64,000 nt of DNA from an uncultured Acidimicrobiia bacterium (GTDB lineage: Bacteria; Actinomycetota; Acidimicrobiia; Acidimicrobiales; AC-14): assembly GCA_963836205.1 (NCBI GenBank), contig CAWIIV010000024.1, forward strand, positions 96,001-160,000. The letters run 5' to 3'. The position numbers and the translations under genes are program-made. This document shows, piece by piece, positions 1-64,000 of the stretch. The stretch's first letter is position 1. Every line of letters begins with the position of its first letter. Below the pieces are notes generated by a model. It was not told where the DNA came from. It saw nothing but the letters and a program-made list of their open reading frames with translations, and ran no database searches.

Positions 1-2574
1 TTCCTGCGGGAGGTCGACGGCTGGCCCGACTCGCGGCTCACCGACGAGTGCTCGTTGGACGGGCTGGCGGTGAAGAACCTGCGGGCCTACCTGGACGAGG
101 AGCGGTCGGTGACGGGGGGCGTGCTGCCCACCGACCGCCAGATCGTGGTCGAGCGCTTCCGCGACGAGCTGGGCGACTGGCGGGTGTGCCTGCTCTCCCC
201 GTTCGGCGGACGGGTGCACGCCCCGTGGGCGCTGGCCATCGAGGCCCGGGTGCGCGACCGGCTGGGGCTCGAGGTGCAGACGATGTGGAGCGACGACGGC
301 ATCGTCGTCCGCCTGCCCGAGGCCGACGAGGCCCCGCCCCTCGACATGGTGGTCGTCGACCCCGACGAGGTTGAGGAGCTGGTGGTGGGCGAGCTGGCCA
401 ACTCGGCCCTGTTCGCCTCCCGGTTCCGGGAGAACGCGGCCCGGGCGCTGCTGCTGCCCCGTCGTCGCCCGGGCCAACGCACGCCGCTGTGGCAGATGCG
501 GCAGCGGTCGGCCGACCTGCTGGCGGTGGCGTCGAAGCATGGCGAGTTCCCGATCTTGTTGGAGACCTACCGAGAGTGCCTGCGCGACGTCTTCGACCTG
601 CCCGCGCTGACGGAGATCCTGGCCGGGATCCGGTCGCGAACGGTGCGGTTGGTGTCGGTGGAGACGGCCGCCCCGTCGCCCTTCGCCGCTTCGCTGGCCT
701 TCGCCTACGTGGCCAACTTCCTGTACGACGGGGATTCGCCCCTGGCCGAGCGCCGGGCCCAGGCCCTGACGCTCGACCGGGAGATGCTCGCCGACCTCCT
801 GGGTGCGGAGGAGCTGCGGGAGCTGGTCGACCCGGGGGCGCTGGCCTCGTTGGAGGACCAGCTCCAGTGCCTCGACGATCGTTACTGGGCCCGTTCGGCC
901 GACGAGGCCTCCGACCTGCTACGGCGGCTGGGCGACCTCACCCGGGAGGAGCTGCGAGCCCGGTCGACGGCCGACTTCGCCGATTCGTTGCTGCGCGACC
1001 GGCGGGCGGTGGAGCTGAAGATCGGCGGGGAGCTGCGCTTGATCGCGGCGGAAGACGCCGGCCGCTACCGCGACGCGTTGGGCGCCCAGCCGCCTCCGGG
1101 CCTGCCCGACGCCTTCCTCCTGCCCGTCGACGACCCTCTGGGCTCGTTGCTCGGCCGGTGGGCCCGCACCCACGGGCCCTTCCTCACGGCCGAGCCGGCG
1201 GCCCGGTTCGCCCTGCCGGTGGGCGTGGTGGAGGGGCTGCTGGCGGCCCGGGCCGACCGGGGTGTGCTGCTGCGGGGCGAGTTCCGGCCCGAGGGGCGGG
1301 AGCGGGAGTGGTGCGACCCCGAGGTGCTGCGGTCGCTGCGGCAACGGTCGCTGGCCGCGTTGCGCAAGGAGGTCGAGCCGGTCGAGGCGCCGGTGCTGGC
1401 CCGCTTCCTCCCCGAGTGGCAGGGCGTGGGCTCCGACGCCCGGGGCGTCGACCGGCTGGTCGAGGTCGCCCGCCAGCTCCAGGGGGTTTCGATCCCCGCG
1501 TCAGTCCTCGAGCGCGACGTGTTGTCGGCCCGGGTGTCCGACTGGTCCCCCCGGTTGCTCGACGAGCTGGCCGCCGCGGGCGAGGTGGCGTGGGTCGGCG
1601 CGGGGCCCTTGGGACGCGACGACGGCAAGGTCCTGCTCTTCCTCCGGGGCCAGGCGGCGGCCCTGCGACCGGTCGGGGGCGGCGGCGGGGGCGACCGCCC
1701 GTCCGACCCCGAGCACGACCGCATCCGGGAGTTCCTCGCCCGGCGGGGGGCGTGCTTCTTCCGGGAGCTGGCCGGCGCCGACGACAAGGCGTCACTCACC
1801 GCCCTCTGGGATCTGGTGTGGGCGGGCGAGGTCACCAACGACTCCTTCGCCGCCCTCCGGGCGTTCGTGTCGGGCACCGCCCGGCGGACGGGCAGCGCCA
1901 ACAAGCGTCCCCGTCCCGGCTCGTTGACCGTGCTCGGCCCCCCCAAGGCCCAGGGCCGGTGGGCGCTGGTGGAGGCCGAGCTGCCCCTGGGCGACGTCAC
2001 CCCCACCGAGCGGTCGTACGCGCTGTCGGCCGCGCTGCTCGACCGCCACGGCGTGCTCACCCGGGAGGCGGTGCGGGGCGAGGGCCACGGCGGCGGGTTC
2101 GCGGCCGTGTACCCGGTGCTGCGGACGATGGAAGAGTCGGGCCGGGCCCGGCGGGGCTACTTCGTGGCCGGCCTGGGCGGAGCCCAGTTCGCCCTGCCGG
2201 GTGCGGTCGACCGGCTGCGCGCCCGCCGGGAGGCCACCGGCGAGGTGCTCGTGCTGGCCGCCACCGACCCCGCCAACGCCTACGGGGTGTCCCTGCCGTG
2301 GCCGGTGCCCGGCCCCCGGCGGGTGGCGGGCGCCTACGTGGTGTTGGTCGACGGGCTGGCCTCGCTCTACGTGGAGAAGGGCGCCAAGTCCCTGGTGGCC
2401 CTCCGCCCCTTCGACGACACGTGGGAGGAGCTCGCCGTGGGCGCCCTCGACGGCCTGGTGGCCAGCGGCCGCGTCCGCCGCCTCGCCGTCGAGCGCTTCG
2501 ACGACGCCCTGGCGCCGGTGCTGCGCGCCGCCGGCTTCGTCCCGTCCCCACGGGGCCTGGTCCGCTATGCCTGA
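1..2574 (+). CDS. lhr: Lhr-family ATP-dependent helicase, C-terminal part (5' end outside window)
   Basis: Open frame from base 1. Motifs PTDRQIVVERFRDELGDWR, SPFGGRVHAPW, RRGYFVAGLGGAQF and ATDPANAYG are typical of long actinobacterial Lhr. Followed by nei, the usual pairing. Confidence 0.9.
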   Translation, partial: FLREVDGWPDSRLTDECSLDGLAVKNLRAYLDEERSVTGGVLPTDRQIVVERFRDELGDWRVCLLSPFGGRVHAPWALAIEARVRDRLGLEVQTMWSDDGIVVRLPEADEAPPLDMVVVDPDEVEELVVGELANSALFASRFRENAARALLLPRRRPGQRTPLWQMRQRSADLLAVASKHGEFPILLETYRECLRDVFDLPALTEILAGIRSRTVRLVSVETAAPSPFAASLAFAYVANFLYDGDSPLAERRAQALTLDREMLADLLGAEELRELVDPGALASLEDQLQCLDDRYWARSADEASDLLRRLGDLTREELRARSTADFADSLLRDRRAVELKIGGELRLIAAEDAGRYRDALGAQPPPGLPDAFLLPVDDPLGSLLGRWARTHGPFLTAEPAARFALPVGVVEGLLAARADRGVLLRGEFRPEGREREWCDPEVLRSLRQRSLAALRKEVEPVEAPVLARFLPEWQGVGSDARGVDRLVEVARQLQGVSIPASVLERDVLSARVSDWSPRLLDELAAAGEVAWVGAGPLGRDDGKVLLFLRGQAAALRPVGGGGGGDRPSDPEHDRIREFLARRGACFFRELAGADDKASLTALWDLVWAGEVTNDSFAALRAFVSGTARRTGSANKRPRPGSLTVLGPPKAQGRWALVEAELPLGDVTPTERSYALSAALLDRHGVLTREAVRGEGHGGGFAAVYPVLRTMEESGRARRGYFVAGLGGAQFALPGAVDRLRARREATGEVLVLAATDPANAYGVSLPWPVPGPRRVAGAYVVLVDGLASLYVEKGAKSLVALRPFDDTWEELAVGALDGLVASGRVRRLAVERFDDALAPVLRAAGFVPSPRGLVRYA

Positions 2575-2577
2575 CCC

Positions 2578-2696
2578 TCGAACCGGTGACGCGCGAGGTC
2601 GTCTGGCGACCCTTACCGTCACCGGTTGGAGGGAGCGGCGAACTGGTGACGCGCGAGGTCGTCTGGCGACCCTTACCGTCACCGGTTGGAGGGAGC
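2578..2696. repeat. Two tandem 60-bp units, each a REP-like hairpin (AACCGGTGACG...CGTCACCGGTT)
   Basis: 2581-2640 and 2641-2700 are nearly identical. Each has terminal inverted arms and an inner GGTCG/CGACC stem. Confidence 0.9.
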
Positions 2697-3602
2697 GTGC
2701 CTGAGGGCGACACCCTCGCCCGGACGTCGGCCACCCTCCACCGGTGGTTGGCCGGGCGGGAGATCACCGCCGCCACCACCCGGGTGGAGGGCTTCCCGGC
2801 CGACCGGCTCGTCGGACGCCGGATCGATGCCGTCGACGCCTGGGGCAAGAACCTCATGATCCGCCTCGACGGCGGCCAGATCCTGCATACGCACATGCGC
2901 ATGACCGGGTCGTGGCACGTCTACCCGGCGGGGCAGCCGTGGCGGCGGCCCGAGCGCCAGGCGCGGCTCGTCCTCACGTGCGGCGACCGGGTGGCGGTGT
3001 GCTTCAACGCACCCGTCGTCAAGCTCCTCCAGCCCGGCGCAGAGACCCGCCACCCGGCGCTCGGGAATCTCGGCCCCGACGTCCTGGTCGAGCCCCTCGA
3101 CGTGGCCGACGTCCTCCGCCGCGCTCGGGCCGGCCCGCCCGATCGTCCCCTGGGCGAGCTCCTCCTCGACCAACGGGTGGTGGCCGGGATCGGCAACATC
3201 TGGCGGTGCGAGGCCCTCTTCGTCGAGGCCCACAACCCGTGGATGCCGGTCTCGGCCATCACCGACGGGCAGCTCACGGCCCTGGTGACCACCGCCGGCC
3301 GGCTCATGCGAGCCAGCGTCACGTCCCGCACCGGCGTCCCCGAGGTCCGCAATGTCTACCGCCGGGCGGGCCAGCCGTGCCACCGCTGTCGAACCCCGGT
3401 GAAGTCCCGTCGCCAGGGCGAGCAGGCCCGCACCGCCTACTGGTGCCCCACCTGCCAGCCCGCGCCGGCCCCCGCCGGACCGCCCGCCCCCGCCGGACCG
3501 CCCGCCCCCGCCCCCGCACCGGCAACATCGGCCGCACCGGCCCCCGCCGGCCGGCCGGCTCCCGCACCGGCCGGCCCCGCACCACCGGCCGTTGCCACTT
3601 GA
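2697..3602 (+). CDS. nei: Fpg/Nei family DNA glycosylase (Nei2-like) with Pro/Ala tail
   Basis: GTG start then PEGD; HMRMTGSW, LLDQRVVAGIGNIW, zinc finger CHRC...CPTC. Confidence 0.9.
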   Translation: MPEGDTLARTSATLHRWLAGREITAATTRVEGFPADRLVGRRIDAVDAWGKNLMIRLDGGQILHTHMRMTGSWHVYPAGQPWRRPERQARLVLTCGDRVAVCFNAPVVKLLQPGAETRHPALGNLGPDVLVEPLDVADVLRRARAGPPDRPLGELLLDQRVVAGIGNIWRCEALFVEAHNPWMPVSAITDGQLTALVTTAGRLMRASVTSRTGVPEVRNVYRRAGQPCHRCRTPVKSRRQGEQARTAYWCPTCQPAPAPAGPPAPAGPPAPAPAPATSAAPAPAGRPAPAPAGPAPPAVAT

Positions 3603-4864
3603 GGCAACCCCGGCGCCGGCTCCTGGCCGACATCTCGCCGCTCAAGGAATCCCGCGACTTCCGGCTGCTCTTCATCGGCAACGCCGTCTCCTACCTCGGC
3701 CGGCAGCTGACGGTGGTGGCGATCCCGTTCCAGGTCTACCTGCTCACCAACTCGTCCTTGGCCGTCGGACTCACCGGGCTGGCCTCCCTCGGACCCCTTG
3801 TCGTCATGTCCCTCGTCGGTGGGGCCATGGCCGACGCCTTCGACCGGCGCAAGCTGCTCCTCCTCAACGTGGTGGCTCAGGCTGCCACCAGCGTGGCGCT
3901 CGCCGTCAACGCGTCCCTCGACCACCCCGCCCTGTGGCCGCTCTACGTCCTGGGGGCACTCAACGCCGGCCTGTGGGGGATCGACCTGCCCACCCGCAAC
4001 GCCATGATCCCGGGGATGGTGTCCCGCCAGCAGTTCCCGGCCGCGGCCGCCCTCGGCCAGCTCGTCTTCCAGCTGGGCCAGGTGGCGGGACCGGCCCTCG
4101 CCGGCATCGTGATCTCCCAGGTCGACCTGGCCGCCGCCTACTGGCTCGACGCCGTCAGCTACGGCGCCGCCTTCGTCGCCCTGATCCTCATCCAGCCCCA
4201 GCCCCCGGCCGGCGGGGGGACCAAGGCCGGCCTGGCCTCGGTGAAGGAGGGACTGGCGTTCCTCAAGGGCCGCCGCCTGCTGCTCAGCACCTTCCTCATC
4301 GACATCAACGCCATGGTCTTCGGCATGCCCCGGGCCCTCTTCCCCGCCCTCGGCACCGGCCTCTTCGGCGGCGGGGCGACCACCGTCGGCCTCCTTTACG
4401 CCGCCCCCGGGGCGGGCGCCCTCCTCGGCGCCCTCTTCACCGGCTGGGTCGGCGGCGTCCGCCGCCAGGGCCGAGTCGTCGTCGTCTCGGTGCTGTTGTG
4501 GGGCGCCGCCATCGCCGCCTTCGGCCTCGTCCCGTGGCTGCCGCTCGGCCTCGTCCTGCTCGCCGTCGCGGGCGCGGCCGACGTGGTCAGCGCCGTCTTC
4601 CGCAACACCATCCTTCAGATGAGCGTCCCCGACGGCCTCCGGGGACGCCTCAACTCCGTCCACATCGCGGTGGTCACCGGCGGCCCCGCCCTGGGCGACG
4701 CCGAGGCGGGAGCGGCCGCCGCGCTGACCACCCCCCGGATATCGGTAGTCTCCGGGGGTCTGGCATGCATGCTCGGCGTGCTGCTGCTGGTGAGATGGGT
4801 GCCGGAATTGTCCCGGTACGATGCGGCCGTGGAGGGGAGCCCAGTGGGTGACGCGGATGGCTGA
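3599..4864 (+). CDS. MFS transporter (EntS-like)
   Basis: TTG start overlaps the nei stop; about 12 hydrophobic segments; motif GAMADAFDRRKLL. Confidence 0.85.
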   Translation: MRQPRRRLLADISPLKESRDFRLLFIGNAVSYLGRQLTVVAIPFQVYLLTNSSLAVGLTGLASLGPLVVMSLVGGAMADAFDRRKLLLLNVVAQAATSVALAVNASLDHPALWPLYVLGALNAGLWGIDLPTRNAMIPGMVSRQQFPAAAALGQLVFQLGQVAGPALAGIVISQVDLAAAYWLDAVSYGAAFVALILIQPQPPAGGGTKAGLASVKEGLAFLKGRRLLLSTFLIDINAMVFGMPRALFPALGTGLFGGGATTVGLLYAAPGAGALLGALFTGWVGGVRRQGRVVVVSVLLWGAAIAAFGLVPWLPLGLVLLAVAGAADVVSAVFRNTILQMSVPDGLRGRLNSVHIAVVTGGPALGDAEAGAAAALTTPRISVVSGGLACMLGVLLLVRWVPELSRYDAAVEGSPVGDADG

Positions 4865-6404
4865 GAAGACGCGCGTGCGGTCGGTGGCCGACCTCATGAC
4901 GAAGGACGTCCTGACGGTGGCGGCGTCGGACACCGTGGCCAGCGCGTGCGGGCGCATGCTCGAACGGGGCGTGGGCTCGGTGATCGTGGTCGACGGAAAC
5001 CGGGCGGTCGGAATCCTCACCGAACGCGACCTGGTGCGGGTGGCGGGCGCGGGGGCGGAGCCGGCCAGTGCCCTGGTGTCGGAGTGGATGACGCCCGACC
5101 CCGACACGGTGAAGGCCACCGACGACATCGACGACGCCTTCAAGAGCCTCAAGGCCCACGGCTACCGCCACTTCCCGGTGGTCGACGGCGACCTCCTGGT
5201 CGGCATCGTGTCCATGCGCGACATGCTCAAGCTGGCGCCGATTCTCCCCGTCCAGCACCCGGGGGCCATCGAGGCCAAGCGGGGCCTGGAGGGCATCGTG
5301 GTGGCGGAGACGTCGGTGGGCGACGTCCGGGGGATGGAGGGCTTCTACCACTACCGCCAGTACAACGCGGTGGAGCTGGCCGAGAAGCGCAGCCTGGAAG
5401 ACGTCTGGCACCTCCTCTACGAGGGACACCTGCCCTCCCACGACGAGCGGGAGGCGTTCGCCGACGAGATCCGCTCGCTGCGAGCCATCCCCGACGCGGT
5501 CAAGGACATGCTCCCCATCATCGCCAACGCGGGCGAGCACTTCACCCCCCTCGACGCCCTCCGCACCGCCTACTCCGCCCTCGCCTACGCGGCCGACTTC
5601 AAGTCGTGGATGGACATCGACGCCGCCACCCTGCGGGCCAACGCCATGCAGACGAGCGCGGTCATGCCCACGCTCATCATGGCCCTCTACCGCCTCAACC
5701 AGGGCCTCGACCCGATCGACCCCCACCCCGACCTGGCCTACGCGGCCAACTACCTCTACATGCTCACCGGCGAGGTCCCCGACCCCGGCTACGCCCGGGC
5801 CATCGAGCAGTACCTCATCTCCACCACCGACCACGGCTTCAACTCGTCGACGTTCACCGCCCGGGTGATCACGTCCACCGGTGCCGACCTGGGCTCGGCG
5901 GTGGTGGGTGCCATCGGCGCCCTGTCGGGGCCGTTGCACGGTGGCGCCCCCAGCCGGGCCCTCGACATGCTCGACGCCATCGGCACCCCCGACAAGACCG
6001 ACGCCTGGGTGCGCGACGCCATCACCCGAGGCGAGCGCATCATGGGCTTCGGGCACCGCATCTACAAGACCGACGACCCCCGCTCGCTCATGCTCCGGGG
6101 CGTGGCCGAGCGCCTGGGCGGGCCGATGGTCGACTTCGCCAAGCAGGTGGAGACGACGGTGGTCGAGGTGCTGGCCGAGCTCAAGCCGGGGCGCGCCCTC
6201 TACGCCAACGTCGAGTTCTACGCGGGCGTGGTGATGGACAAGGTGGGCCTGCCCCGCAGCCTGTTCACGCCCACGTTCACGTCGAGCCGGGTGATCGGCT
6301 GGACGGCCCACGTGCTCGAGCAGGCGGCCGACAACCGCCTCATCCGACCCTCGGCCCACTACGAGGGCCCGCCGCCGCCCGAGCCGGTGCCCGACGCCGA
6401 CTGA
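4857..6404 (+). CDS. CBS-pair domain fused to citrate/2-methylcitrate synthase
   Basis: N-terminal CBS motifs (VGILTERDLV, VGIVSMRDML), then DHGFNSSTF, GPLHGGA, GFGHRIY, NVEFY. Confidence 0.88.
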   Translation: MAEKTRVRSVADLMTKDVLTVAASDTVASACGRMLERGVGSVIVVDGNRAVGILTERDLVRVAGAGAEPASALVSEWMTPDPDTVKATDDIDDAFKSLKAHGYRHFPVVDGDLLVGIVSMRDMLKLAPILPVQHPGAIEAKRGLEGIVVAETSVGDVRGMEGFYHYRQYNAVELAEKRSLEDVWHLLYEGHLPSHDEREAFADEIRSLRAIPDAVKDMLPIIANAGEHFTPLDALRTAYSALAYAADFKSWMDIDAATLRANAMQTSAVMPTLIMALYRLNQGLDPIDPHPDLAYAANYLYMLTGEVPDPGYARAIEQYLISTTDHGFNSSTFTARVITSTGADLGSAVVGAIGALSGPLHGGAPSRALDMLDAIGTPDKTDAWVRDAITRGERIMGFGHRIYKTDDPRSLMLRGVAERLGGPMVDFAKQVETTVVEVLAELKPGRALYANVEFYAGVVMDKVGLPRSLFTPTFTSSRVIGWTAHVLEQAADNRLIRPSAHYEGPPPPEPVPDAD

Positions 6405-6405
6405 C

Positions 6406-6903
6406 GTGCCAGAGGGTCGAGTCCCGGAAGGTCGAGCCCCGGAAGGTCGAGTCCAGGAGATCACCGAGGTCACGACGGAGGTGGTGGAGGCGATGGCCCG
6501 GTTGGTGCCGCAGCTGTCGCGGACGGCACCGGTGCCCACGGACGACGAGCTGGCCGAGCTCGTCTCGTCACCCGCCACCGTGCTTTTGGCCGCCCGGTCC
6601 GACGGCGGCCGCATCGTCGGGCTGCTCACGCTGGTCCTGTTCCGCATCCCCACCGGTGTGCGGGCGTGGATCGAGGACGTCGTCGTCGACCAGTCGGCGC
6701 GGGGCCAGGGGATGGGGGAGGCCCTCATCCGGGACGCGGTCCGCCGGGCGGTGGCCGCCGGCTCCCGCACCGTCGATCTCACCTCCCGCCCGGCCCGGGA
6801 GTCCGCCAACCGGCTCTACCGCCGCGTCGGGTTCGTCGAGCGGGACACCAACGTCTACCGCTTCGACCCGCGGTCGCCCACCCCTCCGCCGACGCCCGGG
6901 TAA
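6406..6903 (+). CDS. GNAT family acetyltransferase
   Basis: IEDVVVDQSARGQGMG acetyl-CoA motif; ANRLYRRVGF. Confidence 0.85.
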   Translation: MPEGRVPEGRAPEGRVQEITEVTTEVVEAMARLVPQLSRTAPVPTDDELAELVSSPATVLLAARSDGGRIVGLLTLVLFRIPTGVRAWIEDVVVDQSARGQGMGEALIRDAVRRAVAAGSRTVDLTSRPARESANRLYRRVGFVERDTNVYRFDPRSPTPPPTPG

Positions 6904-6956
6904 GGACGGTCCCGCCCGTAGAATTCGGCCATGACGCAGTCGGCGACGCTCCCCCG

Positions 6957-7439
6957 ATGACGCTGGTGCGGCCCCGGTGCCGCATCTACAGCGTCGGCTA
7001 CGAAGGCACGACCGTCGAGGAGCTGGCCGACCGGTTGGCCCACCACGGGGTGTCGTTGCTGGTCGACGTCCGCCTCCAGCCGTGGAGCCGGCGCCCGGGG
7101 TTCTCCCGCCAGCCGCTGTCGGTGGCGCTGGCGATGGCCGGCATCGAGTACGTCCACGAGCCGCTGTTCGGCAACCCGCTGGAGAACCGGGAGGCGTACC
7201 GGCAGGGTGATCCCGCGGCGGTGCAGGTGGTGCGGGAACGGGTGGAGCGCAACGGCCAGGTGGCGCTCGACAAGCTCATCCGGGAGGCCCGGTACCGCGA
7301 CGTGGCCGTGCTGTGCGTCGAACGGGAGTCGAGTCGCTGCCACCGGCGGGTCATCACCGATCTGGCCAAGGACAAGGTCCTCGGACTGGAGATCGTCGAC
7401 CTCGACCTTTCCGCAGAACCCTCTCTCGACCTCGCCTGA
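6957..7439 (+). CDS. DUF488 family protein
   Basis: IYSVGYEG, LLVDVR, LCVE...CHRRVI motifs. Confidence 0.8.
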   Translation: MTLVRPRCRIYSVGYEGTTVEELADRLAHHGVSLLVDVRLQPWSRRPGFSRQPLSVALAMAGIEYVHEPLFGNPLENREAYRQGDPAAVQVVRERVERNGQVALDKLIREARYRDVAVLCVERESSRCHRRVITDLAKDKVLGLEIVDLDLSAEPSLDLA

Positions 7440-7808
7440 TCAGGCCGCGGGCGGGTCGTCGGCGCATTCCTCCTCGGCCGCCTCGGCGGTGGCGTAGACG
7501 GGGAGGACCTGGTCGAGGCCGGTGACCCTGAACACCTTCCGGATCGACGTTTGGCCCGGGTCGAGCACGACGCACAGGCTCTTGTCGCCGGAACCGAGTT
7601 GCTTGCGGGCGGCGATGATCACGCCGAGCGCGACCGACTCGATGAACGTCACCCGGCGCAGGTCGAGGACCAGCCGCCGGGCGCCGTCGGCGATCACCGA
7701 TTGCAACCTCTGCCGGAGCATGGGGGCGGTCGAGGCGTCGAGATCCCCGCGGACCGAGACCGTCGCCTGCGTCCCCGACGTCCGAGCGTGCACGCTGAAG
7801 TCGTCCAT
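7440..7808 (-). CDS. STAS-domain anti-sigma factor antagonist
   Basis: GDLDASTAP, LVLDLRRVTFIESVALG, VFRVTGL. Confidence 0.85.
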   Translation of the reverse strand: MDDFSVHARTSGTQATVSVRGDLDASTAPMLRQRLQSVIADGARRLVLDLRRVTFIESVALGVIIAARKQLGSGDKSLCVVLDPGQTSIRKVFRVTGLDQVLPVYATAEAAEEECADDPPAA

Positions 7809-8073
7809 CGGAGCCCCTCCCCGGTCGCGCAGGCTAGCCAGAGGACGGCCGGCTGTCACCCTCGCCCATCCCGCCGAACCGGTGGCGTCCAGGCGGGCCA
7901 TCGGTCGGATGGAAGGGCAGGGCCCCGCCGTCGCCGTCGCCGTCGATGTCGGTGAGGCCAGGCGCGAGGTGGTACGGGCCGCGGCCGGCTCATGCGGGAC
8001 CGGCCGACAGCCGACGCCGGTTAGACCTTGGCCAAGGGCTCGCCCGGTCGGTCGGCGTCGATGGGCATGCCGT

Positions 8074-9558
8074 TCATCCGGCGCCCGGTCGTTTTCGACG
8101 ACACCAATGTGCGCCCACGAGGATCGCCACCGCCAAGAGGAGCACCGGAGCCGGTCCGAGGGCGACGAAGAGGGTGCGTCCGGTGCGCAGCTGGACGTCG
8201 TGGCGGAGGACGGCCGGCCCGCCCAGGGCGCTCCGGGCGAGGACCTGCCCGTCGTGGTCGATGACGGCCGAGTAGCCGGTGGGCGCCGCCTGCAACACCC
8301 ACCGGCCGGTCTCCAGCGCCCGGAGCCGGGCCACCGCCACCTGCTGGGCGGGAACCTGGGCGTCGCGGTACGACGAGGCGTTGGTGGGGACGAGCAGGAG
8401 CCGGCCGCCCGCCCGCGCCGCGGCCCGGCCCCGGTCGGCGAAGAAGACCTCGTAGGAGATGAGGACGCCGAAGCGTCCCGCGGGGGTGTCGACGACGCCC
8501 GGGCCCGTGCCCGCAACCGCGTCCCGAGGCACGGCCGACACGTCGGCCAGGCGGGCGAAGAACGGGCGGGCGGGGATGTACTCGCCGAACGGCACCCGGT
8601 GGACCTTGTCGTACCGGTCGACGACCCGCCCGTCGGGGGCGAAAACGACGGAGGCGTTGCGGAAGCGGTCGTCGTCGACGTCCTCCGTGATCCCCACGAT
8701 CAGGGTCGTGCCCAACTCCCTCGCCAGCGCGGCGAGCGCCTGCTCCTCCGGGGAGCCGGCGAACGAGGCCACGTCGACCACGTCCTCCGGCCACAGGACG
8801 ACATCCGCCCCCGGACCGACCGCGGCCGAGGACGCCAGGTGGACCTCGAAGACAGGCGCGGCCTCGTTTTCGACCGCCCGCAGACCCCGCTCGCCGCCCC
8901 CCTGGACGGCAGCAACCGTGATCTCCCCGTCGTACCGCCCGGCTGGCGCGACCGACCCACCGAGGGCGGCGGCCACCACGAGCGCCGCCCCGACTGCCAC
9001 CGGGACGAGGCCGGCGCGTTTTCGGCGCACGGCCGTGGCCACCGCCGCGCCGGCCAGCGCGACCAGGCCGACCAGGAGCAGCCGGCCACCGAGGCGGGCG
9101 GCGGGGGCCAGCGGACCGGCGACCTGGCCCAACTCGATACCCGCGAGGGGCAGTCCGCCGAAGGGCCACACCCCCCGCACCGCCTCGGCCAGCACCACGG
9201 CGGCGGGGAAGGCGGCCATTCGCCAGCCGACCGGAGAGGCTCGGGCGGTGCTCGTCGACCCCGGCATCATCGCCATGGCGCCGGCCAGGATGGCGGCCTC
9301 CAGCCCGGCCGCGGCCACGAAGCCGGGCACGCTGAAGTCGCGCATCCACCACAGGCCGGGGACGTAGAGGCCGAGCCCGGCGGCCATCCCCGCTCCCAGG
9401 CGGGCCCGCAGCCGGCGGCCGTCGACGGCGGCGAAGACCAGGGCCGCCCCGGCCAGCCCGAGCACCCAGGTGCCGGTGGACCCGGGCCACGGCGGCAGGC
9501 TGAGCGCGAGGAGAAGCCCGCCGAGCGCGGCCGTCGCCAGCGTGCCGAGCGCGCTCAC
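8074..9558 (-). CDS. lnt: Apolipoprotein N-acyltransferase
   Basis: AAGGAGG RBS; TM N-terminus; WPE, YDKVHRVPFGEYIP, ISYE, TNASSY, PTGYSA. Confidence 0.88.
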   Translation of the reverse strand: MSALGTLATAALGGLLLALSLPPWPGSTGTWVLGLAGAALVFAAVDGRRLRARLGAGMAAGLGLYVPGLWWMRDFSVPGFVAAAGLEAAILAGAMAMMPGSTSTARASPVGWRMAAFPAAVVLAEAVRGVWPFGGLPLAGIELGQVAGPLAPAARLGGRLLLVGLVALAGAAVATAVRRKRAGLVPVAVGAALVVAAALGGSVAPAGRYDGEITVAAVQGGGERGLRAVENEAAPVFEVHLASSAAVGPGADVVLWPEDVVDVASFAGSPEEQALAALARELGTTLIVGITEDVDDDRFRNASVVFAPDGRVVDRYDKVHRVPFGEYIPARPFFARLADVSAVPRDAVAGTGPGVVDTPAGRFGVLISYEVFFADRGRAAARAGGRLLLVPTNASSYRDAQVPAQQVAVARLRALETGRWVLQAAPTGYSAVIDHDGQVLARSALGGPAVLRHDVQLRTGRTLFVALGPAPVLLLAVAILVGAHWCRRKRPGAG

Positions 9559-9591
9559 GATGGCCTCCTTGCCGTGGTAGTCCTGGGGTGT

Positions 9592-10824
9592 ATGACCGAC
9601 CTGGCCACGAAGATGGCCGAGGCGGGGCTCACCAGCCCCATGCTGCCCGAGAACCGCGACGACCCGTACCCCACGTGGGCGTTCATCCGCCGCCACGAGC
9701 CCATTCACCACTCCCCCGACGGCACGTGGGTGCTCACCCGCTACGACCACGCCGCCGCCGTGCTGCGCGACCCCAGGTTCTCGAGCAACCCGGCCCGCCT
9801 GGCCGGCGGGGTGGACCAGCTGGCGAGCCCGTTGCGCCAGGCGGGGGCGAACGTGATGTTGTTCAGCGACCCGCCCGACCACACCCGTCTCCGGGGCCTG
9901 GTGAGCCAGGCCTTCACCCCTCGCACCGTCGACAGCCTCAAGCCTCGGATCGAGCGGCTGGTCGACGAGCTGCTCGACGCGGTGGTGGACCGGGGCGACG
10001 GCGAGCTCGACGTGCTGGCCGACCTGGCCTATCCCCTGCCGACGGTGGTGATCTGCGAGCTGCTCGGCGTGCCGGTGGCCGATCGCGAGAACTTCAAGAA
10101 CGGGGCTTCCGGCGTCTCCCGATTGCTCGACAACTACCTCGAAGACGCGGCCCGCACCGAGGCCATGGTGGCGGGGATGGAGTTGTTCCGCTACATCACC
10201 GATCTGGTGGAGGAGCGCCGGGCCCGGCCCGGCACCGACGTGCTCAGTGCCCTGCTGGCAGCCGAGGCGGAAGGCGACCGGCTCACGCACGCCGAGCTGC
10301 TCAACACGGTGGTCCTGCTCTTCGTGGCCGGCTTCGAGACCACCATGAACCTGTTGGGCAATGGGATGCTGGCCCTGCTCCGCAACCCATCGGAGATCGA
10401 CCGTCTGCGGGCCGATCCGACGCTCGTGCGGCTGGCCGTGGAGGAGCTCATCCGCTACGACGGGCCGGTGCACGTCACCGCCCGGATCGCCACCACCGAC
10501 CTGCAGATCGGCGGCGAGCGGATCCGGGAGGGCGAGCAGGTGGCGGTGACCCTGGGCGCGGCGAACAGGGACCCGGACCAGTTCCCCGACCCCGACCGGC
10601 TCGACGTCGGGCGCACGCCCAACCGTCACCTGGGCCTCGGTGGCGGACCTCATTTCTGCCTCGGCGCGACGCTTGCCCGGATCGAGGCCCAAGTCGCATT
10701 CGGCGCCGTGCTCCGCCGGTTCCCGTACCTCGAACTGGCCACCGAACGCCCGACGTTCCGTGACCATTTCGTCGTCCGTGGCCTCAACCAGTTGAAGGTG
10801 CGCATCACGCCGCCGCCTGGCTGA
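9592..10824 (+). CDS. Cytochrome P450
   Basis: DPPDHTRLR, AGFETT, EELIR, heme motif GGGPHFCLG. Confidence 0.93.
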   Translation: MTDLATKMAEAGLTSPMLPENRDDPYPTWAFIRRHEPIHHSPDGTWVLTRYDHAAAVLRDPRFSSNPARLAGGVDQLASPLRQAGANVMLFSDPPDHTRLRGLVSQAFTPRTVDSLKPRIERLVDELLDAVVDRGDGELDVLADLAYPLPTVVICELLGVPVADRENFKNGASGVSRLLDNYLEDAARTEAMVAGMELFRYITDLVEERRARPGTDVLSALLAAEAEGDRLTHAELLNTVVLLFVAGFETTMNLLGNGMLALLRNPSEIDRLRADPTLVRLAVEELIRYDGPVHVTARIATTDLQIGGERIREGEQVAVTLGAANRDPDQFPDPDRLDVGRTPNRHLGLGGGPHFCLGATLARIEAQVAFGAVLRRFPYLELATERPTFRDHFVVRGLNQLKVRITPPPG

Positions 10825-11737
10825 GGCGGGTGTGGACAGCGACCACGTCGGCCACCACCTGTTCCGGCCGCTCGTGGAGGTCGAAGTCGGTGAGGATGAG
10901 AAGCGTCCAGCCGAGGGCGGTGAGGAGGTTCCACCTGGCCCGGTCGCGGCGGTAGCTCTCGCTGTCGGAGTGCCAGAAGGCGCTGTCGACCTCCAACGCC
11001 AACTTCACCGGCGGCGGATAGGCCATATCGAGCCGGATCGGCGGCCGTTCGGGCACATGGATGACGTACTGGCGCACGGGCGGCCGCGCCCCGTAGCGGA
11101 AGAGCATCCGCAGGGCGAAGTCCTCCAGCCCGATCTCAGTTGGTGGAGCCGCTGGCCCCCGCGCCTCGAGGATCGACCGCACGCCGCCCGCACCGCGACA
11201 CCCCGGCCCGCCGTACCGGCTCAGGTAGCGCCAGATGTGCTCGGGAGTGGTGTGCCCCAGGTGGACGGCGCTCTCGAGCATGCTCGTGGCCACGTCGATC
11301 GGAACGACGCCGGCGACATCGACCAACGTCCGCTCCGGCCGAGTAACCGTGATCCCCTGGTGAACCCGAATGTCGACCGGCGCCAGGATGCGGCTGCGAT
11401 GAGCTGTTGCGCCAACGAGTTGTGGCCGCTTGGCGATCGGCACCGAGACTTCCACCCGTGTGCTGCTGGCGCCTCGAAGGCCCCACAACCTGGCCGCGCT
11501 CCGGTGTGAGACCGCCGCACCGTCGCCGGCCGCCAGACACGCCGCGATCACCCGTTGCTCGAATGACGCAGCCACGCCAGGAACTGCGTAGACGCCGGGG
11601 TGGAGGCGGATCAGCAGCCCGGCTCGAAGCCGGCGTTTGATTTGGTCGGCGCTCAGACCTACGTGGACGAGTTCATGGCGCGTGACGATGCCGCATCGTT
11701 TTGCCGCCAGCCGTTGGACCGTCGCATCGAGGGGCAC
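10805..11737 (-). CDS. AbiEi-type N-terminal HTH plus DUF559/Vsr-like nuclease-domain protein
   Basis: GIVTRHEL..GLS, LHPGVY, VSHRSAARLWGL, RLDMAYP..LALEVDS..WH...RD..R. Confidence 0.8.
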   Translation of the reverse strand: MPLDATVQRLAAKRCGIVTRHELVHVGLSADQIKRRLRAGLLIRLHPGVYAVPGVAASFEQRVIAACLAAGDGAAVSHRSAARLWGLRGASSTRVEVSVPIAKRPQLVGATAHRSRILAPVDIRVHQGITVTRPERTLVDVAGVVPIDVATSMLESAVHLGHTTPEHIWRYLSRYGGPGCRGAGGVRSILEARGPAAPPTEIGLEDFALRMLFRYGARPPVRQYVIHVPERPPIRLDMAYPPPVKLALEVDSAFWHSDSESYRRDRARWNLLTALGWTLLILTDFDLHERPEQVVADVVAVHTRLSQAAA

Positions 11738-11773
11738 GGGTACAGGAAAGCAGCGGGCTGAGACAGGAAACGC

Positions 11774-11820
11774 TCTGTGGCATGAAAAGGGGCGGGAGGC
11801 GCCCCTTTTCCTCCACAGAC
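11774..11820. repeat. REP-like hairpin, family 2
   Basis: CTGTGG..GAAAAGGGGCG / CGCCCCTTTTC..CCACAG arms; shares the GAAAAG/CTTTTCCTCCA core with 33108-33150. Confidence 0.65.
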
Positions 11821-11886
11821 TGCGATCGGAGGAGGGCCAGGCAGTCGCCCGAGCGGGCGACGGGCGGGACCGGTAACGTGCGGCGC

Positions 11887-13368
11887 GTGCGTGAGAAGCC
11901 GCTCGTCCACCTGGTGATCCCACGGTGGGGCGGCACCGGCCTGCACCAGACGTTCGGCCACCGCATGCCCCCGATGGCGCTCCTCGTCCTCGCCGCTCAC
12001 GCCCGTCGGGCCGGGTGGGACGCCAAGGTCATCGACCAGAATTACGAACCCATCCCCAAGGAAACGCCAGACCTCGCCTGCCTCACCGTGTGGACGATGA
12101 TGGCGCCCCAGGCCTACCGCATCGCCGACGACTACCGAGCCAAGGGCGTGAAGGTCGTCCTCGGCGGCGTCCACCCCAGCCTGCTCCCAACGGAGGCCCT
12201 CCGCCACGCCGACGCGGTCGTGTCCGGCGAGGCCGACACCGTCTTCGCCACCGTCCTCCGAGACGCGGCCGCCGACACCCTCCAACGCCTGTACAAGGGC
12301 AGCTTCCAGTCGATGGACGACGTCCCCATGAACCACGAGTGGGCCGACATCCTCAAGTCGTTCCCGATCACGAGGTACGCCCCCCTCAACACCCTCCAGA
12401 CCACCCGCGGCTGCCGTTTCAACTGCGACTTCTGCTCCGTCATCCGCATCAACGGCCGCGGCTCCCGCCACAGCCCGACCGACCGGGTGGTCGAGGAGCT
12501 CAAGGTCCTCAAACGAATCGGACAGCACCTCGGCGAGTGGGCCTACGTCTTCTTCCTCGACGACGACCTCGCCGCCGACCTCGACTTCTGCGGCGAACTG
12601 TCGGAGGCCATCCTCAGCTCCGGCGTGAAGGTGAAGTGGGGCGCCCAGGCGAGCATCGGCCTGGCCCGCAACCCCAAGCTCCTCGACCTCGCCACGCGCA
12701 GCGGCCTGCGGACGATGTTCGTCGGCTTCGAGGGCATCGACCGCGAGTCCCTCCTCGAGTGCAACAAGAAGAACCGTCCCGGCGAGTACGGCGAGCTCGT
12801 CGCCCGCATCCACCAGTCGGGCGCCGGCATCGAGGGCGGGTTCATCTTCGGCTTCGACAGCCAGGGCCCCGACTGCTTCGAGGAGACGGCCACCTTCGTC
12901 GACAACATCGGCGTCGACGTGGCCCACTTCTCGATCCTCACGCCCTACCCCGGCACCGCCACCTACGCCCGCATGCTCACCGACGGGCGCATCACCAGCT
13001 TCGACTGGAAGCGCTACAACATGTACTCCTGCGTCTACGAGCCGGCCCGGATGACGGCCACCCAGCTCGAGGACGGGCTGGCCACCGCCTACCGGGCCTT
13101 CTACTCCCGCAAGCGCCGGGCGAGCCGGTTCAAGCGCTTCGCCAAGGGACGGGAGAAGGCCTTCCACCTGGCCCTGGCCGCGGCCAACCACAACTACGCC
13201 ACCCGCTACAGGCATCCCCACTGCGCCCCGGGCGACGGCTACGAGGCCGACCCCGACGACATCAAGGGCCTCCTCGCGGCCAGCTCCGCCCCTGCCCAGG
13301 AGGCCCTCAACGTGGCCTTCGAGGCCGCCGTCGCCGGCAGCCCGGTGTCGCTCATCACCAAGAAATAG
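11887..13368 (+). CDS. B12-binding radical SAM protein
   Basis: LGGVHPS..P.E, VSGEAD, TTRGCRFNCDFC (CxxxCxxC), LTPYPGT. Start approximate. Confidence 0.88.
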   Translation: MREKPLVHLVIPRWGGTGLHQTFGHRMPPMALLVLAAHARRAGWDAKVIDQNYEPIPKETPDLACLTVWTMMAPQAYRIADDYRAKGVKVVLGGVHPSLLPTEALRHADAVVSGEADTVFATVLRDAAADTLQRLYKGSFQSMDDVPMNHEWADILKSFPITRYAPLNTLQTTRGCRFNCDFCSVIRINGRGSRHSPTDRVVEELKVLKRIGQHLGEWAYVFFLDDDLAADLDFCGELSEAILSSGVKVKWGAQASIGLARNPKLLDLATRSGLRTMFVGFEGIDRESLLECNKKNRPGEYGELVARIHQSGAGIEGGFIFGFDSQGPDCFEETATFVDNIGVDVAHFSILTPYPGTATYARMLTDGRITSFDWKRYNMYSCVYEPARMTATQLEDGLATAYRAFYSRKRRASRFKRFAKGREKAFHLALAAANHNYATRYRHPHCAPGDGYEADPDDIKGLLAASSAPAQEALNVAFEAAVAGSPVSLITKK

Positions 13369-13414
13369 CCGTCCTACCCGTCGGAGGACGGGTCCGGCGG
13401 GCGACAGTAGGGGT

Positions 13415-13948
13415 GTGGGGACAGAGAGCACGGCCGTCGTCGACGATCCCGGGCCCGCCTTCCTCGCCCTCTACGACGACGCCTTGCCCCACATCTACGG
13501 GTACCTCCTCAGCCGGTGCGGTGGACACGTGGCCGTGGCCCAGGACCTGACCACGCAGACGTTCCTCGCCGCGGTCCAGGCGGTGCGGAACGACCGCCAG
13601 CGCCGGCTGTCGACGGCATGGCTCATGACGGTGGCCCGCAACAAGCTCGTCGACCACTGGCGCCGCCTGGCCCGGGAGGAGCGGGGCCTGCGCACCGTCG
13701 CCGCCGACCAGGCCAGCTTCCACGACCCGTGGGACGCCGAGCTCGACCACCTGCGAGCCCAGGCCGTCCTCGCCCGGCTGTCGGCCCACCACCGGATGGT
13801 GCTCACCCTGCGCTACCTCGACGACCTGCCCGTTCCCCAGGTGGCCGACCTCATCGGCCGGACCCTCCACGCCACCGAAGCCCTGCTCGTACGGGCCCGG
13901 GCCGCCTTCCGCCGGGCGTACACCGAAGTCGAAGGGGAGGCCGACTGA
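13415..13948 (+). CDS. ECF sigma-70 factor
   Basis: AQDLTTQTFL, WLMTVARNKLVDHWRR, region 4 HTH. Confidence 0.88.
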   Translation: MGTESTAVVDDPGPAFLALYDDALPHIYGYLLSRCGGHVAVAQDLTTQTFLAAVQAVRNDRQRRLSTAWLMTVARNKLVDHWRRLAREERGLRTVAADQASFHDPWDAELDHLRAQAVLARLSAHHRMVLTLRYLDDLPVPQVADLIGRTLHATEALLVRARAAFRRAYTEVEGEAD

Positions 13949-15210
13949 TGGCCGATCCGTTCGCCACCCTGCGCACGCCCGTCGTGCCCACCCGACCCGA
14001 CCCCGCCTTCGAGACCCGCCTCCGGGCCCGCCTCGAGGACGCCCTCACCCTCCCCGAAGGAGTCGACGTGACCATCACCACGCTCGCAGCACCCGCCACC
14101 ACCTCCGCCGAGCGGCCCACCGCCCGCATGACCCTCACCCCCTACCTCGCCGTGGCCGACGGCCGCCGGGCGATCGACTGGTACGCCGACGTCTTCGGCG
14201 CCCGCCCCCGGAGCGAGCCCATCGTGATGCCGGACGGCCGCGTCGGCCACGCCGAGCTCGACTTCGGCGGGTCGCTGGTGATGCTGGCCGACGAGTTCCC
14301 CGACATCGGCCACACCGCGCCCCGGGCGGGGGCGGGCTCGCCCGTCACCCTCCACCTGGAGGCGGCCGACATCGACGGCCTCGTGTCCCGGGCGGTCGAC
14401 GAGGGCGCCACGCTCGACCGGCCCCCGCAGGACCAGGAGTACGGTCGTAACGCCACGATCATCGACCCCTTCGGCCACCGCTGGCTGTTGTCGGAGGCGG
14501 CAGTCCCTTCGGAGCAGCAGACCCGCGGCCGCCATGGCGACGTCGGCCACGTGTCGGTCCTGGTCCCCGACCTCGACCGGGCCCAGGCCTTCTACGGCGC
14601 GGTCCTCGGGTGGACGTTCGTTCCCGCGGGGCGCCCCGACGGCCGCCGGGTCGTGGGCTCGCTGCCGCAGACTGCGCTGTTCGGCGGCCACGACCGGGCC
14701 AACCTCGTCCTGGCCTGGCAGGTGGACGACCTGGCCGCCGCGGTCGAGACGGTGCGCGACCTCGGCGGCGCCGCCTCCGACCCGGCGGAGATGCCGTACG
14801 GCCAGAGGGCGGACTGCACCGACGACCAGGGCATGGCCTTCTACCTGTGGCAGCCACCGGAGGGATCGGCATCCACCGCCGCCCAGCCCGACATCGCCTA
14901 CCTGACCCTCAACGTCGTCGACTCGGCCCGGTTCCGGTCGTTCTTCGGACAGCTGTTCGGCTGGACCTTCACGCCCGGCCGGGTGGACGACGGGTGGAAC
15001 GTCGAGGGCCCCACCCCCATGACCGGCGTCGCCGGCGGTGCCTCCCGTGCGTCGGCGGTGCCGATGTACCGGGTGGAAGACGTCGAGGCCGCCGTCCGCC
15101 GGGTTCGGTCCGCCGGCGGGACGGCCACCGCGGCCGCCACCATGCCCTACGGCCTCACGTCCGACTGCACCGACGACCAGGGCACGCCCTTCTACCTCGG
15201 CCAGCTCTAG
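13948..15210 (+). CDS. Multi-domain VOC/glyoxalase family protein with N-terminal extension
   Basis: TGATG overlap with the sigma gene; three VOC modules (DPFGHRW, DDQGMAF, DDQGTPF). Confidence 0.85.
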   Translation: MADPFATLRTPVVPTRPDPAFETRLRARLEDALTLPEGVDVTITTLAAPATTSAERPTARMTLTPYLAVADGRRAIDWYADVFGARPRSEPIVMPDGRVGHAELDFGGSLVMLADEFPDIGHTAPRAGAGSPVTLHLEAADIDGLVSRAVDEGATLDRPPQDQEYGRNATIIDPFGHRWLLSEAAVPSEQQTRGRHGDVGHVSVLVPDLDRAQAFYGAVLGWTFVPAGRPDGRRVVGSLPQTALFGGHDRANLVLAWQVDDLAAAVETVRDLGGAASDPAEMPYGQRADCTDDQGMAFYLWQPPEGSASTAAQPDIAYLTLNVVDSARFRSFFGQLFGWTFTPGRVDDGWNVEGPTPMTGVAGGASRASAVPMYRVEDVEAAVRRVRSAGGTATAAATMPYGLTSDCTDDQGTPFYLGQL

Positions 15211-15259
15211 CCCGAGGCGCCGCGGCCGGCGCAGGGGGCGGCGTCGGTACGCTCCCTCC

Positions 15260-17212
15260 GTGGGACTGACGGCGCTCGGGGGGTGGGCGCTGGTCCTGGC
15301 CCTGGTGGCGGCCTGTGGCACCGCCGCCGCCTCGTGGACGGGGGCGGTGGACTGGGGCCGGCGGGGGCTTGCCGTCGTGTTCGGGCTGGTCACGGTGGGT
15401 GTGGCGGCCTTGGCCTGGGCCCTCGTGGGCCAGGACTACTCGCTCGTCTACGTCGCCGACCACGCCAGCCGGGACACCACCTGGCCCTACCGGCTGGCCG
15501 GCCTGTGGGGCGGGATGGCGGGCTCCCTCCTGCTCTGGACGTGGATGCTCGCCGGCTGGGCCCTCCTCGCGTCGACGTCGGTGCGGCGGCGCCTGCCCGA
15601 GCTGGCGGGCGGGACCCAGGCGGTGCTGGCCCTGGAGGCGGCGGTGTTCCTCGGACTGCTGGTGACGGTGTCCCGCCCGTTCGCCACCCTCGCCGTGCCC
15701 GCCATCGACGGTGGCGGCCTGACGCCGATCCTGCGCCACCCGGCGATGCTCTACCACCCACCACTCCTCTACAGCGGCTACGTCGGGCTGGCGGTGCCGG
15801 CGGCGATGGCCGTCGCCGCCCTCGTGTCGCGAGCGGCGGGGGACTGGCTGGCCGTCGCCCGCCGATTCATGGTGGCCAGCCTGGTCCTGCTGGCGGTGGG
15901 CATGGTCGCCGGCGCCCACTGGGCCTACGTCGAGCTCGGGTGGGGCGGCTACTGGGCGTGGGACCCGGTGGAGAACGGGGCCCTCATCCCATGGCTGGCG
16001 GGCGTCGCCTTCCTGCACTCGGCCATGGTGGCTCGTCGCCGCGCCGACAGCACGGCCGCCTCGTCCACCCACGGGTTGGCGTTCCTCGCCTTCGGGCTGT
16101 CGCTCCTCGGCGCCTTCCTCACCCGGTCGGGGACGACCGCGTCGGTTCACGCCTTCGCCGAGGCTCGGGCCGTGGGCCGGGTTCTCCTCGCCGCGCTGGC
16201 GGTGACGGCGGTCGCCCTCGTCACCCTGATGGTCCGCCGACGGGCCCCCCGGCCGACGCCGGCGCCATCGCCGGTCGCGCCCCTGACGCAGGCGGGCGCG
16301 GTTCGGGCCAACAACGTCCTCCTCCTGGCCGTGATCGTGGTGGTCGGGTTCGGGCTGCTCTACCCCGTCCTCACCGGCGACGACCTGGTCGTCACCGGCC
16401 GCTACTTCGCCATCGTCACCGCCCCCCTCGCCCTGGGCGTCCTCGCCGCCGTCGGCGTCGGCCCCCGCCTGGGATGGCGCCCCCGGCCGTGGCACGAGGT
16501 CCGGGCCCGCCTCCGTCCCGCGGGGTGGGGACTGGCCGCGGCTCTGGCCTTGGCCACCGTCACCCTCGACGACCATCGCCCGCTCTCCCTGGCCATGGTC
16601 GGCCTGGCGGGAGCCGCCGCCGCCCTCACCGTCGCCGAGTGGCGCAGTCGTCGCCGCGCCCTTGGAGCCAACGGGGCAACAACCAGCGGTCGCGCCCGGG
16701 CGCACGCGGGCGGGCTCCTCGCCCACTTCGGCGTCGCCGTCCTCCTGGCGGGCGTCGCCGGCACCGCCACCGGCGCGCACCGCACCGCCAGCCTCGTCCC
16801 CGGCCAGTCGATGGCCCTCCGCGGCTACACCCTCCGCCTTGACGAAGTCGTCCCCGTCCCCGCCCCCGACGGCGGACGGGCGGCCCAGGCCACCCTGGCC
16901 GTCGAGCGCCACGGCCGTCACGTCGCAACCCTCCGTCCCGTCGCCCTCATCGCCAGGTCGGGCGACCGGGTGTCGGAGGCGGCCCTCCGCTCCACACCGG
17001 TCGAGGATCTCCAGGTCGCCCTCCGCACCGTGTCGGGCGGGGGTGGGGCGGTGGTGGTGGAGGTCTTCGTGGTCCCCCTGGCCCAATGGGTGTGGTGGGG
17101 AGCCCTGCTGGTCGCCGCCGGGATCGGCCTGTCTCGACACGACCAGGACCGGGGCTGGACCTCGACAGCCGCCGGGTCGAAGGTGCGGTCAAGCGCATCT
17201 GACCTACGCTAA
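15260..17212 (+). CDS. ccmF: Cytochrome c maturation heme lyase, CcmF/NrfE family
   Basis: HPPLLYSGY, WAYVELGWGGYWAWDPVEN (WWD motif), SVHAF; many TM segments. Confidence 0.88.
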   Translation: MGLTALGGWALVLALVAACGTAAASWTGAVDWGRRGLAVVFGLVTVGVAALAWALVGQDYSLVYVADHASRDTTWPYRLAGLWGGMAGSLLLWTWMLAGWALLASTSVRRRLPELAGGTQAVLALEAAVFLGLLVTVSRPFATLAVPAIDGGGLTPILRHPAMLYHPPLLYSGYVGLAVPAAMAVAALVSRAAGDWLAVARRFMVASLVLLAVGMVAGAHWAYVELGWGGYWAWDPVENGALIPWLAGVAFLHSAMVARRRADSTAASSTHGLAFLAFGLSLLGAFLTRSGTTASVHAFAEARAVGRVLLAALAVTAVALVTLMVRRRAPRPTPAPSPVAPLTQAGAVRANNVLLLAVIVVVGFGLLYPVLTGDDLVVTGRYFAIVTAPLALGVLAAVGVGPRLGWRPRPWHEVRARLRPAGWGLAAALALATVTLDDHRPLSLAMVGLAGAAAALTVAEWRSRRRALGANGATTSGRARAHAGGLLAHFGVAVLLAGVAGTATGAHRTASLVPGQSMALRGYTLRLDEVVPVPAPDGGRAAQATLAVERHGRHVATLRPVALIARSGDRVSEAALRSTPVEDLQVALRTVSGGGGAVVVEVFVVPLAQWVWWGALLVAAGIGLSRHDQDRGWTSTAAGSKVRSSASDLR

Positions 17213-17217
17213 GAGTC

Positions 17218-17403
17218 ATGGCGGAAGACAGCTCCAGCCAGACGCCACTGCTCGACGAGTGGCGGGCAGAGGTGGGGGATGAGGCCGTAGCGGCGGCGGT
17301 CGAGGCTGCCCGCGCCGAGATCGCCGACGGCTCTCTCAAGGGCTTTTCCAGCAAGGTCGAGTTCCTCGAATACCTCGAGGGCTTACGCCGTCGCTCGGCG
17401 TGA
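17218..17403 (+). CDS. Small acidic protein, putative type II antitoxin
   Basis: 61 aa; GTGA overlap with a downstream RelE-like frame. Confidence 0.5.
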   Translation: MAEDSSSQTPLLDEWRAEVGDEAVAAAVEAARAEIADGSLKGFSSKVEFLEYLEGLRRRSA

Positions 17404-17642
17404 CCTGGCGGATCTTCCTCACCAACTCGTCCCAGCCGGACCTTGACGCTCACCGCAGCCGACCGCGCCGCGCTCACCGAGGACCTCTTCGCCTGGGTGG
17501 AGACCGGGCCGCCCCGAACAAGGGGCCAACGCATCGCCGGTGTGCAGCTGTTTGACGATCGACTGCCATCGGGATCCGCGTGACGTACTTCGTCGACGAG
17601 CAGTTGCCCTACGTCGCCGTCGTCCGAGCACGGAGGCGCTGA
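17400..17642 (+). pseudogene. Putative RelE/ParE-like toxin with two apparent frameshifts
   Basis: Joining three frames gives VTWRIFLTNSSQPDLD/LTAADRAALTEDLFAWVETGPP...RLPS/GIRVTYFVDEQLPYVAVVRARRR. Confidence 0.45.
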
Positions 17643-17677
17643 CCCGCTGCCACTCCCTCTGCGTCCGGTGCGGCGGA

Positions 17678-18631
17678 TCACGAGGCGCGGAACGTGCGCC
17701 GGTAGGCCTGGGGCGACGCCGAAACGGCGCGGGTGAAGTGTTGGCGCAGGCCGGCAGCCGAGCCGAACCCGCAGCGGTGGGCCACCCATTCGACGGGATC
17801 GTCGGTGGTCTCGAGGAGGCGCTGGGCGAGCAGGATCCGTTGGCTCAGGATCCATTGGTGCGGTGTCGTGCCCGTCGCGGCCCCGAACCGGCGGGCGAAG
17901 GTGCGAGGGCTGGTGCCGGCCCGGCGGGCGAGGTGTTCGACGCTGAGGTCGTCGCCGATGTGCTCGAGCATCCACCCCAGCACCGCGGCGAGGGGCTCGT
18001 GGCCGTTGGCGCTGGCGATCGGCAGGTCGACGAACTGGGCCTGGCCGCCGTCGCGGTGGGGCGGCACGACCATGCGCCGGGCGACGGCGTTGGCCACCTC
18101 CGCCCCGTGGTCGAGCCGGACGACATGGAGCATGAGGTCGATCCCGGCCGCGGTGCCAGCCGAGGTCATGACCCCGCCGGCGTCGACGTACAGCACCTTC
18201 GGGTCGACATGAACCTTGGGGTACTGCCGGGCGAACGCGTCGGCGTGCATCCAATGGGTCGTGGCCCGCTTGCCGTCGAGGAGGCCGGCGGCGGCCAGCA
18301 CGAACGCACCCGTGCACACCGAGAGCAGGCGGGCACCGCGGTCCCGGGCGGCGCGCAGCGCATCCAGCAGCTCCTCGGGTGCCGCGCCGGGGAAGGGGTT
18401 GGCCGGGATGATCACGGTGTCGGCCTCGGCCACCTCCTCCAGGCCGTACGGCGTGTCGATCACGACGCCCTCGGGGCTGAAATGGGGTCCGGGTACCGCC
18501 GCCGCCACCCGGTGGCGGTACCAGGGGTCGACCAGCTCCGATCGGTCGAGCCCGAACACCTCACAGGCCACCGAGAGCTCGAACATGGCCACTTTCGGCC
18601 CGATCACGGTCACAACGCGGTGCATTGGCAT
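17678..18631 (-). CDS. GlxA/FtrA-family AraC regulator (DJ-1/PfpI plus HTH)
   Basis: SVCTGAFVLAAAGLLDG, TSAGTAAGID, PPHRDGGQAQF, AraC HTH. Confidence 0.92.
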   Translation of the reverse strand: MPMHRVVTVIGPKVAMFELSVACEVFGLDRSELVDPWYRHRVAAAVPGPHFSPEGVVIDTPYGLEEVAEADTVIIPANPFPGAAPEELLDALRAARDRGARLLSVCTGAFVLAAAGLLDGKRATTHWMHADAFARQYPKVHVDPKVLYVDAGGVMTSAGTAAGIDLMLHVVRLDHGAEVANAVARRMVVPPHRDGGQAQFVDLPIASANGHEPLAAVLGWMLEHIGDDLSVEHLARRAGTSPRTFARRFGAATGTTPHQWILSQRILLAQRLLETTDDPVEWVAHRCGFGSAAGLRQHFTRAVSASPQAYRRTFRAS

Positions 18632-18688
18632 GATTCTAGCGGAAGATGTCTTTCCTGCCACTTGTCTGCCAGACCGGCTAGGCGGAGC

Positions 18689-18934
18689 ATGAGTGCCATG
18701 CACCCCTACGTGGTCGAGCAGCTGGTCGAGGAGCGGCAGCAGGCGCTCAGGCACTTGGCCCGGGCCGATGGCGGCGCCCGGGCCGCCCGCCGCCAGGCCC
18801 GGGACTCGGCCTGGCGACGGGCCGTGGGCCGCGCCCTTGTCGCCGGTGCCGTCGCAGTCGGGGTGCCTCGGTCACAGCGACGGGCGGCGCAGTGCCAGGT
18901 CGCGACCACGCTCGGCTTCGAGACTCGCTGCTGA
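18689..18934 (+). CDS. Small hypothetical protein divergent from the regulator
   Basis: 81 aa, MSAMHPYVVEQLVEERQQALR; plausible codon usage. Confidence 0.55.
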   Translation: MSAMHPYVVEQLVEERQQALRHLARADGGARAARRQARDSAWRRAVGRALVAGAVAVGVPRSQRRAAQCQVATTLGFETRC

Positions 18935-19407
18935 CCCGAACGCCGTTCCGCCCCGGGCCGCGCACGGCCTCGGTCCACGTGATCCGGTACCGGGGCTGTT
19001 GCGCGTGACCCACAGACCGACGTTGCCTAGCCAAGTCACCGCACAGAAACATGATATGGACGCCCGTATGAATGGTGGACAGTGCTATGGGCATTTCACG
19101 ATCAGAAGAAGATTAGCTGGCGGCGCCCACCGTGACGACGATTACTCGATGGAGGGGCAGTGAAGCATCCTCTATCCAATTCGGCCACGCGGCGATGGTC
19201 CGCGCTTTCTGATATCTAGGTCTCGAATCAGACGGATCGGATAGGTGGGTGACCGAGGGACAGCGGTTCTTAACCTCGACCTCCGGAAGGGATCAGGTCC
19301 TCCCCTCCGGCGCCGCGCGGTCTCGGGGGTGCAGCCGGCCCAAGACCCTGTGCCCAACCATAGAGGCCGGGCACAGGGGTCGCATCGTCGTCAACTGGGT
19401 CGTTGGC

Positions 19408-22110
19408 CTATACTGGGCACCCCACAGCACGCAAAGCCGATTCCCGTGTTCGGATGTCACTGTGCTCCAACTGCTTCTGCAGTCGTGTACAACGGGATGT
19501 CGGCGTCGTCGTATTCACCGACGTGGCAACGGGCGGTGTGGTTGTTGTTGTAGTCGTTGAGAGGGTAGTGGTGGGACCCGCCGGGATGGACGTTGCTGTC
19601 GAACTGCCTGGGCTGGTAGCAACCGTTGTCGACGTAGTGCTCCCCGGCGGCGGACTACCGAAGCCCTGGATAGGCACGCCAGCGGTGCTGAATTTGACGC
19701 CTGTGCCAGTTTCGCATCCGGGAGGTCCGCATAGCTCAAGGCTGCCCACGAATCCGAATCCGAATAGACCACTTCGATACCGAAGTTCCCATGGCTGACC
19801 GCCGGCAGAGAACCGCACAGCAAGTACTTCCTGACCGGCGATAGTAGTCAGGCCAGCCTCTGTGATGGCCGTCGAAGGAATTGGTTGGCCACGGACGACG
19901 CCGGTCACGGTGCCGGTCGTTCCACCTGTGGTATTCGGGGAACCGGTCGCGTAGAGCGCCGACTCGTCGGTGTGGCCAGCGATAGTGAAGGGCACAGGAC
20001 GGAGTCCCCGAGATACCTGGACGCCTTCCTTGTCAACCACAGGAAATGGCGTCGGATCACAGACGTCACCAGTTCCGTCTCCATCATCATCTGCTTGGTC
20101 TGGATTGTTATCGTTCGGACAATTATCCAGTTCCTCAGGTATTTCGTCGCCGTCTATCGTAGCGCGAGCAATTGCCGTAGCTTCAGCGGTTAGGCCAGCC
20201 TCATCTGTTACGAACAACCCAACCATCCCGTCAAACGGGCTCGTGAAGACATGTGAAAGCGTCGGCGTAGTGGTTGTCTGGTCGTAAACAGCATCACCAT
20301 CGACATCCCACTCGTACTTCACAATCGCTCCATCATTGTCGAAGGATCCACTGCCATCTAATGTAACGGTGTCACCGACAGTCGTTAGGTACGGGCCATC
20401 GAGGAAGGCAAAGGGCCGACTAACGGCATCATTCACTATCTCCGTCAGTGCTGCCTCAATATCCTCTGGTGACGCAGACGGGATCACCCGACCGCCCGTC
20501 TCCCGCGCTACACGCTCCAGCTCCGGGCCGCCCGCTTGCCCGCTGGACGATACGTCGACTACATATACGTTGGCCGGATCGACCGCTCGTGCTGCAGCAA
20601 CTATGTCGGACGCAGTTAACCCGGTAATGGGCTCCGGATCAAGCGGTGGTGCGTCCCCCAGCTGGATAATGACCTTCTTGACCCCCGGGCGCCAGGGCAA
20701 ATCAATACCCGTCTTCAGGCCGGACCAGGCAGTTTCGGGCGTATCTCCTCCGTCGCCAAGATCAAGTCCCTGGATAGCGCGCTGAATGGAACTCTTGTCG
20801 TTCGAGAAGTTCAGGCGAATTCTCGCTGGGTAATCTCCAGATGAGCCCGTCCGCTCCGGAAAGTCGCGGTAGTCGACAACCGCAACTCGATAACTTGACG
20901 TTCGGAGCGATAAGTCATCGACGAACCGTGACGAGAACGCTTTTACGCCGTCGATGTCATCACCCATCGACCCGGTGGTATCGATCACGAATACGACGTC
21001 AATGCTCCCCTCGGGTGTGCCTCGCGGCGTCGGTTCTTCCAGGGCCGCAATTTTGCGAAGTATGTCGGCGTAAGCCTCATGTCCACGCGGATTCGGGTGA
21101 TACCACTCTGAAGTGATCCGAGTATCAAGAGCCTCATTAACCCATCGGTCAGGGTTACTACCGCTCGCCTCTGGCTCATGAGAAGGCGGGCCAGCGAATG
21201 CAGCCTTCACTTCCGAAAGACGGTAGAAGCCGCGTGTGCCGACTTCACTTCCAAGCACGCTATTGAAGACCGACCGTTGAATCTCATCTCCTCGTTCGCC
21301 AAGGCGGCGCACCTCTCGCCCAACGTCATAGCTGTCGCCCGTCAGGAGATTCGCGATAGTTAAGTCCTCATACCTTTCGAGGTAGGGATAGCCGAGCATA
21401 ACGATCTTGGTATCAGAGCGAGTCGCACCGATGATGCGCTCTAAGACGGAGACGAGATTGGCCCGGAACGTTGAGTTGAGCGTGTCATTGGCTTTCGTGA
21501 TTTGTTCACGACAACCGCCTGGGTCTCGGTATCCAATAATGAAACACTGCTTCACAATGCTCTCGAAACCGATATCGCTGCCGCCCAGCGTGAAGAGAAC
21601 AATGTCGTCGCTCCTACTCACAAGGTCGATCTGAGCTTTCAGCAATCGTCGGCAGCGAACAGTCGTCACATTGAGGCGCTCAACAAAGACCAGTCGCTCC
21701 TCCTCGGGGTATCCCGGCGAAGGACAAGTATGGCCGAGACCTAGGTGCAGAAAGGTTTCGACGCCCATGTCCCGCTCCTGTAGGACGTGAACCGACTCGG
21801 CGCCGCTACATGCATGATTGAGTGCGCTTACGCTGAACTTTGACTTTAGCGAGTCAGTGTACTGTGCGAACCAGTTCGCTGTACTTCGGAAGCATTTCCC
21901 CGGGCCATAGTACTCCTCGCCCCGAATACCAGAGCGGGCTCCGTTTCCAGCAGAGTACGAATCTCCAATTAGATGCAGCCTAAGAGGTTGTTTCGGCTCG
22001 GCGGATGCCTCCTCGGCAACGACGGTTGAGGCCAGGGTAGATAAGATGAGCGTCAAGCAACAAGCAATGGCTGTCCAAGCTAATGGCCGCCTATAGTAGA
22101 CATTCTTCAT
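19408..22110 (-). CDS. Secreted SGNH/GDSL hydrolase-vWA-PKD-TSP3-like protein with Thr-rich tail
   Basis: Signal peptide; GDSYSAG and HPN; MIDAS DTTGSM; YEWDVDGD; DNCP...NPDQADDDGDGTGDVCD. Lower GC than flanks. Confidence 0.82.
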   Translation of the reverse strand: MKNVYYRRPLAWTAIACCLTLILSTLASTVVAEEASAEPKQPLRLHLIGDSYSAGNGARSGIRGEEYYGPGKCFRSTANWFAQYTDSLKSKFSVSALNHACSGAESVHVLQERDMGVETFLHLGLGHTCPSPGYPEEERLVFVERLNVTTVRCRRLLKAQIDLVSRSDDIVLFTLGGSDIGFESIVKQCFIIGYRDPGGCREQITKANDTLNSTFRANLVSVLERIIGATRSDTKIVMLGYPYLERYEDLTIANLLTGDSYDVGREVRRLGERGDEIQRSVFNSVLGSEVGTRGFYRLSEVKAAFAGPPSHEPEASGSNPDRWVNEALDTRITSEWYHPNPRGHEAYADILRKIAALEEPTPRGTPEGSIDVVFVIDTTGSMGDDIDGVKAFSSRFVDDLSLRTSSYRVAVVDYRDFPERTGSSGDYPARIRLNFSNDKSSIQRAIQGLDLGDGGDTPETAWSGLKTGIDLPWRPGVKKVIIQLGDAPPLDPEPITGLTASDIVAAARAVDPANVYVVDVSSSGQAGGPELERVARETGGRVIPSASPEDIEAALTEIVNDAVSRPFAFLDGPYLTTVGDTVTLDGSGSFDNDGAIVKYEWDVDGDAVYDQTTTTPTLSHVFTSPFDGMVGLFVTDEAGLTAEATAIARATIDGDEIPEELDNCPNDNNPDQADDDGDGTGDVCDPTPFPVVDKEGVQVSRGLRPVPFTIAGHTDESALYATGSPNTTGGTTGTVTGVVRGQPIPSTAITEAGLTTIAGQEVLAVRFSAGGQPWELRYRSGLFGFGFVGSLELCGPPGCETGTGVKFSTAGVPIQGFGSPPPGSTTSTTVATSPGSSTATSIPAGPTTTLSTTTTTTTPPVATSVNTTTPTSRCTRLQKQLEHSDIRTRESALRAVGCPV

Positions 22111-22202
22111 CGAGCGCAAGCCTTTCACCGGCCAGAGGGCCATCGGGCTATTCCCTTCGTTGCAAGGTAGTCAGGGTGACTTGTGGTAAGCTGATTACAA
22201 TT

Positions 22203-22667
22203 ATGAAGCAGCAGTTTGGCCGCGTAGGCGTCTTTTTGGCCGCACTTATCGCGATCGGTACGGCCGGTGCGATCGGTTTCGCGATTATCGCTCGCGAGCG
22301 CCCGGCAGGGCCCGAGCTGCGGGTGCTGCAGAACGACCCGATGGCCTCTTGGACTCCACCAGGGGTCGTAGCCGGCTCGGAGGCGAGGACGGAAGAAGGA
22401 GCTGAGCAAGGGCTACTAAAGCCACGCTTAGCCAAGATCCGTCGAACAATGGCTGTCGAATCCGTCGAGGGCATTGTCGATGTGGCTGCAATCGCGGCGG
22501 AGGCGGCCGGGTGGCGAATTGAGAGCGTTAGAGACGACACCCTTCTAGCATTTAGGCCGGTCAGCGATTCAGGCACAGACCTCGGAACGGCGGCCTTGGA
22601 CATCGTTGCCATTAGCGCAACTGTGGACGAGCGGGCGCGGCTCGTGATCCAATTGCGGAAGCTGTAG
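22203..22667 (+). CDS. Hypothetical membrane-anchored or secreted protein
   Basis: N-terminal hydrophobic helix; divergent from the SGNH gene; lower GC. Confidence 0.6.
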   Translation: MKQQFGRVGVFLAALIAIGTAGAIGFAIIARERPAGPELRVLQNDPMASWTPPGVVAGSEARTEEGAEQGLLKPRLAKIRRTMAVESVEGIVDVAAIAAEAAGWRIESVRDDTLLAFRPVSDSGTDLGTAALDIVAISATVDERARLVIQLRKL

Positions 22668-23148
22668 TCAACCGGCACGCCGTTTCCTGCCTCGCCGCCG
22701 AGACCCCCGCCCGGTTGGGCAAGTTCTAGGCGAGCGAGATCATCAGCGTCAAGCGTGCGCTGGGAGAGATAGGAGCAGCCGCGGAGGTCGCGATCCGCGA
22801 GCAGGGTGGGTGACGTTCGCTGGCGCCACGGATGAGCCTCGCCCGGGCGTCAACCTCCGACTGAATGGTGCCGGGCGTCCTAGAGGCCGGAGAGCCGTCC
22901 CCTGACCGACCGTCGGTGTTGGGTTCCCCCGCCTAGGCGTGGCTAGTGCTGGACATCGCACTACGCTGCGACCAGGTCCCGTCAGATCGCGGGTTGTTGA
23001 GGGAGTAGCTGTCCGGCGGCGGCTACGGTCTTTCAGAACCGCAACTTTTCAGGTCGCCAGGGTTGGCGCGGCGTCGTGCACCAGACCTTGACCCCTCGCC
23101 GGGCGGCTGGTGAGATGGCTCATGCACGAGCAAGGAGGTTCTGTCCCG

Positions 23149-23451
23149 ATGGAGACCTCGTCCGCGGCCCCGGGAGGAGAGGTCCGCTCTCCCACCCTCC
23201 CCCTGCCGCCGCCCAAGGCGGACAAGATCACGATGGAAGAGTTCATCGAGGGCGCCACACGAGCCGTCCTGAGGGCCTTGACATCGGAACTCAACCCGCA
23301 GCCGCTCCCTCCGAAGGGAACGCCGCTGGCCGGAGAGGGCGGGGAGGCGTCCGGCTTGACCCGTCTCAATCCGCAGCCATTACCGCCGATCACCATCGGG
23401 CTGACCATCATGCCTTCCGAGATCGCGGAGCCCCGCGCCCACAAAGCCTGA
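23149..23451 (+). CDS. 100-aa protein with two LNPQPLPP motifs
   Basis: AAGGAGG RBS; the motif is repeated using different synonymous codons. Confidence 0.7.
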   Translation: METSSAAPGGEVRSPTLPLPPPKADKITMEEFIEGATRAVLRALTSELNPQPLPPKGTPLAGEGGEASGLTRLNPQPLPPITIGLTIMPSEIAEPRAHKA

Positions 23452-23456
23452 GGACG

Positions 23457-23888
23457 ATGGGCCAGCCGCACATCCCGCTGTGCCCGAGCGCCCCGCCCGA
23501 CCTGGAGGGCAGCGTCCTCATCGGCGTGGTGGGCGGGTCCCGGGAGCCCGGTGTCGTGGCGTACCTGGCCGAACCCCAGCCCGTCACCGCCGATCTCCTG
23601 GCCCACGCCGGTCCGCTCCGGCCGCAGTCGGTGTTCCGGTTCGCGGCGCCATGCCAGGCGGCGTGCGCTCACCGAGACGGTGCCGACTGCCGGCTCGGTC
23701 GCAAGATCGTCGACCTCCTCCCACCCGTGGTCGAGGTGCTTCCGCCGTGCGCGATCCGGTCGCGTTGCCGCTGGTGGGGACAGGAGGGCCGGGCCGCGTG
23801 CATGCGATGCCCGGCCATCGCCACCGAGCCATCGAACGCGACCGACAGTTTGCGACGAGCCGCCGATCCCGAGGTGCTACCTCGCTGA
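23457..23888 (+). CDS. Cys-rich (8 Cys) hypothetical protein
   Basis: CPSA, FRFAAPCxxxC, CxIRxxCRW, QEGxxACxRC; begins 5 nt after the upstream stop. Confidence 0.75.
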   Translation: MGQPHIPLCPSAPPDLEGSVLIGVVGGSREPGVVAYLAEPQPVTADLLAHAGPLRPQSVFRFAAPCQAACAHRDGADCRLGRKIVDLLPPVVEVLPPCAIRSRCRWWGQEGRAACMRCPAIATEPSNATDSLRRAADPEVLPR

Positions 23889-23898
23889 CGGAACTTCG

Positions 23899-26800
23899 TC
23901 AGCCCGGGATGACCAACGCGTGGGCGACGCCGGCGGAGATGGACCGCACGGCCGTGATGTCGGGGGTCGCGACCGGGGTGTGGCGGTCGATCGTCGTTCC
24001 GTCGCCGAGTTGGCCGAAGGTGTTCCATCCCCACGAGACCACCGAACCGTCCTGCCGGACGGCGTGGGAGTGATAGCCGCCGGCCGCCACTGACGCGATC
24101 CCGGCCGCGGCGGGCACGGCGGCGGGGGTGGGAGACGAGGTCGTCCCGGCCCGGCCGAGTTGGCCGGCGTTGTTGTAGCCCCACGACCAGACCGTCCCGT
24201 CCGACCGGACGGCGACGGTGTGGCCGATGCCCGCCGAGACCGACCGGACGCCGGTGAGGCCGACGACGGTGACCGGGGCGGGCCGGTCGGTGGTGGTGCC
24301 GTCGCCCACCTGGCCGAGGGCGTTCCATCCCCATCCCGCGACCGTCTCGTCGGCGCGGACGGCGAAGGAGTGGTAGCCACCGGCGGCGATCGACGTGATC
24401 CCGATGAGGCCGGGGACCGGTGTGGGCGTGGCTACCACGATCGGACCACCGGTGCCCGTCTGGCCCACGTGGTTGTAGCCCCACGCCCAGACCGTGCCGT
24501 CGGACCGTAGGGCCAGGTTGTGGGTCGCCCCCGCCGTTACCGCCACGACGCCGGTGAGGCCGACCACCTTGATCGGGACCGCGCTGTCGGCCGTGGTGCC
24601 CGTCCCCAGTTGCCCGTAGGCGTTCCACCCCCATGCCCACACCGTGCCGTCGGACCTGAGGGCCAGTGAGTGGAAGACGCCGGCCGACACCGCCTCCACG
24701 CCGGTCAGGCCGGGGACGGCCGCCGGCGACGACCGGTTGGCCGTGGCGCCCGTCCCCAGTTGTCCGACGTGGCCCAGGCCCCACGACCAGACCCCGCCGC
24801 CCACCACGGCCAGCGAGTGGAACCCGCCGGCGGCGACGGACGTGGCCCCGGTCGGCCCCACGGCGACCGCGGCCGGCCGGGCCGTCGTCGAACCGTCGCC
24901 CACCTGGCCGTAGCCGTTGAACCCCCATGCCCGGGCCGGGGCCGGCACCGGCACCGTGGTGCTCGTGGTGGTCGTCGTCGAGGAGGACGACGTGGGCGTC
25001 GATGTCGACGTGGTGACCGGCGGTGGGGGCGTGGGTTCGCCGGCCCCCTCGAGGAGCCACACCCGGTTGGCGACGAGGTCGGAGAGGTACAGGTCGCCGT
25101 CGACGTCGACGGCCAGGCCGGAGGCGTACACGGGTACCGACGTGGGGTCGACCGTCGCCCCGCCCGGCCCCTGGCCCAACTCCCCGTTTCCTGCGACGGT
25201 CGAGATGATCCCGTCCGTCCCGACCTTGCGCACCCGGCGGTTGGCGGAGTCGAAGAAGAAGAGGTTGCCGGCACCGTCGACCGTGGCCGTGGAGACGGGC
25301 GCGTGCAGCTCCCATCCCAGGTCGAGGTCGGCCTCCAGGGCGGGGCCGCCGTCGCCCGCGAAACCCTTGGTCCCCGACCCGGCGAGGGTGGAGATGGTGC
25401 CGTCGGCGAGGGAGACGACCCGCACCCGGTGGGACAGGGAGTCGAGCACGAGCACGCCGCCGGTGCCGTCGAGGGCCATGGCGACGGGCTGCATGGCCGC
25501 CTCGGTGGCGGGAATCCCGTCGTCGAAGCTCGTCCCGCCGCCGGCGATGGTCGTGATCTCGCCGTCGGTGCCGACTCGGCGGATGCGTTGGTGGGCCATG
25601 TCGGACAGGTAGCCGACGCCGTCAGCGTCGATGGCCATGCCCGAGACGGCGATGCTGACGTCGGTGGCGGGCCGGCCGTCCTCCGGGTCGGGGGCGTACC
25701 AGCCGGCGCCCGCCCACGGCCAGGTCACCCCGTCGGGGTCGATCCGGCGGACGGTGTTCCACTGCGTTCCGACGACGACGTACTGAGACCCGTCGGGCCC
25801 GAAGGTGACCGCCTGGGGTCGGAAGTCGCGATCGAGCATGCCCTGGACGCGGCCGTCGGCCGTCGACCGGATCGTCCCGCCGGGCGTGACGCGGCGCACG
25901 CGGCCGTTGCCGGTGTCGGCCACGAGCAGGTTGCCGTCCTCGCCGAAGGCGAGGCCGCGCGGGCCGGAGAGTTGGGCCCGCACTGCGGGACCGCCGTCGC
26001 CGCCGAGAGAGATGGTCCCGTTGCCGGCAACGGTGGAGATCACGCCGTCGGGAGCGATGCGGCGGGTGCGACGACGGCCGGCCTCGGCCACGTACAGGTT
26101 GCCCGCCCCGTCGAGGGCGACGCCCCATGGCTGGAGGGCAACGCCCCGAGCCTGGTCGCCGTCGTGGGGTGCGACCTCGGTGCCGGCCTGGGTGACCACC
26201 CACTGACCGTTGCCCCCGATGGTCGACAGGTAGCCGGAGGGGTCGAGCCGACGGACCCAGCGGTGGTCGCTCAGGTAGAGGTTGCCGGCGCCGTCGGCGA
26301 CGATCCCCGAGCCGGCCACCGGGATCTGGATGCCGGGACCCTCGGCGCCGTACTCCCGGTTGCCGTTGCCGACGATCGTCGTGATCGTGCCGAAGGTGTC
26401 GACCCGGCGGATGCGGCCGCCGTCCTGGAGGTAGAGGTTCCCGGCGGGATCGAAGGCGAGGGCCCCCGGGCCGGAGAGTCGGGCCTTCGGTGGCGGGGCC
26501 GCCGTCGCCGGCAAAGGCCGACGACCCGCCCACGCCGACCGCGGCCACGACCCGTCCCGACAGGTGGTCGACCTTGCGCACGCGGGTGGGGTAGTCGGAG
26601 AAGTAGACGTCGCCGTTCGGGGCGATGGCCACGCCGAGGGGCATGACCCACGCCTCGGTGGCGAGCACCCCGTCGTCCCGGGTGGATCCACCGCCGGCCA
26701 CGGTGGTGATGAAGCCGGCGGTGTCGACCCGCCGGATCCTCCCCCCGTAGTAGTCGCCGATGAACAGGTTGCCGGCGGGGTCGAAGGCGAGGCTGAACGG

Positions 26801-27143
26801 GTCGTTCAGGGTGGCGGCCACGGCCGGCCCGCCGTCGCCGTCGAGTGCCGGGACGGCCGGTGCCGACGACGACCTCCTCGTGGCCGGTGGCGAGGTCGAT
26901 GGCCCGGACGACGTGGTTGGCCCGGTCGGCCAGGTAGAGACGACCGTCCCACTGGGCCAGCCCGTAGGCGTCCTGGGCCACGTTCGGACCGGGGCCCGAC
27001 CCCAACGATCCGGCGTGGACCACGAGCTCGCCCTCGGCCGCGGCCGCGGGCGAGAGGGGGGCGCCGACCAGCCCGAGGGCCGCGACGAGGACGGCGAGGG
27101 CCGTCCAGACAGACATCACCTGGCGATTCCGCCGTTGTCGCAC
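23899..27143 (-). CDS. Secreted NHL-repeat plus RCC1-repeat protein, frameshifted near 26850 and 26480
   Basis: Signal peptide; GDGGPA/TIAGNG NHL repeats; Thr/Ser linker; WGxNxxGQLG RCC1 repeats; spread over three frames. Confidence 0.8.
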
Positions 27144-27262
27144 ACCGTCGCCTATCGGTCGTCGCCGCCCCCGACTTGACCCATTCCGCTCAAGGCGGGG
27201 TCCGCGGGGGTCGATGCCAGACGAGACCCTGATCGGAGGACGGCGTGCTGGCGAAGTCGAGA

Positions 27263-30200
27263 ATGCCCCTGTTCCGCGGCGCGGTGATCGGCGCGCTCGT
27301 GGCCGTCACCGGGCTACCCGTCGTGGCGGTGGCGACGGCGATCTCGACGGCCGCGGTCGCGGCCGCGGCCACGCCCGTCGTGGGTACCGTCCTGACCTCG
27401 TTCCGGCCGGGCGCCGACGACGCCGCCCGGGCCCTCGCCGACCCCGGTGACGGGTACGTGGTCGTGGCCGGCGACGCGGGCGGCGACTTCGGCGTCACCC
27501 GGGTCAACTTCGCCGCCGGCCTGGCCGACCCGTCCTTCGGCGGCGACGGCCAGGTGACCACCGACTTCGGGGGACGCCCGGACGTGGCCAACGCCGTCGC
27601 TTCCGGCCCCTCCCGGACGACCGTGGCCGCGGGCAACGACCGGCGGCGACCTGGCCGTCGCCCGCTACGACCCCTCCGGCGCCCTCGACCGCGCCTTCGG
27701 CACCGAAGGACGGGTCGTCGTCGATCTGGGCGGCTCCGACGACGCCGCCTACGCGGTCACCGCCCCCCTCGGGGGCACAGGTCGTCGTCGCCGGGGGCAA
27801 CGCCGGCTCGATGGTCGTGCTCCGCCTCGCGACCGACGGCTCGCCCGACGCCTCGTTCGGCGCCTCCGGCCGGGCCGTCGTCCCCTTCGCGCACCCGCCC
27901 GGGCCCTCGTCACCCAGCCCGACGGCCGGCTCGTCGTGGCCGGCGGGGGCCCGTCCGGCATCGGCGTCGCCCGGCTCACCGCCGCCGGCACGCTCGACCC
28001 CACCTTCGGGTCCGTCGGTGTGGCTCGCCTCGGCGCCGCCGGTACTACGGCCGGCGCCCTCGCCCTCCTCCCCGACGGACGGCTGCTGGTCGCGGGTGGC
28101 GCCGCCGGCAACGTCGTCCTCGCCCGCCTCCTGCCCGACGGGCTCCCCGACCCCACGTTCGGCATCAACGGCCTCGTGGCTGCGCCCGACTTCGGCCAGG
28201 ACGACACCGCCCGGGGCATCTCGGTCGACGCTGACGGCCGGCTGCGGGTGGTCGGCGACGCCGCCGGCGGGTCGGGGTTCTTCGCCACCTTCCTGCCGAG
28301 CGGAGCGCTGGACACGTCGATGGCCGGCGGCTTCCGGCGGACGCAGCCGCTCCGGGCCATCCAGCCCGTGATCGGCGGCGGATGGTACGTGGCCGGAACC
28401 CGCACCGGGTCCTACGACCAGGACTTTCTCCTGGCCCGGGCCGGATCGGACGGGTGGGTCAGCACCGGCCTCCTGTCGGGACCAGACTTCGGCGCCCCCG
28501 TCGAGCTGGCCCGTGGCGCGGTGCGGCTGCCCGACGGGCGCATCCTCGCCGCCGGTGAGACGAGCGGCTCCATCGGGCTCGTCCGCCACCTGGTCGACGG
28601 AACCCGCGATCCCGCCTTCGGCATCGGGGGACGGGTGGTGAGCGACCTGGCCTGGTTCCCGAGCGCGGTGGCCGTCCAGGCCGGCGGGCGCATCGTCGTG
28701 GCCGGCCACCGGGACGACGCCATGGCCCTCGTCGGCTTCCGTCCCGACGGCTCCCCCGACCCCACCTTCGGGACCAATGCCCGCACGCTCACCGATCTCG
28801 CCGGCTACGAGACGCCCACCGCCATCGTCGTGCTCCCCGACGGCGGGCTGCTGGTCGCCGGAACCACCTCCGACGGCAGCTTCCTCGCCCGCTACCTGCC
28901 CGACGGCCAGCCGGACCCGGGGTATGGCACGGGCGGCGTGGTCATGGGCTCGCTCGGCGTCGGGTGGGGGCCTGCCTCAGGCCGTCGTGCGCCAATCCGA
29001 CGGCAAGCTCGTCGCCGCCGGCTCCAACACCGTGCGGCGGGCCAACGCCGACGGCTCGACCGACACGGCGTTCGGCACGGCGGGCACGACCACGTTCGAG
29101 CCCCACGTCCTGCGGAACGCTTCCGCCCTCGCCCTCCAGCCCGACGGCCGCATCCTCGTCGGTGGCCGCTCGATCAGCGACGGCTTTGCCATCGTCCGCC
29201 TCCTCCCCAACGGGGTGATCGACGGGTCGTGGACAACCGTGCGGACCGAGTTCGCGGAGGAGAACGGCGGCTCGGGCCGGGTCGACGTGCTGCGGACGCT
29301 GCTCCCCGCGGCCGACGGCGGGGTCTTGGCGGTGGGCGGGGCCGGGATCTCCCGCTACCGGTCCGACGGCTCCCCCGACCCCGGCTTCGGCGGCGGCGGC
29401 CAGGCCCTGCTCCTCCCCGGCGACCGCGACGCCGTCGCCGCCTTCGTCGCCGGCGGGTTCGTCGTCAGCGTCGGCTCCGCCCGCAACGGTTCGCACCCGC
29501 CGGGGTTCGTGGTGATCACCACCAGGGTGCCGGTGGGAGGCCTGTTCCACCCCCTTCCGCCCACCCGCATCCTCGACACCCGCACGGGTCTGGGCATGAT
29601 CCACCCCACAGGGCCGGGCAAGCTGGCGGCCGGGCGGATGCTGTATCTGAAGGTCGCGGGGCGGGGCGGCGTGCCGATCTCAGGCGTGGGCGCAGTGGCG
29701 CTCAACCTCACCGCCACCGAGCCGACGGCGGGCAGCTTCGTCACCCTCTGGCCCGGCAACCGGGCCCAGCCCAACGCATCGAACCTCAACTTCTCCGCCG
29801 GCCAGACGGTGGCCAACTTGGCGGTGGTGCTGGTCGACAACGACGGGTCGATGCGGCTGGCCAACGCCGCCGGCGCGGTCCACCTCGTCGTCGACGTGGC
29901 CGGGTGGTATGGCGACGGCTCCGAGGTCGGCGGCCAGACCTTCCACCCGGTGGCGCCCAGCCGGGTCCTCGACACCCGGGACGGCAATGGGGCGCAGGCG
30001 GCCAAGGTGGGACCGGGCGGCGTGGTGAGCCTGCTGGTCGCGGGGCGGGGCGGCGTGCCCGCCAGCGGTGCCACCGCGGTGGTCATGAACCTCACCGTCA
30101 CCGAACCGACCGCGGGGAACTTCGTGACGGTGTGGCCGGCCGGCGAGGCTCTGCCCAACGCGTCCAACGTCAACGTCGTCGCCGGGCAGACGCGGGCCAA

Positions 30201-30687
30201 CCTGGTGATGGTGCCGATCGGTGCCGGCGGAAGGGTCTACCTCTACAACTTCAACGGGTCGGCCCACCTGATCGCCGACGTCGCCGGCTGGTTCAGCAGC
30301 CCGGCCGACATCGACGGCCGGCCGCTCCACGCGGTGGTGAGCCCGACCCGCATCCTCGACACCCGGGTCGGCAACGGGGCTTCCCTGGCCAAGGTCGGCT
30401 CGGGGGCCACCCTCGCCCTCCAGGTCACCGGCCGGGGGGGCCTGCCGGCGACGGGCGTGACCGCGGTGGTCCTCAACGTGACCGTGACCGACGCCACCCA
30501 GGCCGGCTTCGTCACCGCCTACCCGTTCGGCGGGGCCCGCCCCAACTCCTCCAGCCTCAACTTCACCGCCGGCGACACCGTCCCCAACCTGGTCGTGGTG
30601 CCCGTGGGCCCCGGGGGCGTGGTGAACCTCTACAACCGCACGGGCACGACGAACCTGATCGCCGACGTGGCCGGCTGGTTCGGGTAG
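27263..30687 (+). CDS. Secreted delta-60-repeat beta-propeller with three C-terminal PTRILDTR modules, about 4 frameshifts
   Basis: LDPTFGxxG and PDGRILVAG repeats; three RILDTR...DVAGWF modules; frame changes near 27640, 27780, 27895 and 28968. Confidence 0.78.
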
Positions 30688-30978
30688 GCGCCGGGCAGGG
30701 GACTTGCACGGGGTGGATCACGATCCGCTGGCCCACAGCGTCCGCCACGTGCTCGGTGGAGCGACCACAGGAGGCGGTCATCGCGCGCCGCGGCCACGAG
30801 GGCGCCCGTGTCATACGTGAGTCCGTCGGCGTTCCTGGCGATGGACAGGTCAAGGGCAGGAGGTCGACGTCGTCGTCGGAGAACCGCCATCGACGCTGAC
30901 GAGAGCGAGTGCCTCGTGCTGCGCCTGGGCGATACGCATGCGCTCAGGGTGGTCGCCTAACCGATGAGTTTCGGGGGA

Positions 30979-31743
30979 ATGGATCGTCCTATGGACATGG
31001 CCCTTCCCGAGGTTGTCTCCCGTGACGAATGGCTGGCGGCGCGCAAGGCGTTCCTGATCCGGGAGAAGGAGCTCACCCGCCAACGGGATGCGTTGGTCGC
31101 CGACCGGCGCCGGCTGCCGATGGTGAGGATCGACAAGGAGTACGTCTTCGAGGGGCCGGACGGCAAGGCCACCCTCCTCGACCTGTTCGAGGGCCGGCGC
31201 CAGCTCATCGTGGGCCACTTCATGTTCGACCCGACCTGGGACGACGGCTGCTCGAGCTGCTCGGCGGGGGCGATGGAGATGTCGGAGGGACTCCTCGAGC
31301 ACCTCCGGATCCGGGACACGTCGTTCACCTACGTCTCCCGGGCGCCTATCGCCAAGATCGAGGACTACAAGCGGCGGCGGGGGTGGACGTTCCCCTGGCA
31401 CTCGTCGTACGGGAGCGACTTCAACTACGACTTCCACGTGACCCTCGACCCGTCGGTCGCCCCGGTCATGTACAACTACCGCACGCCGGAGGAGCACGAG
31501 GCTGCGGGCACGGCCGGGTACGTCGAGGGCGGGTGGCCGGTCGAGGGTCCCGGCCGGAGCAGTTTCCTGCGCGAGGGGGAGGACATCTTCCACACTTACT
31601 CCGTCTTCGCCCGAGGGACGGAGACGATCGGAGGTTCGTACTACATGCTCGACGAGACGGCACTTGGTCGGCAGGAGGCGTGGGAGGAGCCGAAAGGGCG
31701 GGCGGTCGACGCCCGGGGCAACCGGCCGGACTTCTCCTCGTGA
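30979..31743 (+). CDS. DUF899 thioredoxin-like protein
   Basis: LFEGRRQLIV.HFMF, GCSSCS, SDFNYDF, LGRQEAWEEP. Start uncertain. Confidence 0.88.
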   Translation: MDRPMDMALPEVVSRDEWLAARKAFLIREKELTRQRDALVADRRRLPMVRIDKEYVFEGPDGKATLLDLFEGRRQLIVGHFMFDPTWDDGCSSCSAGAMEMSEGLLEHLRIRDTSFTYVSRAPIAKIEDYKRRRGWTFPWHSSYGSDFNYDFHVTLDPSVAPVMYNYRTPEEHEAAGTAGYVEGGWPVEGPGRSSFLREGEDIFHTYSVFARGTETIGGSYYMLDETALGRQEAWEEPKGRAVDARGNRPDFSS

Positions 31744-32842
31744 CCGCCACCGGTGACGTGCTGGTGCTGGTCGGCACGTCGAAGGGGCTTGTTCACGCTT
31801 GTCGTCGGGGCCGGCCCGCGACTCGTGGACATTGGCCGGGCCGTCGTTCCCGGGCGAGGAGATCTACTCGGCGGTCGTCGACGGGCGGGGCGGGCGCAAC
31901 CGGCTGCTGGTGGGCGCCACCAGCTCCCACTGGGGACCGTCGGTGTACCGGTCCGACGACCTCGGCGATTCGTGGGTGGAGCCGTCGGCGGGAACGCTGG
32001 CCTTTCCGTCGGACGCGGGCGCGGCCGTCGCCCGGGTGTGGCAGTTGCAGCCGGCGGGCGACTCCCAACCCGACGTGGTCTACGCGGGCGTGGAGCCGGC
32101 GGCGCTCTTCCGATCCGACGACGGGGGCGAGTCGTTCGCGCTCGACCGTGGCCTGTGGGACCATCCCCATCGTCCGCAATGGAATCCGGGCGGCGGCGGG
32201 CTGTGCCTGCACACGGTCCTGCCCGATCCCGCGGGCGGACCGCGGCTGGCGGTGGCGGTGTCGGCCGCCGGGTTCTACCGCACGCTCGAAGGGCAGACAT
32301 GGGAGGCGGCCAACGTCGGCATCCGGGCCCCGTTCCTCCCCGAGCCGACGCCCGAGTTCGGCCAGTGCGTCCACAAGGTCGACCGTCACCCGTCCGAGCC
32401 CGACACCCTCTTCCTCCAGCACCACTGGGGTGTCTACCGGTCCGACGACTTCGGGGGGCGCTGGACGGAGGTGGGCGCCGACGACCTGCCGTCGACGTTC
32501 GGTTTCCCGGTGGTGGCCGACCCCAACCGGCCCGGGACGGCCTACGTGCTGCCCCTCACGTCCGACGGGTTCCGGGTCGTCCCCGACGGGCGGCTGCGGG
32601 TCTACCGCACGATGGACGGTGGGGCGACGTGGATGGCCCTGGCCGAGGGTCTGCCCCAGGAGGACGCCTACCTGTCGGTGCTGCGGGACGGGTTCGGGGC
32701 CGACACCCTCGACCCCACCGGGCTGTATTTCGGCACCCGGACGGGCGACGTGTACGCGTCCGCCGACGGCGGGGAGACGTGGACCGAGCTGGCCCGCCAC
32801 CTGCCGCCGGTGCTGTGCGTGAAGGCCGCGGTCCTGCGCTGA
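31740..32842 (+). CDS. BNR/Asp-box (sialidase-like) beta-propeller, frameshift near 31790
   Basis: VLVGTSKGL/FTL N-terminus; repeated SxDxGxxW boxes; GGGGLCLH, GQCVHK. Confidence 0.85.
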
Positions 32843-33114
32843 ACGTCACCGTGCGGCTCGCCGCCGCGCTCCGGCCCCACGCCGGCGGGGCGTCGTCGGT
32901 CGAGGTCGACATCGAGGCGCCGGCCACCGTCGGCCAGGTGATCGACGCGGTCGCGGCCGCCCACCCCGGCGTCGGCCGCCGCGTCCGGGACGAGGCGGGG
33001 GCGCTCCGTCGCCACGTCAACGTCTTCGTCGGCTCGGAGAAGGCCGCCGCCGACACGCCCGTGCCCGAGGGCGCCGAGCTCACCGTCCTCCCGGCGGTGT
33101 CCGGAGGTTTGTGA
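32839..33114 (+). CDS. MoaD/ThiS ubiquitin-like protein
   Basis: RRHVNVFV, LPAVSGGL. Start codon uncertain (CTG 32839 or GTG 32851). Confidence 0.8.
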   Translation: MNVTVRLAAALRPHAGGASSVEVDIEAPATVGQVIDAVAAAHPGVGRRVRDEAGALRRHVNVFVGSEKAAADTPVPEGAELTVLPAVSGGL

Positions 33115-33150
33115 GGAAAAGCGACCCGTGATGTCGCTTTTCCTCCAAAA
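33108..33150. repeat. REP-like hairpin, family 2 (may also act as terminator between convergent genes)
   Basis: GAGGAAAAGCGAC / GTCGCTTTTCCTC perfect 13-bp arms. Confidence 0.75.
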
Positions 33151-33158
33151 GCGCCGGT

Positions 33159-33452
33159 TCAGGCGGGCGGGAGAGGGTCGGCCAGGCCGGTGCCGACGGC
33201 GCCCGCGGCGGCGCCGACGCCCAGCGCCGCCACCACCTTGGCCGGGCCGGACTGCCCGGCGAGCGCCAACACCAGGGCCACCACCACGGCGAGGGTTCCG
33301 CCAACGGGGAGGTCGGACCGGCGCAGGCGGGTACGGCCGACCCGCAGCGCCCACTTCGGCGACGACGGCGACCGGTGCGAGTGGCGGGTGACGACGACGC
33401 CCGCGGCCAGGCCGACCAGGCCGGCGACGAGCGAGGTCACGACGAGTCCCAT
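33159..33452 (-). CDS. Small membrane protein
   Basis: 97 aa with three hydrophobic segments. Confidence 0.6.
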   Translation of the reverse strand: MGLVVTSLVAGLVGLAAGVVVTRHSHRSPSSPKWALRVGRTRLRRSDLPVGGTLAVVVALVLALAGQSGPAKVVAALGVGAAAGAVGTGLADPLPPA

Positions 33453-33501
33453 GGCCGGGGAGCGTATGCGGATGGGGGACCATGGGGGCCGTGGGGGCCG
33501 G

Positions 33502-34065
33502 ATGCGGTTCGTGAAATCGGTCGACGACACCAAGGACCTTCCCCCCTCGCGCGCCGAGGTGGCGGTGGTGGGACGGTCGAACGTGGGCAAGTCGTCGCTG
33601 GTCAACGCCCTCGGCGGCCACAAGGACCTGGCCCGGGTGTCGAAGACGCCGGGCCGCACCCGTCTCCTCAACCTGTTCGAGGTGGCCGACGGGGCCACCC
33701 TGGTCGACTGCCCCGGCTACGGGTACGCCACCGCGTCGAAGGCGGACCGGAACGCGTGGCAGAAGATGATCGAGCGCTACCTGCTCAGCCGGGAGCAGCT
33801 GTCGATGGTGATCGTCCTCGTCGACGGCGAGATCGGCCCGACCCCGCTCGACCTCCAGCTCCTCGACTGGCTGCGGGCCAACGAGCTGCCCCACACCGTG
33901 GTCGCCACCAAGCACGACAAGGTGAGGTCGTCGCTCCGGGGCCGCCGCCAGCGCGACGTGGCCGCCGCCTGCCGACTCATGCCGGACGACGTGGTGTGGG
34001 TGAGCGCGGCCAAAGGCACCGGCATCCCCCGCCTCCGGGGCCTGGTCCACCTCTGGCTCTCCTGA
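33502..34065 (+). CDS. engB: Ribosome biogenesis GTPase EngB/YihA/YsxC
   Basis: GRSNVGKSS, SKTPGRT, DCPGYG, TKHD. Confidence 0.92.
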   Translation: MRFVKSVDDTKDLPPSRAEVAVVGRSNVGKSSLVNALGGHKDLARVSKTPGRTRLLNLFEVADGATLVDCPGYGYATASKADRNAWQKMIERYLLSREQLSMVIVLVDGEIGPTPLDLQLLDWLRANELPHTVVATKHDKVRSSLRGRRQRDVAAACRLMPDDVVWVSAAKGTGIPRLRGLVHLWLS

Positions 34066-34498
34066 GCCACCGCCCGCCGACCGGCCGAGACCCACGGACC
34101 CCGACCGGGCCCGCACAGGCAAGCAAGAGAAGCGGGAAGCCGCGCAACGACCTCCGTCGGCGCCGCCGCATCCTCGAGCGGGAAACGGGGCAGTTGGCCT
34201 CCCGCCTCCGGCGGGGGCGGCATCGAAGGAGGCGCGCGGGCCGGCGACGGCTGAGGCCGACCCGGGCCACCCCGGCCGCGCCGAATGCGGGGTCGGGGAT
34301 CCCGTTGACGCCGGCGGCTGCCGGGATGGCGGCCAACGAGTGAAACGGCCCGCCGCAGGTGCATCCTCAGGCTCGACCGATTCACCGCCGAACTGAAGGT
34401 TCGCATCCGGGTCGCGGTCGGCGATCCACTGACGAGCTCCTCGGCCGCCTCCGGGCGACCGAGGAGTCCCCCGACGTCAGCGCGAGACCGCTGGAGGC

Positions 34499-34792
34499 TT
34501 AGCGCGAGCTCCAGTCGGTGGTGTGGCCGCCCTTGGGGGCCCGGGGGGCGGTGTAGCCCCGCCCGCCCGAGCTGCCACCACCCTTGCTCCTTCCGCCGCC
34601 GCGGCCACCGAGCCCGGCCAGGCCGAGGAGACCAAGGAGGCCGAACAGGCCGAGGTTCTCCTCGATCCAGCTCTCGTCGTCGGAGTCCTCGACTTCGGCC
34701 TCCTGGGCGACGGCCGCGTGGGCCACCGCCGACGTCCCGATCCCCATGCTGAGCATGGCGGCCAATGCTGCGGAACCGAGTGCCTTGCGCAT
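34499..34792 (-). CDS. Small secreted protein with WGxxGxxG-CTERM-like Gly/Leu anchor
   Basis: Signal peptide, acidic stretch, GLFGLLGLLGLAGL, then a basic Gly-rich tail. Confidence 0.65.
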   Translation of the reverse strand: MRKALGSAALAAMLSMGIGTSAVAHAAVAQEAEVEDSDDESWIEENLGLFGLLGLLGLAGLGGRGGGRSKGGGSSGGRGYTAPRAPKGGHTTDWSSR

Positions 34793-34880
34793 GCCGTACT
34801 CCTCGTTCGTCGAACCGTGCGGGTGCCCTACCCACCGTGAGTGCTAGCAGAACCACGGCCCCGAGGTGCATTCTCTGCCC

Positions 34881-35453
34881 ATGTACCACGACGGTCACCG
34901 CAAGCTGCAGGACCGGTTCGGCAGCCGCCGCATCGCCGACCGCCTGGAGGAGGTGACGGTGCACGAGGAGCTGTCCGACGGCGACGTCGCCTTCGTCGAG
35001 CGCAGCCCCATGTTCTTCCTGGCCACGGCCGACACCGACGGGTGGCCCGACGTGTCGTACAAGGGCGGCCGCCCCGGGTTCGTCCGTTGCCTCGACCGGC
35101 GGACGATCGCCTTCCCGTCCTACGACGGCAACGGCATGTTCCGGTCGCTGGGGAACGTCGTGGTCAACGAGCGGGTGTCACTCCTCTTTGTCGACTTCGA
35201 ACATCCCGACCGGCTGCGGATTCAGGGCACGGCGTCGATCTCGGATTCCGACGACCCCCTCCTCGCGGCGTGGGACGGCGCCCAAGCCGTCGTCCGGGTC
35301 ACGGTCGTGCAGGCGTTCCCCAACTGCCCCCGGTACATCCACCGGATGAAGCTCGAGGAGCTGTCGGTGTACGCCCCGGCCCCCGGCCATGTCCCGCCCG
35401 ACCCGGAGTGGAAGGCGATGGGCGTGTTCCGCGACTACCTGCCGGAGCGGTAG
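34881..35453 (+). CDS. Pyridoxamine 5'-phosphate oxidase-like flavin-binding protein
   Basis: FFLATAD, SYKGG.PGFV, YDGNGMF.SLGN, FPNCPRYIH. Confidence 0.88.
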   Translation: MYHDGHRKLQDRFGSRRIADRLEEVTVHEELSDGDVAFVERSPMFFLATADTDGWPDVSYKGGRPGFVRCLDRRTIAFPSYDGNGMFRSLGNVVVNERVSLLFVDFEHPDRLRIQGTASISDSDDPLLAAWDGAQAVVRVTVVQAFPNCPRYIHRMKLEELSVYAPAPGHVPPDPEWKAMGVFRDYLPER

Positions 35454-35454
35454 C

Positions 35455-38400
35455 TCACGAGGCGGCCTCGTCGCTCCCACCGTCGGTGTCGCCCCGCTTG
35501 CGTTTGAGGAGGCGGTCGATGGTGGGCGGGGGGACGGGCGCGGCCGGCGGGGGCGGGGGCGGGGGCTTCTTGGGCCGGGGCGGACGCTCGACGCCCGGAC
35601 GGGCCGGCAGGCGGGACTTGAGCTCGTCGACCAGGCGGCGCCGGCCGGCCTGGAGCGCGGCCACGCCCGAGCCGTGGAGGGCCACCCGGCTGAGGGCGAC
35701 CGCCACCGGCCACAGCGACGCCGCCGCCAGCAGCATCCACCCGGCCAGGGCCAGACGGCCGTGGCCCACGGGGAGGCCGGTGCCGTCGAAGGCGGCGGCC
35801 GGCTCGATGAAGCCCCGTCCACCGGCGAGGGCCGACACCCGGGCCAATGCGTCGGGGTCGACCGAGCCCACCGCGTATTCGGCCGAGTACGACTGGACTG
35901 CGGTGGTCGTGGCCGCCAGGAGCGTCTCCCCGCCGGGACCGGTGACCGAGACGCCCACTGCGTAGGTGCCGGCGGCGGACGCGGCCACCTCACCCACGAA
36001 GGTCTGGTCCGACGTCCGCTCGAGCGCCACCTCCCGGCCCTGGAGGTCGGGGCCGGCCACCCTGGCCACCGCCGTCGCCCCGTCGGGCCACCCGTCCGCC
36101 GACTCGGCCGTCACCCGCAGCCGCCCGTCCACCAGCTCGGCCCGGGCCCCCGCGCCGGCCGACCCGCCCAGGGGGAACGTGTCCTTCACCACGCCCGCCC
36201 AGAACGACGTGTAGCCGTCCCACGTCGTCCACGCCTGCGACCAGCGGGCCGACGCGTCGCTCGTCCATGCCGTGGCCCGGCCCAGCCCCACCTGCCACGA
36301 GGCCAGCAGGGGATCGCTCTCCTCGCCCACGACCAGATGGGTCTGGGCCGTCGGCTTGGTGGTAGCACCCTGGTAGCCGAGGATCGGGGGCGACGCCCGC
36401 AGGTCGCGCACCGGCGCCGCCGAGGAGACGACCTTGGGGAAGAACTCGCCCTCGTTCACGATCTGGCGGGAGGCGAGGATGGCCTCCTGCATCATGATCT
36501 GGGGCACCTGGCTGAGGTCGGTCTCGTTGTAGAAGCGGCCCCGCCCGGCCTCGGCCACCGCGGCCAGGCTGACTTCGGCGCCCGTCTCCCCGGTGGCCAC
36601 CACCGACACGGTGATGCCCTCGGCGGCCAGGTCGGTCGCCTGCTGGACCAGCGCCGAAAGGTTGCCCTCGTTGGTGAAGCCGTCGGTGAACAGGATGATG
36701 TGCTTGAGCTTGGCCTTGTCGTTGCGGAGGGCCTCGCCCGCGGTGAGCAGGGGAAGGGCCAGGTTGGTGCCGCCGGCCGGGGACAGCTGGCGCAGGCCCT
36801 TGGTGACGACCTCCTCCGCCGGCAGCTGTTGCAGGGGGACGATCCACGCCTGCTCGGTGTTGAAGGCGAGCACGCCGACGTGGTCGTCGGCGGCCAGGGC
36901 GGAGATGGTGCGGGCGGCCGCGGCCCGGGAGATGTCGGTCTTGTTGACCCCGCCGTTGACCTGGTTGCCGCCCATGAGCCCGTTGGCCCCGCCCTCCGAG
37001 CAGTGGCAGGCGCCCATCGACCCGCTGCTGTCGATGGCCAGCACCTCCGCCACCGACGGCCGGCGGAGGGGATCCTTGATGTCGCTGATGACGGGGAGCA
37101 GCTTCTCCAGCTCGCTGTCGAGGTAGCCGCCGAGGGCGAACGAGCGGTCGCCGCCGACGGCCACCAGCCCCCGGCCGAGGTCGCGGGTGGCGACGGTGAG
37201 GCTGGCCACCTGGTCGGCCGACAGGCTGTGGGCGTCGACGTCGACCAGCACGGTGGACGAATAGGTGGCCAGGCGGTCGACAGGCGGCAGCTCGGCCGCC
37301 CCCACCACGTCCACCGGTAGCCCACCGGCCCGCAGGGCGGCGGCCAGGGTGGCGCCCTCGCCGGTCATCCCCTCGACCAGGAGGATGCGGGCCGGGCCCT
37401 CGATCTGCACCGCCGCGAACCCGACGTCGTTCTCCAGGCGGGCGTCGTCGGGACCGGTGACCTGGAGGCGGTAGCTGGCCAGGGGGTTGGAGCTGGCGCC
37501 CGCGGTCTGTGGGAGCTCGACCACGGTCTGCCCGGCGGCGACGTCGACCACCCGCTCCTCCACCGTCTCGCCGTCTCGGGTCCACCGCAGGGCGATGGTC
37601 TGGGCGGTGGTGGACGTGATGGTGGCCCGCACGGTGAAGGCCTCGCCCTCCTTGACGTGGCTGGGGGCGTCGACCCGGGACACGGCCATGTCGGCCCCGC
37701 CGAGGGCGTCGACGGCGTGGACGTCGACCCGGATGCCCTGCTCCCGCAGCCGCTTGGCCTCGGTGGCGGCGTCGCCCTCGGTGGCCCGCCCGTCGGACAC
37801 GACCACGATGCGCCGGCGGGCGTCGGAGGGGAGCACGGCCCCGGCCAGGCGGAGGGCCCCGGCCAGGTTGGTGCGGGAGGCGTCGACCTTGGTCGCCGGC
37901 TGGACCAGGCTGGCGTCGGCCTGGACGGTGAGCTCGAGGCGGGCGTCGCCGCCGAAGAAGGCCACGCCCGCGAGGGCGCCGTCGGGCTGGTGGCGGAGGG
38001 CGTCGCGCACCCAGTCGACGGCCGCCGCCTGGCCGCCGGCACCGAGCGAGTCCGACCCGTCGACGAGGAACATCACCGCCACCCGCTTCGAGGTGCGGGG
38101 GATGGCGAGGCCGGCCAGGGCGCCGATGAGGAGGAGGGCGATCGCACCACGGAGGGCGACCGCGGCCCGCCACTGGCGACGGCTCACGCCCCGGCGCCGG
38201 CGGCTGAGGAGGAGCTCGGCGGCGAGCGTGGCCAGGAGGGCGGCGATGACCCATTGCAGCCACGGGCGCTCGCCGGTGGCCCGCCGCTCGCCGGGGGCGA
38301 GGGCCCGCTCGGGCACGGGCAGGCTGGCCGCGGGGGCGAGGGCCGACTCGCCGGGGTCGGCGTTGACCGCGAAGGTGACGTCGGGGCGTCCTTCCTGGTG

Positions 38401-39975
38401 GACGGTCCAGTAGCCGATGGCGTCGGTGACGGGCGCCGCCCCGCCGGCGGCCAGGCTGAGCTGGACCCCGGCCGGGGCGTCGACCGTGGCCGGGCCGGCG
38501 AGGCTCACCGGGAGGGGCTGGCCGACGCGGAGGTCGGCCGGGGGGAGGGCGGCGCCGGCCAGCTCGGTGAGGAGGCGGTCGCCGAGGAGGGGGAAGGCGA
38601 CCTGGAGGGGGAGGTTGCTCTGGTTGAGGGCGAAGGCGAGGTAGGCGAAGGGCCGCCCGCCGTGGGCGCCCCGGAGGAGGAGGGGAGCGCCCTCGGCCCC
38701 GACCAGGACGTCGGCGCTCGGGGCGTCGAGCTTCTGGGCCGTGGCGATCCCGACCTCGGACAGGTCGAGGCCGGCGAGGAGGGCGTCGTCGCTGCGGACG
38801 AGGGTGACGGCCGGGTTCTCCACCTCGCCGGTCACGGCCACGCCCGCGGCGGTGGCGCCCCCGGGCGGGGCGATGGCCAGGAAGGGGGCGCCGGGGTCGG
38901 CGGGCACGGCCACCCCGTCGTAGACGACGAGGTCGAAGCCGGGGGCGGGGCGGGCGTCGGGGCTGCGTTCGACGGTCACCGCCGGCAGGCTGGCGAAGAG
39001 ACGGTCGAGGAAGACGTTGTCGGGGCCGGCCAGGAGGACCTTGAGCGGGCGGCGGCGGCGGGCGGTGGCGAAGGCGTGGTTGTCGGCCGCCAGGAGGTCC
39101 TCGCCCTCGAGAAAGGCCTCCACCCGGTCGCCCCCGGGGAGGTCGATCTCCCGCTCGACCGCCGCGCCCGCGTCGAGTTGCACCTGCTCGGTGTGGGCGG
39201 TGCGGCCGTCGACGTCGAGGCGCAGGGTCTGGGTGGCGGCCGGCCCTCCCGTGTTGCGCAGGCTGACCCGGGCGTGGAGGCCGCTGCCCCGGGGCTCGAC
39301 GGTCAGGCGGGTGACGGCCCGGTTGGTCGACCGGGAGCCGGTGCGGCGGTAGTCGGTGTCGGGCGGGAGGAGCTTCTGCTGCTCGTCGGTGAGCCCACCG
39401 TCGGAGAGGAGGACGAAGCCGACGGGAGTCCCCGGCGTCTCCACGCTCTCGGCCAGGGTGAAGGCGGTGGCGAAGTCGGCCGGGCCGGGGGTCGTGCGGA
39501 TGGCGTTGATGGCCGTGGTGAAGGCGTCGGAATCGGGGCTGGCCGACAGCACCACCCGGGGCTGGGCGTCGGCCACCACCACGCTGGCCACACCGCCCCC
39601 GGGGAGCTGGCGGCGCAGGTCGCGGGCCTTGTCCTTGGCCTCGTCCAGCCGGTCTGGACTGCCGTCGGTGGCGGCCATGGAGCCCGACGCATCGAGGATG
39701 AACACGGTGTGCTCGGCCAGGCGGGCGGCGGTGGGCCGCACCGGCTGGGCCACGGCGGCGGCCAGCAGGGCGACGGCCAGCAGCTGGAGGGCGAGGAGCG
39801 TGCTCGGCCGCAGCTTCTGCCACGGCGCCGCCACCGACACCGGCCGTTCCACCGCCCGCCACAGGAACGTGGAGCTCACCTCCACCGGCGGCCGCCGGGG
39901 CCGGAGGATGTGGAGCACCACGATCGGGATGGCCAGCAGTCCCAACCACAGCCCGGCCGGGTTGGCGAACCTCAC
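35455..39975 (-). CDS. BatA-vWA / vWA-glutamine-amidotransferase-like-vWA membrane protein (~1506 aa)
   Basis: BatA-type N-terminus (FANPAGLW...SSTFLW); three MIDAS-like motifs (DASGSM, DGSDSL, DSSGSM); GGDRSFALGGY; WQVGLGR. Confidence 0.85.
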   Translation of the reverse strand: MRFANPAGLWLGLLAIPIVVLHILRPRRPPVEVSSTFLWRAVERPVSVAAPWQKLRPSTLLALQLLAVALLAAAVAQPVRPTAARLAEHTVFILDASGSMAATDGSPDRLDEAKDKARDLRRQLPGGGVASVVVADAQPRVVLSASPDSDAFTTAINAIRTTPGPADFATAFTLAESVETPGTPVGFVLLSDGGLTDEQQKLLPPDTDYRRTGSRSTNRAVTRLTVEPRGSGLHARVSLRNTGGPAATQTLRLDVDGRTAHTEQVQLDAGAAVEREIDLPGGDRVEAFLEGEDLLAADNHAFATARRRRPLKVLLAGPDNVFLDRLFASLPAVTVERSPDARPAPGFDLVVYDGVAVPADPGAPFLAIAPPGGATAAGVAVTGEVENPAVTLVRSDDALLAGLDLSEVGIATAQKLDAPSADVLVGAEGAPLLLRGAHGGRPFAYLAFALNQSNLPLQVAFPLLGDRLLTELAGAALPPADLRVGQPLPVSLAGPATVDAPAGVQLSLAAGGAAPVTDAIGYWTVHQEGRPDVTFAVNADPGESALAPAASLPVPERALAPGERRATGERPWLQWVIAALLATLAAELLLSRRRRGVSRRQWRAAVALRGAIALLLIGALAGLAIPRTSKRVAVMFLVDGSDSLGAGGQAAAVDWVRDALRHQPDGALAGVAFFGGDARLELTVQADASLVQPATKVDASRTNLAGALRLAGAVLPSDARRRIVVVSDGRATEGDAATEAKRLREQGIRVDVHAVDALGGADMAVSRVDAPSHVKEGEAFTVRATITSTTAQTIALRWTRDGETVEERVVDVAAGQTVVELPQTAGASSNPLASYRLQVTGPDDARLENDVGFAAVQIEGPARILLVEGMTGEGATLAAALRAGGLPVDVVGAAELPPVDRLATYSSTVLVDVDAHSLSADQVASLTVATRDLGRGLVAVGGDRSFALGGYLDSELEKLLPVISDIKDPLRRPSVAEVLAIDSSGSMGACHCSEGGANGLMGGNQVNGGVNKTDISRAAAARTISALAADDHVGVLAFNTEQAWIVPLQQLPAEEVVTKGLRQLSPAGGTNLALPLLTAGEALRNDKAKLKHIILFTDGFTNEGNLSALVQQATDLAAEGITVSVVATGETGAEVSLAAVAEAGRGRFYNETDLSQVPQIMMQEAILASRQIVNEGEFFPKVVSSAAPVRDLRASPPILGYQGATTKPTAQTHLVVGEESDPLLASWQVGLGRATAWTSDASARWSQAWTTWDGYTSFWAGVVKDTFPLGGSAGAGARAELVDGRLRVTAESADGWPDGATAVARVAGPDLQGREVALERTSDQTFVGEVAASAAGTYAVGVSVTGPGGETLLAATTTAVQSYSAEYAVGSVDPDALARVSALAGGRGFIEPAAAFDGTGLPVGHGRLALAGWMLLAAASLWPVAVALSRVALHGSGVAALQAGRRRLVDELKSRLPARPGVERPPRPKKPPPPPPPAAPVPPPTIDRLLKRKRGDTDGGSDEAAS

Positions 39976-39986
39976 GCCAAACCCTG

Positions 39987-40039
39987 CGAACTGGTGACGG
40001 TTTTGGTTGCCAGGACCACCGTTCGTGTCACCGGTTCGA
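39987..40039. repeat. REP-like hairpin homologous (inverted) to the 2578-2696 units
   Basis: Reverse complement TCGAACCGGTGAC...CCGTCACCAGTTCG aligns along its length with 2578-2630. Confidence 0.85.
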
Positions 40040-40051
40040 GGCCGGCGGTGG

Positions 40052-40927
40052 TCATCGCAGGACGCCCTCGCGGCGCCACGCACCCAGGAGGGCGGTCTCC
40101 AGGTCGTCGTCGGCCAGGATGCGGACGTAGGCCGCGCCCACCTGGGCGCACCGTCCCCGCACCCGCTCCAGCCAGGCCTCGGCGGCCCGCTCGTACTCTT
40201 TGATGGAGTCGGAGGCGAGGCTGACGACCACCCGTCCCCCTCCTTCCCGGTCGACCAGCTCGAGGTCGCCGACGAGCGTGGGGTGGAGCTCCTCGGCGGC
40301 CAGCACGTGGACGACCATCACGTCGCCCCCCCGGGACGGCAGCCGGCTGAGGGCGCCCTCCCATTCCTCGGTGAGGAGGTCGGAGATCACCACGGTGAGG
40401 CCGGCGGGGCCGGGACGGGCCAGGAGCGACGACACCGCGGCGGCGAAGGCGGTGTCGCCCGTGGCTTCGAGGCTCGACAGGTGGCGGAAGAGCAGCGGCA
40501 CCGCCCCCCGTCCCGTGAAGCGGGGCGCCGCCCGTTGCAGCGGGAAGGTGTGGACGCTCACCGGGTCGCGCCGGGTGAGGGCCACGAAGCCGAGGGCGGC
40601 CGCCACCCGGGTGGCCTGTTCGAGCTTCCCGCCGGTCGCCATCGAGGCCGACGTGTCGACCAGCAGGCGCAGGTGGAGGTCGTCCTCGGCCTCGAACAGC
40701 TTGAGCAGGAGGACGTCGAGGCGGGCGTAGAGGAAGTAGTCGATGCGCCGGAAGTCGTCGCCCGGGTGGTACTGGCGGTAGTCGGCGAAGTCGGTCGACG
40801 ACCCGTGGCGGGTCGATCGGTGCTCCCCCGCGAAATGTCCCGCCAGCCGCCGGCGGGTGCCAATCTGCAACGCCTCCAGCCGGGCCAGCAGCCGGGGGTC
40901 GAGCAGGCGGGCGCCGGTTTCATGCAC
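40052..40927 (-). CDS. DUF58 (vWA-like) protein
   Basis: DFADYRQYHPGDDFRRID, LVDTSASM, VVISD. Start uncertain. Confidence 0.9.
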   Translation of the reverse strand: MHETGARLLDPRLLARLEALQIGTRRRLAGHFAGEHRSTRHGSSTDFADYRQYHPGDDFRRIDYFLYARLDVLLLKLFEAEDDLHLRLLVDTSASMATGGKLEQATRVAAALGFVALTRRDPVSVHTFPLQRAAPRFTGRGAVPLLFRHLSSLEATGDTAFAAAVSSLLARPGPAGLTVVISDLLTEEWEGALSRLPSRGGDVMVVHVLAAEELHPTLVGDLELVDREGGGRVVVSLASDSIKEYERAAEAWLERVRGRCAQVGAAYVRILADDDLETALLGAWRREGVLR

Positions 40928-40985
40928 TCGGGGAGGGGTGATTTCGCCGGAAACGGGTGATTTCACCACGCTACGAGTGCACGAG
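40919..40985. repeat. Long REP-like hairpin between moxR and DUF58
   Basis: TGCACTCG/CGAGTGCA outer arms with nested GGTGA/TCACC and TTCGCC/GGTGA stems. Confidence 0.65.
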
Positions 40986-40994
40986 ACGTGGGTC

Positions 40995-41996
<1,002 letters not shown>

Positions 41997-42000
<4 letters not shown>

Positions 42001-43577
42001 TGGCCTTCCGCGAGCGCTGCGAAATAGGACTGGACCAGCGCCCGCTGGGTGGGCGGGATGTCGAGCCGGTCGAGGGCGGCGGTGGCCTCGGCCGAGTAGC
42101 GGGGGAGGACGTTGCCCACCGGGACCTGGGCCCCGTTCTGCAGGGTGAGTCCGTCGCCCTTGCCGACGACCTGGCTCGGACCCTCGCCCTGCTGGCCGGT
42201 GGTGTTGAGCACCTCGCCGTCGGTGCCACCGGCCGGGTCGAAGACGGTGGCCGTCTCCAGTCCGCCGGACGGGTTGTTGCCCGTTCCACCGCCGGGGACG
42301 CCCGGCCCGCCCTGGCCGCTACCGGTGCGGGCGTTGGTCCCCCCGGCCTGCCCCGACGCCCCACCCTGCGCCTGCTGCCCCTGCCCGCCCCCCTGCCCGC
42401 CCCCTTGCCCTTGCCCTTGCCCCTGCCCCTGCCCCTGGCCCTGGCCCTGGCCCTGGCCCTGGCCCTGGCCTTGCCCCTGGCCGGTGGCCGACAGGGCGGC
42501 GCGGGCGGCGGCGATGGACGACAGTGCGCCGAGGGTGGCCTCCTGGCCGGCAACCGACCCGGCGGCGGCGGACTGGGCGTCGGCCGCGGCACCGAGCGCG
42601 GTGGCCGCCGCGGTCAGGTCGCCGGTGCCCAGGGCCGCGGCCGCGGCCGACAGGGCGGAGGCGGCGTCGGTGTTGCCCGCGGCCTGGGTGGCGGCGAGGG
42701 CGGCCAGCCGTTCGGCCAGCGCCTGGCGCTCCTCCGGGCTGAGCGCGGCCAGGGCCGACGCCGCCGACTCCAACTGGCTGGCGGCGTCGCCCCCGGCCGT
42801 CGCCCCGGGTAAGGGTGACGACGCCAGGCTGCGGTCGAGGCCCCGCGCCGCCGCCTTCTGGGCCAGCAGGTTCGGCGACAGCTGGCCGGCCAGCTCCCGG
42901 GCGGCGGCGTCGAGCGCCTCCTGGCCCTTGGGCAGGTCGGCGGCGGTGGCCAGCTCCCGGGCCAGCTCCTCCAGCCGCTGGGCCAGCTCCTCCTGCGTCG
43001 GCGTCGGCGGGGTGGCGGTGCGCAGCTCCTCGGCCGCGTCCTGGAGCTTGGCCGCCTCGGCGTCGAGAACCTGCTGGTCGGCGGCCTGCCGGCGGCGGAC
43101 CGTGTCCTGGTGGTTGGCCATGAGGCCGAGGGCGACGGCGGCCACCGTCAGCCCCGCCACCACGCCCATCCGCCGCCCGTCGAGCCGCACCGGCACCGCC
43201 TCCGACGGCTTCCGTCCCGCAGCCAGGTCGGACGCCCGCGCCCGCACCCGTTCCCCGAACGGACCGCCCGACCCCGGCCCCCGTGCCTCCAACTCCAGGG
43301 CGGTGGCGAACACGTCGCCCGTCCCCAGGCCCCGGTCGGCGGCCCGGGCCGCGACCAGCGGCGGCACCTTCACCACCAGGGCCGCGACCACGAGGGCGAC
43401 CACGGCCGCCACCGCCAGCCCCACCGCCACCGGCTCGGGCCACGCCCACGGCCGGAACCGCCCGGCCAGCACCAGGGCCAGGGCCAGGGCCGCCACCGCG
43501 GGGGCGATCCACTGGGCGGTGGCCACCCCCCAGGCCAGCCGCAGCCGGCGCCGCACCCCGGCCAGCAGCTCGGTCAC
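41997..43577 (-). CDS. Membrane-anchored coiled-coil protein with (GQ)n linker
   Basis: Three TM segments, Ala/Glu-rich helices, GQ repeats, C-terminal VQSYF; coupled by GTGA overlap. Confidence 0.8.
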
Positions 43578-44773
43578 GAGAAGTCCCGGGCCGACGGGAG
43601 ACTCACCCGGCGCACGGCCACGAACAGGGCCAGCCCGCCGATCACGATCGACGCCAGCAGCCACGCCACCCACAGGCGCACGCCGGCCACCTCCGCCTGG
43701 GGCCGGACCGGCTCGTCGAACTGCCCGAGCGGGATGCCGTCACCGATCCCGTCCCCGGGGTCGATGATCACCTGGCCACCCGCCGCGTTGAGGATCGCGA
43801 TCTGGCTGCGGATCTCTGCGTCCGCCGGGAGGTCGGGCGCCGGCACCGGCATGGTGGTCATGGGCGGTGCCGGCAGGAAGGGCTCGGCCATGGCCGTCGC
43901 CGGCACCGGCATCGGGACCGGCCGCACGTCGACGCCTGCGAATCCCATCCCGGAGTCGGTGGCGAACCCGAAGCTGTCCGGCCGGACCAGATCGGCCAGC
44001 GCGGTGAACGGCGAGTCGATGGAATTGGTGGCGGTTCGCCCTTGCACCACGTCGGCGGTTGCCACGAACGGGTTCAGGGCCAGCACCGCCGGCGAGGCCC
44101 GGTCGATGGGCCCGTCCATGGCCCGCTGCCCGCCGTAGACGATGAACGTCCCCACCGTGAGGGCGGCGGTGAGCCCGTAGGCGATGACGGTGGCGGCCTG
44201 GGTGCGGCGGAGGAGGGCGGAGCAGGCGACGCTGAGGCAGGCCAGCACCACTGCCGTGAGCAGGACCATCGCCACGCCCTTGAGCACCTCGGCCACCGAC
44301 ACCCCGCCCACGAGGAAGGGGACGCTGAGCAGGGGCAGGCTGGCCACCACCAGGAAGGCGGTGAACGCCAGCGACGAGAGCAGCTTGCCCAGGACGATCG
44401 ACCGGGGCCGCAGCAGCGTGACCTGGAGCGAGACGAGCGTCTGCCGCTCCCGCTCGCCGGAGATCGCCGAGGCGGTGAGCCCGGGGACGATGAAGCACAC
44501 CAGCATGAGCATGAAGAACAGCAGCCAGTGGAAGATCGAGCGCCCGACCGAGGCCGACGCCAACGGGTCGGCGAACCCCGAGCCCGACAACGAGTTCGAC
44601 GCGCCCAGGTACACGAAGCGCAGGATGAGGGCGAGGATGGCCAGGTAGGCGGTGACGACCAGCCACGTCAGCCGGCCCCGCATGCGCTGCTTGAGCTCGC
44701 GGGCCAGCACCGGGTTGAGGGGCGGCAGGGCGCGTCGAAGGGAGGCCAACGAAGCTGTCCCAGTAGGTCTCAT
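43574..44773 (-). CDS. ABC transporter permease
   Basis: NPVLAREL, AISGERERQTL..L..T, IVLGKL. Confidence 0.88.
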   Translation of the reverse strand: MRPTGTASLASLRRALPPLNPVLARELKQRMRGRLTWLVVTAYLAILALILRFVYLGASNSLSGSGFADPLASASVGRSIFHWLLFFMLMLVCFIVPGLTASAISGERERQTLVSLQVTLLRPRSIVLGKLLSSLAFTAFLVVASLPLLSVPFLVGGVSVAEVLKGVAMVLLTAVVLACLSVACSALLRRTQAATVIAYGLTAALTVGTFIVYGGQRAMDGPIDRASPAVLALNPFVATADVVQGRTATNSIDSPFTALADLVRPDSFGFATDSGMGFAGVDVRPVPMPVPATAMAEPFLPAPPMTTMPVPAPDLPADAEIRSQIAILNAAGGQVIIDPGDGIGDGIPLGQFDEPVRPQAEVAGVRLWVAWLLASIVIGGLALFVAVRRVSLPSARDFS

Positions 44774-45699
44774 TGGAGCGTGCCTTCCGTCACCTGCATG
44801 AACACGTCCTCCAGCCCCGACCCGTCGACCCGGAACTCGACCACGGCCAGGCCTTCGTCGACCACCAGCCGGCGCAGGAGGGCCTGCTGCTCGTCCTCGT
44901 CGGCGACGGTGAAGGTGCGCACCTCGCCGCCGGCCAGGGTCACGGTGACCTGGCGCCCGGCGACCGCCGTCAGCCGGGCTCCGATCTCCTTGGGCGGCCC
45001 GACGGCCAGCAGCCGGCCCGCCTCCATGATGGCGATGTGGCTGCACATCTCCTCCATCTCGGAGAGGATGTGGGAGCTGATCACGACGGTCTTGCCCATC
45101 GACTGGAGCTCGGCCAGCAGCCCCCGCAGCTCCACCCGGGCCCGGGGGTCGAGGCCGCTGGCGGGCTCGTCGAGCAGGAGCACCTCGGGGTCGTGGACGA
45201 GGGCCCGGGCCAGGGCCAGGCGTTGCTTCATGCCCCGCGACAGCGACTCCACCATGGCCGTGCGCTTGACCTCGAGCCCGACCAGCTCCAGCAGGCCGTC
45301 GACCAGGCCCTTCCACCCCGGCCGGGGCAGCGAGTAGGCGGCGGCGAAGAACTCCAGGTACTCCTGCACCGACAGGTTGTCGTAGACGCCGAGGACGTCG
45401 GGCATGTAGCCCACCTTCCGGCGCACGCCCCGGGGGTCGGTCACCGGATCGCAGCCGGCCACCCGGGCCGTGCCCGAGGTGGGCGTGAGCACCGACGCCA
45501 GGATCGACAGGGTGGTGCTCTTCCCCGCCCCGTTGGGACCGATGAGCCCGAACACGCTCCCCGCCGGCACCTCCAGGCTCAGGTCGCGCACCGCGAACAG
45601 GTCGCCGAAGCGCTTGGTCAGGCCCACGGTGCGGACGGCGAAGGCGGGGCCGACCTCGGACGGCTCGTCGACCTCGTCCACCGCCACCACGTCGGTCAT
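44770..45699 (-). CDS. ABC transporter ATP-binding protein
   Basis: GPNGAGKST, LSRGMKQR, LLLDEP, SSH. Confidence 0.93.
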   Translation of the reverse strand: MTDVVAVDEVDEPSEVGPAFAVRTVGLTKRFGDLFAVRDLSLEVPAGSVFGLIGPNGAGKSTTLSILASVLTPTSGTARVAGCDPVTDPRGVRRKVGYMPDVLGVYDNLSVQEYLEFFAAAYSLPRPGWKGLVDGLLELVGLEVKRTAMVESLSRGMKQRLALARALVHDPEVLLLDEPASGLDPRARVELRGLLAELQSMGKTVVISSHILSEMEEMCSHIAIMEAGRLLAVGPPKEIGARLTAVAGRQVTVTLAGGEVRTFTVADEDEQQALLRRLVVDEGLAVVEFRVDGSGLEDVFMQVTEGTLQ

Positions 45700-47834
45700 G
45701 TGCCCTCCCGCACGGTGAAGAGGCCGTTGACGTCGACGAGCGAGGTGAACGCCGGGAAGCGCAGCCACACCACGTCGCCCTGGACCGCGCCGGCAGGGAG
45801 GGCGAAGGCGGCCGACCCGCCGTTGCCACCGGCGCCGGCCAATGGCGTGAGCGTCCGCCAGCCCCCGTCCTGCCACACCTCCACCTCGGGGCCGGGGACG
45901 CGGGTGGTGAGCCGGGTCAGGTCGGGCGTGCGTCCGCCCCGGTCGGCGTCGCGGAGCACGAAGCGGGTGACGTAGGACTCGGCCTGCCCCTTCCGGAAGT
46001 CGGCGGCGCGCACGACCTCCCGGCGGACGTCGAGGGCGGTGCTGTCGGCCGGGACCTCGACCCGGTTACGGCCCAGGACGACGGAGCGCCCGCCGCCGGC
46101 GTCGCGGCCGTCGACCTCGACCGGCGGCGCGAACGACCGGGTCCAGCCGGCGGCGAGCACCTCGCCCGGTCCCCGGAACTCGGGTCCGCTGATGGCCTCC
46201 GCCGTCTGCCACAGGCTCCAGTCGACGGTGCTGTCGGAGTCGGGGTCGAAGCCGCCGAACAGGTTCCAGACCCGTCCCTCCACGCCGCCCTCGCCGCCGA
46301 AGAGGAAGTTGGCGTCGGTCTCGGCGATGCGCCAGTCCCGTTCCTCACCCGGCTCCAGCCGGCCGACCAGGGTGCCGCCGGTGCCGACGAACACGCCCAC
46401 CTCGTCGAGCACCCACGAGGTCGCGTTCTTGACCCGGCCCGACGCCTGGCCCGGGGCCATGGCCACCGCCGAAACCTCGAGGATGCCCTCGGTCGCCACC
46501 GGCCCGGTGGAGGGGACGATGCCGAACTGGCCGGCGTCGAGGGGGAGTGAGCCTTCGAGACCGTCCGGCGTGACGGTGACCGACGAGAACGAGTTGGTGC
46601 TCCCGATGTCGGACTCGCCGCCGGGGGCCCATCCCGGGCCGAGGCGGATGCGCGACGTCTGGCCGCCGGCGGAGAACACTCCCGTCCACGTGGACGCCGT
46701 CGCCCCGTTCACGCCGGTGGACACCACGCTGGTGTGGACCTGACGGGTCGTGGCCCGCAGGTCACGTCCCCCGACGTAGCTGCCGGCGGTGAACATGACC
46801 GCCACCAGGGGGACGGCGACCCAGGCCAGCTCGGGATGGCCCCGGCGGCGGACGACGAGGAACGCGATCGGACCCGCCACCAGCACATACAGGACGAGGA
46901 AGGCGACCAGCCAGCCCAGCCGGGGGACCTGCAGCCCGGCCTCGTTGGCGAGGGTCTGGCCCACCAGGGTGTCGCCGAAGCGCATGGAGGGGTCACCGGT
47001 GACGGCCCAGCCGGTGGGCTCCACCAGCCCCGTCCACTGCCCGCCGGCGATGGCGCCGCCGGTGAGCCGGACCTCGCCCCGCCCTGCCGCCGACCGCCCG
47101 TCGGTGCCCGGCTGCCAGCTCGGGGGCAGACCCTCCACCGACTGGCCCCGGTCGGCGTCGACCAGGAGGTGGCCTCCCTGCTCGACCCAGGCCAGCACCG
47201 CGGCGCGGGTGTCGACCGGCATCCGGGCCAGCTCGTCGGCCGCGGCCCCGATGGTGCTCACCGGGCCCAGGCTGCCGGGGGCCTGGGCCAGCTCGGCGGC
47301 GCCGACGGCGGTGAAACGGGCGGTGCCGGCGTCGACGGCGAGGGGGGCCGGGCCGGGGACGCTGCGCCCGCCGAGGGCCCCCGGGAGCAGCCCGACCAGC
47401 TCCTGCCCGGTCGAGCTCTGCAGCACACCGTCGCCGGTGGCGATCTCGTCCGACCCGTCCCGGAGCAGGGCCTGGACGCCGATGGCCCCGTCGAACCGGA
47501 ACGACTGCCAGGCGGGCATGACGACGAGGAACTCCTTGGTGCTGCCGCCGGGAACCTCGACCGGGATGGCCACCGGAGTGCCGCCGGCGGTCCCGACCTC
47601 CAACCGTCCCCGCACCAGGCGGTCGGCCGTCACCTGCACCCGCACCGCCAGCGGCCGGCCGGGGACGTAGGACCCGTCGTAGGCGCCGACGACCTTGAGC
47701 GACGTGGCCGCCGCCGCCGGGCCGGCCGCGGGGCCGAGGGTCAGGAGGAGGGGGACGATCGCGAGCGCGACGAGTCCGAGCCGCCTGGGCCAGCCTCGAT
47801 TGGGCCAGCCTCGATCGGGCCAGCGATCTCGCAC
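45696..47834 (-). CDS. Large membrane or secreted protein heading the MoxR operon
   Basis: Signal peptide; central TM pair LYVLVAGP...WVAVP; ATGA overlap with the ABC ATPase. Confidence 0.75.
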   Translation of the reverse strand: MRDRWPDRGWPNRGWPRRLGLVALAIVPLLLTLGPAAGPAAAATSLKVVGAYDGSYVPGRPLAVRVQVTADRLVRGRLEVGTAGGTPVAIPVEVPGGSTKEFLVVMPAWQSFRFDGAIGVQALLRDGSDEIATGDGVLQSSTGQELVGLLPGALGGRSVPGPAPLAVDAGTARFTAVGAAELAQAPGSLGPVSTIGAAADELARMPVDTRAAVLAWVEQGGHLLVDADRGQSVEGLPPSWQPGTDGRSAAGRGEVRLTGGAIAGGQWTGLVEPTGWAVTGDPSMRFGDTLVGQTLANEAGLQVPRLGWLVAFLVLYVLVAGPIAFLVVRRRGHPELAWVAVPLVAVMFTAGSYVGGRDLRATTRQVHTSVVSTGVNGATASTWTGVFSAGGQTSRIRLGPGWAPGGESDIGSTNSFSSVTVTPDGLEGSLPLDAGQFGIVPSTGPVATEGILEVSAVAMAPGQASGRVKNATSWVLDEVGVFVGTGGTLVGRLEPGEERDWRIAETDANFLFGGEGGVEGRVWNLFGGFDPDSDSTVDWSLWQTAEAISGPEFRGPGEVLAAGWTRSFAPPVEVDGRDAGGGRSVVLGRNRVEVPADSTALDVRREVVRAADFRKGQAESYVTRFVLRDADRGGRTPDLTRLTTRVPGPEVEVWQDGGWRTLTPLAGAGGNGGSAAFALPAGAVQGDVVWLRFPAFTSLVDVNGLFTVREGT

Positions 47835-48040
47835 GTCCGTTCCTCGGCTTTCTCCCGCCACCCGCAGGTACGACGTCGGCTGGCCACGCCCGGTTCCCGG
47901 CCCGCGGCCGGATTCCCGGATAGGCCCCGACGGTACCGGGCCGCCCGTCCGATGAGGTGGCGCGGCCCACGCCCGTGGCTCAGGGCATCCTCCCGGGAAC
48001 CCCCGAGGATCGTCACAGGCCGGACCCCGAGGATGCGGCC

Positions 48041-48938
48041 ATGCGCACGCGAATCGTCCTGGCCACGACCCTGATCGTGGCGGCGGTGGGAATCGGAGCG
48101 GCCTCGGGATCGACCGGCGGGAGCCGGCCGGCCGCGGTCGCCGTAGCCGTCAGCCAGGTGGCTGCGACCGGCTCGCCGGCCGCGACCCGCCTCGTCGGTG
48201 AAGGTGCTGGCCGCGGCGGGTGCGTTGGTGTACCTCCACGACCTCGGGTTCTCGGGGCAGGCGAGGGTGACGATGGACGGCGAGACCTTCACCGTCGCCG
48301 ACGTCTACCGGGCGGCCATCGTCGACGGCGAGAGCGCGGCCTACGACACCCTGGTCCGGATCGCAGGCGTGGACTGGCTCAACACCCGGTTCCTCGCCGC
48401 CGCCAACGGCTTTCCGAGGACGGTGATCCAGCGGTCGTACACCGGCCTGGGCGTGCCCTGGTCGCCGGCCATGCGGATCGTCGAGGGCTCCCGTTCCCGG
48501 ACGGTGGCGGCCCGGACCGCCACCGGTACCTACGACTGTTCCGACGACGGCAACTGCTCGAACCTCCTCGAGCTGACGGAGTCCGTGCGCCGGGTCGTGC
48601 TCGACGCCGAGCTCCCGGCCGCCGAGCGGTTCGACCTGGACCCGTCCGACATCGCCGGCCTGTCCGCGGCCCTGCTGCACGCCAACGGGTTCGTCGGTCC
48701 CGCCGCCGCCTAGGTCCTGGGTCGGACGCCCTTGTCTACGACAAGCCCGGATACGTACCTGGCGACGCGTGCGTCGACGCGTCCGTCGTCATCGATCCGA
48801 CGACCGGCGAGCGCTACGTCCTGGGGATCGCCACCCCCGAGGACGGTCCCGACTTGCCAGGCCCTGGGTGCGATCGCTGCCGCCACCCTCGACTTCCTCA
48901 CACCGCCGGCGGGTCCGGGAGGGGTTGCTCAAGGGTGA
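48041..48938 (+). pseudogene. Frameshifted class A beta-lactamase-like serine hydrolase
   Basis: Signal peptide; ASSVK (SxxK), ESAAYD at the SDN position, DKPG at the KTG position; split across frames near 48185, 48715 and 48855. Confidence 0.55.
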
Positions 48939-49836
48939 GGACGGGCCCGAACAGGTCGCCGTGCTCGGTCACCCGGTCGAGGACCGCGGGGGCCTCGAAG
49001 ACGAGGGAGTCGGCGTCGCCGCTGGTGGCGGCTTCGGCCACCTCGTCCCACGTCACGGGCGTCGACACCGTGGGGCGGGGACGGGCCCGGAGGGAGTAGA
49101 TCGAGATGGTGGTCTTGTGCTCGTCGTTCTGGCTCCAGTCGATGAAGACCTTGCCCGTGCGCAGCTCCTTCTTCATCAGCGACAGGATCTGCTTGGGATG
49201 CTCGGCCTCGAGCAGGCGGGCGAGGGCGTGGGCGAAGGGCTTCGTGTCGTCGTAGGTGACGGTGGTGTTGAGGGGCACGTAGATCTGGAGCCCCTTCGAC
49301 CCCGACGTCTTGGGGAACGATTGAAGTCCGAGCCCGTCGAGAGCCTCCTTGAGGAGCAGCCCGACCTGGCAACACTCGAGGAGGGCGGCCGGCGGGCCGG
49401 GGTCGAGGTCGAAGACCAACATCGTCGGCCGCTGGTTCTCGGGCGCCCGCGACAACGACGGGTGGAGCTCGAGGGCGGCCAGGTTGGCCATCCACACGAG
49501 GGTGGGGAGGTCGTCGGCGACGCAATAGTCCATGAGCTCGTTCTTGCGCCCGGCGTACACCGGCGTGGTCGCCACCCACGGTGGCCGGTGCTTCGGACAG
49601 TTCTTCTCGTAGAAGAACTGGCTGGCCACGCCATTCGGATAGCGCTTGAGCGTCAGCGGCCGCCCTTGGAGGTGGGGCACGAGCACGTCCGCGATGCGGG
49701 TGTAGTAGTCGATCACCTGGCCCTTGGTGAATCCGGCCTCGGGATACAGCACCTTCTCAAGGTTGGAGAGCGAGAGCTGCCGCCCCCCGACCTCGACCAC
49801 CACCTCCGTCTTGCCCCCGCTCGACGACGGACTCAT
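48898..49836 (-). CDS. ligD: NHEJ LigD polymerase (primase-polymerase) domain, standalone
   Basis: LSNLEKVLYP, KRYPNGV, FDLDPG, KTSGSKGLQ, DWSQN, YSLRA. Confidence 0.92.
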   Translation of the reverse strand: MSPSSSGGKTEVVVEVGGRQLSLSNLEKVLYPEAGFTKGQVIDYYTRIADVLVPHLQGRPLTLKRYPNGVASQFFYEKNCPKHRPPWVATTPVYAGRKNELMDYCVADDLPTLVWMANLAALELHPSLSRAPENQRPTMLVFDLDPGPPAALLECCQVGLLLKEALDGLGLQSFPKTSGSKGLQIYVPLNTTVTYDDTKPFAHALARLLEAEHPKQILSLMKKELRTGKVFIDWSQNDEHKTTISIYSLRARPRPTVSTPVTWDEVAEAATSGDADSLVFEAPAVLDRVTEHGDLFGPVLTLEQPLPDPPAV

Positions 49837-50139
49837 GAGACTCGATGCTACGGCGAGGGCAGGTGGATGGCGGGGACAGGGTGGCCGGGTCTCCCCGCGC
49901 CACGAGGCACATAGCGAATGCGCCCGCCAAGGGCGGGCTCGTGGCGAACCTAAGATTTAGGTGCAGGAGCGCAGCCTTTACGACTCGTGGGGGGACGGCG
50001 ATCCTCCGGGCATGGCCGATCGAGGAACGGGCCTATTGATAGCAGGAAGGGGAATGCTCCTACTCCTCATCGGTTTCGCGCCACTGCTACAAGCTCCTGG
50101 CACGCGTGGATCCGCCGGGTCGGAAGTTGACGGTCGATA

Positions 50140-50145
50140 TACGGT
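50140..50145 (+). promoter_or_regulatory. Candidate -10 element (TACGGT) for the structured RNA
   Basis: TANNNT 5-6 nt upstream of the 5' arm of the closing helix; no clear -35. Confidence 0.3.
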
Positions 50146-50150
50146 ATGGC

Positions 50151-50614
50151 GACGCCGTTTCAGAGCGGGCACGAAACAGATCGCACTCATCTGCGGGAAA
50201 AACAGCCCTAGGTGGGATCGTGGTTGTTGTCGGAGTCATCGTCGAGGCCATTGCTTAGCCGTGTTCCGAGGTTCCCTCGACCGCTTCTCCAGGGCGCCCG
50301 CATCCGGACCCGTTTGGGGGATCTCGTCTGAGTGGAGAGAGGGGATCCGCGTCGCCCGGCAACCGACAAAGACGCAGGTAAGGGAGCCTATGGCGCGGGC
50401 CCTCCCTCCTTCCGCTCCAGGTCCGAGGAGCCTTCTCGGCGACCCGTTCCTCCAGGAGCGGAGAACCTTGTTTGGTCCGATCCGTCACCAGATGAGAGCC
50501 GAGGCCAGCCGAGGTTCGGAACCTTGTCTCACAAGGGTGTCTTCGATGACTCCCGCTCCCCTAGGACGGTGGGGCGCCCCGATCACGACTTGATACTAGG
50601 CGCTCAATCGGCGT
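50151..50614 (+). ncRNA. Putative large structured non-coding RNA (~465 nt), family not recognised
   Basis: At least 7 mutually nested long-range pairings plus about 7 local hairpins. G-U pairs are consistent with the + strand. Confidence 0.7.
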
Positions 50615-50652
50615 GTCTGTCTTTCATCTGCTCAAGAATTGAGGAAATCGAC

Positions 50653-50682
50653 TTGCGAAGCAAACGTGTGTTCGACTATAAT
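50653..50682 (+). promoter_or_regulatory. Promoter (TTGCGA-N18-TATAAT) with LexA/SOS-like box GCAAAC-GTGT-GTTCGA in the spacer; probably leaderless
   Basis: Box at 50660-50675 resembles the actinobacterial TCGAAC-N4-GTTCGA consensus; ATG begins 7 nt after the -10. Confidence 0.7.
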
Positions 50683-50689
50683 CGTACCT

Positions 50690-51967
50690 ATGGGCGAGTG
50701 CTCAGAGAGTGAGGCCAAGGCGGTCCGGTTGGAGGCCGAGATCGCCGAGGTGTGCGGGATGATCAATGCCGCTACCGCTCGGTTGGTTCGGCTTCTGGGT
50801 GAGGTTTTGGCGACGGGGTCGTGGGAGGGTGCGGGCATTCGCTCGCCGGAGCAATGGGTGGCCTGGAAGTGCGGGGTCGGTCCGGCTCGGGCACGGTCGT
50901 TGGTGGCGATGGCCCGGCGGCTCCCGGAGTTGCCCGAGACTCGAACCTCGTTCGAGGCGGGCGAGCTGACGGAGGACCAAGTGGCGGTCATCGCCCGTCG
51001 TGCACCTGCGTCGACCGATGCCGAGGTGGCCGAGCTCGCCCGGCAGGCCACCGTGTGCCAACTCGGGCGTGTCCTCAATGGATACCGCTTCGCCGAGGAA
51101 TCCGAGACGACCAAGGCCCAGCCGGCGGCCGAGCAGCCGGCTCCGGAGGTGCCCGAGGAGCAGCGGCGGGTCAGCTTCGGCTACGACGACGACGGCGGAT
51201 GGCGGCTGTCAGCGGTGTTGCCGGCCGACGAGGGCGCGCTCTGGGAACGGGCGCTGACCGAGGCGAGGGAGTCGTTGTTCCGGGCGCAGCAGTCCGACGA
51301 GCACGACCGGCGGATCGCTGTGGGGTGGGCCGACGCCCTCGTGGCGGTTGCCGACCGGAGCCTGGCCGAGGGTGCCGCCGTGCGGCCCCACCGCGACCGG
51401 CATCTGGTGATGGTCCACGTCGGAGCGAGCCCCAGCGGTGCTGTCGGGGGCCATCTGCACCTCGGCCCCGAGTTGCCTGCCGGTCTGCGGCAGTACATCA
51501 GCTGCGACGGGCGTGTGCGGGCCGTCTTCGAGGCGAGTGGCACGCCGGTCAGCGTCGGCCGGTCGTATCGCACGGTGCCCGATCGCACGCGTGCCGTCAT
51601 CGAGGAACGAGACCGCGGGTGCCGGGTGCCCGGTTGCGATCGTAGGCGGTGGTTGCACGTCCACCACATTCGCCATTGGGAGGATGGCGGGCCATCCGAT
51701 ACTCCCAATCTTCTGGCCCTGTGCTCGTTCCATCACCGGCTTCTCCACCGGGGCGGCCTCAGGATAACGGGGAATGCCGACGAGCCCGACGGGCTGATGT
51801 TCGCCGATCATCGCGGGCGGCGGCTTGCCACCAACGGTCGGCCGATACCGCCGAATGGTTCGTTCACCGACGCCGCCCGCCACCTGGGCATCCCCGAACC
51901 AAGCTGGAGCCCTCCATCCGGCGAGCGCCACGACCCCCGGGCCGTGTACTTCAACGATTCCCCGTAG
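50690..51967 (+). CDS. DUF222 (13E12-repeat) HNH endonuclease
   Basis: Helical N-terminus; ERDRGCRVPGC, HHIRHWEDGG, NLLALCSFHH. Confidence 0.88.
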   Translation: MGECSESEAKAVRLEAEIAEVCGMINAATARLVRLLGEVLATGSWEGAGIRSPEQWVAWKCGVGPARARSLVAMARRLPELPETRTSFEAGELTEDQVAVIARRAPASTDAEVAELARQATVCQLGRVLNGYRFAEESETTKAQPAAEQPAPEVPEEQRRVSFGYDDDGGWRLSAVLPADEGALWERALTEARESLFRAQQSDEHDRRIAVGWADALVAVADRSLAEGAAVRPHRDRHLVMVHVGASPSGAVGGHLHLGPELPAGLRQYISCDGRVRAVFEASGTPVSVGRSYRTVPDRTRAVIEERDRGCRVPGCDRRRWLHVHHIRHWEDGGPSDTPNLLALCSFHHRLLHRGGLRITGNADEPDGLMFADHRGRRLATNGRPIPPNGSFTDAARHLGIPEPSWSPPSGERHDPRAVYFNDSP

Positions 51968-52518
51968 ACGTGGAACGACGGGACACCGACTTCGAAGATC
52001 CCGCCGCGGACCTTCGCGCGTCAGTGCCCCGTCGGCCCCGGCACGGCGTGCTACACGACGGTTGTCGGGGAGCGGCCGAGGGGCCGGCACCCTGACGTCC
52101 GGAACGTCGTGTGCGGCGGGGGTGGCAGGCCGGGGCAGGATGCGCACGGGCGGCGCGTCGTGCCGGCGTGGGGCCGAGCGCTCAGACGGTTGGTGGCCAG
52201 GCGTTTCGTGCTCCGGCAACGTCGAAAACGAGTCATGTCGAGCGACCCCCCGATCGCAACACCCCAGTGACTGGGCAGCGTCCGGCCCGACCAACCAGGG
52301 TTGACGTTGAATCCAGCCTCCTGATCGCCCGCCGCCCGGATTCGACCTCCGCCGTGTCCTCCGGTCTGCGATCAGGTGGTTGGCACCGTCACCCTGGTTG
52401 GTCGAGTGTCGGACACCCGCCTGAGCCACAGCCTCGTCGCCCGTCCCCGCCGGCGCATCGGGAGGATGCCTTATGTCGGCGGCCGCGACTCCTTACTTCG
52501 GCCCCTCACTTCCGCCCC

Positions 52519-55500
52519 TCACTTCCGCAGCGCCATCCGGTGGGCGACCGACGCCGCCTCGACCCGGCTGACGACGTTGAGCTTGGCCAGGATGTGGGAG
52601 ACGTGGACGCTCGCCGTCTTCTCGCTGATGAAGAGGGTGTTGGCGATCTGGCGGTTCGACGCCCCCTCGGCGATGAGGTCGAGCACCTCCCGCTCGCGGG
52701 ACGTGAGGCCGAAGGGGGCGGGTTCGGCCGGCGCGGCGGCGGCGGCCCCCGACCCGTCCCCGGCCGCGTCGTCCGCCGGCGACTCGACCACCGCGATCCG
52801 AGCCCGGGTCGCCAGCTGCTCGATCTCGGCCTGGAACGGCGCCGCGCCCAGAGCCACGGCTGTGGCGTGGGCCGACCGGAGCAGGCGGGTGGCGACGGCC
52901 ACCCCTCCGCCCTCCCGCAGGTAGAGGGTCGCCTCCGCCCCCCGGTAGCGGGCGTAGGCCGCCGGATAGGGCTGGCCCACCGCGTCCCACGCGGCGGCGG
53001 CGTCGACCCACAGGTGGGGGGCGGGGGTGCCCTCCACCCGGGCGTGCTCGGCCGTCGCCAGCCGCTGGTAGGCGTCGATGATGCCGGCGTAGGCGAAGGG
53101 CAACAGCGACGACGCCGCCACCATCTGGGCCATGTCGGACATCAGGTCGGCGGCGGTTGCCAGGGCCGACGCCAGTTCCACCGGCGAGTGCCGCGCCCGC
53201 GCCCGCTCGGCCCGGTCGCCGTGGGCCCGCAGGCCGTGCCAAAGGAGCGGGGCCCCGAACCAGGGGTTGTCGGTGCCGCCCAGCGCCTTCAGCCCGTCCT
53301 CCACCGCGTCGCAGGCCTTGTCGAGGTCGCCCTGCCACATGGCCAGCCCCGCGGTGAGGGTGCTCAGCGGCGCCCGGTACTGGGGCGCGAGGGCCCGGGC
53401 CGACAGCGCCCGGGCGGTGTCGAGGTCGGCGGCGGCGTCGGCGAACCGGCCCCGTCCCACCGACATCCGGCCCCGGGCCAGGTACAGGTCGATGGCCGCC
53501 GTCCCGCTCGGCCGCAGGGCCATGGCCTCGTCGAGCAGAGCGTCGGCCTCGTCCCACCGCCCGAGCCGGAACAGACCGTTGGCTGCCGCCGCCAGCAGGG
53601 ACACGCCGTGGACCCGGTCGATGCCCAGGGAGCGGACCCGTCGCAGGCCCTGGGTGGCGGTGGCGACGGCCTCGTCGACCCGGTTGAGGGGACCGGACAG
53701 CAGCTCCGACAGGCTGAGATAGGCGCGGCCGACGTCGTCCGGGCGCCCGTCGTCCTCGAGGATGCGGATGGCCTCCCGGAGGTGGGCGATGCCGCTCTCG
53801 TCCTCCCCGAGCAGGACCAGGTCGGCGCCCAGGGTGGCCAGGGCCTGGCCCTCGTAGGGGCGGGAGTCGAGGCTGCGGGCCAGGGCCACCGCCTCCTCGG
53901 CCTGGACCCGCGACTCGCGGTACCGGCCCGCGAGCATGAGCGCCTGGGCCACCGACGCCACCACCCGGGCCCGTTCCGCCACCTGGCCCGCCCCCGCGCC
54001 CACCAGGGCGACCGCCTCCTCGTAGGCCACGAGCGCGGACTCGGTCTCGCCCGCGGCCCACAGGTAGCGGCCGAGGGACTCCTGGAGCAGGCCGGCCGCC
54101 ACCGGGTCGACGGTGGGGTCGACGCCGGACAGGGCCTTGCCGACGAGGATGCGAGCCCGGTCGTCGTCGCCCGCCAGGTGGGCGGCTTCGGCGGCCCGGG
54201 CCCGCAGCGTGGTGCGGTCGCAGCCGGCGAGACGTTCGGGATCGCGGGCCCGGCTCCAGAGTTGAAGGGCCCGCTCATAGTGGCTCTGGGCTTCGGCGAA
54301 GCCGTGCAGGCCCTGGGCGACGACCGCGGCCTCGACCGCGGCCGGCACCGCCCGGTCGGCGTTTTGGGCCGCGTACCAGTGGTAGGCCACCTCGGCCACG
54401 TGCTCGCCGGGGCTGTCGGCCAGCTCGGGGTGGAGGCTGAGCGCTTCCGCGTAGCAGGCATGGAGGCGGGCCCGTTCCTCGAACAGCAGCTCGCCGTAGG
54501 CCACCTCCCGCTGCAGGGCGTGGCGGAAGCGGTAGGTGCGGCGGTCGGAGTCGAACACCAGGAGCTGGTGGTCGATTGCTTCCCGGAGAGCGTCGTCGAG
54601 GGCGTCGTCGGCGATGCCGGTGGCCGCTCCCACCAGCCAGTGGGCCACCTCCCCGCCACCGACCGCGGCGGCCCGCAACAACCGCTGCGACGCGGGCGAG
54701 ACCACGCCCAGGCGGGCGGTGAGCATGTCGTGCAGTGTCAGGGGCAGACCCTGCTCGTCGCCCTGCTCGGCGGTGGCGAGCAGCTCTTCGGCGTGGAACG
54801 GGTTGCCTTCGCTTCGGCGCCAGATGGCGTCGACCAGCTCGGGCCGGGGCGGCTCGCCCCGGATGCCGGTGAGCTGCGCCACCAGCTCGTCGCGGTCGAA
54901 GCGGCCGAGCTCGAAGCGGTCGACCCGACCCCGCCGGTAGAGCTCGGCCAGGTACCGCCGGAGGGGATGCCGGCTGGGCAGCTCGTCGCTGCGATAGGTG
55001 ACGACCACGAGCACCGGTTCGTTCATGAGGTTGACGAGGAGGAAGGTGAGCAGGTCGCGGGTGGAGCTGTCGGCCCAGTGGGCGTCCTCCACCACCAGCA
55101 GCACGGGCGCCCGCTCCCCGAGCCGGCCGAGGACGTCACGCACCGTCTCGAACAGCCGCGCCCGCGACGTCGGCCCCGCGGGGCCGCTGTCCTCCTCCGG
55201 CTCGAGCGTCCGCCGCAGCTCGGGGACGAGGCGGGCGATCTCATGGGCGCCCGGCCCGAGCACGTCGGCCCGTTCGGAGCCCGAGGTGGCCCGCATGAGG
55301 TTGCGGAGGGCCTCCGCGATCGGGCTGTACGGCAGCCCGTCCTCGGTGGCCTCGATGCAGCTCCCGACGAGGACCCACGCCCCCGCCGCGGAGGCACGGC
55401 GGGCGAGCTCGCCGACCAACCGGCTCTTGCCCACGCCCGCCTCGCCGCCGACGATGACCGCGTTGGGCTCCCCCGCCGCGGCTCGGTCGAGGGCGGCCGA

Positions 55501-55560
55501 GAGCTGTTCCAATTCCTGCGTCCGCCCGAGGAACGGTGCGCTGAGGACTCGGCCAGGCAC
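52519..55560 (-). CDS. LAL-type regulator (AAA ATPase, helical repeats, LuxR HTH)
   Basis: GEAGVGKS, VVEDAHWAD, GNPF, LTSREREVL...SNRQIA...HVSHILAKL. Confidence 0.92.
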   Translation of the reverse strand: MPGRVLSAPFLGRTQELEQLSAALDRAAAGEPNAVIVGGEAGVGKSRLVGELARRASAAGAWVLVGSCIEATEDGLPYSPIAEALRNLMRATSGSERADVLGPGAHEIARLVPELRRTLEPEEDSGPAGPTSRARLFETVRDVLGRLGERAPVLLVVEDAHWADSSTRDLLTFLLVNLMNEPVLVVVTYRSDELPSRHPLRRYLAELYRRGRVDRFELGRFDRDELVAQLTGIRGEPPRPELVDAIWRRSEGNPFHAEELLATAEQGDEQGLPLTLHDMLTARLGVVSPASQRLLRAAAVGGGEVAHWLVGAATGIADDALDDALREAIDHQLLVFDSDRRTYRFRHALQREVAYGELLFEERARLHACYAEALSLHPELADSPGEHVAEVAYHWYAAQNADRAVPAAVEAAVVAQGLHGFAEAQSHYERALQLWSRARDPERLAGCDRTTLRARAAEAAHLAGDDDRARILVGKALSGVDPTVDPVAAGLLQESLGRYLWAAGETESALVAYEEAVALVGAGAGQVAERARVVASVAQALMLAGRYRESRVQAEEAVALARSLDSRPYEGQALATLGADLVLLGEDESGIAHLREAIRILEDDGRPDDVGRAYLSLSELLSGPLNRVDEAVATATQGLRRVRSLGIDRVHGVSLLAAAANGLFRLGRWDEADALLDEAMALRPSGTAAIDLYLARGRMSVGRGRFADAAADLDTARALSARALAPQYRAPLSTLTAGLAMWQGDLDKACDAVEDGLKALGGTDNPWFGAPLLWHGLRAHGDRAERARARHSPVELASALATAADLMSDMAQMVAASSLLPFAYAGIIDAYQRLATAEHARVEGTPAPHLWVDAAAAWDAVGQPYPAAYARYRGAEATLYLREGGGVAVATRLLRSAHATAVALGAAPFQAEIEQLATRARIAVVESPADDAAGDGSGAAAAAPAEPAPFGLTSREREVLDLIAEGASNRQIANTLFISEKTASVHVSHILAKLNVVSRVEAASVAHRMALRK

Positions 55561-55621
55561 GATGCCAGTATTGCCGGAAAGCGGTGGCGCGAAGCCGGGC
55601 GCCTCGCTAGCGTGCCCGCCC

Positions 55622-56362
55622 ATGACAACTACGGCGGATGTTGTGGAGCATGTGGGTACGATCGCGGAAGCGCTCGACCGCATGGCGGAGATCGGCGTGT
55701 TGGTGGAGTTCGACCCGGACGACCCCGGGCCTCCCGGGTCCCAGGACGGGCTGGTGTGCTTCAACCACCTCTACACCAAGGTCACCAAAAGGGTCGACGA
55801 TCTGGTGAACGAAGGCGGGTTCGGCGACGGCAAGTTCATGACCGCCCTCGACGTGGCCTTCGCCAACCGCTACTTCGAGGCGATCGCGGCGTGGGAGGCC
55901 CGGCGGGTCGACGACCTGCCTCGGGTCTGGGGGGTGCTGCTCGACCGTCGGGACGTGCCCGACATCGCGTCGATCCAGTTCGCGGCGGCGGGCGTCAACG
56001 CCCACATCAACCTCGACCTCGCGATCGCACTGGTGCACACCTGCAACCAGCTCGGAGTCCCCCTCGGCGCCGGTGACCAGCGGGCGGAGTACGAGAAGAT
56101 CAACGAGATCTTCGGCGACCTGTTCGCGATCTTCCGGGCGGAGTTCACCCAGGGTCGCTACGAGCACATTGACCAAGGCAAGGTCGAGCGCCATCTCGAC
56201 CGCGTCAGCCACTTCGTCGTCGACAAGGCCCGGGACGTGGCGTGGGAGAGCGCGGAGGAGATCTTCGAGCAGATGGAGCGCAGCAAGCGGCGCGCCGACC
56301 GGTTCACCAACCGGCTCGACACCATCTTCGGGTTCGCGGCGCGTGGACTGCTGATCCGCTGA
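55622..56362 (+). CDS. DUF5995-like protein
   Basis: DGLVCFNHLY, LDVAFANRYF, GVNAHINLDL. Confidence 0.75.
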   Translation: MTTTADVVEHVGTIAEALDRMAEIGVLVEFDPDDPGPPGSQDGLVCFNHLYTKVTKRVDDLVNEGGFGDGKFMTALDVAFANRYFEAIAAWEARRVDDLPRVWGVLLDRRDVPDIASIQFAAAGVNAHINLDLAIALVHTCNQLGVPLGAGDQRAEYEKINEIFGDLFAIFRAEFTQGRYEHIDQGKVERHLDRVSHFVVDKARDVAWESAEEIFEQMERSKRRADRFTNRLDTIFGFAARGLLIR

Positions 56363-56685
56363 CCCTCCTGGGGTCCTAGCCCCTCCGTTAGCTTCGGCGC
56401 AGGCCATTCCGGTCGATGCCGGCGGGCAGAACCGGCCTCCTTCGAGCCAGGCGTCGAGGTCGCCGTGGGCGTGGTGGGCGGTGCCATGGATCCCACGGAG
56501 CCGGGTGGCGCGCCCACACCGGCCGCCGACGAGCGAATGGCGCGAGTGGTCCCTGCCGGGGCCCAGTAGCGCCGCTCGTTCGGAGAACCGGCGCCGCCCT
56601 GCGCCGAGCGAATGCCACGAGTACCCCCTCTGAAGCGGGGTCGTGGCGAACGCTCGGCCCATGCCACTCGCTCGCCCCGCGACCC

Positions 56686-57468
56686 CTACTTGCCCTTCTT
56701 GACCGCGGCCAGGCTTGCTTCCAGCGCGGCCATGAGGTCGACGACCTTCGGCGCGTCGTCGGCGGCTTCCTCGACCACGATCTCCTGGCCGGCGGCCTTC
56801 TGCTCGATGAGCTGGAGGACGCGCTCCCGGTAGTCGTCCTTGTACTTGTCGGGGTCGAAGTCGGTGGTGAGGGAGTCGATGAGCTGGCGGGCCATCTTCT
56901 CCTCCCGCTCGGTGACTTCGATCTCGTCGCCGGGGACGTCGAGCTCGTCGAGCGGGTTGACCTCGTCCGGGTAGAGCATCGTCTCCAGCACGAGGGCCCG
57001 GCCCAGGGGCCGGATGGCGGCCAGGTACTGCTTGGTGCGCAGGACGACCCGGGCGATCCCGACCTTGTTGGTCTCCTGCATCGCCCGGCGCAGCAGGACG
57101 TAGGCCTTGGCCCCGCCCTTGTCGGGCGCCAGGTAGTACGGGTGGTCGTAGTAGATGGGGTCGATCTGGTCGAGGTCGACGAAATCCTCGATGTCGATCG
57201 ACCGGGTGGCCTTGGGGTCGAGGGCGTTGAGCTCCTCGGGCGAGATCATCACGTAGGTGTCGGGGCCCAGCTCGTAGCCCTTGACGATGTCCTCGTAGGG
57301 GACCTCTTCGCCGGTGGCGGCCGACACCCGCTTCTGCTTCACCCGCGACTTGCTCTTGGCGTCGATCTGGTGGAACCGGACGTCCTTGGGGGACACCGCG
57401 CTGTAGAGCTTCACCGGCACGTTCACCAGCCCGAAGCTGATGGCGCCGGACCACATCGAACGGGCCAC
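56686..57468 (-). CDS. ku: NHEJ Ku protein
   Basis: WSGAISFGLVNVPVKLY, IVKGYE, VVDLMAALEASL. Confidence 0.95.
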   Translation of the reverse strand: MARSMWSGAISFGLVNVPVKLYSAVSPKDVRFHQIDAKSKSRVKQKRVSAATGEEVPYEDIVKGYELGPDTYVMISPEELNALDPKATRSIDIEDFVDLDQIDPIYYDHPYYLAPDKGGAKAYVLLRRAMQETNKVGIARVVLRTKQYLAAIRPLGRALVLETMLYPDEVNPLDELDVPGDEIEVTEREEKMARQLIDSLTTDFDPDKYKDDYRERVLQLIEQKAAGQEIVVEEAADDAPKVVDLMAALEASLAAVKKGK

Positions 57469-57496
57469 GGTTACCTCCTGCCCACAGATCGTAGGG

Positions 57497-58924
57497 TCAA
57501 CCGTTCTCCTTCGGAGTCATACGGCGGATCGCGTCCAACGCCCGGGCCAAGGCCTCCGGTGAGTCGGCGCCGCCCACCACCGTCCCGCCCTCGCCGACCT
57601 CCTCGACGTCCTGGTCGACGCGGACGCTGTCGCCACCCACAACGCCGATGATCGTCCCGTCCACGCGGTCGGCGTCCTGGTCGACGGCGACGGCCCCGGT
57701 CGCCCCCGGCTCGACCACGGCGCCCAGGACGAGGCCGCCGGCGGACACGTTGCCGACCCGCTGGCGGTAGAGGCGGGCCGATCCCGCCACCGCCTCCTCC
57801 CGGGCGGCCCGCGCCGAAACCGGCTCGAACAGCCGACCGCCGTGATCCCGCAGGTAGAGGACGGGGACGGCCCAGTCGCGGTCGTCGGCGTGGTCGCCGG
57901 TGGACACGGTGCGGATGGCGGTGCGGCCGAGGGCGACGGCCTCGTCGACGGTGAGTCCCGCCACCAATGCCCGGTAGAGGCCGCCGGCGAAGGCGGCCGC
58001 CCGCCGGTCGCCGATGGTGAACTGCATGGCGACCACCGCGGGGACGCCCCGCTGGACGAGGGCCGCCGCCGCACCCGCCCATACGTTGTGGTCGTCGCGA
58101 CGGCCGGTGTCGCAGGCGCCGAGGACTGCCAGGCGGACGCCCTTGGCCTGCACCATCTCCGCCACCCGCGCCGCCGGGACCACCTCGGCCGGGCCGCCGG
58201 CACCGCCGCCCCCCGCGAACACCAGCCCCCCGTCGGGGGTGCCGTGGCCGGCGAAGTGGAACACGTCCGCCCCCGCCGCCAGCGCCTCCAGCACCGAGGC
58301 CTGCCCGGCGTCGGCCACGAAGTCGGCGGTGACGCCGGCCACGCCGTCGAGGGCGGCGGCCAGGGCCTCCCGCTCGGCGGCCAGCGAGGGCAGGGGCGGG
58401 TACCCCTCGGGACTGGCGGTCGCCACCACCACCCGTCGACCGGCGGCCGCCTCGGCCGGCGCAGGCAACGGCGTGGCCACCGCCTGGTGGCGGACGATCG
58501 AGATCCGGGGGTCGAGGGCCAGGAACCCGGTCGCGTCGGGCTCGCCCGTGTGCCGGGCGACCCATGCCAGCTCCCAGGGGACGTCGGCCAGCTCGTCGGC
58601 CAGCCGGAGGCGGACCCGGAGGCCCTCGTCGTCGGCCAGCCGGGCCAGGCTGGCGTCGAACAGGCGCCGGGCACCGTCGGGGAGGAGCAGGCCGCCGAGG
58701 ATCGCGCCCAGCTCGATCTGGGCCCCGAGGTCGTCGTCGATCTGGCGGCGGTCGAGCCAGCCGATGCGAGGGGCGAGGTCGGCGGGCATCTTCACCCGCT
58801 CCTCGCGCTCGCCCTCGCCCGCGGGCGACTCGAACACCCGCACCCCGAAGGAGGCGATCAGCCCCTTCCGCCGCTTCACCTGGTCGGCGAGGACGACGAA
58901 GTCGAGGTAGCGGGTCAGCGGCAT
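57497..58924 (-). CDS. CHAT (caspase-like) domain protein with C-terminal QxVxxVxxGGxVVG repeats
   Basis: VPWE, HFAGHG (His), LGACDTG (Cys), VVAMQF, DWAVPVLY. Confidence 0.88.
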   Translation of the reverse strand: MPLTRYLDFVVLADQVKRRKGLIASFGVRVFESPAGEGEREERVKMPADLAPRIGWLDRRQIDDDLGAQIELGAILGGLLLPDGARRLFDASLARLADDEGLRVRLRLADELADVPWELAWVARHTGEPDATGFLALDPRISIVRHQAVATPLPAPAEAAAGRRVVVATASPEGYPPLPSLAAEREALAAALDGVAGVTADFVADAGQASVLEALAAGADVFHFAGHGTPDGGLVFAGGGGAGGPAEVVPAARVAEMVQAKGVRLAVLGACDTGRRDDHNVWAGAAAALVQRGVPAVVAMQFTIGDRRAAAFAGGLYRALVAGLTVDEAVALGRTAIRTVSTGDHADDRDWAVPVLYLRDHGGRLFEPVSARAAREEAVAGSARLYRQRVGNVSAGGLVLGAVVEPGATGAVAVDQDADRVDGTIIGVVGGDSVRVDQDVEEVGEGGTVVGGADSPEALARALDAIRRMTPKENG

Positions 58925-59967
58925 CGGGCCCGAACCCATCGACCGACGTCGGGCAGCCACCCGAGGGCCGCCAGGGGGGCGACGAAGCCGACCACCATGA
59001 CCACGCGGAACCCGGGCCGCAGCCATGGGAGCAGCAGTGCCACCGGCAGGGCCATGAGCAGGAGCAGGTGGAGGGTGCCCGCCAGCCGCAGTGACTCCGG
59101 CTCGCCGCCGGCAGCCACCGCGCCCGACAACGCCCAGCCCCCGGCCGCGCCCAGCCCGAGCACGGCCAGCAACGTCGCCGCCCGGGCCCCGAAACCGTAT
59201 GCGAGCCCGCCTCCGGCCCACGCCCCCACGACCAGCGCCACCAGCCCGACGTGGAGCACCCACGCGTAGACCACCGTCAGCTGCGGGAGTGAGATCCGCC
59301 CGTCGTCATCGGCCCGGGCGCCCATGGCGATGGCGGTCGACCAGGCCCCGCAGCGGGCGTCGTTGGCCAGATCGCGAAGCCCGCCGTGGACCCCGTTGGC
59401 GAGCACGATGAACACCGTCCAGAAGGCGAACAGCCACCACGTGAGCGCCGTCCACGGCCCCCGGACGGCGGCCCCGTAGAGGAACAACGACGCCCACCCC
59501 AGGCCCTGGGCCACGTCGAGCAGCCACGGCACGGGCGAGCGCTTGCCCCACCCGTCGTAGACGGCCATGAGGGCGAAGGCCACCACCAGGGCGGCCAACG
59601 CCCGTCCGCCCCCGTCCCCCGAGGCCACCGCCACCGCCAGGCTCGCCGCCGCCCCGGCCAACGCCAGCGCCAGCGCCACCCCTGGACCGACCGAGCCCCG
59701 CACGAGGGGGCTGACCGCCCGGCGGGGCTCGTGGCGGTCGATGGGCAGGTCGACCACGTCGTTGAGCAGGTAGGCGAACAGGTGGTAGCCGAGGGCGACC
59801 GCCACCAGCACGCCGGCCGTCCCCCACGGCAACGACGGCGACACCGACGCCGCCCCCAGCAGGGGCATGGCGAGCGTGCCGCCGAGGGCCGACAGCCGCA
59901 CGAACAGCCCGAGCGCCTGCAACCGCCGGTGGCGGCGCACCACCGGCGCCCACGTGGTCCGGGTCAC
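58915..59967 (-). CDS. UbiA-family prenyltransferase
   Basis: NDVVDLPID, SPLVRG, second Asp motif RDLAND; about 9 TM segments. Confidence 0.85.
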   Translation of the reverse strand: MTRTTWAPVVRRHRRLQALGLFVRLSALGGTLAMPLLGAASVSPSLPWGTAGVLVAVALGYHLFAYLLNDVVDLPIDRHEPRRAVSPLVRGSVGPGVALALALAGAAASLAVAVASGDGGGRALAALVVAFALMAVYDGWGKRSPVPWLLDVAQGLGWASLFLYGAAVRGPWTALTWWLFAFWTVFIVLANGVHGGLRDLANDARCGAWSTAIAMGARADDDGRISLPQLTVVYAWVLHVGLVALVVGAWAGGGLAYGFGARAATLLAVLGLGAAGGWALSGAVAAGGEPESLRLAGTLHLLLLMALPVALLLPWLRPGFRVVMVVGFVAPLAALGWLPDVGRWVRARCR

Positions 59968-62900
59968 GCGTCGGTCCACCGTTCGAGGCGGTAGTCGGCC
60001 TTCCGCAGCATGTCCAGCGGGCCGGGCGTGATCTTGCGCACGAAGGCTTTGGCGTCCTTGGCCGTGGCCAGGGCGCCCAGGATCCCGGTCAGCAGCCCGA
60101 CCCGCATCTTGGGATGGAACAGCGCCTGGTGGACCCCGTTGTTGTAGAACCCGACCCACACCACGTAGCGCCGCACCACCTCCACGTCGCCCCGCTGGGC
60201 CACCAGCAGCCGCAGCCGGTCGGGGGCGCCGACGTCGCGCAGGAACAGGTCGACGGTGTCGGGGTGGAGGACTCTCATGGTGGCCAGGGTGGTGGCCAGG
60301 CTGTCCTCCACGGCCGGGTCGAGCAGCTGGGGGACCGACTCCCGCAACGTCTCCAGCACCGCCTGGGGATACGAGAAGCCGACCGGCGCCAGCCCCCGGA
60401 TGACCCGGTCGAGCAGGGCCGGATCGCCCCCGGCAGCCGCGCCCGACAGGAGCGTCCCCAGGTAGGTCATGGGCCCGCCCCGCTTGCCGTAGGCCAGCCC
60501 GAGGGGGAGGAGGTCGATCTCGAACGGGACGCTCGTCCCCCCGTCGGCGGCGAGGAACGCGGGCCGGTTCTCGTCCACGAACGTACGGGTGAGGTCCTCC
60601 AGCAACCCGACCCACCCGGTCGGTGCCTTCTCCACCAGCACCGCGAACGCCCACAGCGCCCACCGCCGCCCGTTGTCGTCGAGCCGGTCGAACAGCCCCC
60701 GGACGAAGGCGTCGGTGCCCGCGGGGTCGTGGAACGAGTGGATGGCAATCACCATCCCGCCCACCATCCGGGTCTGGGAGAAGGGCGACTGGAGGAGGGC
60801 GGCCAGGTCGTCGGCCCGAGCCCCCACGTCGGTGGCGGGGTCGACGAGCGGGACGACCCGGCCGATGGCCTTCCGGTCCGACGCGAAGAACCGGCGGGCC
60901 TCGTCGGGGCTGCTGAACAGGAACGTCTCCAGCAGGCGCTTCGCGTAGACCTGGGCCACCAACGGGGTGGCCACCTTCACCAGCGCCTTCACGTTCAGCA
61001 GGTGGAGCTTGAGCCGGTTGCGCAGCACCTCGTGCCAGAGGGCACTGGTCTGGGCCACCACGTCGGCCCGGTCGGGGTGGTTGACGTAGATCAGGATCGA
61101 CAGCCCGGCCAGGAAGTCGAGGACCAGGCGGTCGTTCTTGCGGAGGATCTGGCCGCTGATGGTGACCGTCGACGCCAGGTCGGTGAGGAGCTGCACCGGC
61201 AGGCAGCCGGGGTCGTCCGGCCGCCAGCGGAGGTAGGCGTAGAGGCAGGCCGCCTGGCGCACGACGTCGCGGCTGTCGACCGCCGCCCGCCGGAACACGT
61301 CGAGCGCCCCCGCGGCGGCGGCCGCCTTGAGGGCCACGTTCCAGGCGTCGGCCGATTGGGTGGCCAGCAGGCGGAGCATGGTGTCGAGCGCCCGCCGCCC
61401 GTTCGCCCCCCCGTCCTTGGCCGCCAGCTGCACCAGGGCCTCGGTGGCCAGGCCCCGCAGCTCGACCTCGGCTGCCACCGCCATCGTCTCCACCAGCCCC
61501 ACCAGCCGGTCCGGCCCACCGGGCGGGGGCGGGGCCAGGCCCACCTCGACCGCGGTGCGGACGTCGTCGTAGATCGCCGCCGGGCCGCCGGGCGCCTCCT
61601 GCTGGCGGGCCCGGAACCCGGGGTCGAGCACGACGTCGAACAGCTCGCCGGTGCGGGTGGCCCGGTCGGCGGGCCGGTCGAGGGCGCCCAGGCTGGCGGC
61701 CATGTGGCGGACGAGGTTGCGCAGGCAGTAGCCGTCGTCGCAGTTGGCCCAGTCACCACCCCACAGGTCGGCCCGCGCCCGCTGGTAGTGGCGGACGATG
61801 CGGTCGTGCTGCTTGGGCGGGGCCACGTAGAAGCGGTTGTCGGAGCCGCGGTCGTCGATGTAGCGGGTGGCCAGGAAGTCGGCCAGCGACCGGTGGTAGA
61901 GCCGCCACCCGCCGCCGCTGCCTCCACCTCCGGCGGTGCCGCCCTCGGGGGTCGGCTCCCACTCGGTGACCTGCTCCACCGATTGGAGGAAGCGGCTGAG
62001 GTCGTCGTCCTCCCACTCCAGCCAGCCCAGGAGGCGGTCGGCGGGGGCAGCCGGCAGGGCCACGCTGATGCTGCCCAGCAGGGGCTGGTAGCGCTCGCCC
62101 CAGGCTGGGCCCCGGTCGCGGTCGTCGAAGCCGGGGACGATGCGCTGGAGGTACTGGCGGTAGAGGTCGAACAGGCCGGTGGGCAGGTCGGCGGTGTCGG
62201 TGAGGGGACGGGTGCCCTTGGCCAGCTCGTCGAGCAGGAAGTCGATGAACAGGAAGTTCCCGGCCGCCTGCCGGGCCAGGCGCTCGACCACCGAGTCGAC
62301 GGTGGCCGGCGCCTCGATGCGGGCGGCCAGGCCGTCGGCGTCCAGCCGGGTGCGCACGAACCGGCGGACGTCGGCCTCGTTCGCCACCGCCCCGTCGCCG
62401 GAGGAGAGGTCGAGGTGGCGGACGTCGCCCCCGAACCCGTCCGTCAGCCGGGTCACGAGGGCCCGCTCGTTGCGGCTCGTGACCAGGAAGCGGACGTTGC
62501 CGGGCAGGCTGCCGGAGCGGGCCAGGAGCGACACGACCGTGGGCTCGGGGCCGCCGAACGCCTCGTCCACCCCGTCCACCAGGACGGCGAAGGTGCGGTC
62601 GGGGTGGGCCTCGGCCATGGTCCGCAGCGGCTCCACCACCCCCTGGGCGTAGCGGTCGCGGGCGTCGGGGATCTTGACGTCGAGGTCACCCACATGGCCG
62701 ACGACGGTGCCCTGGTTGACGCCCACCTCCTGGTGGACGAGCTCGGGCAGGTTGACCCGGAGGAAGGCGTCGGCGAACTCGGGGTGGCGGGCGGACAGTT
62801 GGTTGACCAGGCTGGTGACGAACCAAGCGGGGGTGATGTCGGCCCCGTCCTGGCCCCTGGTCATGCAGAAGCAGGCGGCCGACCACCCCGCCCGCACCCC

Positions 62901-63110
62901 TTCGAGGGCGGCGGCGTCGTCGGCCGCCGTTGGGGCCGGGCCCGCTCCCGCCAGCCAGGCGGCCAGCACCGACTTGCCCGATCCGGGCTCGCCGGTCAGG
63001 AGGAAGAGACGCTCGGACCCGGTGCCGAGCCACTCCGCCACCTGGTGCAGGGCCCACTCCCGGCCCACCAGGCCGGCCGCCTTCTGGCCGATGACGGCCG
63101 GGATGCGCAC
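59964..63110 (-). CDS. STAND/NACHT-like NTPase with helical C-terminal region
   Basis: VGREW, Walker A GEPGSGKS, Walker B VLVDGVDE, LVTSR, GNFLF, LYHRSLADFL. Confidence 0.85.
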   Translation of the reverse strand: MRIPAVIGQKAAGLVGREWALHQVAEWLGTGSERLFLLTGEPGSGKSVLAAWLAGAGPAPTAADDAAALEGVRAGWSAACFCMTRGQDGADITPAWFVTSLVNQLSARHPEFADAFLRVNLPELVHQEVGVNQGTVVGHVGDLDVKIPDARDRYAQGVVEPLRTMAEAHPDRTFAVLVDGVDEAFGGPEPTVVSLLARSGSLPGNVRFLVTSRNERALVTRLTDGFGGDVRHLDLSSGDGAVANEADVRRFVRTRLDADGLAARIEAPATVDSVVERLARQAAGNFLFIDFLLDELAKGTRPLTDTADLPTGLFDLYRQYLQRIVPGFDDRDRGPAWGERYQPLLGSISVALPAAPADRLLGWLEWEDDDLSRFLQSVEQVTEWEPTPEGGTAGGGGSGGGWRLYHRSLADFLATRYIDDRGSDNRFYVAPPKQHDRIVRHYQRARADLWGGDWANCDDGYCLRNLVRHMAASLGALDRPADRATRTGELFDVVLDPGFRARQQEAPGGPAAIYDDVRTAVEVGLAPPPPGGPDRLVGLVETMAVAAEVELRGLATEALVQLAAKDGGANGRRALDTMLRLLATQSADAWNVALKAAAAAGALDVFRRAAVDSRDVVRQAACLYAYLRWRPDDPGCLPVQLLTDLASTVTISGQILRKNDRLVLDFLAGLSILIYVNHPDRADVVAQTSALWHEVLRNRLKLHLLNVKALVKVATPLVAQVYAKRLLETFLFSSPDEARRFFASDRKAIGRVVPLVDPATDVGARADDLAALLQSPFSQTRMVGGMVIAIHSFHDPAGTDAFVRGLFDRLDDNGRRWALWAFAVLVEKAPTGWVGLLEDLTRTFVDENRPAFLAADGGTSVPFEIDLLPLGLAYGKRGGPMTYLGTLLSGAAAGGDPALLDRVIRGLAPVGFSYPQAVLETLRESVPQLLDPAVEDSLATTLATMRVLHPDTVDLFLRDVGAPDRLRLLVAQRGDVEVVRRYVVWVGFYNNGVHQALFHPKMRVGLLTGILGALATAKDAKAFVRKITPGPLDMLRKADYRLERWTDA

Positions 63111-63183
63111 CCGCTCGGTCGTGCCGCACCCCCTTTCGCCCGTCGGATCGTGGTTTCCGTCTGCGCCAGACAGACTACGGACC

Positions 63184-63771
63184 ATGCCGGAGCCGACGAC
63201 GCCGCCCGCCCTCGCCGACCTCAAGCGGGCCCTGGTCGAGATCATCCTGGCCAAGGGTCACCTGCAGCTGGACGAGCCGGTCAAGCTGGCGTCGGGCGAC
63301 TGGAGCAGGGACTACATCGACAACAAGCGGGCGTTCGCCCTCGGCTCCGACCTGCGCCTGGCGGGCGAGGGCCTGGTGGCGCTGGCCCGGGACGAAGGAT
63401 GGGATTTCGACGCCGTCGGCGGGCTCACCCTCGGGGCCGACCACTTCTCCCACGTTGTGGCCATCGTGGCCGACCGCTCCTGGTTCGTGGTCCGCAAGGC
63501 GGAGAAGGACCACGGGACCAAGCGCAGGATCGAAGGGGCGGCGCTGGGTTCCGGCGTCCGGGTCGTCGTGGTCGACGACGTCGTCACCCGGGGCGGGTCG
63601 ATCCTCGACGCCTACCACGCGGTCAAGGAGTCGGGCGCCGAGGTGGTGGGCGTGACCACCCTCGTCGACCGGGGCCCGGCCACCGCCGCCGTCTTCGCCG
63701 GCCTCGGCGTCCCCTACCGGGCCCTCCTCACCTACGCCGACCTGGGAATCGAGCCCGTCGGCGGGCCCTGA
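63184..63771 (+). CDS. pyrE: Orotate phosphoribosyltransferase
   Basis: LASG..S..YID, VRK..KDHG, PRPP motif VVVVDDVVTRGGS. Confidence 0.92.
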   Translation: MPEPTTPPALADLKRALVEIILAKGHLQLDEPVKLASGDWSRDYIDNKRAFALGSDLRLAGEGLVALARDEGWDFDAVGGLTLGADHFSHVVAIVADRSWFVVRKAEKDHGTKRRIEGAALGSGVRVVVVDDVVTRGGSILDAYHAVKESGAEVVGVTTLVDRGPATAAVFAGLGVPYRALLTYADLGIEPVGGP

Positions 63772-63775
63772 GCCG

Positions 63776-64000
63776 TCAGGACGACTGCGTGGCGATGACC
63801 CGGTCGTCGTCGGGACCGTCGTCGGTGCGGACGATCTCGGTCTGGGCGACGTCGAGAAACTCGGCGAAGGCGGCGTCGACCGCCGCCTGCAGGTCCAGGA
63901 GGGTCATGGAGGGCATCTCGTACCTCAGCGCCTCCAGGCTGTCCTCCACCGCCTTCAGCCGGTCGTGCCCCGCCTCCGACAGCGCCGCCGGCCCACCTGT
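63776..64000 (-). CDS. C-terminal end of an unidentified protein (runs off the window)
   Basis: Open frame ...LKAVEDSLEALRYEMPSMTLLDLQ...IATQSS*. Confidence 0.55.
   Translation of the reverse strand, partial: TGGPAALSEAGHDRLKAVEDSLEALRYEMPSMTLLDLQAAVDAAFAEFLDVAQTEIVRTDDGPDDDRVIATQSS

Follow-up and report, generated by a model that had tools for sequence, protein, structure and literature searches.

A STAND ATPase-prenyltransferase gene pair with swappable death-type effectors: a possible new branch of bacterial NLR-type immunity or death signalling with a link to lipids

The window analyzed here, a 64 kb stretch of DNA from an uncultured Acidimicrobiia bacterium, carries three overlapping minus-strand genes which encode a STAND NTPase, a divergent membrane protein of the UbiA superfamily (termed UbiA_A) and a caspase-like CHAT protease (Table 1). 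The GTG start codon of the UbiA gene overlaps the TGA stop codon of the NTPase gene by 4 bp (GTGA), and the end of the UbiA gene is overlapped by the CHAT gene by 25 nt or, if the ATG at 58924 instead of that at 58939 is the start codon, by 10 nt. Since the G+C content of the region is 72-77% and both strands are full of spurious long open reading frames, the three gene calls rest on family matches and on homologues with 70-88% identity found elsewhere, not on ORF length. This layout had been proposed in an initial annotation of the window, and the three overlapping minus-strand genes were found as proposed. The role of the divergent intergenic region as a promoter is presumed, as no sigma-70-like site was detected there by the promoter scan; promoter and terminator scanning yielded nothing beyond the expectation from shuffling, and positions 56000-64000 had no match in Rfam.

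Table 1. Coordinates of the genes, protein modules and intergenic region of the three-gene unit, as positions of the window.
Feature	Position	Strand	Remarks
STAND (NACHT-like, NPHP3_N-type) NTPase gene	59964..63110	-	1048 aa; start codon GTG at 63110; without N-terminal effector domain
Nucleotide-binding oligomerisation module (NOD) of the NTPase	62121..63071	-	residues ~14-330
C-terminal domain of the NTPase, ~520 residues, predicted all-alpha HEAT/ARM-like solenoid, sensor-like	59967..61526	-	conserved in UbiA-linked relatives
UbiA prenyltransferase gene (UbiA_A; divergent UbiA superfamily, membrane)	58915..59967	-	350 aa; PF01040
CHAT (caspase-like) protease gene	57497..58939	-	480 aa; PF12770
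Divergent intergenic region between the NTPase gene and a plus-strand phosphoribosyltransferase gene	63111..63210		presumed promoter region

In Pfam, the NTPase matched NPHP3_N with 47.3 bits (cut-off 24.8; E = 3.5e-12) and AAA_16 with 33.1 bits (cut-off 32.6; E = 9.7e-8), and the NACHT model remained under its cut-off (19 vs 26.7). The Walker A motif GEPGSGKS (residues 40-47) fits the pattern GxxxxGK[ST], and the Walker B motif, AVLVDGVDE from residue 175, fits a hydrophobic strand ending in D[GD]xDE. The NOD was delimited using the Pfam stretches at residues 14-213 and a weak AAA_lid match at residues 247-317, and obtained 240 bits with a local NOD HMM. Homologues of the window NTPase comprise 1026-1054 aa and share 68-86% identity with it. 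According to Pfam, the protein begins 13 residues ahead of the NTPase domain and has no N-terminally fused effector, and neither the NTPase nor the CHAT protein has a recognisable adaptor domain by which recruitment in trans could be explained; likewise, no EAD was found on the two proteins at E <= 0.01. A conserved C-terminal 'WT' motif of the NTPase was also considered as a prenyl acceptor, an idea that was dropped because the motif is non-terminal in many members and missing in the SIR2-type ones.

The C-terminal ~520 residues are the part of the NTPase that is common to all UbiA-linked relatives. In 27 loci, the best tblastn HSP was restricted to query residues ~464-1046 or less, and the alignment of this domain (A2, 31 sequences) has a mean column identity of 52%. 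It was matched by no Pfam family and no PADLOC model. Its AF2 model (pLDDT 89.4, pTM 0.89) contains 30 helices and retrieved ARM/HEAT solenoids alone in Foldseek, with TM ~0.2, while the ESM Atlas gave weak HEAT-like leads with a recognition of 1378, which is below the tool's stated benchmark of 2300. As modelled, the domain is a new HEAT/ARM-like solenoid of sensor-like character. In databases it is found in 160 clusters at E <= 1e-30, and a tblastn search against 72,556 plasmids returned no match.

UbiA_A matched PF01040 with 56.4 bits (cut-off 34.2; E = 3.5e-15) and has many hydrophobic segments. None of the named NCBIfam subfamilies compared (4-hydroxybenzoate polyprenyltransferase, DGGGP synthase, heme O synthase, and DPPR synthase) was reached, the best score being 42.4 bits against a cut-off of 269; a PADLOC match was not obtained, and a profile search against the PDB gave E-values of at least 4.6e-5. 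With the AF2 model (pLDDT 92.4), Foldseek retrieved the solved UbiA-fold enzymes 6m31_A and 4od4_A (target-normalised TM 0.72-0.77, E ~1e-7), and a polytopic all-alpha UbiA fold is confirmed at the level of the model. The two Asp-rich motifs, NDVVDLPID at residues 69-77 and DLAND at residues 199-203, fit NDxxDxxxD and DxxxD and are invariant in the UbiA alignment A1; N69, D70, D73, D77, D199, and D203 are conserved in 38-39 of the 39 rows with STAND linkage and in all 42 others. With the catalytic residues kept in the STAND-linked rows, UbiA_A is predicted to be a catalytically competent prenyltransferase. Among five matches to long forms of UbiA_A there was no reliable fusion with a STAND protein, and an apparent fusion of the C-terminal domain with UbiA (P0072) was rejected as a frameshift read-through artefact. 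Another database protein, P0106, possibly represents a fusion, with NOD, C-terminal domain, linker and UbiA in one chain; the 65 residues at its junction are unconserved and the ORF is 5'-partial, and read-through may have produced this chain artificially, too.

The CHAT protein matched PF12770 with 108 bits (cut-off 24; E = 7.5e-31) over residues ~91-361 (57857-58669), and its C-terminal ~100 residues were assigned to no family. H232 and C276, the putative catalytic dyad, are invariant in all 23 aligned family members. The Walker, Asp-rich and His/Cys motifs were thus found as intact as the initial annotation had described them. Residues 10-383 align to residues 2-387 of proteins in which CHAT, NOD and C-terminal domain are fused (36-45% identity), and by this alignment the window CHAT matches the CHAT module at the N-terminus of these fused proteins. 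The SAVED-CHAT model of PADLOC gave a weak match (2.1e-6), and the only two matches in a phmmer search against the PDB, both of low complexity (E ~0.006), were taken as chance.

For the analysis of recurrence, 80 loci were used, all of which had been fetched via the UbiA family alone. A large STAND NTPase with the window-type C-terminal domain lies directly upstream of UbiA_A on the same strand in 38 of these loci; two of the other 42 were too short upstream to judge. The loci span Acidimicrobiia and other Actinomycetota, Chloroflexota, a cyanobacterium, Gemmatimonadota, and an alphaproteobacterium, and the 4 bp start-stop overlap of the window recurs in L002, L049, L055, L071, and L072. On the UbiA tree, the STAND-linkage label changes 9 times versus a shuffled mean of 29.6 (0 of 500 shuffles as low), and pairwise identities of the C-terminal domain correlate with those of UbiA_A (Mantel r 0.93, a value reached in 0 of 2000 permutations). 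Other STAND types, with TPR sensors, are likewise located directly upstream of UbiA_A, namely TIR-NB-ARC-TPR with a 4-bp overlap in L062 and cyclase-AAA_16(-TPR) in L056, L058, and L077. A separate CHAT gene follows UbiA in the seven closest relatives (L001-L007), so that the UbiA gene keeps the position between STAND and CHAT noted in the initial annotation in 7 of 7 cases. In L061, a separate CHAT gene follows a second UbiA gene; an apparent UbiA-CHAT-NUDIX fusion was rejected at this locus, as the second UbiA lies in a different reading frame within a long ORF, and the genes are therefore separate. Within the window clade, phosphoribosyltransferase, STAND, UbiA, CHAT, and Ku genes are conserved in this order. 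It is supported that the NTPase, UbiA and CHAT genes form one unit.

Downstream of UbiA_A, a second UbiA gene is present in 16 of the 38 STAND-linked loci, a PPO/HpnE/CrtD-like FAD oxidase gene in seven and a methyltransferase gene in three, the methyltransferase being fused to UbiA_A in L008 and L015. A second UbiA, FAD oxidase and methyltransferase are absent from the window unit and its seven closest relatives, and local HMMs detected no UbiA_B, FAD oxidase or methyltransferase in the entire 64 kb; hence, no pathway is evident in the window. Many of the 42 UbiA_A loci without a link to the C-terminal domain adjoin carotenoid-type genes, so the UbiA_A family also has an ordinary metabolic life: Caroten_synth (PF04240) adjoins STAND-free UbiA_A in six loci and is fused to it in P0253, and further neighbours are fatty-acid-desaturase-family, P450, and CrtO-like ketolase genes. 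In Chloroflexales, a CrtO-like gene (1e-120) lies downstream of the kinase-STAND-UbiA_A unit. The flanks of 11 other loci contain ordinary or unknown genes, with no recognisable defence islands and no core carotenoid genes at E <= 1e-12; there is no obvious island in the window clade.

Scanning of the STAND N-terminus in 30 loci revealed a Ser/Thr kinase in seven, CHAT in four, TIR in two, and trypsin, cyclase, and EAD7 in one each; at the remaining loci, no N-terminal domain was detected or the ORF was fragmentary. From the 150 database representatives listed for the C-terminal domain, 42 were scanned. CHAT (13), TIR (10), SIR2 (4), trypsin (2), or EAD5/7/8 (3) were found in 32 of these, next to one kinase, one metallophosphatase, seven proteins without a detected domain, and the possible UbiA fusion. 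At L050, an EAD7-STAND protein is accompanied by an EAD7-TIR adaptor, and EAD7 on both proteins is a layout typical of conflict systems. An N-terminal effector is absent in the window clade. Because the N-terminal effectors vary and the window CHAT matches the fused CHAT module, the conserved core consists of the STAND sensor and UbiA, with CHAT as one of several exchangeable outputs. As the effector position swaps while UbiA stays, tied to the C-terminal domain, UbiA behaves as an input-side or core partner.

Our preferred reading, held tentatively and with somewhat less than even confidence, is that of an NLR-like STAND switch in which the sensor would detect an isoprenoid lipid synthesised by the UbiA partner of the switch, with CHAT as output. 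UbiA_A, as a translationally coupled membrane prenyltransferase on the input side, would make an isoprenoid-derived membrane lipid, and the solenoid, serving as sensor of an NTPase built from it and the nucleotide-binding module, would read the presence, absence or altered form of this lipid. A change of the signal through infection or damage to the membrane or the isoprenoid pool would cause the NTPase to oligomerise and to activate CHAT, which is encoded here by its own gene and would be recruited in trans; the activated protease would cleave cellular targets, leading to growth arrest or death. The architecture of the unit suggests a role in defence or programmed death, and the initial annotation had rightly seen in the combination of STAND NTPase and CHAT protease the architecture of NLR-like conflict systems. 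Of the defence or signalling module with a lipid or membrane output that it had proposed, the single unit and the NLR-like architecture are supported, while UbiA as the output is not supported, since the effectors swap and UbiA is constant. More doubtful is the wider proposal of an NLR-type family in which a HEAT-like sensor would be licensed by, or would guard, a self-made isoprenoid (possibly carotenoid-derived) membrane lipid from the operon-encoded UbiA; such a family would be the first to bring lipid sensing into prokaryotic NLR immunity or programmed death, with one core connected to CHAT, TIR, SIR2, trypsin, kinase, and cyclase outputs in at least five phyla.

To our knowledge, the bacterial NLR-like receptors described sense phage proteins directly or, in one case, via a chaperone. 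If true, the proposed switch would extend the inputs of NLR-like immune and cell-death switches to lipids or the state of the membrane, explain what the many 'hypothetical' STAND proteins of the 160 clusters mentioned above do, and establish both a conserved sensor domain and a UbiA subfamily as new. The window contains a compact three-gene version, which is genetically easy to test.

UbiA might instead be a protein partner of the same NLR-like switch, either a membrane tether or a 'guardee' with its integrity monitored by the solenoid, with the lipid product not being the signal. We regard this as unlikely, even though STAND and UbiA translation is tightly coupled, the solenoid fold is typical of protein-binding repeats, P0106 reads as a single chain, the window clade is without accessory lipid enzymes, and there is a precedent in the host DnaJ that mediates bNACHT25 sensing (accessible part of PMC12169576). 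A mere anchor would not need catalytic residues, yet 38-39 of the 39 rows with STAND linkage retain them; moreover, the accessory enzymes at 16 of 38 loci speak for a product, and P0106 may be an artefact of read-through. Somewhat less probable again is that there is no conflict system and that the STAND protein serves a lipid pathway of isoprenoid or carotenoid type as a signalling regulator or scaffold, with kinase, cyclase and protease outputs that would tune physiology (e.g. under light or oxidative stress) without killing. The carotenoid-type neighbours of STAND-free UbiA_A, the P0253 fusion and the Chloroflexales unit with its CrtO-like gene agree with such a regulator, and so do the kinase and cyclase, which are ordinary signalling domains, and the vertical inheritance of the window unit with stable synteny. 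Against it, the commonest outputs (the 32 of 42 scanned representatives) are domains of abortive-infection or death systems, a DNA-binding output was found in none of the scanned STAND proteins, and core carotenoid genes were not detected in the flanks of the 11 loci at the threshold given.

Triggering of UbiA as a lipid/prenylation or membrane-damaging effector by the STAND-CHAT pair is improbable: an intact membrane enzyme is indeed encoded between the STAND and CHAT genes, but it remains constant alongside CHAT, TIR, kinase, trypsin, cyclase, and EAD7 outputs and where no effector domain is detected, and an output module would be expected to swap rather than to follow the sensor domain as closely as the Mantel correlation indicates. 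As the neighbouring Ku and phosphoribosyltransferase genes are also conserved in the window clade, local synteny alone cannot set the unit apart from its surroundings; chance or purely syntenic adjacency of three unrelated genes is nevertheless very improbable, as the STAND-UbiA pair at 38 of 80 loci in different phyla with different flanks argues strongly against it, together with the overlapping start and stop codons and the coupling of unrelated STAND types to the same UbiA family.

PADLOC has no system model for a STAND-UbiA-CHAT unit and yielded matches at the level of domains only; on the window NTPase it gave a weak mad8 match alone (0.005 over 33 residues) and no full-length match. The NTPase modules of relatives weakly match Avs2 (up to 1e-19, NTPase region only), 'Avs' being the nomenclature for antiviral STAND proteins. 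No paper that connects UbiA with STAND, NACHT or defence was found by literature queries, part of whose results were mostly off-target. Neither a PADLOC system model nor a searched paper describes the unit with its prenyltransferase in the middle, which the initial annotation had not recognised from described systems. In clusters for C50 carotenoids, a lycopene elongase of the UbiA family occurs together with a CruF-type hydratase and a CrtD-type desaturase. Similarly, PF04240, CrtI/CrtD/HpnE/PPO-type FAD oxidases and CrtO-like ketolases accompany UbiA_A elsewhere; in contrast to such clusters, the three-gene unit of the window has no adjacent CruF-type (PF04240) or CrtD/CrtI-type gene, local HMMs for UbiA_B, the FAD oxidases and the methyltransferase gave no match in the 64 kb, and UbiA_A remains under all NCBIfam subfamily cut-offs.

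The family shares with Avs and bNACHT proteins the tripartite organization of N-terminal effector (TIR, SIR2, protease, nuclease-like), NTPase and C-terminal repeat sensor (accessible part of 10.1101/2022.07.19.500537; PMC13581612). It differs from them in the UbiA gene as a constant partner, its own C-terminal domain and the separate effector gene in the window. According to the accessible part of Kibby et al. (10.1101/2022.07.19.500537), the bNACHT genes of that study are only rarely located in operons, and those are poorly conserved. The NTP-dependent conflict systems of multicellular bacteria (Kaur, Burroughs, Iyer, Aravind 2020, PMC7159879; Kaur et al. 2021, PMC8195603) likewise combine STAND with CHAT, TIR, trypsin, and EAD adaptors and occur in the same kinds of organisms (Chloroflexota, Actinomycetota, cyanobacteria), and the EAD7-EAD7 pairing of L050 resembles them. 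As described, these systems are without a lipid-enzyme partner: 'UbiA', 'prenyl', 'carotenoid', and 'isoprenoid' are absent from the main texts of both papers, and 'UbiA', 'prenyltransferase', and 'PF01040' from the accessible content of two supplementary files of PMC7159879. Matching EADs on NTPase and effector, as in the 'ternary' EAD-adaptor systems (Kaur et al. 2020), are not present in the window but occur in L050. bNACHT25, a bacterial NLR sensing phage via the host chaperone DnaJ according to the accessible part of PMC12169576, also receives its input via a host-encoded protein and not by direct recognition of a phage protein; DnaJ, however, is an unlinked housekeeping chaperone, whereas the candidate partner here is an in-operon membrane enzyme whose product may be the signal. 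In the CHAT proteases of type III CRISPR systems, too, a caspase-like CHAT is the switched output of an immune sensor; in the window, which has no SAVED domain, CRISPR context or cyclic-oligonucleotide sensor, the activator would be the STAND NTPase.

The initial annotation had described three overlapping genes with intact motifs on the minus strand, and this description was borne out by family matches, motifs and start/stop overlaps. As long ORFs occur in every frame around the unit (72–77% G+C), gene identities were based on family matches and homologues. The NTPase carries Walker A (GEPGSGKS) and Walker B (AVLVDGVDE) motifs, and the UbiA the Asp-rich motifs NDVVDLPID and DLAND. The model of the latter has the UbiA fold (pLDDT 92.4; target-normalised TM 0.72–0.77 against 6m31 and 4od4). 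The H232/C276 dyad of the CHAT protease was invariant in 23/23 relatives. The NTPase stop and the start codon of UbiA share the sequence GTGA, and the end of UbiA lies within the first part of the CHAT gene.

Positions of genes and gene groups in the window and in related loci (L numbers)
Feature	Sequence	Position	Strand	Details
STAND NTPase	window	59964-63110	-	1048 aa; NPHP3_N and AAA_16 (Pfam, above cut-offs)
UbiA prenyltransferase	window	58915-59967	-	350 aa; PF01040
CHAT protease	window	57497-58939	-	480 aa; CHAT 108 bits
Ku	window	56686-57468	-	PF02735, 1.8e-57; start 28 bp after CHAT stop, behind GGAGG motif
Large ORF	window	52111-56073	+	1321 aa; no Pfam family; far side of Ku
Long ORF opposite the 1321-aa ORF	window	52519-55764		
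DUF222-HNH endonuclease	window	50639-51964	+	3e-24; 68% identical copy in L004
EAD7-NACHT-C-terminal domain protein, UbiA_A, EAD7-TIR-FGE-sulfatase protein	L050	4850-10493	+	in this order
Three CHAT paralogues	L010	9986-16796	-	484-493 aa
Second UbiA_B-UbiA_A pair	L071	11025-12923	-	
FAD oxidase of cassette	L015	10167-11921		PADLOC C3a186, 9e-17
Kinase domain	L018	4195-7854		PADLOC C3a189, 4e-31

A protein search with the window UbiA returned a small family of its own (UbiA_A; 61 matches), labelled at most '4-hydroxybenzoate polyprenyltransferase', and scanning genomes with an alignment of this family yielded 80 loci from many phyla, which were searched with the three window proteins by tblastn. 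The full triad was present in the seven closest loci, L001–L007 from Acidimicrobiia-like MAGs (UbiA identity 56–85%), and an NTPase match lay directly upstream of UbiA in 38/80 loci. In 27 of these 38, the best match covered no more than the query's C-terminal half, starting around residue 464–594; in the truncated L008 it covered query residues 915–1046. A local HMM scan placed the C-terminal domain of the NTPase (last ~520 residues) directly ahead of UbiA_A in these 38 loci and in the window; among the other 42 loci, L016 and L026 have too little upstream sequence for a decision. Overlaps of 4 bp occur in several NTPase-UbiA_A pairs. We regard the unit as an NLR-like STAND system in which the sensor domain is new and the prenyltransferase partner looks obligate. 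Three further STAND designs were found directly upstream of UbiA_A: TIR-NB-ARC-TPR in L062 (L076 has a TPR fragment), and cyclase-AAA_16(-TPR) proteins in L056, L058 and L077. In the MAG contigs of L004, L006, L007, L028 and L061, NTPase or UbiA reading frames fell into two HMM pieces lying in neighbouring frames, which points to frameshifts or assembly indels; such events gave rise to one or more spurious 'fusion' proteins in the database, among them P0072.

The C-terminal domain had no Pfam match. Its alignment across phyla shows a mean column identity of 52% with many invariant polar residues; conserved patches include LLPLGLAYGK, HxDxxD and a terminal WT. The AF2 model is a 30-helix solenoid (pLDDT 89.4, pTM 0.89), for which Foldseek returned only ARM/HEAT proteins at low TM and an Atlas search weak HEAT-like leads. 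Judged by this model, the domain adds a new member to the class of solenoid sensors. Its profile matched 559 database representatives at E ≤ 1e-3, 300 at ≤ 1e-10 and 160 at ≤ 1e-30, and the domain almost always forms the protein end. Identity matrices of the domain and UbiA_A were strongly correlated (Mantel r 0.93; 0/2000 permutations as high), which shows co-inheritance, not co-evolution.

Pfam analysis covered 60/71 upstream candidates (L002, L008, L035, L040, L042, L045, L051 and L057 are among those left out) and revealed a recurrent order of a differing N-terminal domain, a NACHT/NPHP3_N module and the common C-terminal domain. The N-terminal domains comprised Ser/Thr kinase (L018, L019, L031, L033, L038, L043, L046), fused CHAT (L009, L010, L063, L072), TIR (L024, L044), trypsin with NB-ARC (L014), adenylate/guanylate cyclase (L055) and EAD7 (L050). 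No effector domain was detected by Pfam in L001, L003, L005, L007, L012, L015, L021, L041, L049 and L071 (the N-termini of L041 and L049 are long and unassigned); L004, L006 and L028, with fragmentary ORFs, had no Pfam family at all. The L050 locus has the textbook layout of an adaptor-mediated effector within the STAND-UbiA_A family. Among 42 scanned of 150 listed representatives of the C-terminal domain, the N-terminal domain was CHAT in 13/42, TIR in 10/42, SIR2 in 4/42, EAD5/7/8 in 3/42, trypsin in 2/42, and kinase and metallophosphatase in 1/42 each; 7/42 had the NTPase only or no family, and in 1/42 (P0106) a UbiA comes after the C-terminal domain in the same chain. Residues 10–383 of the window CHAT align with residues 2–387 of fused proteins in which CHAT precedes the nucleotide-binding module and the C-terminal domain (36–45% identity), and the separate gene is read as an N-terminal CHAT module that was probably split off and relocated downstream of UbiA. 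In L010, the three CHAT paralogues lie downstream of a CHAT-STAND-UbiA-UbiA cassette on the opposite strand, with ~390-aa proteins without Pfam family after the first paralogue and between the first and second.

A UbiA tree was built by a quick method from 81 UbiA_A rows and nine paralogue rows as outgroup, with no row left out. On this tree, the presence of an upstream C-terminal-domain NTPase required nine changes, at least five of them forced by starred branches (shuffled labels: mean 29.6; 0/500 as low as nine). Four output types occurred within one 7-row clade (support 91). Sister pairs across phyla such as L024/L044 indicate that whole STAND-UbiA units are moved horizontally.

UbiA_A reached no cut-off of the NCBIfam subfamilies, and its profile matched solved UbiA enzymes weakly. 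Catalytic residues were retained in 38–39/39 STAND-linked and 42/42 other rows. In the STAND-linked loci, a second, DGGGP-synthase-like UbiA (UbiA_B) follows UbiA_A in 16/38 and forms a fusion with it in L028 and L055. Other genes after UbiA_A encode a PPO/HpnE/CrtD-like FAD oxidase (7/38), a methyltransferase (3/38; fused to UbiA_A in L008 and L015) and, in Chloroflexales loci, a CrtO-like ketolase. In L071, the STAND-UbiA_A-oxidase cassette is followed after a few hundred bases by the second UbiA_B-UbiA_A pair, which is encoded on the other strand. Without a STAND neighbour, UbiA_A adjoins Caroten_synth (PF04240) in six loci (L011, L013, L020, L022, L027, L036), which look like an uncharacterised carotenoid-modifying cluster; FA_desaturase-family genes then occur in L036, L039, L047 and L070, and other neighbours are P450, ABC-transporter or UPP-synthase genes. 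Based on these neighbours and a UbiA_A-Caroten_synth fusion (P0253), the family looks isoprenoid- or carotenoid-modifying.

A constant NTPase-sensor-UbiA combined with a variable output is, as far as sequence can tell, the signature of an NLR-like switch, which would place UbiA on the input side. The initial annotation had taken UbiA as the output; with the output being the variable part, this is the reading least consistent with the data and appears very improbable. We tentatively favour a mechanism in which the solenoid would read an isoprenoid lipid made by UbiA. Since UbiA is catalytically intact and often accompanied by further lipid-type enzymes, we consider a role as pure tether or guardee rather unlikely. 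Signalling in lipid or pigment physiology, outside any conflict, would suit the carotenoid-type neighbours of UbiA_A but seems more doubtful still.

Kaur et al. 2020 (PMC7159879), Kaur et al. 2021 (PMC8195603) and a 2026 STAND survey (PMC13581612) do not mention UbiA or prenyl in their main texts, and neither do two supplementary files of the 2020 paper, six of the 2026 paper or the available part of the main text of the bNACHT preprint (10.1101/2022.07.19.500537); full-text searches outside subscription-only papers found no description of a STAND-UbiA system. PADLOC matches were at domain level only (NTPase region to Avs2; effectors to ThsA, TIR and kinase models), with none for the C-terminal domain, UbiA_A or the second UbiA. 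C3a186 ('C-3',4' desaturase') matched the cassette FAD oxidase and C3a189 ('kinase') kinase domains, so that a PADLOC candidate set may already hold a desaturase-kinase pairing.

In the window clade, the synteny phosphoribosyltransferase, STAND, UbiA, CHAT and Ku is conserved. Ku identity was 96–99% in L001–L005 and L007, compared with 69–85% for STAND, UbiA and CHAT at these six loci. The 64 kb window contained no second UbiA, oxidase or methyltransferase. In 11 other STAND-linked loci, the flanking genes are heterogeneous, with housekeeping, metabolic and unknown functions, and no core carotenoid genes or recognisable defence islands were detected among them at E ≤ 1e-12. The 1321-aa ORF has homologues in L001, L002, L003 and L005 (57–66% identity), and its assignment as coding strand is based on tblastn matches only. 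The DUF222-HNH endonuclease gene is a mobile-type element of actinobacteria.
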